Source of the DNA: an uncultured delta proteobacterium
GTDB lineage: Bacteria > Desulfobacterota > Binatia > Binatales > Binataceae
NCBI GenBank assembly: GCA_963724765.1
Contig: CAVRVY010000003.1
Location: 352,001-416,000, forward strand
DNA length: 64,000 nt
Reading direction: 5' to 3'
The notes below the pieces were generated by a model. The model did no database searches. It saw nothing but the letters and a program-made list of their open reading frames with translations, and was not told where the DNA came from. The position numbers and the translations under genes are program-made. Shown one piece after another: positions 1 to 64,000 of this stretch (position 1 is the stretch's first letter; each line of letters opens with the position of its first letter).

Positions 1-345
1 GAAAAACTCGTCGAGGTTCGATGCGGTGATGGCCAGGAACTTTACCCGCTCGAGCAACGGATTGGCGTCATCCAGCGCCTCGGCGAAAACGCGCCGGTTG
101 AACGCGAGCCAGGTAAGCTCGCGATTAAGGAACAGTTCGGGCGCCTTGAGATCGGCGTCAATACGTATCGCCGCCGGGACGCCGCCGTTGACACCGTGGA
201 CTTCCGCGGCTTGCCCGACTTCCACGGCGGATCCGTCACCATTGGCTACGTCGCCGGCCGCACGATCGATGGCCCCGGCCCGCGCCATCGGCGGTTCGGG
301 TGAGAGCGACTGGAGCGGCTGGACGGGCTCTGTTTGACTCGCCAT
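1..345 (-). CDS. ppk1: Polyphosphate kinase 1, N-terminal part (runs off the window edge)
   Basis: Not in the ORF track. Manual minus-strand translation from ATG at 345 gives ...[45 protein letters not shown], the PPK1 N-terminal signature. Confidence 0.95.
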
Positions 346-579
346 AAGTGCAGTCTACGTCAATTCCACCCCGCTTCGGAATGAGGGTAGCCCGGACACG
401 GTGGAGGCTTCAACCGGGAACGGTTACGGCTCCTTTACGGTTGCTGGACTCAAATTTGCCCGGTAACGCTTAATTTTTCGGCAGGTTTTTCGGCAAGTCC
501 TCGCGGAAAACCCGCGCTCGACGTTAGACCTCTATAGGCCAGTCGCACTATAAATGTTCCGGCAAACGAGCTTGCTGCA

Positions 580-1935
580 ATGAGTTTTTTATCGTCCAAA
601 CTTGGCCTGCGTTTGACGGTTGCCCTCGTCATCGCCCTGCGCATGGCGATATCCGACGGCTTGGCCGCCGCCGCGGAAAGCGGCGGAGCGCCGGCCCCCA
701 CGATACCCGAGGGCACCGTGATAACCGGTGCGAACTGGCGGCGGTACGCGAGCTTCATGCCGGCAGGGATGCAGGCGATGTTCGCCGGCGATCATTTCTG
801 GCGGATGCCGTCTGACGTGCGGATCGAGATCGGGCCCACCATCCCGATCTCGCTGCCCCGTCGATATCTCGATGACACGGCCAGTTACGCGAAACAGGTA
901 ACGCTTACGCAGGCGGCGGAAGGCGGCTACGTCCCGGCCGGGTACGTCGCCGGCATTCCGTTCCCGCAGCCGGAGAAGGATCCGGTGCTGGCGCCTTACG
1001 AGATCTTTTACGACACCTACTACCATTACACACCGCGGCTGCAGCAAAACTTGTCCTGCAACTACATCGCTGATTCCTACGGAAACTTCACCCAGTCCGA
1101 GACCGCCGACTCGGTCTATTCGCAGCTCGCGCATCTGAGCGACGCGGGCTTTCCGCAGACCGTGCCGGATTCGATCGGATACTCACTGGTCAAGTATTAC
1201 CAGCAACTCTCGCCCGAGCAGGGAAAGTACACTACCAGCCTCGACATCAGCTATACCGATGTCACGCGGGTCGATGATATCTATATGTACCTGCCGTCGG
1301 CTCGCAGGCCGCTTCGCATGTCGGAGGCGTCACGCTGCGCGCCGCTTCCGGGCGGCGACTTCACCTTCGAGGAATCCAACAACGGACCGCCTTCGCTGCC
1401 GCAGGAATACAAAATCACTTACACCGGCAGCAGAAGGATGATGGTGCTGGCGCACGCGGATCCGAAAGTCTTCGAAAGCTGCGGCACGGCGATGAGCCCT
1501 CCACAGGATTACTTTTATTCCGGGGACAAGGGCGTACTGCCGTGGCCGCGGCCGGCGCTCGGCAGATGGGAAATGCGGGAGGTATACGTAATCGAGATGC
1601 GCAGGCTGCCGACCTATGCCAGTGGCTATTGCTACAGCCGGCGGATTATTTACGTGGACAAGGAGACGCTATTTCCGCTTGCGATCGACCTTTACGATCC
1701 AGCCGGCGCTCTGTACAAATTCTGGGGAGGCTTTCAAACTCCGCTTCGCGTGCCGGACACCGGAACGGCCCTGGGTGTAAACGGCGCCATCGAGTTACTG
1801 ATCGTAAATTTCAAAGACAAGCACATGACCATGTCCACGGCGGGGCACCCGTGCTTCAACACGGACTGCAATGCGCAGTACCTCGACGCCAGGCGTTACG
1901 CCAGTCCTGACGGGCTGAACAAGATCGCGCAATGA
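580..1935 (+). CDS. DUF1329 family exported protein
   Basis: Signal peptide; motifs ITGANWRRYASFMPAG, GIPFP, DDIYMYLPSARRPLR, YSRRIIYVDKET, YDPAGALYK. Confidence 0.8.
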   Translation: MSFLSSKLGLRLTVALVIALRMAISDGLAAAAESGGAPAPTIPEGTVITGANWRRYASFMPAGMQAMFAGDHFWRMPSDVRIEIGPTIPISLPRRYLDDTASYAKQVTLTQAAEGGYVPAGYVAGIPFPQPEKDPVLAPYEIFYDTYYHYTPRLQQNLSCNYIADSYGNFTQSETADSVYSQLAHLSDAGFPQTVPDSIGYSLVKYYQQLSPEQGKYTTSLDISYTDVTRVDDIYMYLPSARRPLRMSEASRCAPLPGGDFTFEESNNGPPSLPQEYKITYTGSRRMMVLAHADPKVFESCGTAMSPPQDYFYSGDKGVLPWPRPALGRWEMREVYVIEMRRLPTYASGYCYSRRIIYVDKETLFPLAIDLYDPAGALYKFWGGFQTPLRVPDTGTALGVNGAIELLIVNFKDKHMTMSTAGHPCFNTDCNAQYLDARRYASPDGLNKIAQ

Positions 1936-2022
1936 GCCCGCGCCGTTTGCGCGCGCAGACGCGGCTGTTGCAAGATGGCCTGACGGCGACCCCGAGGCCG
2001 GCGCCAAACCGAGGAGAAACCA

Positions 2023-3474
2023 GTGGGCATGAAGGTTGGATCCCCCAGCAGGGAGCGATTGATTTTGCTCCCGTTTATGTTTGCCGCAATTGTCGCAGTT
2101 ATCGCGCTCGGCGCCTCGCGCGCCGCGGCGCAGAACTACAAGAACTACACGCGCGCGACGGTCGATCAATGGATGAGCAAGTATGCCGATGCCAAGCCCG
2201 ACTTCAAGCCGGGAGACGTCCTGGGTAGCAAGGACCTTGAGCGGGTTCGCCCGTTCGTGCCGCCCGGATGGTTCGAGCAGCTCAACTTCCCGGAATTCAA
2301 GATGGAGATCATGGCGGCGCGCAGCCACATGCCGCGCAAGGACTTCCAGGAGTGCACCGAGAAATACCAGGCGCAGGTCACGCTCAACCCTGACGGATCA
2401 CTGGCGAACTACGTTTGCGGGCAGCCGTTTCCCAACGCCTCTCTGAGCACTTCGGATGCGCTCTCGGGAATCAAAGCGGCGTGGAATTTCGACTTTCGAT
2501 GGCAGAACTACGGCGAGTTCTCGCTCAACTATCTCTTCATCGTCGCGCACTTCGGCGGCAATCACGACGGCGAGGCACCCACACTGATCGAGTCGCCGCC
2601 CTCGAACTGGGTCGGGGGCGTCGAGTATCACAGCAAGCTGCCCACCGATGCGAGTAAGTTTTTCGGCGGCGGCGGCACCTTCGCCCGCACTTTGAGCAGC
2701 TTCTATCGGCGGGTTTATTTCAGCCATCTCGCCCAGCGTGCGGACAACCATGGACTGCTGGGCACGCCCGACTCGGCTCAATTTCTGTGGAAGGAATTCA
2801 GCGGCTTCTTCTCGCCCTACGACGTGCGCGGCCAGGTGTTCATCACCTACCGCTATGCCGACCCGCATCGCGCCGACGATGCCTGGGCTTACGATCCGCA
2901 GTCGCGCCGCGTCCGACGCGTCTCGGTCGAGGTCAAATCCGACTCGGTCGAAGGCACCGACACCACCGAGGAGGATTTTTACACTTTCTCGGGCCGCGAG
3001 CTGCACTGGCATTGGAAGTTCCTCGGCTGGAAGGACTTGCTGGCGGTGATGGACTCGCGCGACGATTACGCTCATCTGTTTGGCCCCAACGGAGAAATTC
3101 CCAACGACCGCTGGTCGGTGCGGCGCTTCACGGTGGTCGAACGTACTCCGGTCGAGACTCATCATCCCTACAGCAGCGTCGTGATGTTCTGGGACGCCGA
3201 GAACTGGCACCCGTGGATGGCGCTGGCGTTCAACCGCGAAGGCAAACTATGGAAGCTGTGGGAGCTCGAAAACCGCTGGACCGAGGATTTCCGAAATTTC
3301 GCCGAGATTAACCATGGGGTGGAGTCGACCATGCTGGTCGGAGAGGATGTCGTCGACCTGCAAAACGATCGTGCGACGATATTCGCCGGCTACGGCAGCG
3401 GCTATCCCAATGCGGTGCCGGCCAACGTTACTCAGCTCTTCGACATCAGTAAATTGGAGGAGATGCATCGCTGA
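2023..3474 (+). CDS. DUF1329 family exported protein (second paralog)
   Basis: GAGGAG RBS at 2011; signal peptide; GQPFP, GIKAAWN, DDAWAYDPQSRRVRR, HPYS, FNREGKLWK. Confidence 0.8.
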   Translation: MGMKVGSPSRERLILLPFMFAAIVAVIALGASRAAAQNYKNYTRATVDQWMSKYADAKPDFKPGDVLGSKDLERVRPFVPPGWFEQLNFPEFKMEIMAARSHMPRKDFQECTEKYQAQVTLNPDGSLANYVCGQPFPNASLSTSDALSGIKAAWNFDFRWQNYGEFSLNYLFIVAHFGGNHDGEAPTLIESPPSNWVGGVEYHSKLPTDASKFFGGGGTFARTLSSFYRRVYFSHLAQRADNHGLLGTPDSAQFLWKEFSGFFSPYDVRGQVFITYRYADPHRADDAWAYDPQSRRVRRVSVEVKSDSVEGTDTTEEDFYTFSGRELHWHWKFLGWKDLLAVMDSRDDYAHLFGPNGEIPNDRWSVRRFTVVERTPVETHHPYSSVVMFWDAENWHPWMALAFNREGKLWKLWELENRWTEDFRNFAEINHGVESTMLVGEDVVDLQNDRATIFAGYGSGYPNAVPANVTQLFDISKLEEMHR

Positions 3475-3516
3475 CGTCCGCGTGCCGCCGCCGCGGACCC
3501 CGAAGACCGCCGCCGG

Positions 3517-4314
3517 CTACGGCTTGGCGGCGGCTTTGCGCCGGCGGTACTTCTCCACCATGTAGGCGCCGGCCGCTACCGCCCCGCCGTCAATCACCAG
3601 TACCGCGCCTGAAATGTACGACGACTCGGGCGAGGCCAGGAACGCCGCCGCGTGCGCGACTTCCTCGACTCGCCCGAAGCGATTGATAGGGCTGTGATTG
3701 GCACGTTCCTCGTAAGCCTCCTTCGACCACGCCGCACGCACCATCTCGGTGTCAATCGGCCCCGGGGCAATCGCGTTGGCGGTGATCCCATAATCCGCGA
3801 GCTCAAACGCCATCGCACGAGTCAGTGCGATGATGCCGGATTTGGCCACGCCATAGGGCGCGAGATCCAGCGGCCCCATCAGGCCCGCCACCGACGCCAT
3901 CGAAACGATCCGGCCATACTTGCGCCGCACCATCTCGCGCGCCGCCGCTTGCGAGCAATAGAACGCACCCGACAGATGCACTCGCAAGTGGTTCTCCCAG
4001 TTCTCGGGGCTGACTTCCAGGAAGGGTTCGCTCTTCGCCACGCCGGCGTTGTTCACCATGATGTCAACTCGGCCGAGCGCGCGCGCCGCGTCGGCGACCC
4101 ATCGCTGCGCCTGGAGGCAATCGCTAATATCGACCTCGCGGAAAAAGGTTCGGCGGCCGAGCGCCGCGATTTCCTCCGCCGTAGTACGCGCCGACTCCGC
4201 GTCGATTTCGGCAAAAGCGATGTCCGCACCCTCGCGTGCGAAGGCGAGCGCGATAGCTTTGCCGATTCCCCGTCCGGCGCCGGTAATCAACGCCACCTGG
4301 TCTTTGAATCGCAT
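3517..4314 (-). CDS. SDR family oxidoreductase (FabG-like)
   Basis: TGAGRGIG, NNAG, YGVAK; GGAGG RBS before ATG 4314. Confidence 0.92.
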   Translation of the reverse strand: MRFKDQVALITGAGRGIGKAIALAFAREGADIAFAEIDAESARTTAEEIAALGRRTFFREVDISDCLQAQRWVADAARALGRVDIMVNNAGVAKSEPFLEVSPENWENHLRVHLSGAFYCSQAAAREMVRRKYGRIVSMASVAGLMGPLDLAPYGVAKSGIIALTRAMAFELADYGITANAIAPGPIDTEMVRAAWSKEAYEERANHSPINRFGRVEEVAHAAAFLASPESSYISGAVLVIDGGAVAAGAYMVEKYRRRKAAAKP

Positions 4315-4405
4315 CGAGGCACCTCCATCTAGATGATGCGGCAATCGTCAGGCGGATCGCCTCCGCAGCGCGGCGGCCGCTCGCCCGCGCGCGGATTCCC
4401 GGACC

Positions 4406-5398
4406 TTAACTGGCGAGCCGGGCGCGATCGTGCGGCGCGGCAAAGTCGATCGCCGGGCCCTTGGGCACGATACGCGTTGGATTGATCATCGCGTGGCTCG
4501 CGTAATAGTGACGCTTGATATGCGCCAGGTTGACCGTCTGGGCGACGCCGGGCGTCTGGTAGAGGTCGCGCGCGTAACCCCACAGATTCGGGTAGTCAAT
4601 GATGCGGCGCAAGTTGCATTTGAAGTGGCTATAGTAAACCGCGTCGAAACGTACCAGCGTGGTGAACAGCCGCCAGTCAGCCTCCGTCGGGCGGGCGCCA
4701 AGGAGATAGCGCTGACGCGCCAGGCGCTGTTCGAGCCGGTCCAGCGTCGCGAACAGCGGGTCGAAGGCCGCCTCGTAGGCCTCCTGCGTTTTGGCGAAGC
4801 CGCACTTGTAGACGCCGTTGTTGACGGTGTCGTAGATGACCGCGTTGAGTTCGTCGATCTCCGCGCGCTCAGCCTGCGGATAGAGGTCGCCGCCCGCCGC
4901 GCCCAACGCGTTGAACGCTGAATTGAGCATCCGGATTATCTCGGACGATTCGTTGTTGACGACGGTCGTGGTCTCGCGGTCCCACAACACCGGGACCGTG
5001 ACGCGCCCGGTATAGTCGCGCCGGGCCAGCGTGTAAATCTCGTGCAGGTAGCGTGCGCCGTTGAGATCGTCGCGCGTTGCGCCGGGTGTGAGCGAACCGT
5101 CCGGTGCGCTGAAGGCCCATCCGTCATCGCCCATGAACGGATCTACCACCGACACCGTGATAGCGTCGTCGAGTCTCTTCAACCTGCGCACGATAAGCGT
5201 ACGATGAGCCCACGGGCAGGCGAGCGATACGTACAAGTGATAGCGCCCGCGTTCCGCCTTGAAGCCGCCCTCGCCGCTCGGCCCGGGGCGGCCGTCGGCC
5301 GTCACCCAGCTTCTGAAGACTGTTTGCGGACGGACGAAATTGGCTCCCGCCGAGCGAAGGTCATCGCGTTGCCACTGGCCATCGACCATCGTTCCCAT
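4406..5398 (-). CDS. yqjG: Glutathionyl-hydroquinone reductase (Xi-class GST, YqjG/ECM4)
   Basis: YHLYVSLACPWAHR, GRVTVPVLWD, NNESSEIIRM, NNGVYKCGFA, HIKRHYY. Confidence 0.92.
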   Translation of the reverse strand: MGTMVDGQWQRDDLRSAGANFVRPQTVFRSWVTADGRPGPSGEGGFKAERGRYHLYVSLACPWAHRTLIVRRLKRLDDAITVSVVDPFMGDDGWAFSAPDGSLTPGATRDDLNGARYLHEIYTLARRDYTGRVTVPVLWDRETTTVVNNESSEIIRMLNSAFNALGAAGGDLYPQAERAEIDELNAVIYDTVNNGVYKCGFAKTQEAYEAAFDPLFATLDRLEQRLARQRYLLGARPTEADWRLFTTLVRFDAVYYSHFKCNLRRIIDYPNLWGYARDLYQTPGVAQTVNLAHIKRHYYASHAMINPTRIVPKGPAIDFAAPHDRARLAS

Positions 5399-5460
5399 AG
5401 CAGACTCCTTGCGTGTCCATCGCGGACTCCTTGCATACGGCTGAGCAATGCTCCGATGAT

Positions 5461-6339
5461 ATGCTGGTGGGGCAAAATCTCACAAACGCAAGTCTCAAGG
5501 ACCTCCAGGCGTTGCTCTACCGGCTTATCACCGCGCCCGAGGGCGTAACCGCGGGCCTCGCCGCCGAGCGCGCGCGTGTGCCGGCGGTGCTCGACGATTT
5601 GGACCATCTGATTGAAAGCGACGATCGTCTCTCGGCGGCCGAGCGGCTTGAGATTTACGCCAACGCCTATTTCTACCGCATCCTGGACTGTTTGAAGGAG
5701 GATTTTCCGGCGACGCTCGTCACGCTCGGCGCCGACAACTTCCACAACCTGATCACCGGCTATCTAATCGAGTATCCACCGACCGAACCTTCAATCTCCT
5801 GTGCCGGCCGCTACCTGGCCGAGTTCCTGCGCCGCCGTCCAATGCGGGGGATGATCGAACGATGGCCATTCATCGCCGACTTGGCGCGGCTGGAGCGGAC
5901 ACTGATCGAAGTCTTTCAGGCTGCGGAGGCCGAACCCCTGAGCGCCGAGACGATGCGTTCGGTCGCGCTTGATGATTGGCCGGCGCTCGCGATGCGAACG
6001 CATCCGGCGCTCGCGATCGTCGATTGCGAATGGCGCGTGGACGAGCTACTGCGCGAAGTCGAAGCCGCCGCCGAAACTGATAGGCCCCGTGGCGCGCCCA
6101 CACATGCGCCGGTCAGCGTGCTGGTGTGGCGGCATGACTCGCGTGTCCATTACCGCGCACTGGAGCGCCCGGAGCGCGCGGCGCTCGAAGTCGCGAGCGT
6201 GGGGGCAAGTTTCGCGGCGATCTGTGAGGCGGTTGGCGCTGCATTCGGCAAGAACGATCCGCTTGCCCCGGTTGCGCTTATCAACCGGATGCTTGAACGA
6301 TGGATCGTCGACGGCCTGCTCGTCGTGGCGGACAAGTGA
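5461..6339 (+). CDS. DUF2063 / HvfC-like putative DNA- or peptide-binding protein
   Basis: RLEIYANAYFYRILDCLKEDFPA, ADLARLE, VLVWR. Confidence 0.75.
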   Translation: MLVGQNLTNASLKDLQALLYRLITAPEGVTAGLAAERARVPAVLDDLDHLIESDDRLSAAERLEIYANAYFYRILDCLKEDFPATLVTLGADNFHNLITGYLIEYPPTEPSISCAGRYLAEFLRRRPMRGMIERWPFIADLARLERTLIEVFQAAEAEPLSAETMRSVALDDWPALAMRTHPALAIVDCEWRVDELLREVEAAAETDRPRGAPTHAPVSVLVWRHDSRVHYRALERPERAALEVASVGASFAAICEAVGAAFGKNDPLAPVALINRMLERWIVDGLLVVADK

Positions 6340-6397
6340 CCCGGCTGACTTTACCTGCGGCGAGCGCGGCTTCGGTACGAGCGTTTAGGAGCGCCGT

Positions 6398-6601
6398 CTA
6401 AGACGGCTCGCCCCGCAACTGCGGGTTCTCCAAGAGTTTGTAGCTGACGAGGTCGGTCGGCGTACCTTCCTCGAGATTACGTAGCCGGAAGTATGGCCCG
6501 TCCATCCCTCCGGCCGACCTCACGCTGACCACCTCGTGAAGCCTGCCGCGAAAGATCACACGGCTACCCGGCAGCATCCTTATCGCTGTATGCTTCTCCA
6601 T
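6398..6601 (-). CDS. Small hypothetical protein, probable SH3/KOW-like beta barrel
   Basis: GGAGGA RBS before ATG 6601; 67 aa of alternating beta-strand pattern. Confidence 0.6.
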   Translation of the reverse strand: MEKHTAIRMLPGSRVIFRGRLHEVVSVRSAGGMDGPYFRLRNLEEGTPTDLVSYKLLENPQLRGEPS

Positions 6602-6808
6602 CGTGGCTACTCCTCCCGCCCCCTTTGAGCTCACCACCACCCGGCCTGCTTAGCTGATAGTTCAGCAAATATTTGACCGGAACTCACATGTCAAGGTTCG
6701 CGATCCTGTAGTGAGCATCATGCACGCGGTCTTCGTTCTTGCGCGGTACTCTTGACATGGCGGCGGCTCTGTTGGTCCAACCATTTCAACGAGGAGAGTT
6801 TGAGCGAT

Positions 6809-8440
6809 ATGGCAATTGTCAGAGGCGAGCAGATAATCGCGCGCTGCTTTAGAAACGAAAAGGTCGATACGATCTTTTTCATGATGGGCGGTCCGACCAG
6901 CGGCACCGCGGGCGCCTGTCTCGATCTTGGGATGAAGGGCATCTATGTGCGCCACGAGCAGGCGGCGGCGATGATGGCGCACGCGTACGCGCGCGTCACC
7001 GGCAAGCCGGGCGTGTGCATCACGCCGTCGGGCCCCGGCACGGCCAACGCGCTCACGGGACTCGCCAACGCGTGGGCCGACGCCACCCCGATAATCGCGA
7101 TCGGCGGTTCGGCGCCGATGCGCGCGACGACGCTCGACGCCTTCCAGGAGATGGACCAGGTGGCGATCATGAAGCCGGTAGTGAAGGCAGCCTACCGGGT
7201 CGACATGGCGAGCCGCATCCCGGAGTACATCAGCGTCGCGTTTCGTGAGGCGCTCGACGCCAAGAAGGGCCCGGTCTACCTCGACCTGCCCGGCGACATT
7301 CTCAATCACAAGGTCGACGACGAAAAAATCCTGTTCCCCGTCAACTACCGCGTCGAGAGCCGGCCGGCCGGCGACCCGGTGCAGGTGGAACGCGCGATTG
7401 AGTTGCTCGCCGCGGCCGAGCGCCCGATCGTCGTCACCGGCAGCGGCGTGTTGTGGTCGGGGGCGTCCGCCGAACTGCGCGACTTCATCGACAGCACCGG
7501 ACTGCCGTTTTACACCACGCCGCAGGGCCGCGGAGTGATTCCCGAAGACCATCCGCGCTCGTTTCCGGGCGCGCGCTCGATGGCGTTTCGCGAGGCCGAC
7601 GTGGTGCTGGTGGTGGGTGCGCGGGCGAACTCGATGCTCTCGTTTCTGCGCGCGCCGCGGTTCTCGCCCGACGCCCGCTTCATCAGCGTCAACCTCGACG
7701 GCCGCGAGATCGGCCACAACCGCGGTGTCGAGGTAGGAATCATCGGCGACGCTAGGCTGGTGCTGCGCCAGTTGACCGAGGAGGCGGACGGCCGCTTTGA
7801 GGCGCATCGCGAGAGCGCGTGGGTCGCCCAACTCAGCGCCAAGCATCGCTCCAACCAGGAGCGTTCGACGCCGCTGCTCCATTCCGACGCCGTGCCGATC
7901 CATCCGCTGCGCCTGTGCCGCGAGGTTCGTGATCTGATCTCGCGTGACACGATCCTCATCGTCGACGGCCACGAGATTTTGAACTTTGCGCGCCAGTCGA
8001 TTCCGATCTACCAGGCCGGATGCAGCCTCAACGCGGGGCCGCACGGATGCATGGGCGTCGGCGTGCCGTTCGGAATCGGGGCCAAGGTCGCGCGGCCCGA
8101 AGCGCCGGTCCTGGTGCTCTCGGGCGACGGCGCATTTGGATGGAACGGGATGGAGATGGACACGGCGATTCGCCATCAGCTGCCGATCGTGGTGGTGATG
8201 TCGAACAACGCCGGCTTCACCTCGCGCAAGACCGGCGGCACGGTGGGCCGTGAACTCGGATGGCAGCGCTACGACAAGATGGTCGAGGCGCTGGGCGGAT
8301 ACGGCGAGTTCGTCGAGAAGCCCGACGACATCCGCGGCGCAATCGAACGCGCGTTCAAAAGCGGCAAGCCCGCGCTTGTCAACGTCTGCACCGACCCCGA
8401 GGCTCAAGCGACCACGGACATGGGGTTTGCGGGCTACTGA
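6809..8440 (+). CDS. Thiamine-diphosphate-dependent enzyme (2-hydroxyacyl-CoA lyase / oxalyl-CoA decarboxylase-like)
   Basis: RHEQAA, GPGTAN, AFQE, GPVYLDLPGD, MGVGVPFGIGA, GDGAFG...NN ThDP motif. Confidence 0.88.
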   Translation: MAIVRGEQIIARCFRNEKVDTIFFMMGGPTSGTAGACLDLGMKGIYVRHEQAAAMMAHAYARVTGKPGVCITPSGPGTANALTGLANAWADATPIIAIGGSAPMRATTLDAFQEMDQVAIMKPVVKAAYRVDMASRIPEYISVAFREALDAKKGPVYLDLPGDILNHKVDDEKILFPVNYRVESRPAGDPVQVERAIELLAAAERPIVVTGSGVLWSGASAELRDFIDSTGLPFYTTPQGRGVIPEDHPRSFPGARSMAFREADVVLVVGARANSMLSFLRAPRFSPDARFISVNLDGREIGHNRGVEVGIIGDARLVLRQLTEEADGRFEAHRESAWVAQLSAKHRSNQERSTPLLHSDAVPIHPLRLCREVRDLISRDTILIVDGHEILNFARQSIPIYQAGCSLNAGPHGCMGVGVPFGIGAKVARPEAPVLVLSGDGAFGWNGMEMDTAIRHQLPIVVVMSNNAGFTSRKTGGTVGRELGWQRYDKMVEALGGYGEFVEKPDDIRGAIERAFKSGKPALVNVCTDPEAQATTDMGFAGY

Positions 8441-8458
8441 AGGGCTGAAGGTGGATTA

Positions 8459-8650
8459 ATGACGAAGCCTTTCGAATACCGGGTCGTGGTCGAGCGGAGT
8501 CCCGACGACGAAGCCTTTGTCGCTCGCGTACGTGCGCTGCCAGGATGCGCTGCTTACGGCAGCACGCCGGAGCACGCCACGCGCGAGGCGATTATCGCGG
8601 CCCGTGCGATTCTCGACTCAATGCGAGCCCACGGTACGGCTAGAACTTAG
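8459..8650 (+). CDS. hicB: HicB-like antitoxin domain protein
   Basis: YRVVVERSPDDEAFVARVRALPGCAAYGSTPEHA fits the HicB N-terminal pattern. Confidence 0.75.
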   Translation: MTKPFEYRVVVERSPDDEAFVARVRALPGCAAYGSTPEHATREAIIAARAILDSMRAHGTART

Positions 8651-8668
8651 AGCGTCAGTCGTGCGGAC

Positions 8669-9559
8669 TCATCGGCCGCCGGTGCGGCGGGCCACCTCAA
8701 GCACGCGGCGCGCGCGCGTCAGATGCGGCACGTCGACCATCTCGCCGCGAAACGTGAACGCCATCCGCCCGGCCTTGCTGTTCTCCTCGAACGCCGCGAG
8801 GAGTTCCTCGGCGTCGGCAACCTCCTGCTTGCTGGGCGAGAAAACCTCGTTGACGATTTCGATCTGGCTTGGATGGATCGTGATCTTGCCAGTGAAGCCC
8901 ATCCAGGCGCCCTCGATACAATCGCGGCGGCATCCGTCGGGATCCTTGATGTTGACAAACACGGTATCGATCGGCTGCACCGCGGCCGCGGTGGCGGCGA
9001 GCAGCGTCATGATCCGCGCGTAGCGGAAAACTTCAAGGAACTCGCCGCGCTCGTCGCGATTGCGCCGCGCGCCGATCGCCGCCGAAAGGTCCTCGGCGCC
9101 CCACGACATGCTGTCGACGCGCGGATGCAGGCCGAGATCCTTGATGTTGAGCAGGGCTTGCGGCGTTTCGGTCGCGAGCAGTAGCAGCTTGACGCTCCGC
9201 TCGGGGTAGCGGTACTGCTTCTCGAGTCCGCTCAAGATCGAATCGATCTTTTCCACGTCAGCGAAGGTCCGCACCTTCGGCACCATGTAGGAATCCGGCC
9301 GCCCCGCCATCGTGGCCTCGAGGTCGGCGACTCCCCATGGCGTGTCCAGCGGATTCATCCGCACCATCCGCTCGCGGCCCTTGAAGTCCACCTTTTGCAG
9401 CCACTCGGTGACCGTCTTGCGCGCGGAGGCCTTGTTGTCAGGCGTAACTGAGTCCTCGAGGTCGAGCACCAGCGCGTCGGCCGGCAGATCGATCGACTTG
9501 GCCAGCATCTTGTCGTTGGCGCCGGGCACGAAATGCACGGCGCGGCGCAGCGTCTCCAT
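8669..9559 (-). CDS. CitE-family CoA ester lyase
   Basis: HFVPG, LDLEDSV, VRMNPL, MVPKV, ETP, WGAEDLSA, GFTGKITIHPSQI, GEMVDVPH. Confidence 0.9.
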   Translation of the reverse strand: METLRRAVHFVPGANDKMLAKSIDLPADALVLDLEDSVTPDNKASARKTVTEWLQKVDFKGRERMVRMNPLDTPWGVADLEATMAGRPDSYMVPKVRTFADVEKIDSILSGLEKQYRYPERSVKLLLLATETPQALLNIKDLGLHPRVDSMSWGAEDLSAAIGARRNRDERGEFLEVFRYARIMTLLAATAAAVQPIDTVFVNIKDPDGCRRDCIEGAWMGFTGKITIHPSQIEIVNEVFSPSKQEVADAEELLAAFEENSKAGRMAFTFRGEMVDVPHLTRARRVLEVARRTGGR

Positions 9560-9578
9560 GATCGACAACTCCAATTGG

Positions 9579-10031
9579 CTACTTGTTGGGCTTGCGCAGC
9601 ATCATCGCCGCCCGCTTGCAGCGCATCACGGTCTCATTGCGCTGGTTGCGCGCGCGATGCTCGAGGATCACGATGCCCCAGTTGGGATGCGATTTTGACG
9701 GCCGCACCTCCAGCACTTCGCTTTCGGCATAGAGCGTGTCGCCGATGAACACCGGCTTGGGAAATTCCACTTTCTCGAAACCCAGGTTGCCGACCGTGGT
9801 GCCGAGCGTGAGATCGCCGACCGAAAGCCCGACCGTCAGGCCCAGGGTGAAGATCGAGTTGACCAGGACCTGGCCGAACTCGGCCTTTTTGCCGAACTCG
9901 GCGTCGAGATGCAACGGCTGCACGTTCATCGTGAGCGTCGTGATCAGCAGGTTGTCGGTCTCGGTGACCGTGCGGCCGGGCTGATGCTGAAATGTCTCAC
10001 CGACGTTGAACTCTTCGAAATACTTGCCCAT
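9579..10031 (-). CDS. MaoC-family (R)-specific enoyl-CoA hydratase
   Basis: [31 protein letters not shown]. Confidence 0.9.
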
Positions 10032-10162
10032 CGTGATCGCTCCCAACGCAAAGATGCGCGAATTTTGGCCCGCGCCGCTTAGCGCGGGCGCCCCGAATCA
10101 TAGTCCAGCCGCGCGCCCGCAACCAGCCGCGCGCGGGCGTCCTTCCGGGCCGTCTTCGCCAC

Positions 10163-12172
10163 TCAGACGTGCCGCGGCGGCCGGCGCACGCGAGCGGCGG
10201 TGCGCCGGGGCGGCTGTTTCTTCAGCTCAGGGATATTGGCGTAGAAATCCAGCGCTTCCGGGTTTGCCGCCGCCTCGCGGTTGGTTACCGCCACGCCGTG
10301 GATCAGGTTGCGCACGGCCAGCTCCATCAGCTTACCGTTGCGCGTGCGCGGGATGTCGGGCACCTGGATCACCTTGGCCGGGACGTGGCGCGGCGTGAGA
10401 TTGCGGCGAATCGTCTCGCGGATTTTGTCGCGCAGCGCGTCGTCGAGTTTGAGCCCGTCGCGCAGTTTTACGAACAGCACGATCCGAACGTCGTTGTCCC
10501 AGTCCTGGCTAACCGCCATGCACTCCGCCACTTCATCGAGCTGCTCGGTCTGGCGATAAATCTCCGCCGTGCCGATCCGCACGCCGCCCGGATTGAGCGT
10601 CGCATCGGAGCGCCCGTAGATAATCATTCCGTCGTGCGCGGTCAGTTCGGCCCAATCCCCGTGGCACCACACGCCGGGAAAGCGCTCGAAGTAAGCGGAG
10701 CGGTATTTCGCTCCGTCAGGATCGTTCCAGAAAAACAGCGGCATCGTGACGAACGGTGCGGTGCACACCAGCTCGCCCTTGGTCTCGCTCACCGGGTGTC
10801 CATTCTCATCCCACACCTCGACGCGCATTCCGAGGCCGCGGCATTGCAACTCGCCGCGCCATACCGGAGCGATCGGGTTGCCCAGCGCGAAGCACGAGAC
10901 CAGATCGGTGCCGCCCGAAATGGACGCGAGACACATGTCTTCCTTGACCGCCGCGTACACGTAGTCGAAGCCCTCGGGCGCAAGCGGCGATCCGGTCGAG
11001 CACATCGTGCGCAACGCGTCGAGCCGATGCGTCCGCTTAGGCTCGAGGCCCGCCTTGCGGATCGCGTCGATATACTTGGCCGAGGTGCCGAATACTGTCA
11101 TCCGCTCGATCTCGGCGTAGTCGAACAAGATTCCCGGATGCGGATGGAATGGCGAGCCGTCGTAAAGCAGCAGCGTCGCGCCCGAGGCGAGCCCCGAGAC
11201 CAGCCAGTTCCACATCATCCATCCGCAGGTTGTGAAATAAAAAATTCGATCGCCCGGCCGCACGTCGGTATGGAGCTGATGCTCCTTGAGATGCTGCAAC
11301 AGGACGCCGCCTGCGCCATGCACGATACACTTGGGCACGCCGGTGGTGCCCGAGGAATAGAGGATATAAAGCGAATGACCGAACGGGAGGCGGGCGAATT
11401 CTATTTCGCCGGGCTTAAAGGGGGCGAGAAATTCGTCCAGGGTGACGGCGCCGGCCGGCACGTGGAGATCGGATGGCGCGTTGACGTAGGGCACGACCAC
11501 CATCCGCTCGACGCCTTTCATCCGCGTGCGCAACTCGCCGACCTTGTCCAGCGTGTCGAAGGCCTTGCCGCCATAGAAATACCCGTCGGCGACGAATACG
11601 ACCTTGGGCTCGATCTGCCCGAAGCGATCGACCACGCCCTCGACGCCGAAGTCGGGCGAGCATGAAGACCAGATCGCGCCGATCGCCGCCGCCGCCAGCG
11701 CGCCGATCACCGTTTCGGGCAAATTGGGCAGATAGCCGGCGACGCGGTCGCCCTCTTTGACTCCGGCGGCGCGCAAGGCCTGCACGGTGCGCGAGACTTG
11801 CGCGTAAAGCTCGTCGCGGCTAAGGCGCCGGCGCACCTTGTCCTCGCCCCAGAAAACTATCGCATCGTCCGCGCCACGCAGCCGCAGACAATTCTCGGCG
11901 AAGTTCAGCCGACCCTCGGGAAACCATCGCGCCCCCGGCATCCGCTCGCCGTCGGCGGTGATCGCGCTGCCCTGATCGCCAATCGCGTCGCAGAAGTTCC
12001 ACACCATGCGCCAGAAGAACTCTCGATTTTCGACCGACCATCGCCAGAGCGCGCCATAGTCGGAAATCGACACCGAGTGCGCCGCCTCGACCGCCCGCAT
12101 GAAGGCGGTCATCCGGGCATCAGCGATCCGTTCGGGCGACGGCGCCCACAGTTTCTGATTCGTGGCGGACAT
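10163..12172 (-). CDS. Acetoacetate-CoA ligase
   Basis: [52 protein letters not shown]. Confidence 0.95.
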
Positions 12173-12188
12173 GGCGATAGCTTGGGCG

Positions 12189-13040
12189 CTATACCTTGTC
12201 GATAATTTCGGCGCGGAAGCGCTCGAGCTCCGCGCCCTCGAGCGCCTTGATCGGCAGCCCGGCGAGCGTGCGATCGACGCCGAGCTCGGCCATCCGCCGC
12301 ACGTCGTCGGCGCTAAGCGGTTTGCCGGTGCGGAGACTCAGCGTGATTTCGATCGGCCGCGAGCGTTCGGCCGCGCGTGCATACTCGCGCAAGTGCGAAA
12401 TCTGCGTCCGCGCCTCGTCGAGGCTATGCGCGATCCCGTACCATCCGTCGCCCAGCCTGACCGTGCGCTTGAGCGCGGGCTCGCTGGTGCCGCCGAAGAT
12501 GATCGGCGGATGCGGCTGCTGGACGGTCTTGGGCATAAACTTCATCCCCTGGGTCGAAACCGTCTTGCCTTGATAGAGCGGGTTGGCCTTGCTCCACAGC
12601 TCGATCATCAACTCCAGGTACTCGCGAGTGCGCAGCGCGCGGTCCTCGAACTTCATCCCGACCGCCTCGAATTCCTCCTTGAGCCATCCGATACCGACGC
12701 CGAAGATGACGCGGCCGTGGCTCAGTTGGTCGAGCGTGGCGATCGCCTTGGCAGTTGCAAACGCGTTGCGCAGCGGCACCACGAAGATGCCGGTGGCGAG
12801 GCGAATTTTCGTGGTCAGCGCGGCGACGTAGGCGAGCGTGAGCAGCGGATCGTGAAACGGCGCGTCGGGCGGCACTAGAAAGCGGCCGTCGGCCGTATAT
12901 GGATAGGCCGAGGTCTGGTTCACGGGCATGATTAGATGCTCCGCGATCCAGGCCGACTCGAAGCCGACCTGCTCGGCCTGGCGTACGTCGGCGGCGATCG
13001 CCTCGCCGCGCTGCTTGGTGATGAAGGTGCCGAATTTCAT
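12189..13040 (-). CDS. LLM-class (probably F420-dependent) oxidoreductase
   Basis: [32 protein letters not shown]-type QQPHPPI, GDGWYG. Confidence 0.88.
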
Positions 13041-13088
13041 GAGCGCGTACCTCGCCGCGAATTCGTCATCTGAATCAGGTAAATCGGG

Positions 13089-14369
13089 CTAGTAGATCGG
13101 GCCGAAAACTGCCCGCGCGTGGCGCTCGAGCGGCTCGCGAAAGTCCGGATGAGCGATCGCGATCAGCCGCCGCGCGCGTTCTTCCAGACTGATGCCGCGC
13201 AGATGCGCCGCGCCGAACTCGGTGGCCACGATATCGACATCGGAGCGCGCCGTGGTCACCACCGGATCGTTCAGCGCGGCCGTGATCCGGCTGACCTTGC
13301 CGCCGCGCGCGGTCGCCGGCAATGCGATTATCGATTTCCCGCCGCGCGAGCGCCGCGCCGCGCGTACGTAGTCCACCTGGCCGCCGACCGCGCCGATATA
13401 CGTTCCGCCTGCGACCTCGGCGTTGACCTGGCCGCTCAGGTCGACTTCGATCGCGGAATTGAGCGACACGAAGGCGTCGATTCGCGCCAGCAATTCGACG
13501 TTGTGCGTTTTGCTGAGCGGCACGAGGCGCAAGGCGGGGTTGCGATGGACGAAGTCGTACAGCTTGCGCGTGCCCAACAGCGTCCCGGTGACGCTCGCAT
13601 CGCGGTCGAATGGCTTGGTCTCGTTGGTCACCGCGCCGGACTTGATCAGGTCCACCACGGCGTCGCTGACCATCCCCGAATGCAGCCCGAGCCGGCGATG
13701 GCCATGCAGGGCGTCCAGGATCGCGCACGGCATCGCACCGATTCCCATCTGGATTACCGCGCCCTCGGGCACCAGCTCCGCGACCTGCCGCGCGATCTTT
13801 TTGTCGACCGCGCTCGGCTCGCGCGTGGAATGCTCCAGCGGCGGGCGCGAGCTGCGCACGATATAGTCGACCCGCGACATGTCGAGCGGCTCGTCGGAGT
13901 AGGTCCACGGCAGTTGATCGTTGACCTGGGCAATCACCGTGCGCGCGCGGCGCATCGCGATCTTCAGATAATCGTTCACGAGCCCCATGCTGTATTCAGC
14001 GCCGCCGTCGGCGGGCGGGCTTAGATGAAGCAGCACGACGTCGGCTTTGAGGATACCGCTATCGAACAGCGACTCGACGTCGGAAAGCTGGCACGGGATG
14101 AGGCGCAGCACGCCCGCATCGATCAGGCGGCGCCGGGTCCCGATCGCGCTCATGCTGAGAAACGTCAGGCAATCGGCATGCTCCGGCTGCAGCGTCTCCG
14201 AATATCCCGGCCCGAGAAATAGCGTGATCGGACCGATCTCGTGGCGCTGCGCGACCAGCGTCTCCGTCAGCGTCAGCGGCTCGGCCGCCCCTTGCGCCGA
14301 AACCACGGTGTCGCCGCGCCTGATATAGCGCGCAAGCTCAAGCTCTTCGGCTCGCAGTTCGATAGTCAT
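13089..14369 (-). CDS. Acetyl-CoA hydrolase/4-hydroxybutyrate CoA-transferase family protein
   Basis: QMGIG, NSAIEVDLSGQVNAE, GGQVDYVRAA, TEFGAAHLRG, IAHPDFRE. Confidence 0.9.
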   Translation of the reverse strand: MTIELRAEELELARYIRRGDTVVSAQGAAEPLTLTETLVAQRHEIGPITLFLGPGYSETLQPEHADCLTFLSMSAIGTRRRLIDAGVLRLIPCQLSDVESLFDSGILKADVVLLHLSPPADGGAEYSMGLVNDYLKIAMRRARTVIAQVNDQLPWTYSDEPLDMSRVDYIVRSSRPPLEHSTREPSAVDKKIARQVAELVPEGAVIQMGIGAMPCAILDALHGHRRLGLHSGMVSDAVVDLIKSGAVTNETKPFDRDASVTGTLLGTRKLYDFVHRNPALRLVPLSKTHNVELLARIDAFVSLNSAIEVDLSGQVNAEVAGGTYIGAVGGQVDYVRAARRSRGGKSIIALPATARGGKVSRITAALNDPVVTTARSDVDIVATEFGAAHLRGISLEERARRLIAIAHPDFREPLERHARAVFGPIY

Positions 14370-14462
14370 CGTGAAAGGCGGCTCGATTGAGAGACTCCTG
14401 CGAGAGATCCAGCGATAGGTTCCGCGATAGTTCTTGCGGCAGCGCTAGCCCGGCCGGCGGCG

Positions 14463-14900
14463 CTAATTGGCGGATAAGGTCGCAGACCGCTTGCGGCGGC
14501 CGGGCATGCGCCGCGGCCGTGTGGAAATCGCCCGCTGCGGTGTCCGCAGCGAACCGATCTGGTGTTCAACGCGTGTTCCGGGCGTCGGCGGAGGCGGCGC
14601 GGGCGGCGGATCCAACCGCGCATCGTCCTGCATCAGGAGAAAGAAAAACATGTTGGCGAGAACGATCTTGGTCAGCCCGATAACCGAGACCAGCGCCGCC
14701 ACCAGCACCCACTTCGAGGAGTCGTGGCCGAGCCATCCCATTTTCACTCCGACGCCCAGCGTCGCAACGGCCGCCACGATGACGACGCCCATTCCGATCG
14801 ACGCCGGCACCATCGATTTGCGCCAGAACGCCTCGGCCGAGTACGGATTGGCCGCGGCGTTTAGCGGTCGCCGGCGCTGGAGCAGAATGACGGTTGCCAC
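14463..14900 (-). CDS. Hypothetical membrane protein (2 TM, Pro-rich tail)
   Basis: Two hydrophobic segments; AGGAAG before ATG. Confidence 0.6.
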   Translation of the reverse strand: MATVILLQRRRPLNAAANPYSAEAFWRKSMVPASIGMGVVIVAAVATLGVGVKMGWLGHDSSKWVLVAALVSVIGLTKIVLANMFFFLLMQDDARLDPPPAPPPPTPGTRVEHQIGSLRTPQRAISTRPRRMPGRRKRSATLSAN

Positions 14901-15166
14901 ATTCTTCCTGTCGATGTTTTATGCTCCACTGCGCGGCGGGGCGCAAGCGGCAGGACCCGATTACGTCGCCTTTCGAACCTAAGCGATGGACCGGCTCGCC
15001 GCCGGGGTAAAAAAGCCTTTGCCTCATCGCGCAATAAAGTCTAGACAGGATGCGGTACGTGACAGGACCCGGGGCTGACAAGATGCGGCAGCTGTGCGGC
15101 CCGGGGCGGGCGCCGGGCGGGACCGCGGACCCGTGACGCTGAAGTTACGATGACGGAGGACAGGCA

Positions 15167-16189
15167 ATGAAGTTCGGCGTGATGTACGACTTTCGCAATC
15201 CGAAGCAGTGGCGGCGCCCCTATACGGAGTTATACGCCGCGATGATCGATCAGGCCGCGATGCTCGACGAACTCGGCTACGACAACGTGTGGCTGACCGA
15301 GCATCACTTTGTTGACGACGGCTATAACCCGTCCGTGCTGCCGACCGCGGCGGCGATCGCCGCGCGCACCAAAAAAATCCGCATCGGCACCTTCGTGCTG
15401 CTGCTGCCGTTTCACAACCCGGTGCGGGTCGCCGAAGACGCCACCTGCGTAGACATCCTCTCCAACGGGCGCTTCGACCTCGGCGTCGGACAAGGCTACC
15501 GTGCCGAGGAGTTCGCGGCCTTCAAACTCCCGCGTCCCGAGCGATCGGCGCGCCTGGCCGAGGGCGTCGAGCTTATCCGGCGGCTGTGGACCGAGGAGCA
15601 GGTCACCTTCGCGGGCAAGTTCAACCAGGTCGAGGCGATGGCGCTGCATCCCAAGCCCGTGCAGCAGCCCCATCCGCCGATCTGGATCGGCGCGCGGACC
15701 GACAAGGCCGCCCGCCGCGCCGCCCGCCTGGGACATCATCTGCTCGCCACGATCGGGCCCGACCCCGCAATCCCATACCGCGACGAACTGAAGCTGCTCG
15801 GGCGCGACCCCGCGAAATTTTCGATCGCTCAGTTGCGGGTCGTGTACGTCGCCGAATCGGCCGACCGCGCCTGGCACGACATCCAGGATCATCTGAACTA
15901 CATGATGGGCGAGTACGCGCAGTGGCTGGGCGAGGCCAACGACGTGGCCGGCGACAAGGCGGTATGGGAGTTGCGGCGCCCCGAGGATCTGCGCACTTCG
16001 CCGTACGCCGAGCACATGATGGTCGGAACACCGGCGGAGTGTATCGCGAAGTTCAAGGCCTTCAGCCGCCAGTACGCGTGCACGCACTTCATCATGGCGA
16101 CGCCGCTGCCCGGGATCGATCCGGCCAAGGCACGCCGCTCGCTGGAGCTGTTCGCGAGCGAGGTGCGGCCGCATCTGGCGGGACTCTGA
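15167..16189 (+). CDS. LLM-class flavin-dependent oxidoreductase
   Basis: [34 protein letters not shown]; GGAGG RBS. Confidence 0.9.
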   Translation: MKFGVMYDFRNPKQWRRPYTELYAAMIDQAAMLDELGYDNVWLTEHHFVDDGYNPSVLPTAAAIAARTKKIRIGTFVLLLPFHNPVRVAEDATCVDILSNGRFDLGVGQGYRAEEFAAFKLPRPERSARLAEGVELIRRLWTEEQVTFAGKFNQVEAMALHPKPVQQPHPPIWIGARTDKAARRAARLGHHLLATIGPDPAIPYRDELKLLGRDPAKFSIAQLRVVYVAESADRAWHDIQDHLNYMMGEYAQWLGEANDVAGDKAVWELRRPEDLRTSPYAEHMMVGTPAECIAKFKAFSRQYACTHFIMATPLPGIDPAKARRSLELFASEVRPHLAGL

Positions 16190-16258
16190 TCGCGCGCCTC
16201 ATATAGGAAACCGAGTTGCGCCAACTCCACCACTGACCAGGTACGAGCGAGGTACAAG

Positions 16259-17326
16259 ATGGATTTCGGCTGTGTCTTCTTCGCAAGCCCCGACGCATAC
16301 AAGGACACCGCGCTGGCCGAGAAGATGGGCTTCACGCACGGCTGGCTATACGATTCGCAGATGCTCGGCAGCGACGTGTACGCGGCGCTCGCGTTGTGCG
16401 CGGTCAATACGCGCCGGCTCATCATCGGGCCCGGCGTAACCAATCCGCTCTCGCGGATAGCGCCGGTCACCGCCTGCGCGATGGCGACGATCAACGCGCT
16501 CGCGCCCGGCCGCGTGGTGCTCGGAATCGGCACCGGCAACACGGCCCGGCGCACGCTCGGGATGCCGGCCGCGCGGGTCGACCAGATGCGCGAGCACATC
16601 GAGATCTGCCGCGGCCTGCTGAAAGGCGAAACCGTCCCCTATCAGGAAGGCGAGCGGCGCCGGATGATCAAGTTTCTCAATCCCGGCGGCGGCTATATCA
16701 ACATCCGCAAGCGGGTGCCGATTTACGTCGCCGCCAGCGGCACGCGCAGCCTGGAGATGGCGGGTGAAATCGCCGACGGGGTGATCCTGTTCGGCGCGGT
16801 GGGGCCGAGCCTGATTGACTTCGTGATGAACAGCGTGCGCGTCGGAGCCGAACGCGCGGGACGCAAGCTCTCGAGCATCTACACGCTCTGCATGACCGCC
16901 TTTCACCTCACGCGTCCGGGCCAGAAACTCGAATCGACGCAGGTGCGGCGCGCCGTGGGGCCGTTCGTCGCCTCGTCGTCGAACATCTTCGCGCTGGCCG
17001 CGCCCGACAAGAACGATCTGCCCTCGGACCTGCGCGACGACATCACTAAATTTGCCGCGGCCTATAAGGTCGAGAACGAGCCCGCCGAGACGCGCCATCT
17101 CAAACTTTATTCGGGATACCTGCGGGGCTTTCGCAAGGAACATGAGGAGTTGGTGACCGAGCGGATGATTCGCGCGACCACGCTTACCGGCACACGCGAG
17201 GAGGTGATCGATTCGATCCGCTCGATGAAGAAGGCGGGCATCCGTCAGGTCGCAATCCAGCCGATCGTGGACAATCGAACGACGCTGCAGGCGTTTTCGC
17301 GCGAGATCATCAAGGTGATGCGCTAG
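16259..17326 (+). CDS. LLM-class oxidoreductase (Mer-like)
   Basis: GWLYDSQ, GPGVTNP, PGRVVLGIGTG, AGEIADGVI. Confidence 0.88.
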   Translation: MDFGCVFFASPDAYKDTALAEKMGFTHGWLYDSQMLGSDVYAALALCAVNTRRLIIGPGVTNPLSRIAPVTACAMATINALAPGRVVLGIGTGNTARRTLGMPAARVDQMREHIEICRGLLKGETVPYQEGERRRMIKFLNPGGGYINIRKRVPIYVAASGTRSLEMAGEIADGVILFGAVGPSLIDFVMNSVRVGAERAGRKLSSIYTLCMTAFHLTRPGQKLESTQVRRAVGPFVASSSNIFALAAPDKNDLPSDLRDDITKFAAAYKVENEPAETRHLKLYSGYLRGFRKEHEELVTERMIRATTLTGTREEVIDSIRSMKKAGIRQVAIQPIVDNRTTLQAFSREIIKVMR

Positions 17327-17592
17327 GCCGCCCCCCCCCCGCAACAGACAGCGGCGTCGCCCCCGCGCGGCTGAGCGTTCCGCGCGTGCAGCGGCCCGAA
17401 GGTCGCAGAGGGGGCTGGCGCGGGGCTGTCATGCTTTTGCCCGTGCGGTGGCAAAAAGCTGTCTCTGCGGCGAGTCACTCGCGCCGCTGCGCCCAACTAA
17501 AGCGGTTTATGAGTCGGGTTTCCCGGTTTAGCAGGTCCGGTATGATAACGGTCTGAAAGTTGCTCCTACTGAGACAGGGACAAACTCTCAGC

Positions 17593-19074
17593 ATGGCGCA
17601 TCGAATACTTATCGTTGAAGACAATCCGGTTGACCAGCGTCTGTTCGAGCAGGCGCTGAGCGACCCGGCGCGCGAAATCGAAATTTGCAACGACGGGCGC
17701 GAGGCGCTGGCCGCCTTTGAGCGCCGCGCCGCCGACGTGGTGGTATCGGACATCATGATGCCCAACATGGAGGGCCTCGAGCTGCTGAGCGAGCTGCATC
17801 GCCGCGTCCCCGGCCTGCCGGTCATCCTGGTCACCCGTTTCGGCAGTATTCCGGCCGCAGTGGCGGCGATGCACGCGGGCGCGTTTGACTACGTCACCAA
17901 GCCGGTGGAGGTCTTCGAATTACAGACACGGGTGAAGCGCGCGCTCGAGCTCGAGCAGCTCCACCACGAAAATGACACTCTGCGCCAGGAGCTCGCCGGG
18001 CGCTTCGGTCCGGACTCGGTGGTCGCCGAAAGTATCGAGAGCCGCAAACTGATGGAACTGGTGCGGCGGATTGCGGCCAGCCACTCCACGGTGCTGATCC
18101 AGGGCGAGAGCGGCACGGGCAAGGAGCTGGTCGCGCGGCTGGTGCATTATTGGAGCGACCGGGTCGGTCATCCATTTGTCGCGGTCAACTGCAAGGCCTT
18201 CGCCGAGAGCGTGCTGGAAAGCGAACTGTTCGGTCATGAGAAAGGCGCCTTCACCGGCGCAATCGCGGCGCGCCAGGGATGCTTCGAGCGGGCCTCGGGC
18301 GGCACGCTGTTGCTCGACGAGATCGGCGATATCAGTCCCGAGTTCCAGGCCAAGCTGCTCCGCGTGCTGCAGGAGGGCGAGGTGCTGCGGGTCGGCGGCT
18401 CCGAGCCGCGGCGGATCAATGTGCGGGTAGTGGCAGCAACCAACAGCTCGCTCCAGGACAAGGTCGCGGCGGGCCGCTTTCGCGAGGACCTCTATTTCCG
18501 GCTCAACGTCATTCCTATCCAGCTGCTGCCGCTGCGCGAGCGGCGCGAGGATATCCTGGCGCTGGCGCGCAATTTTCTGGCCCGGATGGCAGCCGAGGCC
18601 GGCCGCCATATGACGCTTGACCCGGAGGCCGCGGAGATGCTCCTCCGGCACTCGTGGCCGGGCAACGTGCGCGAGCTCGAAAACGCGATCGAACGGGCCG
18701 TGGTTCTCACTCGCGCCGACGTTATCACCACTACCGACCTGATGCTCGATCGGGTCGGCGGATCGCTGCCGGCTGCTACCGCCAGCGCCACGCCTGCCGA
18801 CAACTCCGCTCCCGCGCCCGCGATGGACGAGGCGGACCTGCGGACGCGCCGTGCGACGGCGTTGGAGGAAAGCGGAGACGTCGGCCTGAGCGAATATCTC
18901 GACAAGGCCGCCGGCGAGCGAATCGCGCGCGCGCTGGCCAAGGCCAAAGGCAATCGGGCCGAGGCCGCACGCAGCCTCGGTATCGGCCGTGCGACGCTGT
19001 ATCGCTTCATGCGACGGCTGGGCAACGAATCCATCGGCGAGCGGCACGGCAATGAGCCGGGCGAACAGCAATAG
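17593..19074 (+). CDS. NtrC-family sigma54-dependent response regulator
   Basis: Receiver domain (VEDN, SDIMMP), [33 protein letters not shown], Fis-type HTH. Confidence 0.95.
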
Positions 19075-19600
19075 TTCGCCCGCGACCTCCGGTGCCCCGC
19101 CCGACGAAGGCAGGGACGAAGGCACGCGGCAAGGCACGGATGAAGGCGGGACGGCAGGCAGGGATGAAGGCCGTGTCGGCGAAGGAACTGTCAGCCTCGC
19201 CCGGATCCGCCGCTTGCGCGAATCGATGCCGGGCAAGGCCGCCCTCATCGACGAATTGATCGATCTATTTGTCTGCGACCTGCCCGGGCGGCTGAGCGCG
19301 ATCACACAGGCCGTCGAGCGCGGCGACGCGCCGGCCCTTGCGCTGCAGGCCCATGCGCTGCGCGGCGGTGCGGCAAATTTCGGCGCCAGCCGTCTCGACG
19401 AGTTGTGCGGAACGCTCGAAGAGATCGGCGGGCGGCGCGGCGCACTCGCCGAGGCGGCCGCGACGCTCGACGAGCTCAGGCGCGAAAGCAATCGGGTGCG
19501 CGCCGCACTGCTCGCCCTGAAGTCGAAAGATACTGCCGGACTGTCCGCAGCGCCCCCGCCGGCGGGCGCTGCGGACCCATCTGAACGGCCTATCCGCTAA
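19052..19600 (+). CDS. Stand-alone Hpt phosphotransfer protein
   Basis: AHALRGGAANFGA Hpt motif; overlaps the regulator stop codon. Confidence 0.85.
   Translation: MSRANSNSSPATSGAPPDEGRDEGTRQGTDEGGTAGRDEGRVGEGTVSLARIRRLRESMPGKAALIDELIDLFVCDLPGRLSAITQAVERGDAPALALQAHALRGGAANFGASRLDELCGTLEEIGGRRGALAEAAATLDELRRESNRVRAALLALKSKDTAGLSAAPPPAGAADPSERPIR
19102..19184 (+). repeat. Degenerate 12-bp coding tandem repeat (xDEG units)
   Basis: gacgaaggcagg gacgaaggcacg cggcaaggcacg gatgaaggcggg acggcaggcagg gatgaaggc. Confidence 0.7.
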
Positions 19601-19675
19601 TATCCAAGCGCGCGTATCCGCTGATCTCTGAAAACCGCGCATCCGCTCTTCACCGAAACCACGTATCCGCTTTTG
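19585..19675. repeat. Four-copy ~24-bp degenerate direct repeat with ATCCGCT core
   Basis: ATCCGCT begins at 19592, 19616, 19641 and 19665. Confidence 0.75.
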
Positions 19676-19775
19676 CGCCGCTTTGCCGGCGAACCGTCCC
19701 TACTGGCTCATCTTCACCGTCCGTGTAGATCGCTCGCGTCTCTGCTAAATGAAATGGCTTGAATGACTGAACGCG

Positions 19776-21209
19776 ATGTTGCTTGCGGACGCCTCGCTCG
19801 TCTCGAAAAGCGCCGCGGCGCAAAGGTTCAAGGATTCTCAACAGCAAAATGCCATCAACCAAAGTACCGCGCATATTCTTCGCGATGCCATTGGCGGAGA
19901 CCTGATCACCAGTGCGATAAGACCTACGAGTCCGCTCGACGCGTGTGGAACGGGCTCGTCGACCGGCGTCCGGGCGCGATCGCGTACTGCACCAGCGTCG
20001 CGGATATCGCCGCCTGCGTGCGATTCGCGCGCGAACGTGAACTTCTGACCGCCGTCCGTAGCGGCGGCCACGCCTGCGCGGGTACCGCAGTATGCGATGG
20101 CGGCCTGGTGATCGATACTTCGCGGATGCGCGCGGTGACGGTCGATCCGGCGTCTAAAATTGCCCGTGCCGAGGCCGGCGCGCGCTGGCGCGAGGTCGAC
20201 CGGGCCACGCAGACGTACGACCTCGCGACCGTCGGGGGGACGGACTCCGAAGTCGGGATTGCCGGACTCACGCTCGGCGGCGGCAATGGATGGCTGATGG
20301 GGATACACGGGGCGACTTGCGACAACGTGGTCGCAATCGACGTGGTCACGGCGGACGCCAGAATGCTCCGCGCGACGGCGGATGAAAATCCGGACCTCTT
20401 CTGGGCGATGCGTGGCGGCGGCGGAAACTTCGGCGTCGCCACTGGTTTCGAGTATCGGCTCTTTCCCGTGGGGCCCACGGTCATGGCCGGGATGGTGACC
20501 TATCCTTATGCGCAGGCGCGTCAAGTGCTGGAATTCTTCCGCGAGTTCTCGATGATCGCTCCCGATGAGCTCACGGTCTACGCCTGCCTCATCTGTACCG
20601 GCTCGGGCGCGCCCGCGATCGGATTGGCCGCCTGCTATGTCGGTCCGATGAATCGTGCCGAGGCGGTGGTCGCGCCGCTGCGCAAATGCGGCACGCCGAT
20701 CGACGACGCGCTAAGGCCGATGCCCTACCTGGAGCTGCAGACCATGATGGACGCGGCGCGGCCGGCCGGCGCGCTGCGCGATGCGCTCGCATTTCATGGC
20801 CGAACTCCCCGACGGCGCGCTCGAGGCGATCGTAGAACATTTCGCGCGCACGCCGTCGCCGCTGTCGGTCGCGATCATCGAGCATCGTCACGGAGCCATC
20901 GCGCGCGTCGCGCCTGGCGCAACCGCTTTCGCACTGCGCGCAAGCCCGTTTCACTTCGAGATAATCGGCTTCTGGGAGGATCCGCTGACGGGCGTGGCGA
21001 ATCTTGAATGGGTCACCGATTTCTTCACGGCAACGCGGCCCTTCTCTTCGGGCGAGGTGTACGTCAACTCGCTGGACCAGGGCGAATCGTCGCGGGTGTT
21101 AGAAGCCTACGGACCCAACTATCAGCCCCTGGCCTCGATCAAGGCGCAATACGACCCATCGAACTTCTTTCGCTGCAACCAGAATATCGCGCCAGGCCTG
21201 CCGCGTTAG
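19776..21209 (+). pseudogene. FAD-linked oxidase (FAD_binding_4 + BBE domain), split by two frameshifts
   Basis: RSGGH, VGIAGLTLGGG, DLFWAMRGGGGNFGV in one frame; YVN...KAQYDPSNFFRCNQNI in another (shift ~20771); N-terminal LRDAIGGDLIT in a third (shift ~19914). Confidence 0.8.
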
Positions 21210-21979
21210 AAGTCCAGCGGCAGCTTGAGAAAGTTGTGATAGATGAAGTCGCGATGCTCAAGCAGGAGGGGCGTGGTGGCGTTCTTAATTGTCGGATCGG
21301 TGTTGGTATATATGCGCCTGAACGCGGGGGGCAACGGACATAGCTCGTCGGGCAGTGGATCGTTCATCACCGCGAAGGTCGCCCAATAGATATCGAGCGC
21401 GGTGAGCGCGTCGCCGATGAAAAACCTGCTGCCGCGCTTGCGCTGCAGTTCGAGCCGGGCGGAGAGCGCGCGCAGAATTCCGGCGATCCGCGCCGGCGCC
21501 GCCTCGGTCGCCGCCTTGTCATAGCCATATTTGTTGGCCAGGTAATTGAAGAGCTTGCGCCCGGCCTCACTGGGGTTCCCAAGGCCATCGCGGATGATCA
21601 ACAGCCGCTTCGACCATCCAAATCCGTTCTGGCCGCATATTTCGTTGGCATAGCCGAACATCAAGGCGCGATCCTCGAGGTTATCCGGAACCAGCGGCGG
21701 ATTGGGCTGCAGCCGCTCGGCCAGGTAGAGCTGGTCGTTCCACAGACTGCGCGGCCATTCTTCATTCCAGACCATGACGGGAGCGCTCGCCTGCGCGGTC
21801 CAGTCGAGCAGCGCGCGATTCTCGCCGCCCAGCTCTTGGCTCACCTTGACATAAGGGAGTTTCTTGACGTGAAGGATGCCCTTGGCCGCCTCGCTCCATG
21901 GTCCCGGCACTCCGGGCGTCAGTACCAACCGCAAACCCGACATCGCACGCGCCCGTTCCACTTCGATGTATTCCGCCAT
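21206..21979 (-). CDS. GST-like protein
   Basis: PGPWSEAAKGILHVKKLPY thioredoxin-like N-terminal domain; FFIGDALTALDIYWA C-terminal GST motif. Confidence 0.75.
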   Translation of the reverse strand: MAEYIEVERARAMSGLRLVLTPGVPGPWSEAAKGILHVKKLPYVKVSQELGGENRALLDWTAQASAPVMVWNEEWPRSLWNDQLYLAERLQPNPPLVPDNLEDRALMFGYANEICGQNGFGWSKRLLIIRDGLGNPSEAGRKLFNYLANKYGYDKAATEAAPARIAGILRALSARLELQRKRGSRFFIGDALTALDIYWATFAVMNDPLPDELCPLPPAFRRIYTNTDPTIKNATTPLLLEHRDFIYHNFLKLPLDF

Positions 21980-22181
21980 GGCGTCACTCTCCCTGCATGG
22001 ATTATGCGTCGGCCGCCGCCCGTTCACCGAGCCTCCCCCGGCGAGCGGTACAGAAGCCGCACTCTGGGATCAAGTTTGTCGCAGAAAAACGCGCAAAAGG
22101 AAAAGCCCCCGCGAGCATCGTCGCTCTCGAGGGCGCAAGCAACCGGCCGCGGTCAGCTAGTAGCTGATCACCCCTCGACGT

Positions 22182-22730
22182 TCACCACTTTTCCCGACGT
22201 GTTATTGTCGCTTGCGCCGGGATACTGGAGGGGCCGGGAATGCCAGCAGGCTCCAATTGTGACGCCGCTCCCCGTACCAGCAGCACCGCGGTCGAACTCA
22301 GCGGGATGCTGTTCGGGGCACCCGGATATTTGATCAGCGTGTTGAAAGTCGCGCGCGTCGTGACCTCGACAAAGACCTTCGGTTCCGTACAGGTCGAGGG
22401 AGGCGCGGTGCAGGAGACGAAACAGGCGGAGGACGATCGTGGACTGCACTGGGCGCCGTCGCATACGCAGAAGTGTCTCGGAGTTACCGAGAGTCCGCTG
22501 ATGTAGTGAACGTCGTTATCCGCCGCCCGAATCATGCCTGCGCTGTCGATCGCGTTGACGTGGCTTTGGGCCCCATACCGGACCGCGGCGCTCGCCGCAC
22601 TGGCGATACTCTTTTTTACGTAAGACGCACGCGCAATATCGGCGACCACCACCAGCACGACCACGAGAAATGACGCCCCCAAAGCGATCTCAATCGCTCT
22701 TGAAGCCTTCGTCATCTTACGCCAGAACAT
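22182..22730 (-). CDS. TadE-like pilus minor subunit (orphan)
   Basis: IEIAL hydrophobic helix, AASAAVRYGAQ, Cys-rich FCVC...C...C, FVEVT; similar to 61634-62122. Confidence 0.72.
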   Translation of the reverse strand: MFWRKMTKASRAIEIALGASFLVVVLVVVADIARASYVKKSIASAASAAVRYGAQSHVNAIDSAGMIRAADNDVHYISGLSVTPRHFCVCDGAQCSPRSSSACFVSCTAPPSTCTEPKVFVEVTTRATFNTLIKYPGAPNSIPLSSTAVLLVRGAASQLEPAGIPGPSSIPAQATITRREKW

Positions 22731-23144
22731 CGGGAGCCCTCCGCTAAGAGACTAGGGCGCGTCAGGGACCAACGGCTGAACCGAGGCTCTCCGCGCCGGC
22801 CGCCGTAGCACAGATGCAACATCGATGCGCCAAACCATGCTCTTTCCCCTATGGTCGAGACATTCGTCGCTAAAAGCTCCCGTTAGACAGGCATAGCTAA
22901 TTCAATAGCAATGCCGCAGATGACGTTACGCAAAAGCTAAGCCAAGCGCGCCACAAAAGACGAAATAACAGAGCGGGAACTTTTTATGGATTTCGAAAAA
23001 CGGAACTCTCGGAGAAGGGGGGCAAATAATCGAGAACCAGTTCGGCGTGATCTACGTAGAATAGGGAGCGCGCTGGTACAAATCGCGCCGGCTTGCGCAC
23101 TCGCATTCACGGATGCGGTGGATGCGGAGGGCCGGGGAGCGTGT

Positions 23145-24191
23145 TCAGTGTTCGAGCAGGCGCGAGAGCGTGCGGGCCGTATAGTCAACCAGCGGGATAA
23201 CCCGCTCGTAGTCCATCCGCACCGGGCCGACGATCGCGACGCTTCCAAGCGGCATCGCGCCGTTCTGGTAGGAGGCTGCGACCACGCTGAGGCTGGCGAG
23301 GCGCGCGTCGATATTCTCCGAACCGATCGACACCGTGAGCCCGCTATGCGCGACGCTGCGCTCGAGCAGGTCGAGCAGCGCGCTGCGGTCCTCGAGCGCA
23401 TGGAGCAGGTCGCGCAGGCGATTGTGGTCGGCGAACTCCGGCTGGTCGGCGACCTTGGCGCTGCCCTCGACATAGACCTCGGCCGATCCAACGCGTTCGG
23501 CCAGTGCGCCGCCGAGCGCCAGCGCGGCGCGCATGAAGCGGTCGTAGCGCGCACGGTCTTCGCGCTGGCGCTCCTCGATCCACTCGCGTGCCTCCTCCAG
23601 CGTGCGCCCGTGCAGCGCCTCGTTGAGGTAGCGCGCCATGCGGTCGAGTTCCTCCTGGCCGTGGTCGCCTTCGGTCTGGACCAGGCGGTTGTGTACTCCG
23701 TCAGCGGCGGCGACAAAAATCGCCAGGACTTCGCGCTCGCGCAAACGCACAAAGCTCACGCGCTCGAGCTTGATCGACTCCAACCGCGGCGCCATCACCA
23801 GCGCCGCCTGCCCGGTCAGCAGCGCCAGTAGACGTGAGGTCTCACGCATCACCTCGCCCAGTTCGCGCGGCCCGGCCGAATAGCACAGCTCGATTTGCGA
23901 GCGGTCTTCGAACCCGATATGCCGCACCGACATTACGTGGTCTACGTAGTGGCGAAAGGCGCGGTCGGTCGGGACGCGGCCGGCTGAGGTGTGCGGCTGG
24001 CGCAGGTAGCCCGCGGTCTCCAGTTCGGCCATCAGGTTGCGCGCCATCGCGGCGCGCACGCCCAGAGGATAACGCGCGGCGATCTGATGCGAGCCAACCG
24101 GCTCGGCCGTGACGATAAACTCCTGGACCGTGGCGAGCAGCACCGAATGCTGGCGGTGGGATAGTTCGCCCTGTGCTGCCGGAGTTTCCAT
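23145..24191 (-). CDS. hrcA: Heat-inducible transcription repressor HrcA
   Basis: AEPVGS, RNLMAELE...GYLRQPHTSAGRVPTD, VSIGSEN, IVGPVRMDY. Confidence 0.95.
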   Translation of the reverse strand: METPAAQGELSHRQHSVLLATVQEFIVTAEPVGSHQIAARYPLGVRAAMARNLMAELETAGYLRQPHTSAGRVPTDRAFRHYVDHVMSVRHIGFEDRSQIELCYSAGPRELGEVMRETSRLLALLTGQAALVMAPRLESIKLERVSFVRLREREVLAIFVAAADGVHNRLVQTEGDHGQEELDRMARYLNEALHGRTLEEAREWIEERQREDRARYDRFMRAALALGGALAERVGSAEVYVEGSAKVADQPEFADHNRLRDLLHALEDRSALLDLLERSVAHSGLTVSIGSENIDARLASLSVVAASYQNGAMPLGSVAIVGPVRMDYERVIPLVDYTARTLSRLLEH

Positions 24192-24401
24192 CGCGTCAAC
24201 GACTCGCTGCTAAGGACCTTCTGTTGCGTGGCCTTTGCCGACCCTGACCCGATCGCGACACCAATACCGTGCAGCGATTCTGGTTCGCGCAAAGGCCGCC
24301 GCGCAAGGGCTCGGCCCATTTGCTGGCATGTATTTTAGCACAGCTCATGCTCCTGATAGGCTCTATGTAGGAGCGCTTCCTCAGCGCTCGCGGTCTCTGC
24401 G

Positions 24402-25997
24402 ATGGCGAAAAAGGCGGTTAAACCACGGCGCTTGTACATCCCGGTCGTGCCGGCCGGCGCTTCGTGGATCGAAAGCGACAGCTACGATCGCCGCGCCTGG
24501 AGCGATATCGGGCTGGGCGCGCCGGTCATCGGCGAACTGGTCGAGGCGGGCCGCCGCCTCGTGCCGCACTTCGACGCGCTGCTCGGCGACCTGTTCTTCG
24601 CGCTGTTCAAGTACAACCTGGTCTGGCTCAAGACCGACGCCGTGCGCAAAAGCGCGATCCTCAATCACACCATCCTCGACCGCCTCATCGCGTCACCGGC
24701 CTTCGAGGCACTCAAGAGCCGCACGCTGTTCGAGGAGGACAAGGCCGCGATAGCCGCCCTCGCGCTCGCCGAACAGGCGCTCGAGCTGGTGCGTTCGGAG
24801 CGTCTGCTCAACCGCCGCGAACTGCTCGATCTCTGGGATTTGCATCACCAGGAAGACGACCTCGCCGAACGCGCCGACGAACTCAAGGCGATGGCTGAGG
24901 CAGCCGCGCCTGCCGACGGCGAGACCGAGCCCGACCAAAAGCTCAAAGAAGAGCTCAAGAAAAAGATCGAAAAACTCAAAGAGGCGGCCGCACGCGCGGT
25001 CCAGGTCTCCGAGGCGCGGCTCAATCAGAAGGCGCGCCAGGTGACCGAGCAGGTCGGCCACGCCGACCGCGGCGAGCTGCGCCGGATGGAGGCCAAGAGC
25101 CTCGGCCTCGCGCAGGAGATCGACCGCGTTGCCCAGGACAGCCATGACTTCAGCCTGGAATTCGGCCAAGGCGGCCGGCTATCGGCCGGCGAACGGCTGG
25201 AGCTTGGGCGTCATCTCGCACGCAACCGTAAGCTCGGAGAGCTTGCGCGGCTGGTCGGCCGCTTCAAGCAGGACGCGCGCGCGCTGCGGCGCAAGACGAT
25301 GGAACGCGGCGTGGCCGAGGCCTATGACATCGAGCGCGGCTCAGAGCTGGGGCGGTTGATACCGGCCGAGCTGCTCGCGATGCATCATCCGGGGCTGCGG
25401 CGCGACTTCGGACGTCGTCTGCTCGAGGGCGAGCTGCTCCAGTACCGCCTGCGCGACGAGGAGCAAAAGGGCAAGGGCCCGATGGTGGTATGCATCGACG
25501 TAAGCTCCTCGATGGAAGGTGACAAAGAGTTGTGGGCCAAGGCGGTGAGCCTGACGTTGATGGATATTGCGCGCCGCCAGCGCCGGCTGTTTCGCGCGGT
25601 GCTGTTTTCCTCGGGCCCGGGAAGTCTCAAGGTGCTCGACCTCAACCAGAAACGCCGCTATCAGCCCGAGCTGGGCAAGGTGATGGAGCTGGCGGAGTAT
25701 TTTCCGGGCGGCGGCACGGATTTCCAACAGCCGATCGACGCGGCGATGGAGCTGATCGAACACAAACGGCTGCGCCGCGCCGACATCGTGATCATCACCG
25801 ACGGCGAGAGCCAAGTCGCGCCCGAGTGGCTGGCCGAACTGCGCCGGCGCAAGGATGAGCTGCAATTCTCGATCTTCGCGGTGCTGGTCGACGTCGGTTC
25901 GAACGAGCTTTCGACGCTGGCCCTGATAAGCGATCGCGTCACCTCGGTCAAGAAGCTCAGCGCCGAGGGCACCCGCGAAATTTTCATGAAAATTTAA
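24402..25997 (+). CDS. VWA-domain protein, ViaA-like
   Basis: RLIPAEL, GKGPMVVCIDVSSSM (MIDAS), GGGTDF, ADIVIITDG; N-terminal coiled coil. Confidence 0.85.
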   Translation: MAKKAVKPRRLYIPVVPAGASWIESDSYDRRAWSDIGLGAPVIGELVEAGRRLVPHFDALLGDLFFALFKYNLVWLKTDAVRKSAILNHTILDRLIASPAFEALKSRTLFEEDKAAIAALALAEQALELVRSERLLNRRELLDLWDLHHQEDDLAERADELKAMAEAAAPADGETEPDQKLKEELKKKIEKLKEAAARAVQVSEARLNQKARQVTEQVGHADRGELRRMEAKSLGLAQEIDRVAQDSHDFSLEFGQGGRLSAGERLELGRHLARNRKLGELARLVGRFKQDARALRRKTMERGVAEAYDIERGSELGRLIPAELLAMHHPGLRRDFGRRLLEGELLQYRLRDEEQKGKGPMVVCIDVSSSMEGDKELWAKAVSLTLMDIARRQRRLFRAVLFSSGPGSLKVLDLNQKRRYQPELGKVMELAEYFPGGGTDFQQPIDAAMELIEHKRLRRADIVIITDGESQVAPEWLAELRRRKDELQFSIFAVLVDVGSNELSTLALISDRVTSVKKLSAEGTREIFMKI

Positions 25998-26166
25998 GCT
26001 GCGCCGGTTTGCCCCACATGGCAACTTGGTGCTAGCAAAAAGTTCACGTAGAAACCTTTCAGTTCATGTGCGCCCGGCGAACCCTCGACGGACCAAAAAG
26101 GGCGCATATCATTGGGCCGAAGTGACGAACCCGGCAAGAGGCCGGCCACATTCGAGGGAGGGGAAA

Positions 26167-27054
26167 ATGAAAAGACTAAGCTTGAGCGTAGGCTTGGCAA
26201 TCGTGCTCTGCGGCGCCCTTTCGGCGGTGGCTCGCGCGGCGGACTATTCGTTCCGAAAGGTGGTCTTTCCCAGCGATACCTTCACTCAACTGCTGGGCAT
26301 AAACGATTTCGATACAATCGCCGGTTACCACGGCGCAACCGTGAACAAGGGATTTGTGTTCACGCTGCCGAACCATTTCACCGCAGAGAACTTTCCGAGT
26401 TCGGCACAGACCCAGGTCACCGGGATCAACGACAACTTCAAAACCTCCGGATTCTATATCGACAGCGGCGGAGTCAACCACGGCTTCCTGCGCACGCCCA
26501 AGGGCGTCTTCTCGACGGTGGATTTTCCGAGTACCGGGTTCAACCAACTGCTCGGTTTGAACTTCCACTCACAAGCGGTTGGCTATTACGCGGACGGCAC
26601 GGATTTCAGCGTCTTTCACGCATACATCTACGACGAGAACGGCGGCGTGTTTCTGCCGATTATTAACCCGCTGTCGGTCAGCAGCCAGGCGACCGGCATC
26701 AACAACGAGCAAATGGTTTGCGGATTTTATATTGATAGCGGAAACGTCACGCATGGATTCTTGCTCAATCCGGGAACGCTGACCACGCTCGATTTTCCGG
26801 GAGCCGGCACCACCTCCACCATGGCCTTGGGCTTGAACGATGAGAACCAGGTGGTTAGAGTCTATAATACCAGTACGGCGATGCATGGTTTCGTTTATAA
26901 CGTCAGCACCGGACATTTTCATTCGGTCGACGATCCCGGCGGCATCGGTACCACGACGATCAACGGAATCAACAACTTCGGGCAGATTGTCGGTTTCTAC
27001 GTCGACTCGAAGGGAAACACGGATGGCTTTATCGGCACGCCGATATCGTTCTGA
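26167..27054 (+). CDS. Secreted six-repeat (GIND/HGF, HAF-like) beta-propeller protein
   Basis: Signal peptide; six FP...G(I/L)N...GFY...HGF repeats; GGAGG RBS. Confidence 0.8.
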   Translation: MKRLSLSVGLAIVLCGALSAVARAADYSFRKVVFPSDTFTQLLGINDFDTIAGYHGATVNKGFVFTLPNHFTAENFPSSAQTQVTGINDNFKTSGFYIDSGGVNHGFLRTPKGVFSTVDFPSTGFNQLLGLNFHSQAVGYYADGTDFSVFHAYIYDENGGVFLPIINPLSVSSQATGINNEQMVCGFYIDSGNVTHGFLLNPGTLTTLDFPGAGTTSTMALGLNDENQVVRVYNTSTAMHGFVYNVSTGHFHSVDDPGGIGTTTINGINNFGQIVGFYVDSKGNTDGFIGTPISF

Positions 27055-27077
27055 ATTCGTTTAGCACCAGCGATATT

Positions 27078-27148
27078 GTCATCCTGAACGAAGTAAAAGA
27101 TTGCGCGCGGTCCTTCGACTGCGCTCGCAGACTCGCTTCGCTCAGAGG
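27078..27148. repeat. REP-like palindromic element (GTCATCCTGA...CTTCGCTCAG type)
   Basis: gtcatcctgaacgaagtaaaaga...tccttcgactgcgctcgcagactcgcttcgctcag between convergent genes. Confidence 0.6.
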
Positions 27149-27266
27149 AAAAAGAACGATGACCGACGGAGAATTTTGTTTGACGAACCTGCGGCTCACA
27201 CGTTGACGGGCCGCTCGAGTTTCAACTGGAAGAGCTTGCGGGATTCGTAGCGCTTTTTTGACGCTG

Positions 27267-28025
27267 CTACGGGCTGTCGCTCGAGCCCTCTGGAATCACC
27301 GGGGCTGTCGGCTGCACGAAGTCCGGACTTACGTTGCAGCACAGAACGTAGCTGGTTCCGGCGCGCGGCTCCGCCTCGTAGCCGTCGAGTGTGCCGTCCG
27401 CCTCAACCCTCACGGCCTCGTAGCTCAGGGTCCCCGAGGCACGCTGGGCGGTGAATATGTAGTAGTGCCCGGGTTCGAGCGGCTCGGGCGGACCGCTATC
27501 CGGGGTGACTTGCGCGAAATTCGCGGGCGGCTTGCCGTAGCTGACGGACTTGGTCGCGAACTTCTCGCCCGAGCCCAACACCGGCAGCTTCGAGAACACC
27601 CCGGTGTCCGCCTTTATCTCCCACACCGTCACCCCGCCATCGAAGCGGATGATCGACGCCACGTGCTGCGCGTCGATGCTGCGCGATTCGATCATTTCCG
27701 TGCCGTTGAATTTCGACACGCTGAGCGAAGCCAGGTAATCGCCATTGTGCGCGTAGGAAATAGCGACCGTGGCGCCGGGCGGAGGCGGATTTGCCTCGCC
27801 ACTCGCGCCGCCCTCGGCCGGCGCGTTATCGGCGGGACTGCTCTCGGCGGCGGGGACTCCTTCAGCCGGACTGCTCTCAGCCGACGGAGAGGCCTCGGCG
27901 GAAGCCTCAGCGGAGGGCTCGGCCGACGCGCCGGCGCTGGCCGGTTTGCCGCGATTCAGCATCGAGCACGCGGCGAACGCGATCGCCGCGCCGATCACCA
28001 TCAAGCGCCAAGCTACGCGCCGCAT
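27267..28025 (-). CDS. Hypothetical lipoprotein with Ala/Glu/Ser/Pro linker
   Basis: Lipobox FAAC, SAEAS repeats, then a globular domain. Confidence 0.7.
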   Translation of the reverse strand: MRRVAWRLMVIGAAIAFAACSMLNRGKPASAGASAEPSAEASAEASPSAESSPAEGVPAAESSPADNAPAEGGASGEANPPPPGATVAISYAHNGDYLASLSVSKFNGTEMIESRSIDAQHVASIIRFDGGVTVWEIKADTGVFSKLPVLGSGEKFATKSVSYGKPPANFAQVTPDSGPPEPLEPGHYYIFTAQRASGTLSYEAVRVEADGTLDGYEAEPRAGTSYVLCCNVSPDFVQPTAPVIPEGSSDSP

Positions 28026-28088
28026 GATCGGGCCCTCAGATCGCGACTGCATCGTCTGGTACGGCTTCCCAGCGGGGTACGACATCAT

Positions 28089-28598
28089 CTACTGGCTAAA
28101 CTCGATCGGCTGGCCGCACGCGTAACCGCCGGCATTATAATCGTAAACCATGCGTCCGCCGTAGTCGGCGCCCTTGGCGATAAGCGCCGCCACCAGCACT
28201 AGCATCGCGAGAAAGGCGCTCCGGCCCCGCACCGGCATCGGCCGCGCCGCGATCGCCCACAGCGCCAGCGCCGCGCTCATTATCGTCACCGCGATCATCA
28301 GGCGCTTGTGATACGCGAGCAGCGCTGCCTTGACCGACGGCGCGAGCATCACGCCGGGCGCGGCGTAGAGTCCGGTGGCGAAGGCCGCCGCCGCGCCGAG
28401 CGCGCCGAGGCCCAGCGTCCACAAGCCGCTCCATTGCCATGCTTCGCGCCGCGCCAGAAAACCCAGCCAGTAAATCAGCGTCGCCGCGAACAGCAGACCT
28501 ATCGGGAAGTGGACGACCAACGGATGGATGTTCTGCAGATGCTGCGCGCCGGGAAATGAGAACAGATGCGTCGCCGTCCGGAGCAGATCGGCTAACAC
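28089..28598 (-). CDS. DUF2231 membrane protein
   Basis: HPLVVHFPI, ATGL, conserved H, GGRMVY. Confidence 0.82.
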   Translation of the reverse strand: MLADLLRTATHLFSFPGAQHLQNIHPLVVHFPIGLLFAATLIYWLGFLARREAWQWSGLWTLGLGALGAAAAFATGLYAAPGVMLAPSVKAALLAYHKRLMIAVTIMSAALALWAIAARPMPVRGRSAFLAMLVLVAALIAKGADYGGRMVYDYNAGGYACGQPIEFSQ

Positions 28599-28602
28599 CG
28601 GA

Positions 28603-28965
28603 TCATTTCACCGAGTCGACGGTCAGAAACTCGACCCCGCCCTTGGAGTACGACTTACCCGTGACCGTTACTTCCTTCTCCATGTTCTTCATCACGTCGC
28701 CGGGTAGCGCCTGCTCGTTCTTGGGCGGCAGCAGGATATACATCTTCTCGGTGCCCTTTTCGACCAGTCCGACCGGGATGCCCTTCTGCGCGCACTTGAG
28801 CGCGCACTGCGCATGTCCCGCCCCGTGAGCGCCAAGCGCGCTGTAACAGAATGTGTCTTCCAGGTTGCCCGTGACCGATTTCTGCGCGTCAGCCGCCATC
28901 GCCGTCTGGCCGGCCATTCCGATGGCCATCACGGCGCCCATCGCAGCAATCACGATTTTTCGCAT
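28603..28965 (-). CDS. Small exported Cys/His protein, probable OB-fold
   Basis: Signal peptide; DTFCY...HGAGHAQCALKC...GIP; VTVTGK. Confidence 0.75.
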   Translation of the reverse strand: MRKIVIAAMGAVMAIGMAGQTAMAADAQKSVTGNLEDTFCYSALGAHGAGHAQCALKCAQKGIPVGLVEKGTEKMYILLPPKNEQALPGDVMKNMEKEVTVTGKSYSKGGVEFLTVDSVK

Positions 28966-29133
28966 AGGCCCCTACTCCGTTTTTGCGTTCGCAGCGGTGT
29001 TCTTGCGTCCTCCACTATCTCCATACGCTGCATGCCATCACAAGGGTTACGGGTAACGACGGCGCGAGAGCCGCGGAATCCAGCCCGGGCGGCGAAAATG
29101 GACATTGACTGTACGACCGCGCCCTCAGGCGAG

Positions 29134-30045
29134 CTAGCGGCGGACCGAACGCGCTTCGACCGGCGATGCGACGGTGCCGAACTCTTCGTCCCATCGCGCG
29201 CGCCGGCGTGGACGCACTGGGCCACCGAGCTGCTTCAAATGGCGCGCCAGGACGTCGTGCAACTGCTGGTCGAGACGTTCGAGGTCGGCCTCTTCGGGGA
29301 TCCTGGGCCGCTCATGATCCTCGGATATGCCCCGCCGCCGCCGGCCGTAAAGCTCCTGCATCCGCAGCTCCGCCTTGGCCAATATCGCCCGGTAGCGCTG
29401 GTCCAGCCGGCGCAGCGATTCGTTGAGGTCGGCGATCGCAATGAAGCGCCGCCGCAGCAGGAACCATTCGAGCACCGCCAGCGCCGCCACGCCGAGCAGT
29501 AGCAACGAGACGATGACCGCGCTGTAGACGGCGCCGCGCCACCACGGCAGCATTCGCACATCGTGCGTCAGGTCCCGATTGCCAGCGGTGAGCTGCCGCA
29601 CCTGTGCCTTAAGGTCGGTCTGCGCCGCGGTCGCGCTGTCAGCGCGCTTTTGCAGATCAGCAAGCTGGTCGTTGAGCTTTTGATTTTCGGTGGTCAACTC
29701 GCGCATCCGCGCCGAGAACGGATTGGGAATCCGCAACGTCTGACCAACCATCAGGGTCGAATCAAGTTCGAGCCGGTTGGCGTGCGCGATGTCGGCAGCC
29801 TGAATGCCAAAAGTCGCGGCGATCGAACCGAGCGAATCGCCCGACCGCACACTGTAGGAAAATTCCCCGCCGCGGTGGACCGGAGCGGGAGCCGTCTCCT
29901 GCGCTGAATCCTGCGAAGCGCTGGTAGTATCGGTCGCAGTCGAGGACGACGCCGAGGTGTCGTCTTGAGCGTAACTTGGGGAGGATACCGCCAGGCACAG
30001 GGCCGACAAGACGAGGACGGTTACGAATACCAACGGGAATTTCAT
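29134..30045 (-). CDS. LysM + coiled-coil + TM protein
   Basis: YSVRSGDSLGSIA...LMVGQTLRIP, then heptads and one TM helix. Confidence 0.85.
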   Translation of the reverse strand: MKFPLVFVTVLVLSALCLAVSSPSYAQDDTSASSSTATDTTSASQDSAQETAPAPVHRGGEFSYSVRSGDSLGSIAATFGIQAADIAHANRLELDSTLMVGQTLRIPNPFSARMRELTTENQKLNDQLADLQKRADSATAAQTDLKAQVRQLTAGNRDLTHDVRMLPWWRGAVYSAVIVSLLLLGVAALAVLEWFLLRRRFIAIADLNESLRRLDQRYRAILAKAELRMQELYGRRRRGISEDHERPRIPEEADLERLDQQLHDVLARHLKQLGGPVRPRRRARWDEEFGTVASPVEARSVRR

Positions 30046-30181
30046 GGTCCTGATGCTGATCGCATGCGTCACGGAACCTCTACCAGCGTAAATGCAAGCA
30101 GGTGGAGATGCAAACCGGAATGTGCAAGAAACAGGCTGTGGCCCGTTTTATTCGGCCCAGACATGGTTTTCCTGCCTCATC

Positions 30182-30946
30182 CTAACCGGCCGCGCGCCGG
30201 CGCATCAAGGTCAGAAACTCCTGATTGCCGGCAGCTCCGCGAATCGGCGCTTCGATCGCGCCCGCCACTTCGAGGCCTAATCCCGTGGCAAACTCCAGCA
30301 CTTCGTCGACCGCCCGGCGGCGCTCCGCATCGTCACGCACCACCCCGCCCTTGCCTACTTTGCCCTTGCCAACCTCGAACTGCGGCTTGATGAGCGCGAC
30401 GATTTCAACCAGCGGGGCGCTCAACTCGAGCACCGCGGGCAGTACGCGGCGCAGCGAGATAAAGCTCACGTCGATGACCACGATTTCGGGCGCATAAGGC
30501 AGACTGCCGGCCTCAACGAGGCGGATATTGGTGCGGTCGAGCACCGTCACTCGCGAATCACGGCGCAACCGCTCGGCGATTTGCCCATAGCCGACGTCGA
30601 GCGCGACCACGTGGGCGACGCCGCGGCGCAGCAGCACGTCGGTGAAGCCGCCAGTCGAAGCGCCGACGTCCATCGCGCGGCGCCCCGCGGGATCGACGCC
30701 GAAATGGTCGAGTGCGGCGGCGAGCTTTATTCCGCCGCGGCTTGCGTACTCGGGCGATCCGCCGACCAGCGCTATCGTGCTCTGCTCATCGACGCTCTGG
30801 TCGGCCTTGAGCGCGGGCTGCGAATTGACCCGCACTCGCCCGGCCATGATCAGGCGCTGCGCGCCCTCGCGGCTGGGCGCCAAGCCGCGCCGCGCCATCT
30901 CGAGGTCAAGCCGCCGCCGCGTCGCCATCAGCCCCCGGCGCTCCAC
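30182..30946 (-). CDS. tlyA: TlyA rRNA 2'-O-methyltransferase
   Basis: RRRLD S4 domain, SRGGIKL, DVGASTGGFTD, DVSFISL, IKPQFE. Confidence 0.95.
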   Translation of the reverse strand: MERRGLMATRRRLDLEMARRGLAPSREGAQRLIMAGRVRVNSQPALKADQSVDEQSTIALVGGSPEYASRGGIKLAAALDHFGVDPAGRRAMDVGASTGGFTDVLLRRGVAHVVALDVGYGQIAERLRRDSRVTVLDRTNIRLVEAGSLPYAPEIVVIDVSFISLRRVLPAVLELSAPLVEIVALIKPQFEVGKGKVGKGGVVRDDAERRRAVDEVLEFATGLGLEVAGAIEAPIRGAAGNQEFLTLMRRRAAG

Positions 30947-31261
30947 TCAAAATGGGATGTCTTCGTCGTCGACTTTCTTGTCGCCGTCTTTCCTGTTCTC
31001 GTCCTGCTTGTTGGCACCTTCGGCCTTGGCGGCGGCAGGGTCGTAAGGCGTAGTCTTGAGCTCGCCCTGCGCGTTGCGCATCAGCAGTTCGACTTTGCGC
31101 TCGACCTCGTCGAGCTTCTGGTTGAGCGAGCGGACCAGGCCGACGCCGCGCTCGAAGGCGCCAATCGAATCCTCCAGCGAGAGCTCGCCGGAGTCGATTT
31201 GACCGACGATTCCCTCGAGATCCTTGAGCTCGTCTTCGAACTTTCTGCGGCTGGTGGCCAT
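30947..31261 (-). CDS. xseB: Exodeoxyribonuclease VII small subunit
   Basis: FE...LEGIV...GELSLEDSIGAFERG. Confidence 0.93.
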   Translation of the reverse strand: MATSRRKFEDELKDLEGIVGQIDSGELSLEDSIGAFERGVGLVRSLNQKLDEVERKVELLMRNAQGELKTTPYDPAAAKAEGANKQDENRKDGDKKVDDEDIPF

Positions 31262-31293
31262 CGCTTACCCTCGGGATGTAACGCGCGCGCGCC

Positions 31294-32781
31294 TCAGGTT
31301 TGGCGCGCGATGGTGCGAGCGCGCAAGCGGCCGCGGCTTAGCCGCAGGTCGAGTTCGTCGCCGACCTCGACCTCGGCGGCGTCGACCACGGCGCGGCCGT
31401 CGCGCAGGTTTATCGCCACGGCGTATCCGCGCTCGAGCACTTTTAGCGGCGAGATGGAGTCCAGGCGCGCCGCCAGCGCCGCCAGCTCGGCGCCGCGGCG
31501 ACCCCGCGCGCGTTCCATCGCCGCGCCCAGGCGTACCGCTGCGGCCGCGACGGCGGCCCGCCTGCGCTCGGCCATCGCGCGCGGCGCCGCCTCGCCCAAC
31601 CGCCCGGCCATCGCGTCGATACGCATCCGCATCCGCGCGACGCGCGCGTCCGTCGCCTGCGCCAGGTGAAGCGCGACGCGCTCCGCCCCGAGGCGCAGCG
31701 CGCGCACGAGCGCGCCGGGCGGCACCAGGTGCGCCGCCAGCGCACCGACGTGACGGCGGCGATCGCCAAGATGCGAGGCGAGCGCCGCGGCCAGCTCGGC
31801 CGCGGCTTCGTCCACGCGCTGGCGCGCCTGACGCAGCGCCGCACGCGGCTCGCGCAAGCGCGCGTTGAGCTGGCCGACGCGGTGGCGATGGTCCGACAGC
31901 GCGCTTACCACGGCGCCGTTGAGCGTCGCCGCGGTCTCGTCCAGGCGCCGGCGCAGCCCGGCCTTGTCCGGCACCACGAGCTGCGCGGCGGCGGTCGGCG
32001 TCGGCGCGCGCAGGTCGGCGACGAAATCGGCGATAGTGTAGTCGATTTCGTGGCCGACGGCCGAGATCACTGGAATTCGCGAGCGATGGATCGCGCGGGC
32101 GACCGTCTCTTCGTTAAACGCCCACAGGTCCTCCAGCGAGCCGCCGCCGCGCCCGACGATGAGCACTTCGGCGCGCGCGTCGGCGTTGAGGTCGTCGATC
32201 GCCTGCGTTATTTCGGCCGCCGCTCCCGCGCCCTGCACGCGCGCGGGCCGGATGATGAGCCGCACGTTGGGATAGCGCGCGAGCGCGACGGTGACGATGT
32301 CGCGCAGCGCCGCGCCGCCGAGCGCGGTCACGATTCCCACCACCGCAGGCAGAAACGGCAAGGCGCGCTTGCGCGCCTGGTCGAACAGCCCCTCGCGCCC
32401 CAGCCGCTCCTTTAGCTGCTCGAAGGCGAGCTGCAGCGCGCCGAGCCCCCGCGGCTCCATCTCCTCGGCATAGAACTGCAGCGCGCCGCGAGTTTCGTAG
32501 AGGTCGACCCGGCCACGCACCACGACCTGCATTCCGTCGCCGATCTTGAAACGCAGCCGCGCGGCCGCCGAGCGGAACATCACCACGCTGATCGCGCTTT
32601 GGGGATCCTTGAGGGTGAAGTAGAGATGGCCCGAGGAGGCGTGACGGGCATTGGATATTTCGCCCACCACCCAGCACTCATCGAGATTCGCTTCCAGCGT
32701 CTCGCGCACCATCCGCACCAGCTGCGTGACGTTGAGCGCCCGCACCTGGCCACGAAGCGAGAGTTCGAGCTGGCCGGCCAT
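31294..32781 (-). CDS. xseA: Exodeoxyribonuclease VII large subunit
   Basis: GEISN, SGHLYFTLKD, RGGGSLEDLWAFNEE, VGHEID, APTPTAAA, SPLKVLERGY. Confidence 0.96.
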   Translation of the reverse strand: MAGQLELSLRGQVRALNVTQLVRMVRETLEANLDECWVVGEISNARHASSGHLYFTLKDPQSAISVVMFRSAAARLRFKIGDGMQVVVRGRVDLYETRGALQFYAEEMEPRGLGALQLAFEQLKERLGREGLFDQARKRALPFLPAVVGIVTALGGAALRDIVTVALARYPNVRLIIRPARVQGAGAAAEITQAIDDLNADARAEVLIVGRGGGSLEDLWAFNEETVARAIHRSRIPVISAVGHEIDYTIADFVADLRAPTPTAAAQLVVPDKAGLRRRLDETAATLNGAVVSALSDHRHRVGQLNARLREPRAALRQARQRVDEAAAELAAALASHLGDRRRHVGALAAHLVPPGALVRALRLGAERVALHLAQATDARVARMRMRIDAMAGRLGEAAPRAMAERRRAAVAAAAVRLGAAMERARGRRGAELAALAARLDSISPLKVLERGYAVAINLRDGRAVVDAAEVEVGDELDLRLSRGRLRARTIARQT

Positions 32782-32953
32782 GCGGCCAACTTACCAGATG
32801 GACGCCGCCGAGCGTAAGGCGGGTTCGGCGATGGCGTCAGCGAGATAACGGCAAGACGACGGATGTATAGCGTGCAAAAGAACTCCGCCGCCCGCATTGC
32901 GTGCGGACGGCGGATTGTCAATCAGAATCTGACTTGGAATTGTCAGTGCGGCG

Positions 32954-34414
32954 TTACTGGCCCGAGCCGTCCGAGCCGGAGTCACCGCTGGGAGCGGTCG
33001 CCGCGGTCGGCGCCGCCTGGGGCGGCGGAAGGTCGTTGCGCGCAAGCTGAAGCTTGTAGCTGCGCCAGTTATCCAGTACCTGGATCGCGCGGTCGAGCTG
33101 GACGTCCTTCGGCTCCTTCGATGCGGCGGCCGCAGAAGTTTTGGGATGTCTCCCGGGCTCCGCACCTGGGGCAGTGCCGTCTTTGCCGGAGGGCGCATTC
33201 GGGGCCTTTAGGACGCCATTGTTCTTGAAGTGATGCAGCAGGTCGCTTTCGCGAATCTCGGTGTCCTCGTTGATAGTCGCGCCTTCCTGCTCAAGCGAAG
33301 CCAGCGTGGTCTTGGGCGGCTCGGAGGTCACGTCGGGCGTGATGCCGACGGCCTGGATCGAGCGGCCGTTGGGCGTGTAGTAGCGCGCCGTGGTCAGACG
33401 CAGGGCTGAGTGATCGTCGAGCGGCAAAATGGTCTGCACGGAGCCCTTGCCAAAGGTCTGGGTGCCGACGGTGATCGCGCGGCGCTGGTCCTGCAACGCG
33501 CCGGCGACGATTTCGCTCGCGCTCGCGCTACCGCCGTTGACCAGCACCACCATCGGGTAGTCCACGAAGTCCTTCTTGCGATGCGAGAAGTACTTCTGCT
33601 GCTGATTCTCCTGGCGGCCCTGGGTATAGACGATAAGTCCGCCGTCGAGGAATTCGTCGCCGACCTGCACGGCCTGGTTCAACAACCCGCCCGGGTTGTC
33701 GCGAAGGTCGAGCACGAGGCCCTTGATCTGGCCATTATGCTTCGCGCGGAATTTGTCCAGCGCCTTCTGCAAGTCGTCGCCGGTGCCTTCTTCGAAACTG
33801 CTGACGCGCACGTAGTCGTAACCGTGGCGCAGATCCATGGCCTTGACCGACTTTATCTTGATCACCTCGCGGGTCACGGTCACCGTGAACAGCTCGGGCA
33901 CGCCCTTGCGATGGATGGTCAGATGGATCTTGCTGCCCTGCGGCCCGCGCATCCGCTTGACCGCGTCGGTCAGCGTCATGCCCTTGGTAAAGTCGTCATT
34001 GATCTTGACGATCTGGTCGCCCGCCTTGACCCCGGCCTTGTAGGCGGGAGTGTCCTCGATCGGCGAAACGACGGTCAGCATGTCGTCCTTGACGGTAACT
34101 TCGAGACCCAGCCCACCGAAGCTGCCGCGGGTTTCGACCTCAAGGTCACGGTACAGGTCCGGCGTGAGGTAGGCGCTGTGCGGGTCGAGCGAGGCCAGCA
34201 TCCCGGTTATCGCGCCGTTGATGAGCTGCTTGGTGGTGACCGGCTCTACGTAGTTTTTTTGTACGATCGCGAGCACGTTGGCGAAGGTCGCCAGTTCCTT
34301 GTACGTATCGTCGGGTAGCGCGTCGGCACGCCGCACCGCGATTTCCGCCAGCAGGACCAGGATCGCTACCGCGCATACGCCAGCGACCAGAAAGGGTGAA
34401 CGATTGCGTTTCAT
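32954..34414 (-). CDS. ctpA: Carboxyl-terminal processing protease (S41, PDZ)
   Basis: LDPHS, DLRDNPGGLL, SASASEIVAGALQD, TFGKGSVQ. Confidence 0.93.
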   Translation of the reverse strand: MKRNRSPFLVAGVCAVAILVLLAEIAVRRADALPDDTYKELATFANVLAIVQKNYVEPVTTKQLINGAITGMLASLDPHSAYLTPDLYRDLEVETRGSFGGLGLEVTVKDDMLTVVSPIEDTPAYKAGVKAGDQIVKINDDFTKGMTLTDAVKRMRGPQGSKIHLTIHRKGVPELFTVTVTREVIKIKSVKAMDLRHGYDYVRVSSFEEGTGDDLQKALDKFRAKHNGQIKGLVLDLRDNPGGLLNQAVQVGDEFLDGGLIVYTQGRQENQQQKYFSHRKKDFVDYPMVVLVNGGSASASEIVAGALQDQRRAITVGTQTFGKGSVQTILPLDDHSALRLTTARYYTPNGRSIQAVGITPDVTSEPPKTTLASLEQEGATINEDTEIRESDLLHHFKNNGVLKAPNAPSGKDGTAPGAEPGRHPKTSAAAASKEPKDVQLDRAIQVLDNWRSYKLQLARNDLPPPQAAPTAATAPSGDSGSDGSGQ

Positions 34415-34566
34415 TACTTGCTCGCAGCTGGAACCCGCCATGGTAAGCGCGCGGGTTGCCTAGTAAGCATATTCTTTACGCACTGCAGACGCCACTGCCC
34501 TCGCGCGCAGATAGTGTCTCTTAATGGCATCATAGGGTACCTTGCGTCTCATGCGCCGCTTTCGCC

Positions 34567-35172
34567 TCATCCCTTGCTGTTGTCCTTGAGCAATTCTTCC
34601 AGCGCGTCGCGAATCGCGGGCTGCGACCAATCAAACGCGCCCGAGTGATGGGCGACAATACGGCCCTGGCGATCGATTATGAAGGTTTCGGGAACCCCGC
34701 TCACCTTGTAGGCCTCAGCGACCGCGTTCTTCGGATCGAGCAGCACGTCGAAATGGTAGCCGTGCTTTTTGATGTAAGCCACGACCTCGTCGCGGCTGCT
34801 GGTGTCCTGGCTGACCGCCAGCATCACGAAATCCCTGTCACCGTGGAGCCGCTCGTAGAGCTTTTCCATCGAGGGCATCTCTTCACGGCACGGCGCGCAC
34901 CAGGTCGCCCAGATATTAAGGAACACAACCTTGCCGTGCAGGTCGGCCATCGAAACCGAATCGCCGCGCAAATCCGTCAATGTGAACGCCGCGGCCTTTT
35001 CGCCCGCCGCCACTGGTCCGTGTTCGTCAAGACCCGAACCCCTGGTGGTCTCCTCCGCAGGTAGCGGCGCTGGAGGGGCCGACCGCCGAATCTGCGAGGC
35101 CGCGACCAGTAACACGCCTACCAGCAGCGCCGCGCCAGCGATCGTGGAAAGCAGCTTTACCCGAGGAGCCAT
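34567..35172 (-). CDS. TlpA/ResA thiol-disulfide oxidoreductase
   Basis: [22 protein letters not shown]; N-terminal anchor. Confidence 0.92.
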
Positions 35173-35185
35173 CCTGACGCCTGCG

Positions 35186-36082
35186 CTACGCCCCCGCCGC
35201 CGCTTTAGCTTCAGGACGGCTATGCGGTGCCGGCTCCTCGCGCGTCCATCCGGAAAACAGGCCGCCGGTCAGATGCAGCGCAACGACTCCGGTCACCACC
35301 ATCACCAGCCCGATGAGCTGAGCCTCGCTCAGCCCCCACAGCACACGCGGGTTGATCCGCAGGAACTCGACCATGAAGCGGCAACCGCCCAGAAGCACCA
35401 GGTAGAGGTAGAAGATGCGGCCTTCGGTGCCGGCCCGCCGGCGCATCGACCACAGGATGATAAACACTATCGTGTAGAGAACGGCTTCATAGATGGGCGT
35501 CGGATGCACTCTGACGCCGGGGAAAAATCCCGACACCAGGTTGCCATGAGGGCCCAGCTTGAGGACGGTCTCCGGTCCCCAGCCCACGATCGCTTTGGGG
35601 TAAGCAACCGCCCACGGCAGCGTCGAGGGCGCGCCCCAGTCGCCGTCGCCCGACAGATGGCATCCGATACGTCCGAGCGCCTGTCCAATCGCCAGCGCCG
35701 GCCCGCACATGTCGGCTGTCGCGCCGACCGAGACCTTGTAATAGCGCGCGACGAGGCAGGCGGCCGTTACACCGCCGATAAAGCCGCCGAACCAGACGAA
35801 GCCCGAGCCCGACCATATGATCGAAATCGGATGGGCCATGTAGAGCTGCCACTCGTCGAGAACGTCGTACAGGCGGGCGCCGATAAGTCCCCCAAGCGCG
35901 CCCCACAACACGACGGCGGTGGCATACTCGGAGTCGATGCCGCGGCGGGGACAATCGGCGGCGATCACGAGGTCGGCCGCGATAAAGCCGAGCGCCATCA
36001 TCAGACCGTAGCTGTAGATGGTGAGCGACAGCGGATGGCCGAACAGATAGAAGGGTCCCAGACGCAACAGAATCGGAATCAT
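35186..36082 (-). CDS. lgt: Prolipoprotein diacylglyceryl transferase
   Basis: [28 protein letters not shown]. Confidence 0.9.
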
Positions 36083-36207
36083 TGCACCGACAACTATAGT
36101 ACGGAGCGAAGCCCGCAAACCAGACAGGCTCCGAGGTGCGGTTCCTTATCAGCCCTCGCGCCGCCCTTTTTCACCAACTCTCTCGGCACCGCTGTTTTTC
36201 TTCCCCG

Positions 36208-36255
36208 TTCTTTTTATGCCCTCGCCCGCGATAGGGAGAGGGCCATAAAAAAGAT
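36208..36255. repeat. Inverted repeat (CCCTCnCCC...GGGAGAGGG REP-like hairpin)
   Basis: tctttttatgccctcgccc-gcgata-gggagagggccataaaaaaga in the lgt/dtd divergent gap. Confidence 0.6.
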
Positions 36256-36355
36256 TGCGGACAGAAAGGAAGCGCGCACCGCGATTTCTTTCGAGTGTGT
36301 CGTGCGGTGCTGCGCGCTTTGCGTAAGGATCGCCATCGGTATATATGACGCCGGG

Positions 36356-36802
36356 ATGCGAGCGGTTGTTCAACGCGTGAGCCGGGCCGAAGTCGGCGTC
36401 GGCGGCAAATGCCTCGGCCGAATCGGTCTGGGCTTCGCCGTGCTCCTCGGCGTCGCGCGCGAGGACACCGAAGCCGACGCGGAATTCCTCGCCGACCGCA
36501 TCCTGGGCCTGCGCGTGTTCGCCGACCCAGCGGGCAAGATGAACCTGGCGCTGGACACGGTCGGCGGCGAGTTGCTGGTGATTTCGCAATTCACGCTGCT
36601 CGCCGACACCAGCGGCGGACGGCGCCCGTCGTTCATCAAGGCGGCGCCGCCCGAACTCGCCGAGCCGTTGTACGAGCATTTCCTGTCGCTCGTGCGCACT
36701 CGCGGTGTTAAGGTTGAGACGGGCGAGTTCGGCGCCCACATGGAGCTGGCGCTGGTCAATGACGGGCCGGTGACGATTATTCTGGATAGCCGGGTGCGTT
36801 GA
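36356..36802 (+). CDS. dtd: D-aminoacyl-tRNA deacylase
   Basis: [25 protein letters not shown]. The true start lies inside the 34931 shadow ORF. Confidence 0.96.
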
Positions 36803-36803
36803 G

Positions 36804-37286
36804 ATGGCACGGGCAGGTTTTTACGCCGTCGAGTCGGGCAAAATCTCTTTTCGCCGCGACGGCAACTGGTATAGCGACGACGAGCGTATCGATAACCCGC
36901 GTATCGCGCTGCTGTTCAGCCGCAGCATCCGGCAAAACCCCGACGGCAGCTACTATCTCCAGGTCGCCGAGGAGCGCGCCCCGATTACCGTCGAGGACAC
37001 GCCCTACGTGGTCAAGGCGATCGACGGCGACGCGCACGGCGGCTTTACCGTAGTGCTCAACGACGAGGAACGCGAGGAGCTTGACCCGGCCACGCTCGAG
37101 GTCGGGCCCGACAACGTGCTTTATTGCCGGGTCAAGGGCGGCGCCTCGCGCGCGCGCTTCCTGCGCAACGCCTATTACCATCTGAGCCCCAGCTTCGAGG
37201 CCGACGCGCGCGGCGGCTTCTCGATCTCGACGCGCGGCCGGCGCTATCCGCTTTTGCGCGCGGGCTTTGCGGGCACGAACCATTGA
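36804..37286 (+). CDS. DUF1285 family protein
   Basis: DGNWY...I...LF, ITVEDTPY, YCRVKGG...ARFLRNAYY. Confidence 0.78.
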   Translation: MARAGFYAVESGKISFRRDGNWYSDDERIDNPRIALLFSRSIRQNPDGSYYLQVAEERAPITVEDTPYVVKAIDGDAHGGFTVVLNDEEREELDPATLEVGPDNVLYCRVKGGASRARFLRNAYYHLSPSFEADARGGFSISTRGRRYPLLRAGFAGTNH

Positions 37287-37333
37287 GTCCGTCGCGCGGT
37301 CCGCAGTCCGCGATTCGGTACCCGCGCGATCCG

Positions 37334-37846
37334 ATGGCCGATTTGACCATCCCGATCTTTCATATCGTGCTGGTGCGGCCCGAGATTCCGCAGAACACGG
37401 GATCGATCGCGCGGCTGGTGGCGGCAACGCGCGCGCGGCTGCATCTGGTCGGCCCGCTCGGTTTCTCGCTCGAGGACCGATATCTCAAGCGCGCCGGACT
37501 CGACTATTGGCCCCTGGTCGATCTGAAGACTTATCCCGGATGGGACGATTTTGCGCCGCCCGAGTATCTGCAACCAGACCGGCCATCCACCGAGCGCGAG
37601 CCGCGCCTGAAGTATTTCTCGGCGCGCGCGAAGAAGTCATACCTGGAGGCCGATTTCGCGCCGGGCGACTTCCTGGTGTTTGGCAGCGAGACCAAGGGGC
37701 TGGGCGAGGAATTTCTGCGCGCGCGGATGGAGGCGACATACAAAATTCCGATCTTCGAGCCCGGTGTGCGCAGTCTCAACCTGGCCAACGCCGTGTCGAT
37801 CGTGCTCTATGAAGCGCTCCGCCAGACCGGCCGGCTTATCGAATAG
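37334..37846 (+). CDS. trmL: tRNA (cytidine(34)-2'-O)-methyltransferase
   Basis: PEIPQNTG, RAGLDYW, FGSETKGL, RSLNLAN. Confidence 0.94.
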   Translation: MADLTIPIFHIVLVRPEIPQNTGSIARLVAATRARLHLVGPLGFSLEDRYLKRAGLDYWPLVDLKTYPGWDDFAPPEYLQPDRPSTEREPRLKYFSARAKKSYLEADFAPGDFLVFGSETKGLGEEFLRARMEATYKIPIFEPGVRSLNLANAVSIVLYEALRQTGRLIE

Positions 37847-38312
37847 CCGCCGGAGCGCCGGGCGCGCGAATTCCGGTGTCGACCCAGATGTCGAGCCGCG
37901 TCTCGCCACCGGGGCTTATCGTCACCATCGCGGGCAAATTCCTGGCCGCGCCTGAAAATCCGCCGCCCCGCTCAACCCGGTAGTCGCCCGGCGGCAGGGC
38001 CAGACGATAAAGCCCACCGGCGTCAGCGCGGGCTGTCGCTACCATGGCGCCTTTGGAATCGAAGATCTTAAGCTCCGCGCCGGCCGCGCGCGCGGACGGT
38101 GGCGCCGTGATGCCGGGGCCGCTGACCGGAGACGTCGGTCCGCGCGTGATTCGTCCGGTCAAAGTGCCATAGGACGCCGCTGTCCCATTCGAACGGCCGG
38201 CGGCACTTGCGGACCTGCCGTCGCCCCGTGTGCAGCCCGCAATTGCAAGTGCGACCGCCACCACCACGCAAAGCAGTAGCTCGCGGGCGCAAATCGAAGT
38301 GATCGCCTCCAT
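37836..38312 (-). CDS. Lipoprotein with carboxypeptidase-regulatory-like (prealbumin-like) domain
   Basis: Lipobox IAGC; GTLTGRITRGPTSPV; ADAGGLYRLALPPGDYRV; DTGIR. Fused to the upstream gene in the ORF track only through a frameshift. Confidence 0.7.
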   Translation of the reverse strand: MEAITSICARELLLCVVVAVALAIAGCTRGDGRSASAAGRSNGTAASYGTLTGRITRGPTSPVSGPGITAPPSARAAGAELKIFDSKGAMVATARADAGGLYRLALPPGDYRVERGGGFSGAARNLPAMVTISPGGETRLDIWVDTGIRAPGAPAAIR

Positions 38313-38373
38313 GCGCACGAGCCTATCGCATCGAGACCATGACTGCCCGCGCGCGGCGCGTCGAGTAGCGTGG

Positions 38374-40170
38374 CTACGGCTGGACCGGGCTGCTGAAGCG
38401 TTATGGCCGATCGCGGTGCGATAGAAGGCGGCGCTTTTCGACGACTCGCCGGCGAACCAGAATGACGCCTGTGTTCCCGGCGTCAGATCGAGCGAGGCCG
38501 CCGTGTAGTCGCCCCAGCGATTAATATTGTTGCTATCGAGAAGTACATACGTGGCCAGGCCACTCTGGAGGAAAAAGCCGCTGTCGTGCATCGTGCCCAG
38601 CGCCTCGGTCGCGCGGTTGGTCGCGTAGGCCGACGAAGGAAAGGTGCCGTCGTCGGAGTAGTTGAATACCACCAGCACGTTGCCCTCGGGGTCGGGTTGG
38701 ACCTCAGGATAAAACGTCGCGCCGGTGCCGTCGCCCTGGCCGGAGGCGCAGGCCCAGCAGACCTCGTTCAGGATGCTGGCGCCGACGATTTGCGGACATT
38801 TGTTCAGGTAACTGCCCGTGCACTCGTTATCGTTGTCGTTGAGCACCGGCCGTATCTGGAACCAAAGAAAATGCGAGGCTCCGGCGCCCGCGCCAGTGCC
38901 GTTGGTGTCGAGCGCCGCGTAGAGCGACCCCGACGCATAAATCACCTCGCCCGGGACGCGGGTATCGGCCGGTATCGATGAGACAGTCGCCGAGGGCGCA
39001 TTGGGGCTGCTGTGCGCCCGGGGGAAGAGAATAGGTGTCAGAGGTGGTTACCAGGACTTGCGAGACTTCCGGCCCAGGGTCGGCGGGGTTGGTGCTAAAG
39101 ACCGGATTCGATATCGCAAAGATCGCCACGTCGGAGCATCCGGTGGCGCAACCGTAGCCGCCGGCGGCGTTGATGTTGTGCGAGGTGACGACGAACTCGG
39201 CGCGCGGGTTATCGGTGCGATCCATCACGTTGGCCGGCTGCAGCGAGTCCATCACTTCGTTTGTACCAAGCGTGAAAAAGTTCGGCGTCAGGGCGAAAAA
39301 GTTGAAGGTCGCGCCGGCGTACATCGCGCTCTTGTTCAGCAGCAGCATGAAGGCGCCGTTGAAGATGTCGGCGGGTACCGTGAAAGCGTTGAAGCCCAGG
39401 TAAATTATCCGGCGGTCCTGCCCCAGCGTGGGAAAATCCGCGATTTGACTGGTTGATAGAAGCGGGGTCGCGCCGGCGGTCAAGTTGAAATGGTAGATGA
39501 ACCATCCGCCCAGCGGACTGGAGGACTGGCTCACCGCCACGTCAAGGAACGGCGCTCCCGCCGCGCTGATATGCGCGGCCGACACGATGTAGCGCTGGCT
39601 GGCCCAATCGAAGAGCGCGCGCGGATCGAAGGGCGGCTGCTGCGCTTGGCGCCCACCAGCATGAAAGAGGCAAGGCTCTTGGGGAAACCAGCCTGCCCGC
39701 TGCCGTTCTTATCGAACACGCTCACGCAGCCATTGATCACCTGCAGCACAAAACTCGGCCCGGCCGCCAGCGCCATATCGGGCGGGATCTCATGCCCGCA
39801 ACCTAATCCGAGGCCGCCGAAGGCCGTGATCTTCGTCGCCGCCGGACCGGGGGCTGGCGTCGGCGCGGGGCTCGCCACGAGGAGCGGCTGCGCGGCGGCG
39901 CGTGAGGGCGTCGCGAGCTTAACGGTCGTGGACCGCGCCTTTAGCGCTGCGTATTGCTGGATCGAAATTCCATACCGTCGTGGACGGGTCGCGGGAGTCA
40001 CCACCGCCTCCTGCTCGGTCATTTGCGGCAGGTCGCCCAGCACCACGACATCCGGCGCACCCTGGCTGACCGCTACCGCGCGCTTTGCGGACTGCTGAGC
40101 GCGTGCGGCCGGCGAGGTCAAAACGAATGCAACTGCGAAGATGGCGGCGAGACCGTAATACCGAGTTCAT
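38374..40170 (-). pseudogene. Secreted 'PPD...RWGDY' family protein, split by about four frameshifts
   Basis: GGAGG RBS + ATG 40170. Pieces joined across frames: signal peptide, IPPDMALAAGPSFVLQVIN, FDPRALFD, DFPTLGQD, LPPGAQQP, DTG, RWGDY. Shifts near 40165, 39640, 38965 and 38398. Confidence 0.78.
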
Positions 40171-40310
40171 CGATCCTCCAATACGCAGAATGGGGGCTTA
40201 AAGATCGACAACGCAGTAACCTTTGTAAGCGCGTGTGGTGGAGCAATCAACCGGGCTGTGTCACTTCGAAGCCTTAGCGAGCGGATCTTGAGCGCCGTAC
40301 TGACCGCAAC

Positions 40311-40342
40311 AAAAAAGCGGGGCCGGAACACTCCGGCCCCGC
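40311..40342 (-). terminator. Rho-independent terminator
   Basis: GCGGGGCCGGA-GTGT-TCCGGCCCCGC-TTTTTT just after the 40368 stop. Confidence 0.9.
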
Positions 40343-40367
40343 CGTTAATTACAGCGGCAGACTCCCC

Positions 40368-42002
40368 TTACTGCTTGACCTTCGCGATCTTGGTACCCCA
40401 GAGGCTCGCGCCCGCAACCCTTTGGTTGGTGATCCAGCCAATGATACTTCCCGAAGTCCCGGTGGAGGAAGTCGCCGGATCGAATCGCGCGGCCGAATAA
40501 TCACCCCAACGTTGGGGACTTGACGCGGCAGGACTGCTATTGCCGCTCAGGCAGACCGCACTTTTTGCCACCGGAGTGGCACTCAGAGACACCGGGCCGT
40601 TGGCGAGCGAGCCGCCAAACAATACCATGGGCTTCAAATTTCCCGTTGTATCGGTCGCAGTCTCGGTTACGAAGATGTCGCCCAGGGCATCGGCCGCGAG
40701 CGATGGGTTGAAGTCATCCGACGTGGCGCTGAGAAAGAACGTACCAGTACCACCCGTAGGAATAGTGTCCGTCGACGGATCGAAGGCGTACCACGTGGGC
40801 ACGGGAAATCCGGCAATCCCAGCCGTGTGGACGCAATAGAGCAAGCCGTCAGTGAAACCGCCGGTCGGAGGAATCTGGTAACAGGCGTTCTGGAAGCGGC
40901 CGTCCAATGTATCGATGGTTTCCGTGCAGCCCGGCTGCACCGCACTGGGCGGTGTAGAGAAATTGGTGCCGGGAATACTGACCGGCCCCGACATAGCGGG
41001 TGAGGTGCTGGCATTGGTCATCGTGTAAAGCGATACCCCACTGCCGGCCACGGCCGCAGCAAAATAGTCGGCCGGGAAGTGTCCATAGAAAGGGGCGCCA
41101 AGCTGAATCGGTGGCATCAACGTGCCGGTAAGCCCGGTGAATATCGGCACGCTAAAGCCTAGCCCGTTGTAGGCGCGCGCCTTCGGAATCGCAAATGCAA
41201 CAGTGGTGAGATAGGTATCGGAACTGTTGTAGACGTTGCCGGTGAATAGCAGAGCATCCTGATCCATTCCTAGATGCGGGTAGTCGAGAAAATCGGGCAA
41301 ACCAAACGCACCGCCGGTGATTCTGTATACGAACCATCCGCTGGTGGCGGAACCGGTCTTCGATATCGCCAACCACAGGTAGCTCTTCGTGAAGTCGTCC
41401 GAGGTCACAACCCATCGCTTCCAGGTGCTGTCGAAGAGGACCTGCACGTCGCCCAGGAAGTCCGATGTGCCAAACAGCGGGTTAAGGGAAGTCCGCGCCA
41501 GAACGTTGCCCAACTTGTCGAAGACCCACAACGAAGCGTTGGTAATCTGGACGACCTGACCGGTCGACACATCCGCATCGTCGTCCGAAGGATATTCATT
41601 GTGCCCGACCGCCCCCTCCACGGCACCGAGAAAATTAACCGCCGTAACGCTGGGGGCCTCGACGCTGGGACTGGCGCTCGGAGCCCTCGATATATTGCTC
41701 GCCGCGTTTGCGGCGGCCTTAAGCGCGGCGTACTGCTGCTGGGGGATGGTAGGCCGCCGCAGCGCGAGCGCAGCAGCAGGGACCGGGCCTGACGGCGCGA
41801 GCGCCGCGTCGGCGGCGATCGCTTCCGGAGTCCGGTCTATCGGGCCGGACGCGCTCACCGTACCTGAGGCGGTTATGCTAGGACCGGCATAAGCTTGAGG
41901 CGCCTCGCTTTGTGCGCGCAGCGAACGCTGGATGGTAAAAACCACCAGCATCGCGACCGCGCTCACCGTCGCCAATAACACCAAACATCTCGAGCGTTTC
42001 AT
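40368..42002 (-). CDS. Secreted 'PSD...RWGDY' family protein, function unknown
   Basis: Signal peptide; YPSD...VQITN, DYPHLGMD, PPSAVQP, DTLDGR, RWGDYS; paralog of 38374-40170. Confidence 0.85.
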   Translation of the reverse strand: MKRSRCLVLLATVSAVAMLVVFTIQRSLRAQSEAPQAYAGPSITASGTVSASGPIDRTPEAIAADAALAPSGPVPAAALALRRPTIPQQQYAALKAAANAASNISRAPSASPSVEAPSVTAVNFLGAVEGAVGHNEYPSDDDADVSTGQVVQITNASLWVFDKLGNVLARTSLNPLFGTSDFLGDVQVLFDSTWKRWVVTSDDFTKSYLWLAISKTGSATSGWFVYRITGGAFGLPDFLDYPHLGMDQDALLFTGNVYNSSDTYLTTVAFAIPKARAYNGLGFSVPIFTGLTGTLMPPIQLGAPFYGHFPADYFAAAVAGSGVSLYTMTNASTSPAMSGPVSIPGTNFSTPPSAVQPGCTETIDTLDGRFQNACYQIPPTGGFTDGLLYCVHTAGIAGFPVPTWYAFDPSTDTIPTGGTGTFFLSATSDDFNPSLAADALGDIFVTETATDTTGNLKPMVLFGGSLANGPVSLSATPVAKSAVCLSGNSSPAASSPQRWGDYSAARFDPATSSTGTSGSIIGWITNQRVAGASLWGTKIAKVKQ

Positions 42003-42367
42003 AGATCGTTCCCCCCGAATTTGGCTGATAGCGAAAGTCTTTCCTCTGACCCCTTTCTCCTTAAGCGGTTTTGAGAAGCATCATCGTTTCAGCCGGACAT
42101 TATCCGACAAAGCGGGTTGACGCAAATAAATTAATGCTAAAAGATTTCTATACAGTTAATTTTATCTAATTCAACGTTTTTCAGTAAATTAGAACGAATC
42201 TAACATATATGGCACAAAATGTAGCGAATTTTCGTATTCTTTCAATAGCGACTTCTGAGACCGCAATTTTCTGCGATATGTTGAGATATCTGCTGAGAGA
42301 ATCGATAAAATAGGTTCACGCGCTTGTGCACCGGCCCACTGGGCGCGCGAGCATCGGGAACAAGCTA

Positions 42368-42676
42368 ATGGGACCGCCACTTCTGCTCCTGCTGATGCTG
42401 GCCACAGCAGTGGTCCCCCATATTGCATGGGCGCAGCCTACGTCCGAAGCTACCCCGCAGAGCAATGCGACGGTCTCTCAAGCAACGGTGGGCGCAGGGC
42501 GCGCGGTCGTCAGGACCCCTGAGGACATTGCGCGGGATCGCAATATTGTGCCGCGGGACGGTACGGCTCGCGAGGTTCCGATCCATCCCACAATCCCGCA
42601 GGATCGCTACCTGAAGTTGAAACAGGGAAGCGCTCAGAGCGCGCCGGATGACCAGAACGGCCCAGCTCGAAAGTGA
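42368..42676 (+). CDS. Small secreted protein similar to the N-terminal pro-region of the 40368-42002 protein
   Basis: Signal peptide ending AWA-Q; RTPEDIARD...PTIPQDRYLKLK. Confidence 0.72.
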   Translation: MGPPLLLLLMLATAVVPHIAWAQPTSEATPQSNATVSQATVGAGRAVVRTPEDIARDRNIVPRDGTAREVPIHPTIPQDRYLKLKQGSAQSAPDDQNGPARK

Positions 42677-42788
42677 GACTTCCTATCTACGTCGCGGACC
42701 ACGCGCAGCGGAGGCGAATCGAAGGGGGCGGCTAAGCTGCGATATAAAGACGCGAACTAAAGATGCGCGCCAGGTTCGAGCCGGGCTG

Positions 42789-43061
42789 CTAGTGACCCCG
42801 CGTCCCGCAGGTCCCGCATCCGCTGGCGCATCCTCCGGCCGCCGCATCCTTCTCGGGTGGCGGGCCGAAGTAGTAGCCCTCTTGTTCGAGCTCGCCGGCC
42901 TTGACCCAGCGCACCGGCGCTCCTATCTCCGTATCGCAATGCACACAGCACCTGCGCTCGCGATCGCCGTCATCGAGGGTTACATGCACCAGCACGACGC
43001 GCTCGCAGGCGGCGCAATGCGCGGTGGGAAAACTCGACGCATTGAGCGACAAATCCTTCAT
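42789..43061 (-). CDS. Small zinc-ribbon protein with Cys-rich C-terminal tail
   Basis: CAAC...CCVHC plus GGCASGCGTCG. Confidence 0.72.
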   Translation of the reverse strand: MKDLSLNASSFPTAHCAACERVVLVHVTLDDGDRERRCCVHCDTEIGAPVRWVKAGELEQEGYYFGPPPEKDAAAGGCASGCGTCGTRGH

Positions 43062-43212
43062 CGTAAAGACGAGTCCTTCATCGTCAAGCCGATGCCGTGT
43101 ATAGCAAGTGGCCGTGAGGTAGTCTAATCCTCCTCCGCCGCCGGATCATCACCGGCAGAGCGGAATACGCGCGGCGCAATCTCGCAGTGGAATTACGCGC
43201 CATAGAATTGCA

Positions 43213-43572
43213 ATGGACTGGAAGGACTCATGGCTATGGATTTCCGCGCTGCTCGGCATCGCCGGCGGGGTCACGATGTTCCTCCCGTTCGGGCGGGTGC
43301 TGAAATGGCGCGCGCGGATGCTGGAGCGGATGGAAGGTGCGCCCAACCGGACGGCGCTTTCGATAGGGATGGAGGCGGGAACGCTGGGATGGGCGGTTGC
43401 GGGAGCGATCGTATTCCTGTTCCTGCCTACGCTGCTGCTGCCGCACGGGACCGGAATCGCCTACCTGGCCGGCTTTATGATCGGGATGAGCTACAAGCGG
43501 CCGCGCTTCAATCGCCAGATGGAAGCGATCGGGCTTGCGCCGCACGCCACCCGCCGCCGCCCGGGCGTGTGA
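43213..43572 (+). CDS. Hypothetical membrane protein
   Basis: Three hydrophobic segments. Confidence 0.6.
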   Translation: MDWKDSWLWISALLGIAGGVTMFLPFGRVLKWRARMLERMEGAPNRTALSIGMEAGTLGWAVAGAIVFLFLPTLLLPHGTGIAYLAGFMIGMSYKRPRFNRQMEAIGLAPHATRRRPGV

Positions 43573-43617
43573 CTCAAGACACTGGTTGAGAGAGGCCCTC
43601 GGGGCGATCCGACGATC

Positions 43618-45075
43618 CTAAGCGTGCACGCTCGGATGGCGATCCGCCCATGGCGCGGCCTGCTCGAGCTGCGCCGCCAGCCGCAACAGCAAGTCCTCGC
43701 GTCCGTAAGCCGCGACGAACTGGACGCCTACCGGCTCCCCGTCGGGCGTCATGTGCAGTGGCAGTGAGATGGCCGGCTGGCCTGCGATGTTCCACGGCGC
43801 GGTAAACGGGCTGACCTCGTTGAGCCGCACGCCTACGTTGCGCGGATGCTCGCCGGCGCGAACCTTGAAAATTCCCAGCTCCGGCGCCGGCCGCGCCATC
43901 GTCGGCGTCACCAGCACGTCGAAGCCGCCGCTCCACCATCCGGCCGCCGCGCGCGAGAAGTGGTTGAACCATTCGCACGCGGCCAGATAATCGACCAGCT
44001 TCAGCCGCCGGCCGCGCTCGACCAGGAACCATGTCCATTCGTCGAAATCGTCGGCGCCGACCGCGCGACCGAGCATCGTCTCGACCACCGCGGCCTGCCG
44101 CGCGACGCCGCCGGCGACGACTCTGCCGAAGGCGGAACTCAGCGTGGCGTCGTCGAGCGCCGCGGGGAAATTCGGCTCGACCTTGTGGCCCAGCGACTCC
44201 AGCAATTTTGCCGCGCCGCGCACCCCCGCCGCGCACTCCGGATGGAGCCCCGGATGAGACAGCGGGGCGCGGTCCATGAAGCCGATTCGCAACCGCCCGG
44301 GCGCCTGGCCAACCTCATCGCGGAACCGACGCGAGGGCGGCGGCGCCATCCACGGATCGCCCGGCATATAGCCCGCGATAACGTCCAGCGCGGCGGCGGC
44401 GTCGCGCACCGTGCGCACCAGCGCGCCCTCTTCACACAAGCCATGCCAGAACTCGGCGTGCGCGGGCCCGAGCGAGGTCCGGCCGCGCGAACCCTTGAGC
44501 CCGACCAATCCGCAGAAGGAGGCGGGAATCCGCACCGATCCGCCGGCGTCGTTGCCGTGCGCAATCGGGACGATGCCCGAGGCGACCGCGGCAGCCGCGC
44601 CGCCACTCGACCCGCCCGCGATCCGCGCCGTGTTCCACGGATTGCGCGTCGCGCCCCATGCGCGCGTCTCGGTCGAGAGCGTCGCGCCCCACTCAGGCAC
44701 CGTGCTCTGCGCCAGCGTTATCAGACCGGCCGCGCGAAACTTCGCCGCCACGTACGAGGTCGACGGCGCGACCATTTTAGCGTCCTTGAACGCTTTCCAG
44801 CCCCAGCTAAACGGCTCGCCCTCCGTGCTCTGGAGCAGGTCCTTCATAAGGAACGGTACGCCGCGGAAAATGCCGGCGGGGATGGCGTCGCGGTCGCGCG
44901 CTTCGGCGCGCGCCTTGTCGTAGCGGGCAAAGATGACGCAGTTGAGTTGCGGATTCAGCCGCTCGATCCGCGCTATCGCGGCCTCGGCCAATTCCGCCGG
45001 CGTCACCGCACCCTTGGCGACGAGTTCGGCCTGCGCGGTCGCATCGAGCCAGGTAAGTTCATCGTTGCCGCTCAT
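43618..45075 (-). CDS. Amidase signature family protein
   Basis: GVPFLMKD, GGSSGGAAAAVA, NDAGGSVRIPASFCGLVGLK. Confidence 0.93.
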   Translation of the reverse strand: MSGNDELTWLDATAQAELVAKGAVTPAELAEAAIARIERLNPQLNCVIFARYDKARAEARDRDAIPAGIFRGVPFLMKDLLQSTEGEPFSWGWKAFKDAKMVAPSTSYVAAKFRAAGLITLAQSTVPEWGATLSTETRAWGATRNPWNTARIAGGSSGGAAAAVASGIVPIAHGNDAGGSVRIPASFCGLVGLKGSRGRTSLGPAHAEFWHGLCEEGALVRTVRDAAAALDVIAGYMPGDPWMAPPPSRRFRDEVGQAPGRLRIGFMDRAPLSHPGLHPECAAGVRGAAKLLESLGHKVEPNFPAALDDATLSSAFGRVVAGGVARQAAVVETMLGRAVGADDFDEWTWFLVERGRRLKLVDYLAACEWFNHFSRAAAGWWSGGFDVLVTPTMARPAPELGIFKVRAGEHPRNVGVRLNEVSPFTAPWNIAGQPAISLPLHMTPDGEPVGVQFVAAYGREDLLLRLAAQLEQAAPWADRHPSVHA

Positions 45076-45143
45076 CTTTGAGATGCCCCTTTCCAGGATT
45101 TTTCCAGAATTTTCAATAATTTCTGATGTCGCCGCCGCGAAAC

Positions 45144-46655
45144 TCACTCGGCCACCGTCTCCGCGGCAATACCCGCGCTGGTGCGCTTCAAGAGCATGCA
45201 CCAGGGCGCGAGCAAAAGTATAACAATCGCGAGCACCCGGTAGACGTCGTTGTACGCGAGCAACCAGGCCTGCGACGCTGCGGTCGCGGCGACGAGATGC
45301 TTCGCGGGGGCCGAAACCGGCGATGCGATCAAATGCGCCAGGTGAACCTTATGGCGCGTAGCCAGAAGATTGGTCGACGCCGCGATGCCGGTGGCCGCGC
45401 CGATATTCACCATCATGCTGAACAGGCTGGAGGCGAAGCCCATCCGCTCGCGCCGGATCTGGCCGAGCCCGACCGCGGTGACCGTCGGAAACACCGAGCC
45501 CAGCCCCAAGCCGAAGAAAAAGATCGGCCACAGCACCGCGCTCATGCTGATGGCGAGGCCCCAGTGCGACATGCGCCAGACCTCGTACGCGCCGAGCACG
45601 AAGCCGCCGGCGACGATCGGGCGCATATCGGTGCCGCGTCGCGAAAGCTGGCCCACCGCCAGCAGCGCGATTACGACGCCGATTCCGCGCGGCGCCACCG
45701 CGAGGCCCGCCTTCCACGCGTCGTAGCCGAGCAGCGTCTCCATGAACAGCGGGTTCAGCAGGTTGATGCTGAACAGCGCCAGCGCCTGGAACGAAATGAT
45801 CAGCACGGCGAGCGTGAAGCCGAAAATCTTGAGCATCCGGAAATCGATGATCGGTTCGGGAAAGCGCAACTCGTGGAATACGAGCGCGACCGTCGAAAGC
45901 GCGGACAACACGCAGGCGTAACGCACCCACGGCGCCGCGAACCATCCCGCGCGTCCGCCGACGGCGAGCACGATCTGGAACAGTCCCAGCGCCACGGCGA
46001 CGAGGATTATCCCGAAATAGTCGATACGGCCGCTGCCGCGCTGGCGGCGCAGGTAGGGCGGATCGTGCACGAACGCATACACCATCAGCATCGCGACCAC
46101 GCCGGTCGGCACGTTGATGAAAAAGATCCAGCGCCAGCTCCAGTTGAGCGTGATCCAGCCGCCCAGCGTGGGGCCGAGAACCGGTGCCGCCATCAGGCCC
46201 ATCCCGAACGTCGTCATCGCGAGCGTATGCTCGTCGGGCGGAAAGGTTTCGATCAGGATCGCCTGCGACAGCGGAATCATCGCGGCCCCAGCCGCACCCT
46301 GGAGCAGGCGGAAAATCACCATCTCGCCAACGCTCCCGGCCAGCCCGCACATCGCGGAGGTAGCCGCGAACATCAGCACCGAGGCGAGGAAATAGCGCTT
46401 GCGCCCGAAGCGCACCGCGCACCATCCGGTCATCGGAATCGTCACGCTGACCGCGACCAGGTAGCTCGTGAGCACCCAAGTGATCTGGTCGACGTCGGCG
46501 GCGAAACTCTTTTGCATATATGGCAGCGAGACGTTGACGATCGACGCGTCGAGCACCGTCATGACCGCGCCGATCATCACCGCCCCCGCGACCAGCCATT
46601 TTTGAACGGCCAGCGGATGCGCTGCGGCGCCCGCCTCGAGCGAAGGGGTTGCCAT
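45144..46655 (-). CDS. DHA2-family MFS efflux transporter (EmrB-like)
   Basis: LDASIVNVSLP, WVLTSYL, APVLGPTLGGWIT, WRWIFFINVP. Confidence 0.92.
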   Translation of the reverse strand: MATPSLEAGAAAHPLAVQKWLVAGAVMIGAVMTVLDASIVNVSLPYMQKSFAADVDQITWVLTSYLVAVSVTIPMTGWCAVRFGRKRYFLASVLMFAATSAMCGLAGSVGEMVIFRLLQGAAGAAMIPLSQAILIETFPPDEHTLAMTTFGMGLMAAPVLGPTLGGWITLNWSWRWIFFINVPTGVVAMLMVYAFVHDPPYLRRQRGSGRIDYFGIILVAVALGLFQIVLAVGGRAGWFAAPWVRYACVLSALSTVALVFHELRFPEPIIDFRMLKIFGFTLAVLIISFQALALFSINLLNPLFMETLLGYDAWKAGLAVAPRGIGVVIALLAVGQLSRRGTDMRPIVAGGFVLGAYEVWRMSHWGLAISMSAVLWPIFFFGLGLGSVFPTVTAVGLGQIRRERMGFASSLFSMMVNIGAATGIAASTNLLATRHKVHLAHLIASPVSAPAKHLVAATAASQAWLLAYNDVYRVLAIVILLLAPWCMLLKRTSAGIAAETVAE

Positions 46656-46691
46656 GAGTCAGAGACCGCGGGCCCGAATCAACCTCGCCGC

Positions 46692-47798
46692 CTAGCCCAG
46701 GTTGCCCGGGTCGAGGCGGTCGCGCAGATGATCGCCGAGAAAGTTGAACGACATCACGGTCAGGAAAATGAAAACACCGGGGATAAGAATCCACGGATAG
46801 CGCGCGAGGTTTTGCACGTCCTGCGCCTGCGCCAATAGATTGCCCCAGCTCGCGGCCGGCTCCTGGATGCCCAGGCCGAGCAGCGAGAGTGCGCTCTCGC
46901 CGAGGATGAAACCGGGAATCGACAGCGTCGCGGCCACGATCGCGTAGCCGAGCACCGACGGGATGACGTGAAGGAAGATTATCCGCGTGCGCGAGGCGCC
47001 CAACGCACGCGCCGCCTCGACGTAGGGGCGCGAGCGCACCGAGGCCGCCATCCCGCGGATGATCCGGGCGAAGCCGGCCCAGCTGATGAAGCTCATGATC
47101 GCGACGATCGTGAAAAAAGTCATCACCGGGCTCACGCCCGAAGGAATCACCGCGGCCAGCGCGAGCAGGAAATAAAACGACGGCAGCGACATCTCGATCT
47201 CCGACCAGCGCATGATCAGATTGTCGGTAAGCCCGCCGACATAGCCCGAAAACGCGCCCACCACGATGCCGAGCGAGAAAGTGATCAACACGCCGATAAG
47301 GCCGACGCACATACTGACGCGCGCGCCGTATACGATGCGCGAGAAGAGGTCGCGGCCCAGCCCGTCGCTGCCCATGATGAAGTACGGCTCGTCCGCCGAC
47401 TCGGTGGTGAAGAGATGGCCGTGATGGAAAACCCGCAGATAGGTCTTGCGCGAGCGGTCGGGGGTGAAGATGCGCGCCGCCGCGTCGCTCATCCGCATCG
47501 GATGGGCGTAGAAAAATCCGTGCGCCCACTCGGCCGGCCGCGCCAAATGCAGATGCATCGGCGGACAGTCGGGCAGGTCGCGATATTGGCGGATCGGATC
47601 GTAAGGCGCGACCAGGGGAGAGGCGGCGGCGAAGAAATAGAACAGCAGCAGGCAGCTAACCGAGAGCCGCACTACCCACGAGGCGCGGCGCCACTCGCAG
47701 CCAAGGCCGTCCAGCAGCGCGCGCGCGCGCCACGCGCGCGCGGCCGGCAGACCGGACGGGGCGTAGTTGTTCGGGATCGTCGCCTGGGAAGCCGGCAT
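46692..47798 (-). CDS. Peptide/nickel ABC transporter permease (OppC/DppC)
   Basis: GSDGLGRDLFSRIVYGARVS, YVEAARALGAS, LGLGIQEP. Confidence 0.92.
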   Translation of the reverse strand: MPASQATIPNNYAPSGLPAARAWRARALLDGLGCEWRRASWVVRLSVSCLLLFYFFAAASPLVAPYDPIRQYRDLPDCPPMHLHLARPAEWAHGFFYAHPMRMSDAAARIFTPDRSRKTYLRVFHHGHLFTTESADEPYFIMGSDGLGRDLFSRIVYGARVSMCVGLIGVLITFSLGIVVGAFSGYVGGLTDNLIMRWSEIEMSLPSFYFLLALAAVIPSGVSPVMTFFTIVAIMSFISWAGFARIIRGMAASVRSRPYVEAARALGASRTRIIFLHVIPSVLGYAIVAATLSIPGFILGESALSLLGLGIQEPAASWGNLLAQAQDVQNLARYPWILIPGVFIFLTVMSFNFLGDHLRDRLDPGNLG

Positions 47799-47800
47799 GC

Positions 47801-48781
47801 TCAATCCGCGCTAAGCCCGGAGAAATCGACACGCGGGTCCACCATCACCAGCGCGATATCGGCCAGCAGATTGCCCAGCAACAGCAGTACGGTGCCCATC
47901 AGCACCGAGCCCATCACCAGGTAAATGTCGAGCGAGCGCACCGCGTCGAGCAGCAGCAGGCCCAGTCCCTGCAGGTTCATCACCGCCTCGATCAGCGCCG
48001 CGCCACCGAGCAGGTCGGCAAGGCCATAGCCGGCCAGCGTGACGAAGGGATTGAGCGCGTTGCGCAGCACGTGCTTGTACATCACGACGCGTTCCGGCAG
48101 GCCCTTGGCGCGCGCCGTGCGCACGAACTCGGAATTCTTGATCTCGAGAATTTGCGAGCGCATCAGACGCATCAGCGACGCCATCCCCGCCACGCCCAGC
48201 ACGAACACCGGCAGAATGAGATGGTTGATACGGTCGGCGATACGGCCCCAGGTGTTGAGGCTCTCATAGTAAGGCGAAAAGGTTGCGCCGACCGGGAACC
48301 ATCCGGTGCGCAGTGCCAGGTACATCATCAGGAAGGCGAGAAAAAAGTTTGGCACCGACATCCCGAAGAACGCCACGAACGACAGCACGCGGTCCCAGAT
48401 CGAGTTCTGCTTGACCGCGACGACGATCCCGATCGGAATCGCGACGACCCATGCGAAGATCATGGCCGCCAGCGCCAGGATGACGGTGTTGAACGCGCGC
48501 GCGGCGATGAGTGAGGTCACGTTGACCCGGTAGCTCATCGAAATCCCGAGATTCAGATGAATCACCTGCCAGAGCCACTTCGCGTAACGCACCATGAGCG
48601 GCTGATCGAGGCCGAACTGCGCCTCCATCTGCCGGATCACCTGGGGCGAGATGGCCGGGTTGAGCTTGAGGTTGGTGAGGAAGTTGCCCGGCGCGAGCGA
48701 CATCACCAGGAATGACAGGAACGTGATCCCGATGATCAGCGGGATCATGTTGAGCAGGCGCTTTATCAGGAACCTGGCCAT
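47801..48781 (-). CDS. Peptide/nickel ABC transporter permease (OppB/DppB)
   Basis: GLDQP, HLILP, FVRTARAKGL, HVLRNALNP, DPRV. Confidence 0.93.
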   Translation of the reverse strand: MARFLIKRLLNMIPLIIGITFLSFLVMSLAPGNFLTNLKLNPAISPQVIRQMEAQFGLDQPLMVRYAKWLWQVIHLNLGISMSYRVNVTSLIAARAFNTVILALAAMIFAWVVAIPIGIVVAVKQNSIWDRVLSFVAFFGMSVPNFFLAFLMMYLALRTGWFPVGATFSPYYESLNTWGRIADRINHLILPVFVLGVAGMASLMRLMRSQILEIKNSEFVRTARAKGLPERVVMYKHVLRNALNPFVTLAGYGLADLLGGAALIEAVMNLQGLGLLLLDAVRSLDIYLVMGSVLMGTVLLLLGNLLADIALVMVDPRVDFSGLSAD

Positions 48782-48799
48782 CGCTTGTGCGGCGGGCGG

Positions 48800-50500
48800 T
48801 TACTCGGGCCGGAACTCGATCCACTCGGGCTTGTAATTGCCCCATACCGTGGGCTGGAAATTCTCCAGCGTGTTCTTCCACGCCTCGTAGCGCACCTGGC
48901 GCACCGTCTCGATGATCGGCAGTTGCTGGTACAGGATTTCCTGGATGCGCCAGTAGTACGGCGCGCGTTTCAGCGGATCCATCACCATCGTGCCCTGTTC
49001 GAGCAGTTGATCGATCTCGGCCTCCCACGGCGTGGCCGGCTTGGGCTCCTTTGGGTACCACAGGTGCAGGGCGCCCGACGAGCGCAGGAAGTCGGCGCCG
49101 TTGTTAGGCTCGATCCCGCCGGTAAAGCCGATCAGTACCACGTCCCAGTCGTAGGTGGAGTCGAGTTTGTCGACCAGCGTAGTGAATTCCAGCGGCCGGT
49201 AATTGACCTTGATGCCGATGCGCAAGAGGTCCTGCTGCAGGATGACGCACATCTCGTCGCGCACGTTCACGCCGGTGTTGGTCGCGAGGTTGAACTCCAG
49301 CCGATTGCCCTGCGGGTCGAAGCGCACCCCACCCTTGAGGTGGTAGCCAGCCTGCTCCAGCAGGTCGCCCGCTTCCTTGAGATTGTAGTCGTAGTCCTTG
49401 AGATTGGGATTGTGGAAAATCTTGTTGGCGGGCGAGGTGTCGGAGACCGCCGGCACGGCGAGTCCGTGAAAGCAGAGATTGATCATTCCCTGCTTGTCGA
49501 CGGCGTGGGCGATCGCGCGCATGAAGCGGGGGTCCGTGAACCAGCGGTACTTCGGATCGGTCACGCCGTTATGGATGTAATGATTGGGATTGCGGTTGAA
49601 GGCGAAGAACAGCGATCCGGTGTCGATGCCGATTTTCTTGAGCGTGATGCCGAGTTGCTTCTGCTTGTCGCGCAGATCGACGACTTCCTCCGGGCGCGGC
49701 GTGTAGGTGTCGATCTGCCCGGCGAGAAACCGCAGGTACTGGGCGTTGCCGTCGGGCACAATTTGCAGCGTCTCGCCGTGCAGCCGCGGCAGCCGCTCGC
49801 GCTTTTCGTCGCGCATCCAGTAGTCCGGATTGCGGTTGAAACGGACGAACTGCGCCTGGACGTAGCGCGCCATCTCGAACTGCCCTAGGCCGACGATTTT
49901 TTTCGGCGGCGTGTTGATACCCCAGGTGTGATTGAATTTACCGGCCTCGAGCGCCGGCTCGAGCAGATGCGCGGGAATGATCGGCACGCCGATCGCGTAG
50001 AGCAGCGGCGCGAATACCCGCGGCATCGTCATCCGCACCGTGTAGTCATCGAGCGCTTCGACCTTCAGCGGCTTGCCGTCGACGGTGAGGCTGGGCTCCT
50101 CGATGTTGGGCACGCGCGGGTCGTAGATCACGCGCATCGTGAAAACCACGTCGCGCGCGGTGAAGGGCTGCCCGTCGAACCATTTCACCCCGTGGCGCAG
50201 ATGGAACACGATAACTTTACCGCCGTCGCCAAGCTCCCAGCTCTCGGCCAGGCCGGGCTCGGGCAGAGTCGTTATCGGATTGATCCTGACCAGCCCCTCG
50301 AAGAGATCGCCGACCACCTCGCCCGAGGCGTTGTCAGTGACCAGGATCGGATTGAAGGTGCGCGGATCGCTGATGCTCGATTGGTAGAGAATCTGCTCGC
50401 GCTCGTGCTGGCTGGGCGGCTGCTGCACGCGGCATCCGAGCGCCGCCGCGGCGGCGAGTGCGGAGCACAGCAACATCGCGAGCGCGCGGCGAAGACTCAT
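48800..50500 (-). CDS. ABC transporter substrate-binding lipoprotein (family 5)
   Basis: Lipobox ALGC, DPRTFNP, LAESWE, WFDGQPFTARDV, RNPDYW. Confidence 0.92.
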   Translation of the reverse strand: MSLRRALAMLLCSALAAAAALGCRVQQPPSQHEREQILYQSSISDPRTFNPILVTDNASGEVVGDLFEGLVRINPITTLPEPGLAESWELGDGGKVIVFHLRHGVKWFDGQPFTARDVVFTMRVIYDPRVPNIEEPSLTVDGKPLKVEALDDYTVRMTMPRVFAPLLYAIGVPIIPAHLLEPALEAGKFNHTWGINTPPKKIVGLGQFEMARYVQAQFVRFNRNPDYWMRDEKRERLPRLHGETLQIVPDGNAQYLRFLAGQIDTYTPRPEEVVDLRDKQKQLGITLKKIGIDTGSLFFAFNRNPNHYIHNGVTDPKYRWFTDPRFMRAIAHAVDKQGMINLCFHGLAVPAVSDTSPANKIFHNPNLKDYDYNLKEAGDLLEQAGYHLKGGVRFDPQGNRLEFNLATNTGVNVRDEMCVILQQDLLRIGIKVNYRPLEFTTLVDKLDSTYDWDVVLIGFTGGIEPNNGADFLRSSGALHLWYPKEPKPATPWEAEIDQLLEQGTMVMDPLKRAPYYWRIQEILYQQLPIIETVRQVRYEAWKNTLENFQPTVWGNYKPEWIEFRPE

Positions 50501-50510
50501 CGGGAGCGTT

Positions 50511-51422
50511 TCAGCCCGCCGCTCCCGGCGCGGCGCTCGCGCCGGCGTCAATCGAAATCTGCTTGGTGCCCGGCGCCGGCGTCAGCACGAACAGCGCGGG
50601 CGCGAGCGTCGTGTTGAGCGCGGGCGCCTCGTAGCGCAGCGTGACGCGACTTGCGGGAAAGTCGGCCTCGACCTGGTGCGGAAAGTTTATCGCGCCCACG
50701 TCGCGCCACTGGCTATAGCGCACCTCGTAACGCTGGCCCCCTGCGCTGTCCCGCTCGCGCACCATCGCCAACTGCCCGGCGGTGAAACCCAGCTCGCGCG
50801 TGCCGCCATCGCCGAGGCGCCACAGCGCAACCGTCATCCCCTCCGTATCGTTGACCGAGTCGGGCGGCGTGGCAAGTTCAGCCGGGTCCGGCGCGAGGCC
50901 CATCAAAAGATTCACCGCAGCCGGCGGCGCCAGCGGTATACGCACGTAGCGCTCGAGCGTCGCGGCGTTGGCGCCGCCGCTCATCAGGACGTTTTTCGAC
51001 GGGTCGAAGATCATCAGCCGGCCGGCGTCGTCTGCCGCCAGCACCATCGTGGCGCCGAACGGCGCGACTGCCTCGACCCGCATGCTGGCCGGGCGCGCGA
51101 GCGCGATCTCCTCATGGGTGCGGAAGTGATGGCCGTCGGCGGCGCTGTACTCCATTATCGCCCCGCTCTGAATCGAGCGCAGCGATCGCTCGCGATCGGC
51201 GAGCGCCGAGAGCATCGCGGCGCTAGCCGGCGTGACGGAGGCGGGCGCGGCGGACGTCGCTGCGGGTGGCGCACTGGCGGTGAGCGCGCACGCCGAGAGC
51301 TGGCAGGATGCGAGTAACAGAACGGCTGCGCCCGCGGCCGCGCGCCATCTGCGGCACAAGGGCTCCCCGCTCACGCGCAACGGTCCCGCGCGCAACAATT
51401 CAGTGACTGGCGCTGCCGACAT
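50511..51422 (-). CDS. LolB-like/DUF4292 lipoprotein
   Basis: Lipobox LSAC, RPASMRVE...PFG, VRYSQW, FP; sits downstream of a TPR lipoprotein. Start uncertain. Confidence 0.65.
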   Translation of the reverse strand: MSAAPVTELLRAGPLRVSGEPLCRRWRAAAGAAVLLLASCQLSACALTASAPPAATSAAPASVTPASAAMLSALADRERSLRSIQSGAIMEYSAADGHHFRTHEEIALARPASMRVEAVAPFGATMVLAADDAGRLMIFDPSKNVLMSGGANAATLERYVRIPLAPPAAVNLLMGLAPDPAELATPPDSVNDTEGMTVALWRLGDGGTRELGFTAGQLAMVRERDSAGGQRYEVRYSQWRDVGAINFPHQVEADFPASRVTLRYEAPALNTTLAPALFVLTPAPGTKQISIDAGASAAPGAAG

Positions 51423-53196
51423 TGCGCAGGGCTTGCAACTTTCCCTTGAGCCGCGCGGCCTGCTCCTGATCCGTGGTCCGCCGAAGCGCGTCCTCGTACT
51501 GTTGCCCGGCCTGCTCGGAGCGGCCGAGCTTGGAGTAAGCGTCGCCAAGGTGTTCGGTGATAGTCGGGTCGTCGCCGGTCAGGTTGACCGCCTTCTCGAG
51601 CTCTTCGGCCGCCTTGCCGTATTCGCCCTTCTGGTAATAGACCCAACCGAGACTGTCGATATAAAAGCCGTCTTCGGGTTCGATCGCGAGCGCGCGTTTG
51701 ACCAGCTTTTCAGCCTCGTCGAGGTGGTCGCCGGCCTCGGCGTAGGTGTAGCCGAGGTAGTTGAGCGCCTGCGCGTTTTTCGGATTCAGATCGATCGCCT
51801 TGCGCATCTCCTCGATGCTGGCGGGGCGCTGCTTGCTCTCGTCATAAAGCGCGCCGAGCGTGAAGTGGTATTTGTCGCTTTTGGGCTCGAGCACGACCAT
51901 CCGCTGCGCGAGTCTGATCGCGGTTGGATAGTCCTTCTTTTCCTGGTACACGCCGACCGTGAAGCCGAGAATCTCGGCGTCGTCAGGTTTCTTTGCCAGC
52001 GCCTGGTTGAGCGCGGCGATCGCCTGGTCGTACTCCTGCTGCTTGTCGTAGATGTAGGCGAGCTGCAGGCGCGATTCGACGTAATGCTCGTTACCCTCGG
52101 GAATCTTCCCGAACTCCGCCGCCGCCTTGTCGTAGTCGGACAGTTCGCTGTAGGCGGTGCCGAGATAGTAGTGGACGCGGTAGTTGTCGGGATCGGCGCC
52201 AAGCACCAGGTTGAACTCGGTGGCCGCGCGCTCGAAGTCGCCACGCTCGAAATACAGGAGGCCAATCTTGGTGCGCGTGTCGCCGGGACTGATGTCGATC
52301 TTCTCGGGTGGCGGCGCCGGCTTCACCGGTCCCTCGGCTGAAGCGTGCGCGGCAAAGTACAGTTCGGCCATGCGCTTGCGCGCACGGTCGTCGTTGGGGT
52401 TGATCTGCAGGATCTTTTTGTAAATCGCGACCGCGTCGTCGCGCCGGCCCTGGTCCTCGCGCAGCGCGGCGAGGTCGAGCAGCGCCAGCTCGGATTGCGG
52501 GTTGAGCTCGAGCGCCTTGTCGTAGTAGCGCTCGGCCGCGGCATAGTTGCCCGCCGCCAGCATCGTGCGTCCGGCGTAGTAGTAGCCGAGGAACGATTGC
52601 GGATCGAGCGCGATCAACTGCTCGAAAACCTTGCGCGCCTGCTCGTACTCGCCGCGCTTGGCGTACAGCGTACCCAGGAACAGGTAGGACTCCTGGTTCT
52701 TGGGCGCGGTTTTGATCACTTCCTGATAATCCTGCTCGGCGCTCGCGTCGTCGCCCAGCGCGGAGTCGATACCGGCCGCGAGCAGCAGTGCGTGCGATGA
52801 GCCGGGATCGATCCTGACTGCCTGGTCGGCCTGGCTCCGCGCCTCCGGCAGGCGGCCGTCGCGCACATAGAGCGTGGCCAGTGTTACGCGCAGCGTGGCG
52901 TTGTCCGGGTCGTACCGCACCGCCTGCTCGAGCGCTTTTAACGCCTCCGTGCGATCGCCCTCTTCGGTTGCGACCTCGGCTTGCAAAAACGCGCCCATCG
53001 CCCTGGCTTGCGGCGGGATGTCGACCGCCGGCTTGCCGCCGAACGGCGACTGTGGCTCTGCGGCCTCGCCTGGCGCGCTGGCGGAGGCGGCGCCGGGCGG
53101 CTGAAACCTGGGGCCCCGCACCTGCCCGCACCCGGCGCCGAGCAGCATCGCGGCCGCGGCCAGTGCAGCCGTCAGCGTGTGCCGTGATTTATGCAC
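51400..53196 (-). CDS. Tetratricopeptide-repeat lipoprotein
   Basis: GAGC lipobox, many TPRs, ALNYLGYTYA, YIDSLGWVYY, ITEHLGD. Confidence 0.9.
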   Translation of the reverse strand: MHKSRHTLTAALAAAAMLLGAGCGQVRGPRFQPPGAASASAPGEAAEPQSPFGGKPAVDIPPQARAMGAFLQAEVATEEGDRTEALKALEQAVRYDPDNATLRVTLATLYVRDGRLPEARSQADQAVRIDPGSSHALLLAAGIDSALGDDASAEQDYQEVIKTAPKNQESYLFLGTLYAKRGEYEQARKVFEQLIALDPQSFLGYYYAGRTMLAAGNYAAAERYYDKALELNPQSELALLDLAALREDQGRRDDAVAIYKKILQINPNDDRARKRMAELYFAAHASAEGPVKPAPPPEKIDISPGDTRTKIGLLYFERGDFERAATEFNLVLGADPDNYRVHYYLGTAYSELSDYDKAAAEFGKIPEGNEHYVESRLQLAYIYDKQQEYDQAIAALNQALAKKPDDAEILGFTVGVYQEKKDYPTAIRLAQRMVVLEPKSDKYHFTLGALYDESKQRPASIEEMRKAIDLNPKNAQALNYLGYTYAEAGDHLDEAEKLVKRALAIEPEDGFYIDSLGWVYYQKGEYGKAAEELEKAVNLTGDDPTITEHLGDAYSKLGRSEQAGQQYEDALRRTTDQEQAARLKGKLQALRNVGSASH

Positions 53197-53257
53197 CGAT
53201 AATTTGGGCGTGCGCGAGGGAACGCCCGGAACAAATTCATTTGGAGTTAGCACAAAG

Positions 53258-53302
53258 GCAAATGACTCAGGAGCAAAAGGCTCAAAGCAAAAAGACTCAA
53301 AA
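53258..53302. repeat. Three-copy 14-15 bp direct repeat GCAAA(N)GACTCA
   Basis: gcaaatgactcagga gcaaaaggctcaaa gcaaaaagactcaaaa. Confidence 0.65.
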
Positions 53303-53461
53303 GTTTGACCGTCGGCACCGGCCTGTCGTCCGGCGGGACCCACTTAATATACGCGGTTATACGCGCTATCGATACCATTTATAAGTGTTGTCCGCGAGGC
53401 CACCCTCGCGCAATCCCGCCGCCTTGTGCCGGCGCCGACGCTCGGCTAGAGCCTAGCCCTG

Positions 53462-54907
53462 ATGAAGCGGCTGAGCACGGATCGCGCTGAGCATGAACGA
53501 ATCGAAGCGGCCGCAACCGCCGCCGCGCCGCTCAACCCGCGCGCCGCGATCGCGATGCAGGGCGGCAAGCTCAGCCTGCTCTCGCTCACCTGCGTCGTCT
53601 ACCTGGTGGTAAGCGGCGGCGCCTACGGGACCGAGGACGCAGTGCGGATAGCCGGCCCGCGCCTCACGCTCCTTTTGTGCGTGCTGGTGCCGCTGACGCT
53701 CAGCGTGCCGACGGCGTTGATGGCGGCCGAGCTCAACGCGCTGATGCCGGTGGAGGGCGGCTTCTATTTCTGGGTCAAGGAGGCGCTCGGGCCGTTTTGC
53801 GGCTTCGCCGAGGCTTACCTGACCCTGCTTTATACCGCGATGGACATGGCGATATACCCGGTCCTGTTCAGCGCCTACCTCGCCTTCCTGTATCCGCTCG
53901 GCACTGGCGGCCAGCTCGTGGTCGGGGTCGCGCTGGTGTGGCTCGCCGGGCTGCTCAACTTTAGCGGCGTGCGGCCGGCGGGCGACAGCGTGGTCCTGCT
54001 CACCGCGCTGTTGCTGGCGCCGTTTGCGGCGCTGGTCGTGATCGGCTTTGGTCATCTCGTGCACTGGCATCCGCCGGGCGGCCAGATTTTCGGGCCCGAC
54101 TTCGCGCTCGCGCTCGGCGGCGGACTCACGATCATAATCTGGAATTTCAGCGGATGGGAAAACGCGAGCGTGGTCGCAGGCGAGATTAGCAACCCGCGCC
54201 GCACCTACCAGCGCGCGCTTGCGATCGCGCTGCCGATGGTGGTGCTCGGCTACATGCTGCCGCTCGGCGTGGCGCTCTCGGGCGCGCATAGCGGCGCCAA
54301 GTGGGAGACTGGATGGTACTCCGAAATTGGCCGGCAGATCGGCGGCCCGGCGCTAGGCGCCGCGCTCGCGCTGGGCGGGATGGTGTCGGCATTTTCGATC
54401 TTCACGGCCGCGATGCTGTGGGTGTCGCGGATGCCGTTCGTGCTGGCGCGCGAGCGCTATCTGCCGCGATGGCTGGCCGAGGTCTGGCGCACCACCGCAA
54501 CGCCCGGCAAGTCGATCCTTGCCTGCTGCGTGCTCTTCACGATGCTGGTGCCGCTCGGCTTCGTCACGCTGGTCATCCTCGACGTATTCTTTTACATGGG
54601 GGCGCTGGTGCTCGAGCTGAGCGCGCTGGTGGTGATGCGTCGCAAGCGGCCCGTGCGCGACGGCCTGTTCATGATCGGCGGCGGCCGGACCGGCCTCTAC
54701 CTGGTCGCGGGACTCCCGATGCTGACCTGGTGCGCCACCTTTGGTCTCGCGCTTACTGCGGGCGGCATCAAGGAGGACTTCATCGTCGCGGTCGTGCTGG
54801 CGGCGACGACCTATCCGGCCTACGCGCTATGCCGCAAGTTGTGGGGCGGACCGCCGCGTGGACAAAGCGTCTTCGCCCCTCCCGCCAGTCCGGCCGAGGC
54901 TCCTTGA
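53462..54907 (+). CDS. APC-family amino acid/polyamine permease
   Basis: SGGAYGTE, AEL...PVEGGFYFWV, WNFSGWE, NPRRTY. Confidence 0.9.
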   Translation: MKRLSTDRAEHERIEAAATAAAPLNPRAAIAMQGGKLSLLSLTCVVYLVVSGGAYGTEDAVRIAGPRLTLLLCVLVPLTLSVPTALMAAELNALMPVEGGFYFWVKEALGPFCGFAEAYLTLLYTAMDMAIYPVLFSAYLAFLYPLGTGGQLVVGVALVWLAGLLNFSGVRPAGDSVVLLTALLLAPFAALVVIGFGHLVHWHPPGGQIFGPDFALALGGGLTIIIWNFSGWENASVVAGEISNPRRTYQRALAIALPMVVLGYMLPLGVALSGAHSGAKWETGWYSEIGRQIGGPALGAALALGGMVSAFSIFTAAMLWVSRMPFVLARERYLPRWLAEVWRTTATPGKSILACCVLFTMLVPLGFVTLVILDVFFYMGALVLELSALVVMRRKRPVRDGLFMIGGGRTGLYLVAGLPMLTWCATFGLALTAGGIKEDFIVAVVLAATTYPAYALCRKLWGGPPRGQSVFAPPASPAEAP

Positions 54908-54958
54908 GCGAGCGGCGACGCGGCCCGCAAGCGTAAGCCGGAACTGGAGATTCTGTTT

Positions 54959-56080
54959 ATGGCCAGGCGCACGGTGGTAAAAGCCTACTTCAACCAGGGC
55001 GGGCTGGCCCGGCCGTATGCGCCCGTGGCCCGGCGCGTACGAACCGCCGACCGCGAGTTCGCTGGTCTGCTCTACAGCGAGGACGGCGTCCGCAGACTCG
55101 ACGCCACGCTGGAGCAGGCGCGAATCGCCGCCGGCTCGCTCATCGGCGCGAGCGCGAGCGGCGGTGGCGTCTCGCTCCTGCCCAACTCCTCGACCGCGCT
55201 GAATCTCGCAATCAGCATCCTCGGCGCGACGCTCGGTCCGGGTGAGATCGCCGTCACCACCGACCAGGAGCATCCGTGCGTCAACTGGCCGCTCTCACGC
55301 CTTAGCGCGCGCGGGATCGAGATCGCAACGATCGGCGGCGGATCGCCTGCCGAGTTTCTCGACAATTTGCGCGCGCTAATTCGCCGGCGGCGTCCGGGCT
55401 TCGCCGTGTTCTCTAACGTCTCGTGCCAGGACGGCCGCGTCCTGCCGGTCGAAGAAGCCGGAGCGATCCTTGGGCAGCAGGAAATTCCGTATATCGTCGA
55501 CGGCGCGCAGGCGCTCGGACAGGTCGCGATCGACGTGGCGCAAATCGAAGCGTGGGCCTATGCGTTCACCGGCCACAAGTGGCTATTCGGTCCGATGGGC
55601 ACCGGGGGTCTGTGGACCAGCGAGCGATTTCTGCGCGCCAACACGCTCGCCTGGACGGGGCCAGTGGGTTTCATCCGCAGGGGCGGCGGCGAACTCGAAA
55701 GCGGATCGCTCAACTGCGCGCTGTTCGCGGGGATGGCCGAGGCGCTCCGAACGTGCGCTGAGGAATTCGCGTCACGGGTCGAGACCCTGATGCGGATGCG
55801 GACGCGAATCAGCGGGCTGCTCGACGCGCTCTACGAAAATACGGCGTCGAAATGGGACGGCCCGCACGCGCCCGGCATCCTGGCTTACGCGCTGCCGCCT
55901 CAGACGCGGCCTGAGGAGTTGGCCGAGGCGGCGCTCGGCCGCTTCGGCGTCGCGATCAAGCCGCTGCGCCCACCCCAGGATCCCAACGGCTTCCGCGTGA
56001 CCTTCTCACCCTGGACCACCGATGACGAGGTCGAGTTGCTGGGCGAGGCGATGCGCTCGCTCGCCCGCGAATCGCACTAA
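54959..56080 (+). CDS. Class V PLP-dependent aminotransferase/C-S lyase-like enzyme
   Basis: NSSTALN, EHP, VDGAQ, GHKWLFGPMGTG. Confidence 0.85.
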   Translation: MARRTVVKAYFNQGGLARPYAPVARRVRTADREFAGLLYSEDGVRRLDATLEQARIAAGSLIGASASGGGVSLLPNSSTALNLAISILGATLGPGEIAVTTDQEHPCVNWPLSRLSARGIEIATIGGGSPAEFLDNLRALIRRRRPGFAVFSNVSCQDGRVLPVEEAGAILGQQEIPYIVDGAQALGQVAIDVAQIEAWAYAFTGHKWLFGPMGTGGLWTSERFLRANTLAWTGPVGFIRRGGGELESGSLNCALFAGMAEALRTCAEEFASRVETLMRMRTRISGLLDALYENTASKWDGPHAPGILAYALPPQTRPEELAEAALGRFGVAIKPLRPPQDPNGFRVTFSPWTTDDEVELLGEAMRSLARESH

Positions 56081-56150
56081 TTAACTCATCCCGTCTCGAT
56101 CTTCTTGCAGACAGAGGCGGTTCTCACGGAGATTGAGGACCGACTGGACT

Positions 56151-56188
56151 CCCCGCCCTCACCCTCCCCCAAAACTGAGGGGGAAGGA
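56151..56188. repeat. REP-like hairpin remnant
   Basis: cccgccctcaccctcccccaaaactgagggggaagga. Confidence 0.5.
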
Positions 56189-56296
56189 ATTTGAAACCAA
56201 AGCGTATGATTATCGGACGCGTCGAGGGTGCTGTTCGGCGCCGACCGCAAGTGCTACAGGATGATCGATGCGCAGCGGCGCAGGCGGAGCATCAAA

Positions 56297-56920
56297 ATGG
56301 AAAATTCCGGCAATCATCGAATCACCAGCGTGGACCAGTTGCGAGCGCTCATGGGCACCCCGCATCCGGCCACCCCACGCAAGCTCCTGCGCGCGCTCGA
56401 CGATACCGCGATCGACTTCATCGGCCGTTCGCCCTTCCTGGTGCTCGGGACAGCGGACGCCGAAGGCAATCAGGACGTCTCGCCCAAGGGCGGTGCACCG
56501 GGTTTCGTTGCGGTCGAGGGCCCCAACACGCTGCTGATTCCCGACAGCAAGGGCAACAAGCTGCTTTTCGGCCTGCAGAACATCCTGGAGAATTCGCACG
56601 CCGGGATTATCTTCATGGTTCCCGGCACCGACGAGACGCTGCGGGTCAACGGCACGGGCGAACTGAGCGTCGACCCGGCCTTGCTCGCGCGGTTTTCGGC
56701 TAGCGGCTCGGCGGCCCAGATCGCGATCCGAATCACCGTGCGCGAATGTTTCTTCCACTGCGCGAAAGCCCTGATGCGCTCGCAATTGTGGAAGCCCGAG
56801 AGCTGGGGCGCGCGCATCCCTTTTTCATGGGGAAAATACCTGGCCGTGAAGAGCGACGGCGAAGACGCGGCGGCAAAGATCGACCGCTTCGTCGAGCTCG
56901 ACTACAAGAACAATCTATAG
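56297..56920 (+). CDS. PPOX-family FMN-binding protein (MSMEG_1061-like)
   Basis: FIGRSPF, DVSPKGG.PGFV, PDSKGN, ETLRVNG, FFHCAKALMRSQLW. Confidence 0.88.
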   Translation: MENSGNHRITSVDQLRALMGTPHPATPRKLLRALDDTAIDFIGRSPFLVLGTADAEGNQDVSPKGGAPGFVAVEGPNTLLIPDSKGNKLLFGLQNILENSHAGIIFMVPGTDETLRVNGTGELSVDPALLARFSASGSAAQIAIRITVRECFFHCAKALMRSQLWKPESWGARIPFSWGKYLAVKSDGEDAAAKIDRFVELDYKNNL

Positions 56921-56936
56921 GCCGTAAGCGCGCGGC

Positions 56937-57398
56937 TCAGGATTCTTCAGTTTTCTTTTTCTCGGGCTCCCACATCCGCTGCCATGCGCGCAGCCCGTCC
57001 TGCAGCGTCTTCTGCACCGACTCGGCCTGCTTGCGCGCCTCCTCGGTCCACTTGTCCGAGGCGCTGAACGACTCGGTCGCCTTGCGCCAGCTCTCGGCCC
57101 ACGCCTCCATCGGATTGGGCTTCTTCTCCGAGCCAGCCGCCGAAGCCGTCCGGCGCACTTGCTCGCGGACCTGGCGCTCCCACCACTGGAAGCCCTGCTC
57201 CAGCGCGGTCACCATGCCGTCCTTGCTCATCCGCGCGGCGCGCAGCCAGTTTTCGACCATCTGCTCGCGGTCGACCCCGGCGCCGGCCTGCGCCGCGAGA
57301 TCCTTGACCGCTTTGTTCACCGCCGAGAGAGTTTCGGCCAGCGCCTCGCTGGCCTTGCGAATCACGTCGCCGATGCTCGAAGAATCTTCGGTCGCCAT
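56937..57398 (-). CDS. Hypothetical helical Trp-rich protein (phasin/PhaE-like?)
   Basis: GGAGG RBS; amphipathic helices; WW, WAESW, WQRMW. Confidence 0.6.
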   Translation of the reverse strand: MATEDSSSIGDVIRKASEALAETLSAVNKAVKDLAAQAGAGVDREQMVENWLRAARMSKDGMVTALEQGFQWWERQVREQVRRTASAAGSEKKPNPMEAWAESWRKATESFSASDKWTEEARKQAESVQKTLQDGLRAWQRMWEPEKKKTEES

Positions 57399-57500
57399 CG
57401 CTGCCGCCCTCCGTGTCGATTAATGATCCGAACCGACGCGCCCGGCATCAAAGAGCATCCCGACGCGTGTTCGTCATCTTATCGTCCTACAGATCGCGGC

Positions 57501-58826
57501 CTAATTCGAGACGCGCGCGACCGCCGCGCCCGTCGCCTCTTTTGCGGTCGCGGGCTGCATGCGGACGCCGGCTGTTCGAGGCGCGGCCCTGGAGATGGTC
57601 ATCCAGAGCGCCGCGAAATAGGCGCATCCGAGCGAAATGAACGCGGCCTCGGCCGGCATCACATACGACGCATGCATATGTCCGGCGATCGCACGCGACA
57701 ACGCCCGACTGAGGAAGCCCAGCGGGCCGCCCATGAACATTGCTGCCACGTAGCTCGCACCGGCAAGGTTCAATACGCGCCGCGCCAGCGGTCTTTCTTC
57801 AGTGGCCGCGTGATTCGCCGCCGCGATACCGACGTAAAGCGGAACGATGCAAACGAGGAACTGCGGCCAGGCCACCGGCGAGAGCATCGTGATCACCACC
57901 AGCCACAGCGAAAAGCCGCATCCATAACGGTCATCCTCAATCGCGACGGTGGCGGCAAACGCGAAGGCCGCCGCCAGCAGTTCGATCGCCAACCCTGCCA
58001 CGGCAGCCCAGTCGCTATAACCGAGCACCAGTTGCACGAACGAGCCTAAATTGAGATTCGCCGGATGCTTCAACAAGCCAGCCGGCGCGCCGCGGGCGTG
58101 CACTCCGGACATCGGCGCCGCCAGATGTGCGAAACTCAGGACCGGCCGTAATCCCGCAAACCCAATCGCAATCGCACTACCGATAACGCACGCGGCCACA
58201 AAGTACGCGCTCGCGCGCCAGTTGCGCCGCGCAACCAGATAACCCAGCATCCCCAGCGGATAGGCGCGGAGCAAAGCCTCCGCCGCCAATATCACTCCAG
58301 CCGTCCCGTCATGGCGTCGTGCAAGCGCGCACAGCGCCAGCACGAAGATCAACAACAGTACAACTTCGCTCTGTGCAAACCAGAAATTGATCGCGATCGG
58401 CGGATAGAGCAGCATCAAGGCCGCAACCGTCCAGCCCTCCACGCCGGGCGGTCCCACTTCGCGAATCAGCAGGAAAAGCGCCGCGGCGAGGCACAACACG
58501 TTGAACGCGGCCCACGTCCAGTAGGCGGTTATCGGCTCAAGGAACGTAAACGGCTCGAAAAATATCAGCCAGGCCGGCGTATCGAGCAGCGGCTCGGCTC
58601 ACTCCCAGGCCGAGAGATTACTCAGCGGACGGCCGGCTGCGGTGAAAACAGTCTCGAAATCACCGTCGTAAGGATCAATACCCTGTCGAAGCGCCAGCGA
58701 CCCGACATAGTATGGTTTGAAATCCTGATAGCCACTGACGTTCGAAGGCAGTGACTCGAAAATAACAGTCGCCGCAACGCCGACAATTATCCATAGCGCA
58801 AGTGCGATTTGCGTTCGTACGCTCAT
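57501..58826 (-). pseudogene. GT87/DUF2029 membrane glycosyltransferase with one in-frame TGA
   Basis: DFKPYY...GIDPY, then TGA at 58599-58601. The same frame continues AEPLLDTPAW...YPP...AQ...LSPVAW. Confidence 0.75.
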
Positions 58827-59035
58827 CTTCAGCCGGCACGGTCTACGCCAGTGCGATTGGCGTATCGCCGGCCTGAGATGATGCTACTCGCGCGCGGCCG
58901 CCGCAAGTCAATGGCTTGCAGGTGTTGTCATCGCCTTCGCGTGGCGCTGACTATCGCATCCAATAGTAAGACTCGAAAGTCTAATGGCGATTGAAGCTGC
59001 GCGCCTGGGGTCTCAGGCTGGTTCGAGACGCCGCC

Positions 59036-60157
59036 TCATGCGAGATAACGGTAGGCGACCGCGCCGATTGCGCGGGTGACGGACAGCGGCAGCCGGCGCC
59101 AGATTCGCGCCAGCGCACTCGTGGAATGATCGGCCGTCTCGGCGCTTGTGTGACGCGGCGGGCGGGGAAAGTAGCTATAGGGAAGCGGCGACGGCACGGC
59201 GCCCATCTCAGCCTTGAAGCGCGCGAGTCCCGTGTTGCTCGAGTCAGTGCGGCCAAGGTCGAGCACCGCCGCCTTGCCCGCGTGATGCTCCAGGATGCTG
59301 AAGAACAGAAGATGCGAGGCGCCTGCGGTGCTCTCAGCCGCGCGCGCCGACCATTTGGCATAGAGCTTGGGACCGTCGCGCAGCAGCACGACCGCGGCCT
59401 GGTCGCGCCCGGCGCACGACGCCAGCCAGACCTCGAGGCCGTGGGTCTGGGCGAAGACCTCGCGCACGAGCGAAAAGAAACGCAGCGGCTGCGGCGGCAC
59501 GCCCAGGCGCCGTCGGGTCTCGAGCTGGATCGTATAAAAGCGGCCTAACATCGCGGCGCTATCGCCGGTCTCGACGGTGAGCGATTCGGATGCGGCGCGC
59601 TTTACCTGGCGGCGAAAATTTCGATCCGCCGCGCGCTGGATCTCCGCGAACGGACGTCCGAGATCAATCGACCATTGCTCAAAGCTGTCGACCGTCTGCC
59701 ATGGCGCGGCGGCCTTGATCCCCCGAATCTCCAGACTGCCGCCGATCCGCGATTCGGCGGTCAGGGCGCGCATCAATGCGGCGGTCGCATTCTCATCAAT
59801 GCCCAGTGGCGCGCATGAATCGGAAAACGGCAGACCGACGACGCGGCGGTTAAACGGATTCCTGGTGCGCGACAGCAGACAGCCGGCGAGGACTTTGCCG
59901 CGGCGTTCGATAGTTGCCGCGAAAACCTGAAATCCATAGGCGCGGCGGAGCACCTGCGCCCACGCCGGCGTGTGAAATAACGTGGCATTGCCGCTCGCTT
60001 CGCCAAGCTGCTCCCATCGGTCAAGCGCCTGGGCAAGCGGTTGGATCGTTACGCCAAGCGGAGGCTCGGCGTCGCCGGTGCCGTCCATCGCCGGGTCCAG
60101 CGCGAACGTCTGCGCGCCGAAAGTATGGGAATCGAAATTATGCCTGGTGACCGCCAT
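59036..60157 (-). CDS. FemAB-like/CelD-BcsL GNAT-family protein
   Basis: LFHTPAW, LPFSD, RRLGVPPQP, LDLGRT...GLARFK. Confidence 0.82.
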   Translation of the reverse strand: MAVTRHNFDSHTFGAQTFALDPAMDGTGDAEPPLGVTIQPLAQALDRWEQLGEASGNATLFHTPAWAQVLRRAYGFQVFAATIERRGKVLAGCLLSRTRNPFNRRVVGLPFSDSCAPLGIDENATAALMRALTAESRIGGSLEIRGIKAAAPWQTVDSFEQWSIDLGRPFAEIQRAADRNFRRQVKRAASESLTVETGDSAAMLGRFYTIQLETRRRLGVPPQPLRFFSLVREVFAQTHGLEVWLASCAGRDQAAVVLLRDGPKLYAKWSARAAESTAGASHLLFFSILEHHAGKAAVLDLGRTDSSNTGLARFKAEMGAVPSPLPYSYFPRPPRHTSAETADHSTSALARIWRRLPLSVTRAIGAVAYRYLA

Positions 60158-60202
60158 CGTCGAAACGTCCTCCCTCATTCTCCTGCGCTCTCCTGAACGG
60201 AT

Positions 60203-60928
60203 TCAAGCGGAACGGTTCTTGGGAATTATATAGGCCCCTGCCAGCTTGAATCCCCACTGCGTCACCCACGTGCCTTCGGCCGCGAGCGTGAATCGCCCCT
60301 TTTCGACGACCCGGATGGACGGCTGATTGATGGCCTCGACGACATACCACAAGCGCCGCCCCGGCTTAGCGAGCATCGCCACTATCGTCTGAAGCGCGAA
60401 GAATGCAAGGCCTCTTCCGCGATGCGCAGGATCGGTCCAGGTGTCGCCAATCTGGAAGTCGTCGTCGGCTACGAACGGAAAGCGCCAATACCTCGGAGTA
60501 AATCCTGAATAGTGCACCAGCCGCTCGCGGTCATAGACCAGCAAGACGCCGCACCCCGGGCCGGCGAACAGATGCAGCCTATGTATGGCCCATCGGAAGA
60601 GGAATCTCAGCCTGAGTCTGACGCTCAAGAGCCCCTGCGGCAACGTAGGCCAGATTCGCGGCCGCCACACGGTCCACGAATACGGAGCAGGCAGGGCGCC
60701 GGCGGCAGTGTCGTCGTTTGCGCACTCGTGGCGCGCGTTCTCGTCGCCCGCACTCTCGCCGCAGGTGTAACAGTAAAAAAGATAATGGGGATCCAGACGG
60801 GTCTCCGATTGAGACGGCGCGAATTCCTCAGGCATCTCTCGCGCTGAAAACTTCTGAGGGGGTGATACTATCGCGTTGGTTGCACTCATCCAGATGCCAG
60901 TCGTTGGTCGGAAGGCCAAGGACCTCAC
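60203..60928 (-). CDS. GNAT-family N-acetyltransferase
   Basis: WTDPAHRGRGLA, NQPSIRVVEK; start uncertain. Confidence 0.75.
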   Translation of the reverse strand: MRSLAFRPTTGIWMSATNAIVSPPQKFSAREMPEEFAPSQSETRLDPHYLFYCYTCGESAGDENARHECANDDTAAGALPAPYSWTVWRPRIWPTLPQGLLSVRLRLRFLFRWAIHRLHLFAGPGCGVLLVYDRERLVHYSGFTPRYWRFPFVADDDFQIGDTWTDPAHRGRGLAFFALQTIVAMLAKPGRRLWYVVEAINQPSIRVVEKGRFTLAAEGTWVTQWGFKLAGAYIIPKNRSA

Positions 60929-60946
60929 AAACTCGCCAAATAGATG

Positions 60947-60961
60947 GCAAGAGATATGCCA
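60947..60961 (-). promoter_or_regulatory. sigma54 -24/-12 promoter
   Basis: TGGCAT-ATCTC-TTGC (GG-N10-GC) upstream of the GNAT unit. Confidence 0.7.
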
Positions 60962-61217
60962 TGCTCAAGGGAGCACTGTTAAAAGAGCAAATGCTCATAA
61001 ATCAGCGTGTTTAGCACTGTCTCGCCTCAGCCGCCTGCACGGATCGCCATATCACGACAAAGGCGAGGTATTTTTTACAGTACAAGTTTTACCGTCCAGC
61101 GCGCCAATGTAGGCCGCCAAGCTGACGTACGCCCGCCAAGCGACCTGCGCCAAAGCCGACCCCCCGCGACCAACGAGCCTCCCGCTGATCATCGGAGAGG
61201 ATGATGGACGTCGCCGA

Positions 61218-61637
61218 TTAAGGCGAGACCGGCATTTGCGCGGTGGCGGTGAGAGTCAATTGCTTCGACTGCATGAAGGGAACCTGGATGTTGTACGTGT
61301 AATTGATCACGACCTTGGCATCCAGTTGCGACGGGACATTGAGGTCCTGCGGAAAGCTGACGGTCACATTGCTGGTGGTCAGTCCAAGACTGGGGGCGGC
61401 AGCGATTGCGACCTTCTGTATAGAAGACTCGTCAGCGGCAGTGCTGCCATGGATGAGCGCGAAGCGCGCGCCCTCTCTGGCCGCTGCGCTAATCGAATTA
61501 TAACTAAACACCATGTGGCCCATGAGGAGAATGGCAAAGGTGGTCATTAGTAGCAAGGCAGCGCCGAGCGCAAACTCGACCATCGTTTGGCCCGTTTGAT
61601 AGCAGCACAGACCTATCGATGCGCCGATTCGCTTCAT
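61218..61637 (-). CDS. tadE: TadE-family minor pilin
   Basis: G|QTMVEFAL, AAREGAR; ATGA overlap with the upstream gene. Confidence 0.88.
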   Translation of the reverse strand: MKRIGASIGLCCYQTGQTMVEFALGAALLLMTTFAILLMGHMVFSYNSISAAAREGARFALIHGSTAADESSIQKVAIAAAPSLGLTTSNVTVSFPQDLNVPSQLDAKVVINYTYNIQVPFMQSKQLTLTATAQMPVSP

Positions 61638-62122
61638 TGTAGGACCTGCATTTCTGCGGTTCTGGTCAGAGTGACCGGGTTCGAGAGCCCCGGGTACCGG
61701 CCGAACGTGGAAAGCGAAGCCGATACGGTGACGGTCACGTAGGTCGCCCCCGGGTTGTCCGAGCAATCGTAGGCCGAGGGGCAGATCGAGACGGTGGTTG
61801 CGGTACTGACGCAGGTGCACTGGCTTATTGTGGGAGAGCCGCTCGTTAAGGAAATGTTTGAGGCGTCATTGAGTACCGCCGACTTGATTCCGCTCGCATT
61901 AGCCGCAGTGGTCAGGCTTTCCGAGCCAAATTGCGCGCCGGCCCGGGCCGCGTCGCTCACGGTAACGTAGGTATAAAATATTCGGCCGAGGTCACACGCC
62001 AGCAGCAACAGGGTAGTCAAAAAGAACATGCTGAACGCGAGCTCGACATAGCTCTGGCCCCTATGCCAACGCTGCAAGGCGAGCCCGAATCGCTTTTGCC
62101 GACGGTATTCTCGCTTATTCAT
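61634..62122 (-). CDS. tadE: TadE-family minor pilin
   Basis: RG|QSYVELA, DLGR, AARAGAQ, Cys-rich domain. Confidence 0.88.
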   Translation of the reverse strand: MNKREYRRQKRFGLALQRWHRGQSYVELAFSMFFLTTLLLLACDLGRIFYTYVTVSDAARAGAQFGSESLTTAANASGIKSAVLNDASNISLTSGSPTISQCTCVSTATTVSICPSAYDCSDNPGATYVTVTVSASLSTFGRYPGLSNPVTLTRTAEMQVLQ

Positions 62123-63410
62123 AGATGGTACTGGACTGGAGCGGAGAGGTGCCACCCAGGCTGGTAAAGTCGTCGCAAATGTTGATGTTGGTAGTTCCGG
62201 TTATCTTGAGAGTATCGGCAATCAGCAAAGTATATTCGCTGTTGGGGCCTGTGCAGTTACCAGACAGGTTGGAGCTGCCTTCGTATGTAAGCTCGCTGGT
62301 CGGAAAATAGGGGGCCCCGTCAAACACCGACGAGGAGCTTCCGGTAACGGTGTTGCTCGCCGCTACTCCAGTCGGCGTGATGGTTCTATCCTGAAAAAAC
62401 AGGACTCCCGGAATGCCCCCGCCCGAGCTCGAGGTGGGCGCGCTCAGCGTCACGGTACCGCTGCCGGACATGTCGATGGGTCCGTACCCTCCCGTTCCCG
62501 AAGTGTTGTAGAAAGTCACGCCCGTACCATTAATGGTTGCACTGCCGGTGACCTTCAGGCCCCCGCCTGCGAGGATGTACAGGCCCGAGCCAAAAGTTAT
62601 CGTGCCACTCCCAGTGATGGTGATACCGCCGCAATAGGTGCCGAGAGTCAGGGTGGCGCTGCTCGATGTTCTGTAATTGGTCTGATTGCAGCTTCCAACG
62701 GTAGGTTCCGCCAGCGATGCCAACGGGTCCGGAGCCGGTGCGATGCCGGTAACCGGGGTCGGTGTCCAGGTCGCAGAGCCCAGGTGATCGCCGCCGGCTA
62801 CACCGATGCCCGTTGCAGTGTATGTCCCGCTGCCGGAGCCGTAGAGCGCTTGCGAGTCGCTGGAGTCGACCAGAATGCCGCAGGCCGCGTTGAAGCCACC
62901 GCTGCCGGTCACCCAAAACGATTTGGTTGCGCTAGAGTCCAGCGCGTAGATGCACGCCGGTGAATTTGTGCCGCCGGCGATCGCCTGAGCGCTCACATTC
63001 ATCGAGCTATATCCAAACACCCGCAGAAAATAGATAGATATGGGCGCGGATACCTTGGCTTGGACACAGTCCTCGCCGCTCGTGTTCGGGCAGCTTACCT
63101 GCGTAACAGTGACCGACACGCTATTGGCGCTATTTTTGAAGCCATTGTTGCTAGCCGCGTCGGTGCCGGCCTGCTGGTATCCCGCCGACACAGTCGAGGA
63201 GCCTTGCAGCGCATTGGCGCCTACAATCGCCGCAGCATCTGCCGCTGTCTGCATCTGCCGCCGGGCGACGTACAGAAGACCCCCGTCGACGACCAGCCCG
63301 ACCATGCCAATGAGCGCGACCAACGCCAGTGAGACGAGCACGAATACCTGGCCGCGAGCAGGTCTCGATTTAGACCCGCGCAGGCGCCCCCTCAGCAAGC
63401 TGGCAGCCAT
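62115..63410 (-). CDS. tadG: TadG-like pilus tip protein with Gly/Ser/Thr beta-helix
   Basis: RG|QVFVL, VDGG, QTAADAAA, ACIYAL, GSG repeats; AGGAGG RBS. Confidence 0.85.
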   Translation of the reverse strand: MAASLLRGRLRGSKSRPARGQVFVLVSLALVALIGMVGLVVDGGLLYVARRQMQTAADAAAIVGANALQGSSTVSAGYQQAGTDAASNNGFKNSANSVSVTVTQVSCPNTSGEDCVQAKVSAPISIYFLRVFGYSSMNVSAQAIAGGTNSPACIYALDSSATKSFWVTGSGGFNAACGILVDSSDSQALYGSGSGTYTATGIGVAGGDHLGSATWTPTPVTGIAPAPDPLASLAEPTVGSCNQTNYRTSSSATLTLGTYCGGITITGSGTITFGSGLYILAGGGLKVTGSATINGTGVTFYNTSGTGGYGPIDMSGSGTVTLSAPTSSSGGGIPGVLFFQDRTITPTGVAASNTVTGSSSSVFDGAPYFPTSELTYEGSSNLSGNCTGPNSEYTLLIADTLKITGTTNINICDDFTSLGGTSPLQSSTIYE

Positions 63411-63458
63411 GCGGATTCCTCCTGAGATTTCAGTGCATTGCTGTAACGGCGGTTGCAG

Positions 63459-63473
63459 GCACGGGTCATGCCA
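63459..63473 (-). promoter_or_regulatory. Probable sigma54 -24/-12 promoter
   Basis: TGGCAT-GACCC-GTGC (GG-N10-GC) about 50 bp upstream of tadG. Confidence 0.55.
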
Positions 63474-63733
63474 CCCCCGTGCTCTAGGGCGAACCCTTAT
63501 TTCTCTCGAATTTTCAGGCGATTTTCGATTTGCATCGGCTTAATCCGTTGCGGTCGCGCAACTTTGGATCGCGGGCAGGATGTGCACCGGTGCAACGTCC
63601 CGCCGTCTCGCCTCCCGAAACTTCGGAAGGCTGAGCCGCGTATTCCTAAGGAAGGCGACGCCGATGTGGGCGACGGGCGCCCGAGCCCCGCCTGACTTTG
63701 TGCAGCCCTGTGAATTTTGCGAATTCTTCGCCA

Positions 63734-64000
63734 TCAGCGCCGACGCATCTTACGCGGCGGGTTGTAGACGTGGAAAAACGAAAACGCCGCGATGACCAGC
63801 GCGTGCGTGATCTTCTCCGACGCAATCAGCCGCCTCACGTCCCGAAGCGGCACAATCACGACCTCCGTCTCCTCCGAACCACCCAGGCGAGGCCGCCTGA
63901 CGCGACGCACGTTGCGGGCCACGAACGAGTAGCAGTAGTTGGGCTGGATTGCGGGATTGGGATGGACGCGGCCAAGCTCGAGCACATCCTCGGAGTCGTA
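63734..64000 (-). CDS. NUDIX hydrolase, C-terminal part
   Basis: LGRVHPNPAIQPNYCYSF...E...ITHALVIAA, typical of ADP-ribose pyrophosphatase-like C-termini. Confidence 0.75.
   Translation of the reverse strand, partial: YDSEDVLELGRVHPNPAIQPNYCYSFVARNVRRVRRPRLGGSEETEVVIVPLRDVRRLIASEKITHALVIAAFSFFHVYNPPRKMRRR

Follow-up and report, generated by a model that had tools for sequence, protein, structure and literature searches.

The window, by which we mean the whole 64,000-nucleotide stretch of DNA that was analysed, carries a small open reading frame (ORF) that is a real gene with a putative Sec-type-exported product of about 80 mature residues. Together with the large gene encoded beside it, this gene is a conserved two-gene unit (Table 1). 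Judging from profile searches and a tree, the small gene belongs to a paralogous lineage that separated long ago from the N-terminal module (residues ~40–100) of the large protein. The small protein is in turn predicted to cross the conserved loop face of the large protein's beta-propeller. Because a conserved stand-alone copy is combined with predicted clamping on the propeller, the two proteins are probably a regulator-and-target pair.

Table 1. Positions of the two genes, their parts and neighbouring features in the window
Feature	Position	Strand	Description
Large gene, 544 aa	40368-42002	-	Putative signal peptide, docking module, linker and seven-bladed beta-propeller
Large-protein signal-peptide-like N-terminus (...SLRA/QSE)	41910..42002 (res 1-31)	-	Read by eye
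Cis N-terminal module (res ~40-100)	41703..41885	-	Two short strands, RTPEAIAAD, PTIPQQQYAALK in helix
Ala/Ser/Pro linker (res 101-117)	41652..41702	-	Variable length and sequence; pLDDT 71-74
Seven-bladed beta-propeller (res 118-544)	40371..41651	-	DSSP strand pattern; strand 118-128 closes blade 7
RWGDY motif	res 498-502 of large protein	-	Within propeller
Second paralog fragment	39531-40121	-	Carries ISIQQYAALK
Shared divergent intergenic region	42003..42367	.	AT-rich, GC 0.45
Small gene	42368-42676	+	102 aa from ATG 42368; ORF list
Small gene, alternative GTG start	42326	+	116 aa; extra basic n-region
Small-protein signal peptide, putative	ends AWA/Q at 42433	+	Read by eye
Mature small protein	42434-42673	+	~80 residues
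Small-protein motif 1, RTPEDIARD	42512-42538	+	Alignment A3
Small-protein motif 2, PTIPQDRYLKLK	42587-42622	+	Helix 78-89 in free-protein model

The small ORF is a selected, free-standing gene

A sequence-only reading of this DNA had described the small gene as a free-standing, secreted copy of its partner's N-terminal region, encoded head-to-head with it. This description holds, with export judged from a signal peptide recognised by eye, and the strings quoted from the small, large and second-paralog proteins are all present in the sequence. Selection on the small gene is purifying, with a median dN/dS of 0.34 (range 0.17–0.53; NG86, 27 of 28 pairs from eight genomes, one pair being saturated) compared with 1.19 and 1.21 for the same alignment in frames +1 and +2; these pairs are non-independent and their dS is high (0.38–2.2). 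Residues R49, T50, P51, D53 and D57 of motif 1 are invariant in the small family (alignment A3). The C-terminus (...GPA(R/Q)K) and the position of the stop codon, which lies 17 codons past PTIPQDRYLKLK, are conserved, and the invariant-residue pattern, putative signal peptide and stop position persist down to 32% identity.

The small ORF is not a truncation remnant. Among 1.84 billion representative proteins, the small family matches 13 clusters, all within 57–140 amino acids; at E ≤ 0.001 nothing longer is matched. As the earlier reading had stated, no mature-domain remnant follows the gene: the only propeller match 3' of position 42676 at E ≤ 10 is one at noise level (E 3.8) inside an amidase gene. 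The gene that comes next is convergent, encodes 90 amino acids and is 83–96% identical among relatives. Defects do occur, with a frameshift in the small gene of one genome (G137), loss of motif 2 in another (G130), and an in-frame TAG (G123) and a frameshift (G136) in the large gene. These are either assembly errors or a sign that the pair is dispensable.

The putative signal peptides of both proteins, read by eye as a hydrophobic stretch followed by AWA/Q (small) or LRA/Q (large), are kept in relatives, and residues 4–29 of the large protein are modelled as a helix with low pLDDT. A database protein (P0058) corresponds to the 102-residue form of the small protein. Some relatives have long N-terminal extensions; a Tat signal there was rejected by eye because the RR pair is not conserved.

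The small protein is homologous to the N-terminal module of the large protein

Pairwise BLASTP of the small against the large protein aligned 8 residues at E 0.13, which is unconvincing, and profile searches were therefore used. In a HMMER search of the six-frame translation of the 5.4-Mb genome, the best non-self match of the small protein is the N-terminus of its neighbour (E 2.2e-4; 37% identity across residues 27–94), followed by a match at E 0.62. Within the six-frame translated window, a large-family HMM recovers the small ORF at E 2.1e-9 and a small-family HMM recovers the large N-terminus at E 7.4e-11. With signal peptides removed, the small-family HMM matches the large N-terminus at E 4.7e-9 (runner-up 0.072) and 25 of 51 large-family members at E < 1e-3, at the N-terminus every time. 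Alignment of the two family alignments with hhalign yields a probability of 94.7% (E 6.4e-8).

In the tree, the small gene lies in its own clade apart from the module of its neighbour (support 97/92, with one long-branch intruder), which rules out a recent copy of the neighbour's 5' end. The large protein carries RTPEAIAAD at residues 57–65 and PTIPQQQYAALK at residues 84–95, and P84, Y91 and K95 of this cis module are conserved in at least 90% of the 51 large-family members. A motif 2 homologue was detected by regular expression in 38 of the 51, and this motif is far more widely conserved in the family than motif 1.

The two genes remain together

The small gene is present in 7 of 16 other genomes of genus g1, exactly those that have the large ortholog (65–81% identical), and the two genes are head-to-head in 8 of 8 genomes when the genome studied here (G000) is included. 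Three more metagenome contigs (L077–L079) share this arrangement, with adjacency maintained down to ~49% large-protein identity (L079), and the subgroups of the small family in the tree match the corresponding large subgroups. Set against the outcomes that would have refuted it, the free-standing-copy part of the earlier reading holds: relatives carry the same small gene instead of a full-length third paralog, selection on it is purifying, and binding to the propeller is predicted.

In two further contigs (L080 and L081) both genes are on one strand, the small gene first and a large homolog 124 nt downstream of it. These contigs are identical, however, and no frame of their large gene contains the C-terminal RWGDY blade, so this tandem order was not counted as clean support. 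Another contig (L082) ends within the small gene. At E ≤ 1e-4, 0 of 400 other genomes sampled from the phylum carry the small gene, which in this sample is confined to one bacterial family; the large family is present in several soil phyla. Five relatives share conserved flanking genes of a housekeeping type, and neither a protease nor a conserved third gene beside the pair was found among them.

The large protein contains a seven-bladed beta-propeller

The AF2 model of the full large protein (pLDDT 88, pTM 0.88) has 28 strands between residues 118 and 543 according to DSSP, which corresponds to seven blades of four strands each, with an N-terminal strand closing the propeller. The best structural match in VIA-align is YncE (3vgz_A; Z 24.1, rmsd 3.1, 297 residues aligned), followed by WD40 propellers, many of whose chains score Z 21–24, and the matches cover residues 112–544. 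Entries within Z 1 of each other count as tied, so no single relative is singled out. The matches listed by Foldseek and VIA-align are generic propellers of mixed functions, and no functional assignment was therefore made from them.

Searches of Pfam, NCBIfam and PDB sequences with both proteins and both family alignments returned nothing useful: there were no Pfam families for either protein at E ≤ 0.1, no NCBIfam families, no Pfam domain among 57 large-protein homologs and no PDB sequence relative of the large protein. Among 51 relatives of the large protein there were four matches, each a chance match of a single member, and no peptidase family was matched. All 30 of 30 ESM Atlas matches are unnamed clusters, and the large family was not found described in the literature on RWGDY, Binatota/Binatia propellers and secreted hypothetical proteins.

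The module in front of the propeller is modelled with pLDDT values of 87–95 at residues 41–70 and 92 at residues 91–100. Its dN/dS is 0.23 (0.17 for its core), compared with 0.20 for the propeller. The linker that joins the two has a median dN/dS of 0.60 and an amino-acid identity of 0.35, whereas the identity of the propeller is 0.70.

The small protein is predicted to dock on the propeller

Binding in trans, on which the earlier reading depended, is predicted. A complex model of the N-terminally deleted propeller (residues 112–544) with the mature small protein gave a median ipSAE of 0.89, and the best of three controls gave 0.00. Of 157 solved complexes, 116 attain the ipSAE mark used, as do 2 of 215 mismatched pairs; these counts hold only roughly here because our own alignments were fed to the model. 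The runs had at least 60% of contacts in common and a partner pLDDT of at least 51. Since the small protein is homologous to a segment that is modelled on the propeller anyway, this result speaks for retained docking features, not for binding in the cell.

The predicted interface takes in 19 of 54 conserved propeller residues versus 75 of 379 others (one-sided Fisher p 0.011), the conserved ones including D140, N155, D185, D240, N256, D364, D367, R498 and D501. Its best-defined contacts pair residues 43–49 of the small protein with residues 223–228 and 280–285 of the large protein, on the outer strands of blades 2 and 3. On the propeller, the interface draws on residues 133–140, 171–185, 220–232, 280–290, 350–367 and 488–501. 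The interface also includes the two helices of the small protein and its invariant R-T-P, D, P, Y and K, with the invariant residues of motif 1 all inside it. Modelled alone, the small protein is poorly ordered (pLDDT 62.8, pTM 0.22), which is too uncertain for a fold search.

From the homology and the pLDDT of the cis module, we infer that this module would occupy the same propeller site. The N-terminal peptide may bind its own propeller: the cis segment is modelled at high pLDDT, and its paralog has a predicted interface in trans.

A proposed role for the small protein, and its alternatives

We give even odds to the proposal that the small protein acts in trans by mimicking the docking module that its partner carries in cis. 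The cis module would be tethered by a flexible linker of 17–30 residues, and the free small protein, mostly disordered in the model until docked across the propeller face, would bind in trans at the cis-module site. Whether periplasmic or extracellular, it could there govern access to the conserved face as a mask, a competitor or a folding aid. Tethering of the cis module would make the free copy a poor competitor unless the cis module opens or is removed, and trans action would accordingly need this module to be off its site at some stage, through opening or cleavage. A broader version, in which a widespread family of exported bacterial propellers is gated by its own N-terminal module, a strand-and-helix unit covering the conserved face, and the duplicate kept by one soil lineage has become a separately exported trans-regulator, is more tentative, and we consider it less likely than not.

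The alternative that fares best is the one given by the sequence-only reading, namely that the large protein is a zymogen whose cis pro-region is cleaved in the linker, with the free copy re-inhibiting or folding the enzyme in the manner of the I9 and I29 families. This would fit the flexible, fast-evolving linker (dN/dS 0.60) after the module, the predicted position of the module over a face with many invariant Asp, Asn and Arg residues, and the fact that a selected free copy is sensible at the cis site only if the cis module departs. There are also reported precedents, both for stand-alone propeptide-like inhibitors (PMC6993865, PMC4089206) and for a sortilin propeptide that binds within its propeller (PMC9356209). 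We nevertheless consider a zymogen unlikely. No enzyme family emerged from Pfam or NCBIfam, from the 51 relatives beyond the four chance matches, or from PDB relatives; the structures matched are generic propellers whose functions vary; inspection of the linker revealed no conserved cleavage motif; and no protease lies in the flanks conserved across five relatives. Moreover, the cis module is constrained as strongly as the propeller (0.17–0.23 versus 0.20), which a permanent functional module would explain no worse than a discarded propeptide. The selected free copy of the N-terminal region is the part of the earlier interpretation that stands. The terms zymogen, processed enzyme and pro-region find no backing in these results: the large protein is a generic seven-bladed propeller for which no enzyme family, cleavage site or neighbouring maturation protease was found in these searches.

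Less likely again is that both modules recognize a shared third partner, such as an envelope component, a sorting receptor or a ligand, for which the free module competes or which it adapts, instead of binding the propeller. The conservation of motif 2, much broader than that of motif 1, resembles that of a recognition tag, and the free protein is largely disordered like many linear-motif ligands. Against this stand the pLDDT of 87–95 in the cis module, the high-scoring predicted interface of the free copy with the propeller, the strict co-occurrence with one ortholog group, which points to the large protein, and the lack of a conserved third gene beside the pair.

It is improbable that each N-terminal module docks on the propeller of the next molecule by strand donation, with the free module capping or limiting such head-to-tail oligomers. 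In favour, the best-defined predicted contacts put a module strand beside blades 2 and 3, on their outer strands, and the linker is both flexible and long; against, a linker of 17 residues can reach in cis too, and no repeat or fibre-like features were found. That the small gene is an inert remnant of a partial duplication, retained by descent alone, would match the restriction of homology to the 5' part, the two of eight genomic copies that are damaged or divergent and the confinement to a single family (0 of 400 other genomes of the phylum sampled), but is very improbable given a dN/dS of 0.34 in frame and ~1.2 out of frame, the features kept down to 32% identity, the old separate clade (97/92, one long-branch intruder) and the adjacency that persists to ~49% large-protein identity.

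If the broader version is true, the small protein would inhibit or fold a bacterial non-peptidase in the manner of a propeptide, and would parallel the sortilin propeptide in a prokaryote while having a gene to itself. By masking or folding a propeller, it would extend the concept of the propeptide-like inhibitor past peptidases. The free module would mark which propeller face matters, giving a concrete handle on the large family, and suggests that this family is regulated by its own N-terminus. The two proteins form a predicted binding pair that could be produced in E. coli. The pair would also exemplify how the 5' end of a larger gene can give rise to a new small one that is then long retained.

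Comparison with known systems

By analogy, the small protein may be a variation on the propeptide-like regulators. Stand-alone propeptide-like peptidase inhibitors include members of MEROPS families I9 (Plasmodium SUB1 propeptide-like protein) and I29 (CTLA-2alpha, crammer and BCPI) (PMC6993865, PMC4089206). The likeness lies in a small free protein that resembles by descent the N-terminal part of a larger exported protein and is proposed to act on it in trans; this homology is found here at E 4.7e-9 to 7.4e-11 and 94.7% hhalign probability. The partner here, however, is a seven-bladed beta-propeller and not a subtilase or papain-like peptidase, the genes are bacterial, adjacent and divergently transcribed, and cleavage of the cis region is only hypothetical. 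Neither protein has a Pfam match, so they are not I9 or I29 members by sequence; in Pfam, these families are named Inhibitor_I9 and Inhibitor_I29.

Steric chaperones and inhibitors such as the lipase-specific foldase Lif and Mep72/BamI are encoded beside the secreted bacterial enzymes that they serve. The present pair likewise has a small exported partner gene adjoining the gene of its proposed exported target. Lif and Mep72/BamI are not known to be homologous to any part of their targets, whereas the small protein is paralogous to the N-terminal module of the large protein.

The N-terminal peptide of sortilin, a Vps10p-domain protein, is reported to bind its own propeller and block some ligands (PMC9356209). 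The large protein would resemble sortilin if its N-terminal peptide, too, lies on its own propeller, as it may. The differences are that sortilin is a eukaryotic ten-bladed receptor with a furin-cut propeptide and no known separate peptide gene. The large protein has seven blades and not the ten of Vps10p domains, and 6eho is a poor Foldseek match (TM 0.20). Generic seven-bladed propellers, among them YncE (3vgz), WD40 proteins, CylK (7ron) and virginiamycin B lyase (2z2n), share the fold over residues ~115–544 (Z 22–24, rmsd 2.8–3.2, 281–336 residues aligned), but at 6–12% identity and with no shared motifs identified. Their listed descriptions, on which this comparison draws, mention no N-terminal docking module that also exists as a free paralog.

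Second paralog, read support and the intergenic region

A role for the small protein in serving the second paralog was rejected, since orthologs of this paralog occur in genomes without the small gene. No RNA runs are among the 19 runs listed. Logan contigs from four DNA runs are identical to positions 37800–42800 wherever they cover this segment, except for one extra C behind position 42010 in two of the runs; their gap at 38802–38968 bears on the second frameshift of the second paralog. The intergenic region holds the C-rich (reverse-strand G-rich) ribosome-binding stretch of the large gene and, in an alignment of eight genomes, a block that is conserved in relatives. It also contains two promoter-like sites on the minus strand, compared with 0.4 expected.

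Organization of the gene pair

The large and small genes are divergently arranged around an AT-rich spacer of 365 bp (GC content of 0.45 versus ~0.64 for the window), and their products carry similar motifs. In the small protein, a hydrophobic stretch extending to AWA|QP is followed by ~80 residues that include RTPEDIARD and PTIPQDRYLKLK, with the stop codon located 17 codons later. Use of an alternative GTG start codon at 42326 would yield a 116-aa product that gains a basic n-region, and an in-frame stop is present farther upstream.

Coordinates and component parts of the large and small genes
Feature	Position	Strand	Description
Large gene	40368-42002	-	544 residues, four parts
Large protein, N-terminus	residues 1-31		signal-peptide-like
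Large protein, cis module	residues ~40-100 (~60 residues)		contains RTPEAIAAD and PTIPQQQYAALK
Large protein, linker	residues 101-117		Ala/Ser/Pro
Large protein, last part			domain with the RWGDY motif at its end
Small gene	42368 (ATG)-42676	+	102 aa; same form in the database (P0058)

Five related loci (L011-L013, L077 and L078) carry a conserved in-frame extension of ~45 residues ahead of the small-gene leader (…HMN.(V/I).(H/D)R.(L/I).(L/M)G…), which may represent an extended n-region, a signal anchor or conserved non-coding DNA. This extension is missing from the small gene of the window, where the frame is closed by a stop. The spacer (42003-42367) is about 70-120 bp longer than those of most relatives and has two sigma-70-like sites on the - strand. 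Two of its elements are kept in relatives: the block GACGCAAAT(C/A)AATT and a C-rich stretch that constitutes the ribosome-binding site of the large gene on the opposite strand. Immediately before the start codon of the large gene, contigs from public DNA runs X2 and X4 carry one extra C in the C-run at 42010-42017, a difference that stems either from strain variation or from misassembly of the homopolymer.

Resemblance between the small protein and the N-terminus of its neighbour

The sequence-only reading held that the small gene is a free-standing copy of the N-terminal region of the large protein, and this proposal is borne out by profile comparisons. Pairwise BLASTP of the two proteins is unconvincing (E 0.13), but tests with greater sensitivity agree with one another. 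When the small protein was searched against six frames of the 5.4-Mb genome, the top non-self match was the neighbour's N-terminus (E 2.2e-4; next match 0.62). An HMM built from 51 large-family proteins matches the small ORF (E 2.1e-9), and an HMM from 14 small proteins matches the large N-terminus (E 7.4e-11). With the signal peptide removed, the small-family model still finds this N-terminus at E 4.7e-9 (next frame in the window, 0.072), and it matches 25 of the 51 large-family proteins at E<1e-3, every time near the N-terminus. Alignment of the two families by hhalign gives a probability of 94.7%, and the small-family (RTPeDIerDRdIvPqgg.P.EVPNrPTIP.DeYlKLK) and large-family (RTP..IaaDa.L.PSGPVPA.A...RPTMP...Y.ALKA) consensus strings are collinear except for a single one-residue indel.

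The small ORF is also maintained as a gene. Pairwise NG86 estimates for the mature part yield a median dN/dS of 0.34 (range 0.17-0.53; 27 of 28 pairs from eight genomes, one being saturated), a rough test given that the pairs are non-independent and dS values are high (0.38-2.2). Even so, the contrast is clear when this nucleotide alignment is read out of frame, for which frames +1 and +2 return 1.19 and 1.21. A HMMER search of 1.84 billion representative proteins (E<=0.001) recovered 13 small-protein clusters, each of 57-140 residues. In the small-family alignment, R49, T50, P51, D53, D57, P62, P71 and P77 are invariant at identities down to 32%, the hydrophobic leader is kept, and most members end in ...P(A/Q)(R/Q)K. 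As noted from the sequence, no remnant of a mature domain follows: no propeller-like sequence was found downstream in any frame, and the next gene is convergent, encodes 90 aa and is 83-96% identical in relatives. Together, these comparisons show that the small gene is a selected paralog of the N-terminal module, probably exported by means of its signal-peptide-like leader.

Linkage, distribution and origin of the small gene

The small gene is strictly paired with one group of large orthologs. It occurs in 7 of 16 other genomes of the genus, and the same seven, with no others, have a large ortholog of 65-81% identity, in every case head-to-head with 250-500 bp between the genes. In seven of eight genomes, the window's own included, the small-family profile detects the small gene as well as the N-terminus of its neighbour, and in the eighth (G136) only the small gene. 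In two genomes of another genus (G003 and G005), its sole match is the N-terminus of a large homolog with 41% identity, and 400 further genomes drawn from across the phylum gave no match. None of the conclusions depends on G102 or G163, two genomes that are flagged as unpublished.

A metagenome scan added six loci. Three of these (L077-L079) carry the same divergent pair. Two identical contigs (L080 3223-5232 and L081 2502-4511) place the small gene 124 nt upstream of, and on the same strand as, a 38% identical large homolog that ends ahead of the RWGDY blade and is followed by unrelated sequence; the sixth locus (L082) is cut. Because flanking genes are 75-96% identical across five relatives, the pair is a faster-evolving insert among housekeeping-like genes. 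Four pair-less members of the genus have a different propeller-family paralog at this locus.

A tree of 22 small-family and 25 cis modules, weakly resolved with its 83 columns, places all small proteins in one group (support 97/92) into which one long-branch large module intrudes. This group lies beside cis modules that belong to a distant large subfamily (P0025 and P0033), not beside those of the small proteins' own neighbours. Divergent small subgroups pair with divergent large genes (S_L079/P0071 with P0019/P0020/L079, and S_L016/P0067 with P0016/P0017). The placement and the matched subgroups indicate that the small gene is an old lineage travelling with the large gene, and no recent copy.

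Predicted docking of the small protein on the propeller

The large protein matches no Pfam or NCBIfam family and has no sequence relative that could be found in the PDB; its 51 relatives likewise match no family beyond four single chance matches, and the nearest 30 ESM Atlas clusters all lack a name. One homolog is assigned by its source to Candidatus Binataceae. An AF2 model based on the 51 sequences (pLDDT 88, pTM 0.88) predicts 28 strands in seven blades for residues 118-543, closed by strand 118-128. The best VIA-align match is YncE (Z 24.1, rmsd 3.1, 297 aligned), behind which WD40 propellers, CylK and virginiamycin B lyase form a long tie at 6-12% identity. Foldseek concurs, and this predicted fold tells nothing about function.

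In the full-length model, pLDDT is 87-95 for residues 41-70, 92 for helix 88-100 and 71-74 for the linker. By regular expression, 38 of the 51 large-family members have motif 2, the one corresponding to PTIPQQQYAALK, and a smaller subset has motif 1, the one corresponding to RTPEAIAAD. Among seven large orthologs, the propeller has a dN/dS of 0.20 and the linker one of 0.60, compared with 0.23 for residues 32-100 and 0.17 for residues 56-98; thus, the cis module is under the same constraint as the propeller, and the tether alone varies freely.

The propeller alone (residues 112-544) was then modelled with the mature small protein (residues 23-102), using the respective family alignments. The median ipSAE is 0.89 (0.89, 0.82 and 0.91) versus 0.00 for the best of three controls. 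In the calibration set, this mark was attained for 116 of 157 solved complexes and for 2 of 215 mismatched pairs, a calibration that is rough since our own alignments were used. Because the model would in any case place on the propeller the segment to which the partner is homologous, this outcome signifies retained docking features and not cellular binding. At least 60% of contacts recur between runs, and partner pLDDT is 51-73. The lowest-error contacts join small-protein residues 43-49 to residues 223-228 and 280-285 on the outer strands of blades 2 and 3, and the remaining chain crosses loops 133-140, 171-185, 350-367 and 488-501. This high-scoring predicted interface lies on the conserved face of the propeller and takes in 19 of 54 invariant or nearly invariant residues versus 75 of 379 others (one-sided Fisher p 0.011). 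Modelled alone, the small protein is poorly ordered (pLDDT 62.8), with two helices (51-58 and 78-89) that align with cis-module helices 59-64 and 88-100.

Possible roles of the free module

We rank first, at roughly even odds, the possibility that the small protein is a trans mimic of the docking module. The free protein would bind the cis-module site and thereby mask, compete with or help fold the propeller. Since that site already has a tethered occupant, a free copy could matter there only if the cis module opens or is cleaved off at some point.

With cleavage, this would be the zymogen with a trans-acting propeptide that the sequence-only reading proposed. The observation behind that reading is confirmed and its interpretation partly supported: none of the analyses points to cleavage, and the cis module is constrained in a way that suits a permanent part equally well. 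For these reasons we rank the zymogen below a general trans mimic and consider it unlikely. Somewhat less likely still is a third partner shared by the cis and free modules, and chain capping via strand donation is improbable. That the small ORF is an inert remnant, despite its frame-specific constraint, seems very improbable.

Damaged copies weigh against close functional coupling of the two genes. In the large gene, G123 has an in-frame TAG and G136 a C-run frameshift; in the small gene, G137 is frameshifted behind the signal peptide and G130 has lost PTIP...Y. These defects may be assembly errors; the window itself shows a one-C difference in a C-run from contigs of two runs. If real, they indicate that either partner can be lost singly, which argues against the small protein as an essential antidote.

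The closest systems by way of working are the stand-alone propeptide-like peptidase inhibitors of the I9 and I29 families (PMC6993865, PMC4089206) and the sortilin propeptide, which binds inside sortilin's own propeller (PMC9356209). The pair falls outside the former, because the small protein has no sequence match to them and its partner is no peptidase, and outside the latter, because the large protein has seven blades and not ten. No description of the propeller family or of the pair was found in the literature searched (RWGDY; Binatota/Binatia propellers and secreted proteins). The arrangement is a variation on a known type within an uncharacterised protein family. It provides a binding pair open to direct test and points to the functional face of this unnamed propeller family.

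Other propeller-family genes at the locus

The slot at 37124-43061 (together with loci L095-L105) is variable for propeller-family genes. On one side it is bordered by a TrmL/SpoU-like methyltransferase gene (37124-37846) and on the other by a highly conserved 90-aa Cys-rich gene (42789-43061, - strand). Five relatives have the large/small pair here, G131, G135, G133 and G127 have genes of the paralog 2 type (two in tandem in G127), and the window's genome has both.

Paralog 2, the second propeller-family gene of the window (37839-40166, - strand), is readable in three frames only (40166-39534, 39708-38830 and 39047-37839), corresponding to two frameshifts, and the pieces align to HMM positions 16-179, 186-367 and 423-541. 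Three genomes without the pair (G126, G131 and G135) have intact orthologs of 65-72% identity, whose reading frames stay open for 614-618 aa, or 476 aa in G126. Short-read contigs of run X1 show no indels in 39690-40126 or 39222-39459 and leave 38802-38968 uncovered, so that the choice between a pseudogene and an assembly error is only partly settled. At ~37836-38300 (- strand), an ORF combines a lipoprotein-like leader (…AIAGC) with a CarboxypepD_reg-like domain (Pfam E 2.9e-5, under the curated cut-off); it is in frame with the last paralog 2 piece, with no stop between them. All genomes of the genus have further, more distant propeller-family paralogs (for example, at about 304096-311794 on contig C4 of the window's genome), mostly with open frames of 580-870 aa, often two near each other, and related to paralog 2 at E about 1e-6 to 1e-10.
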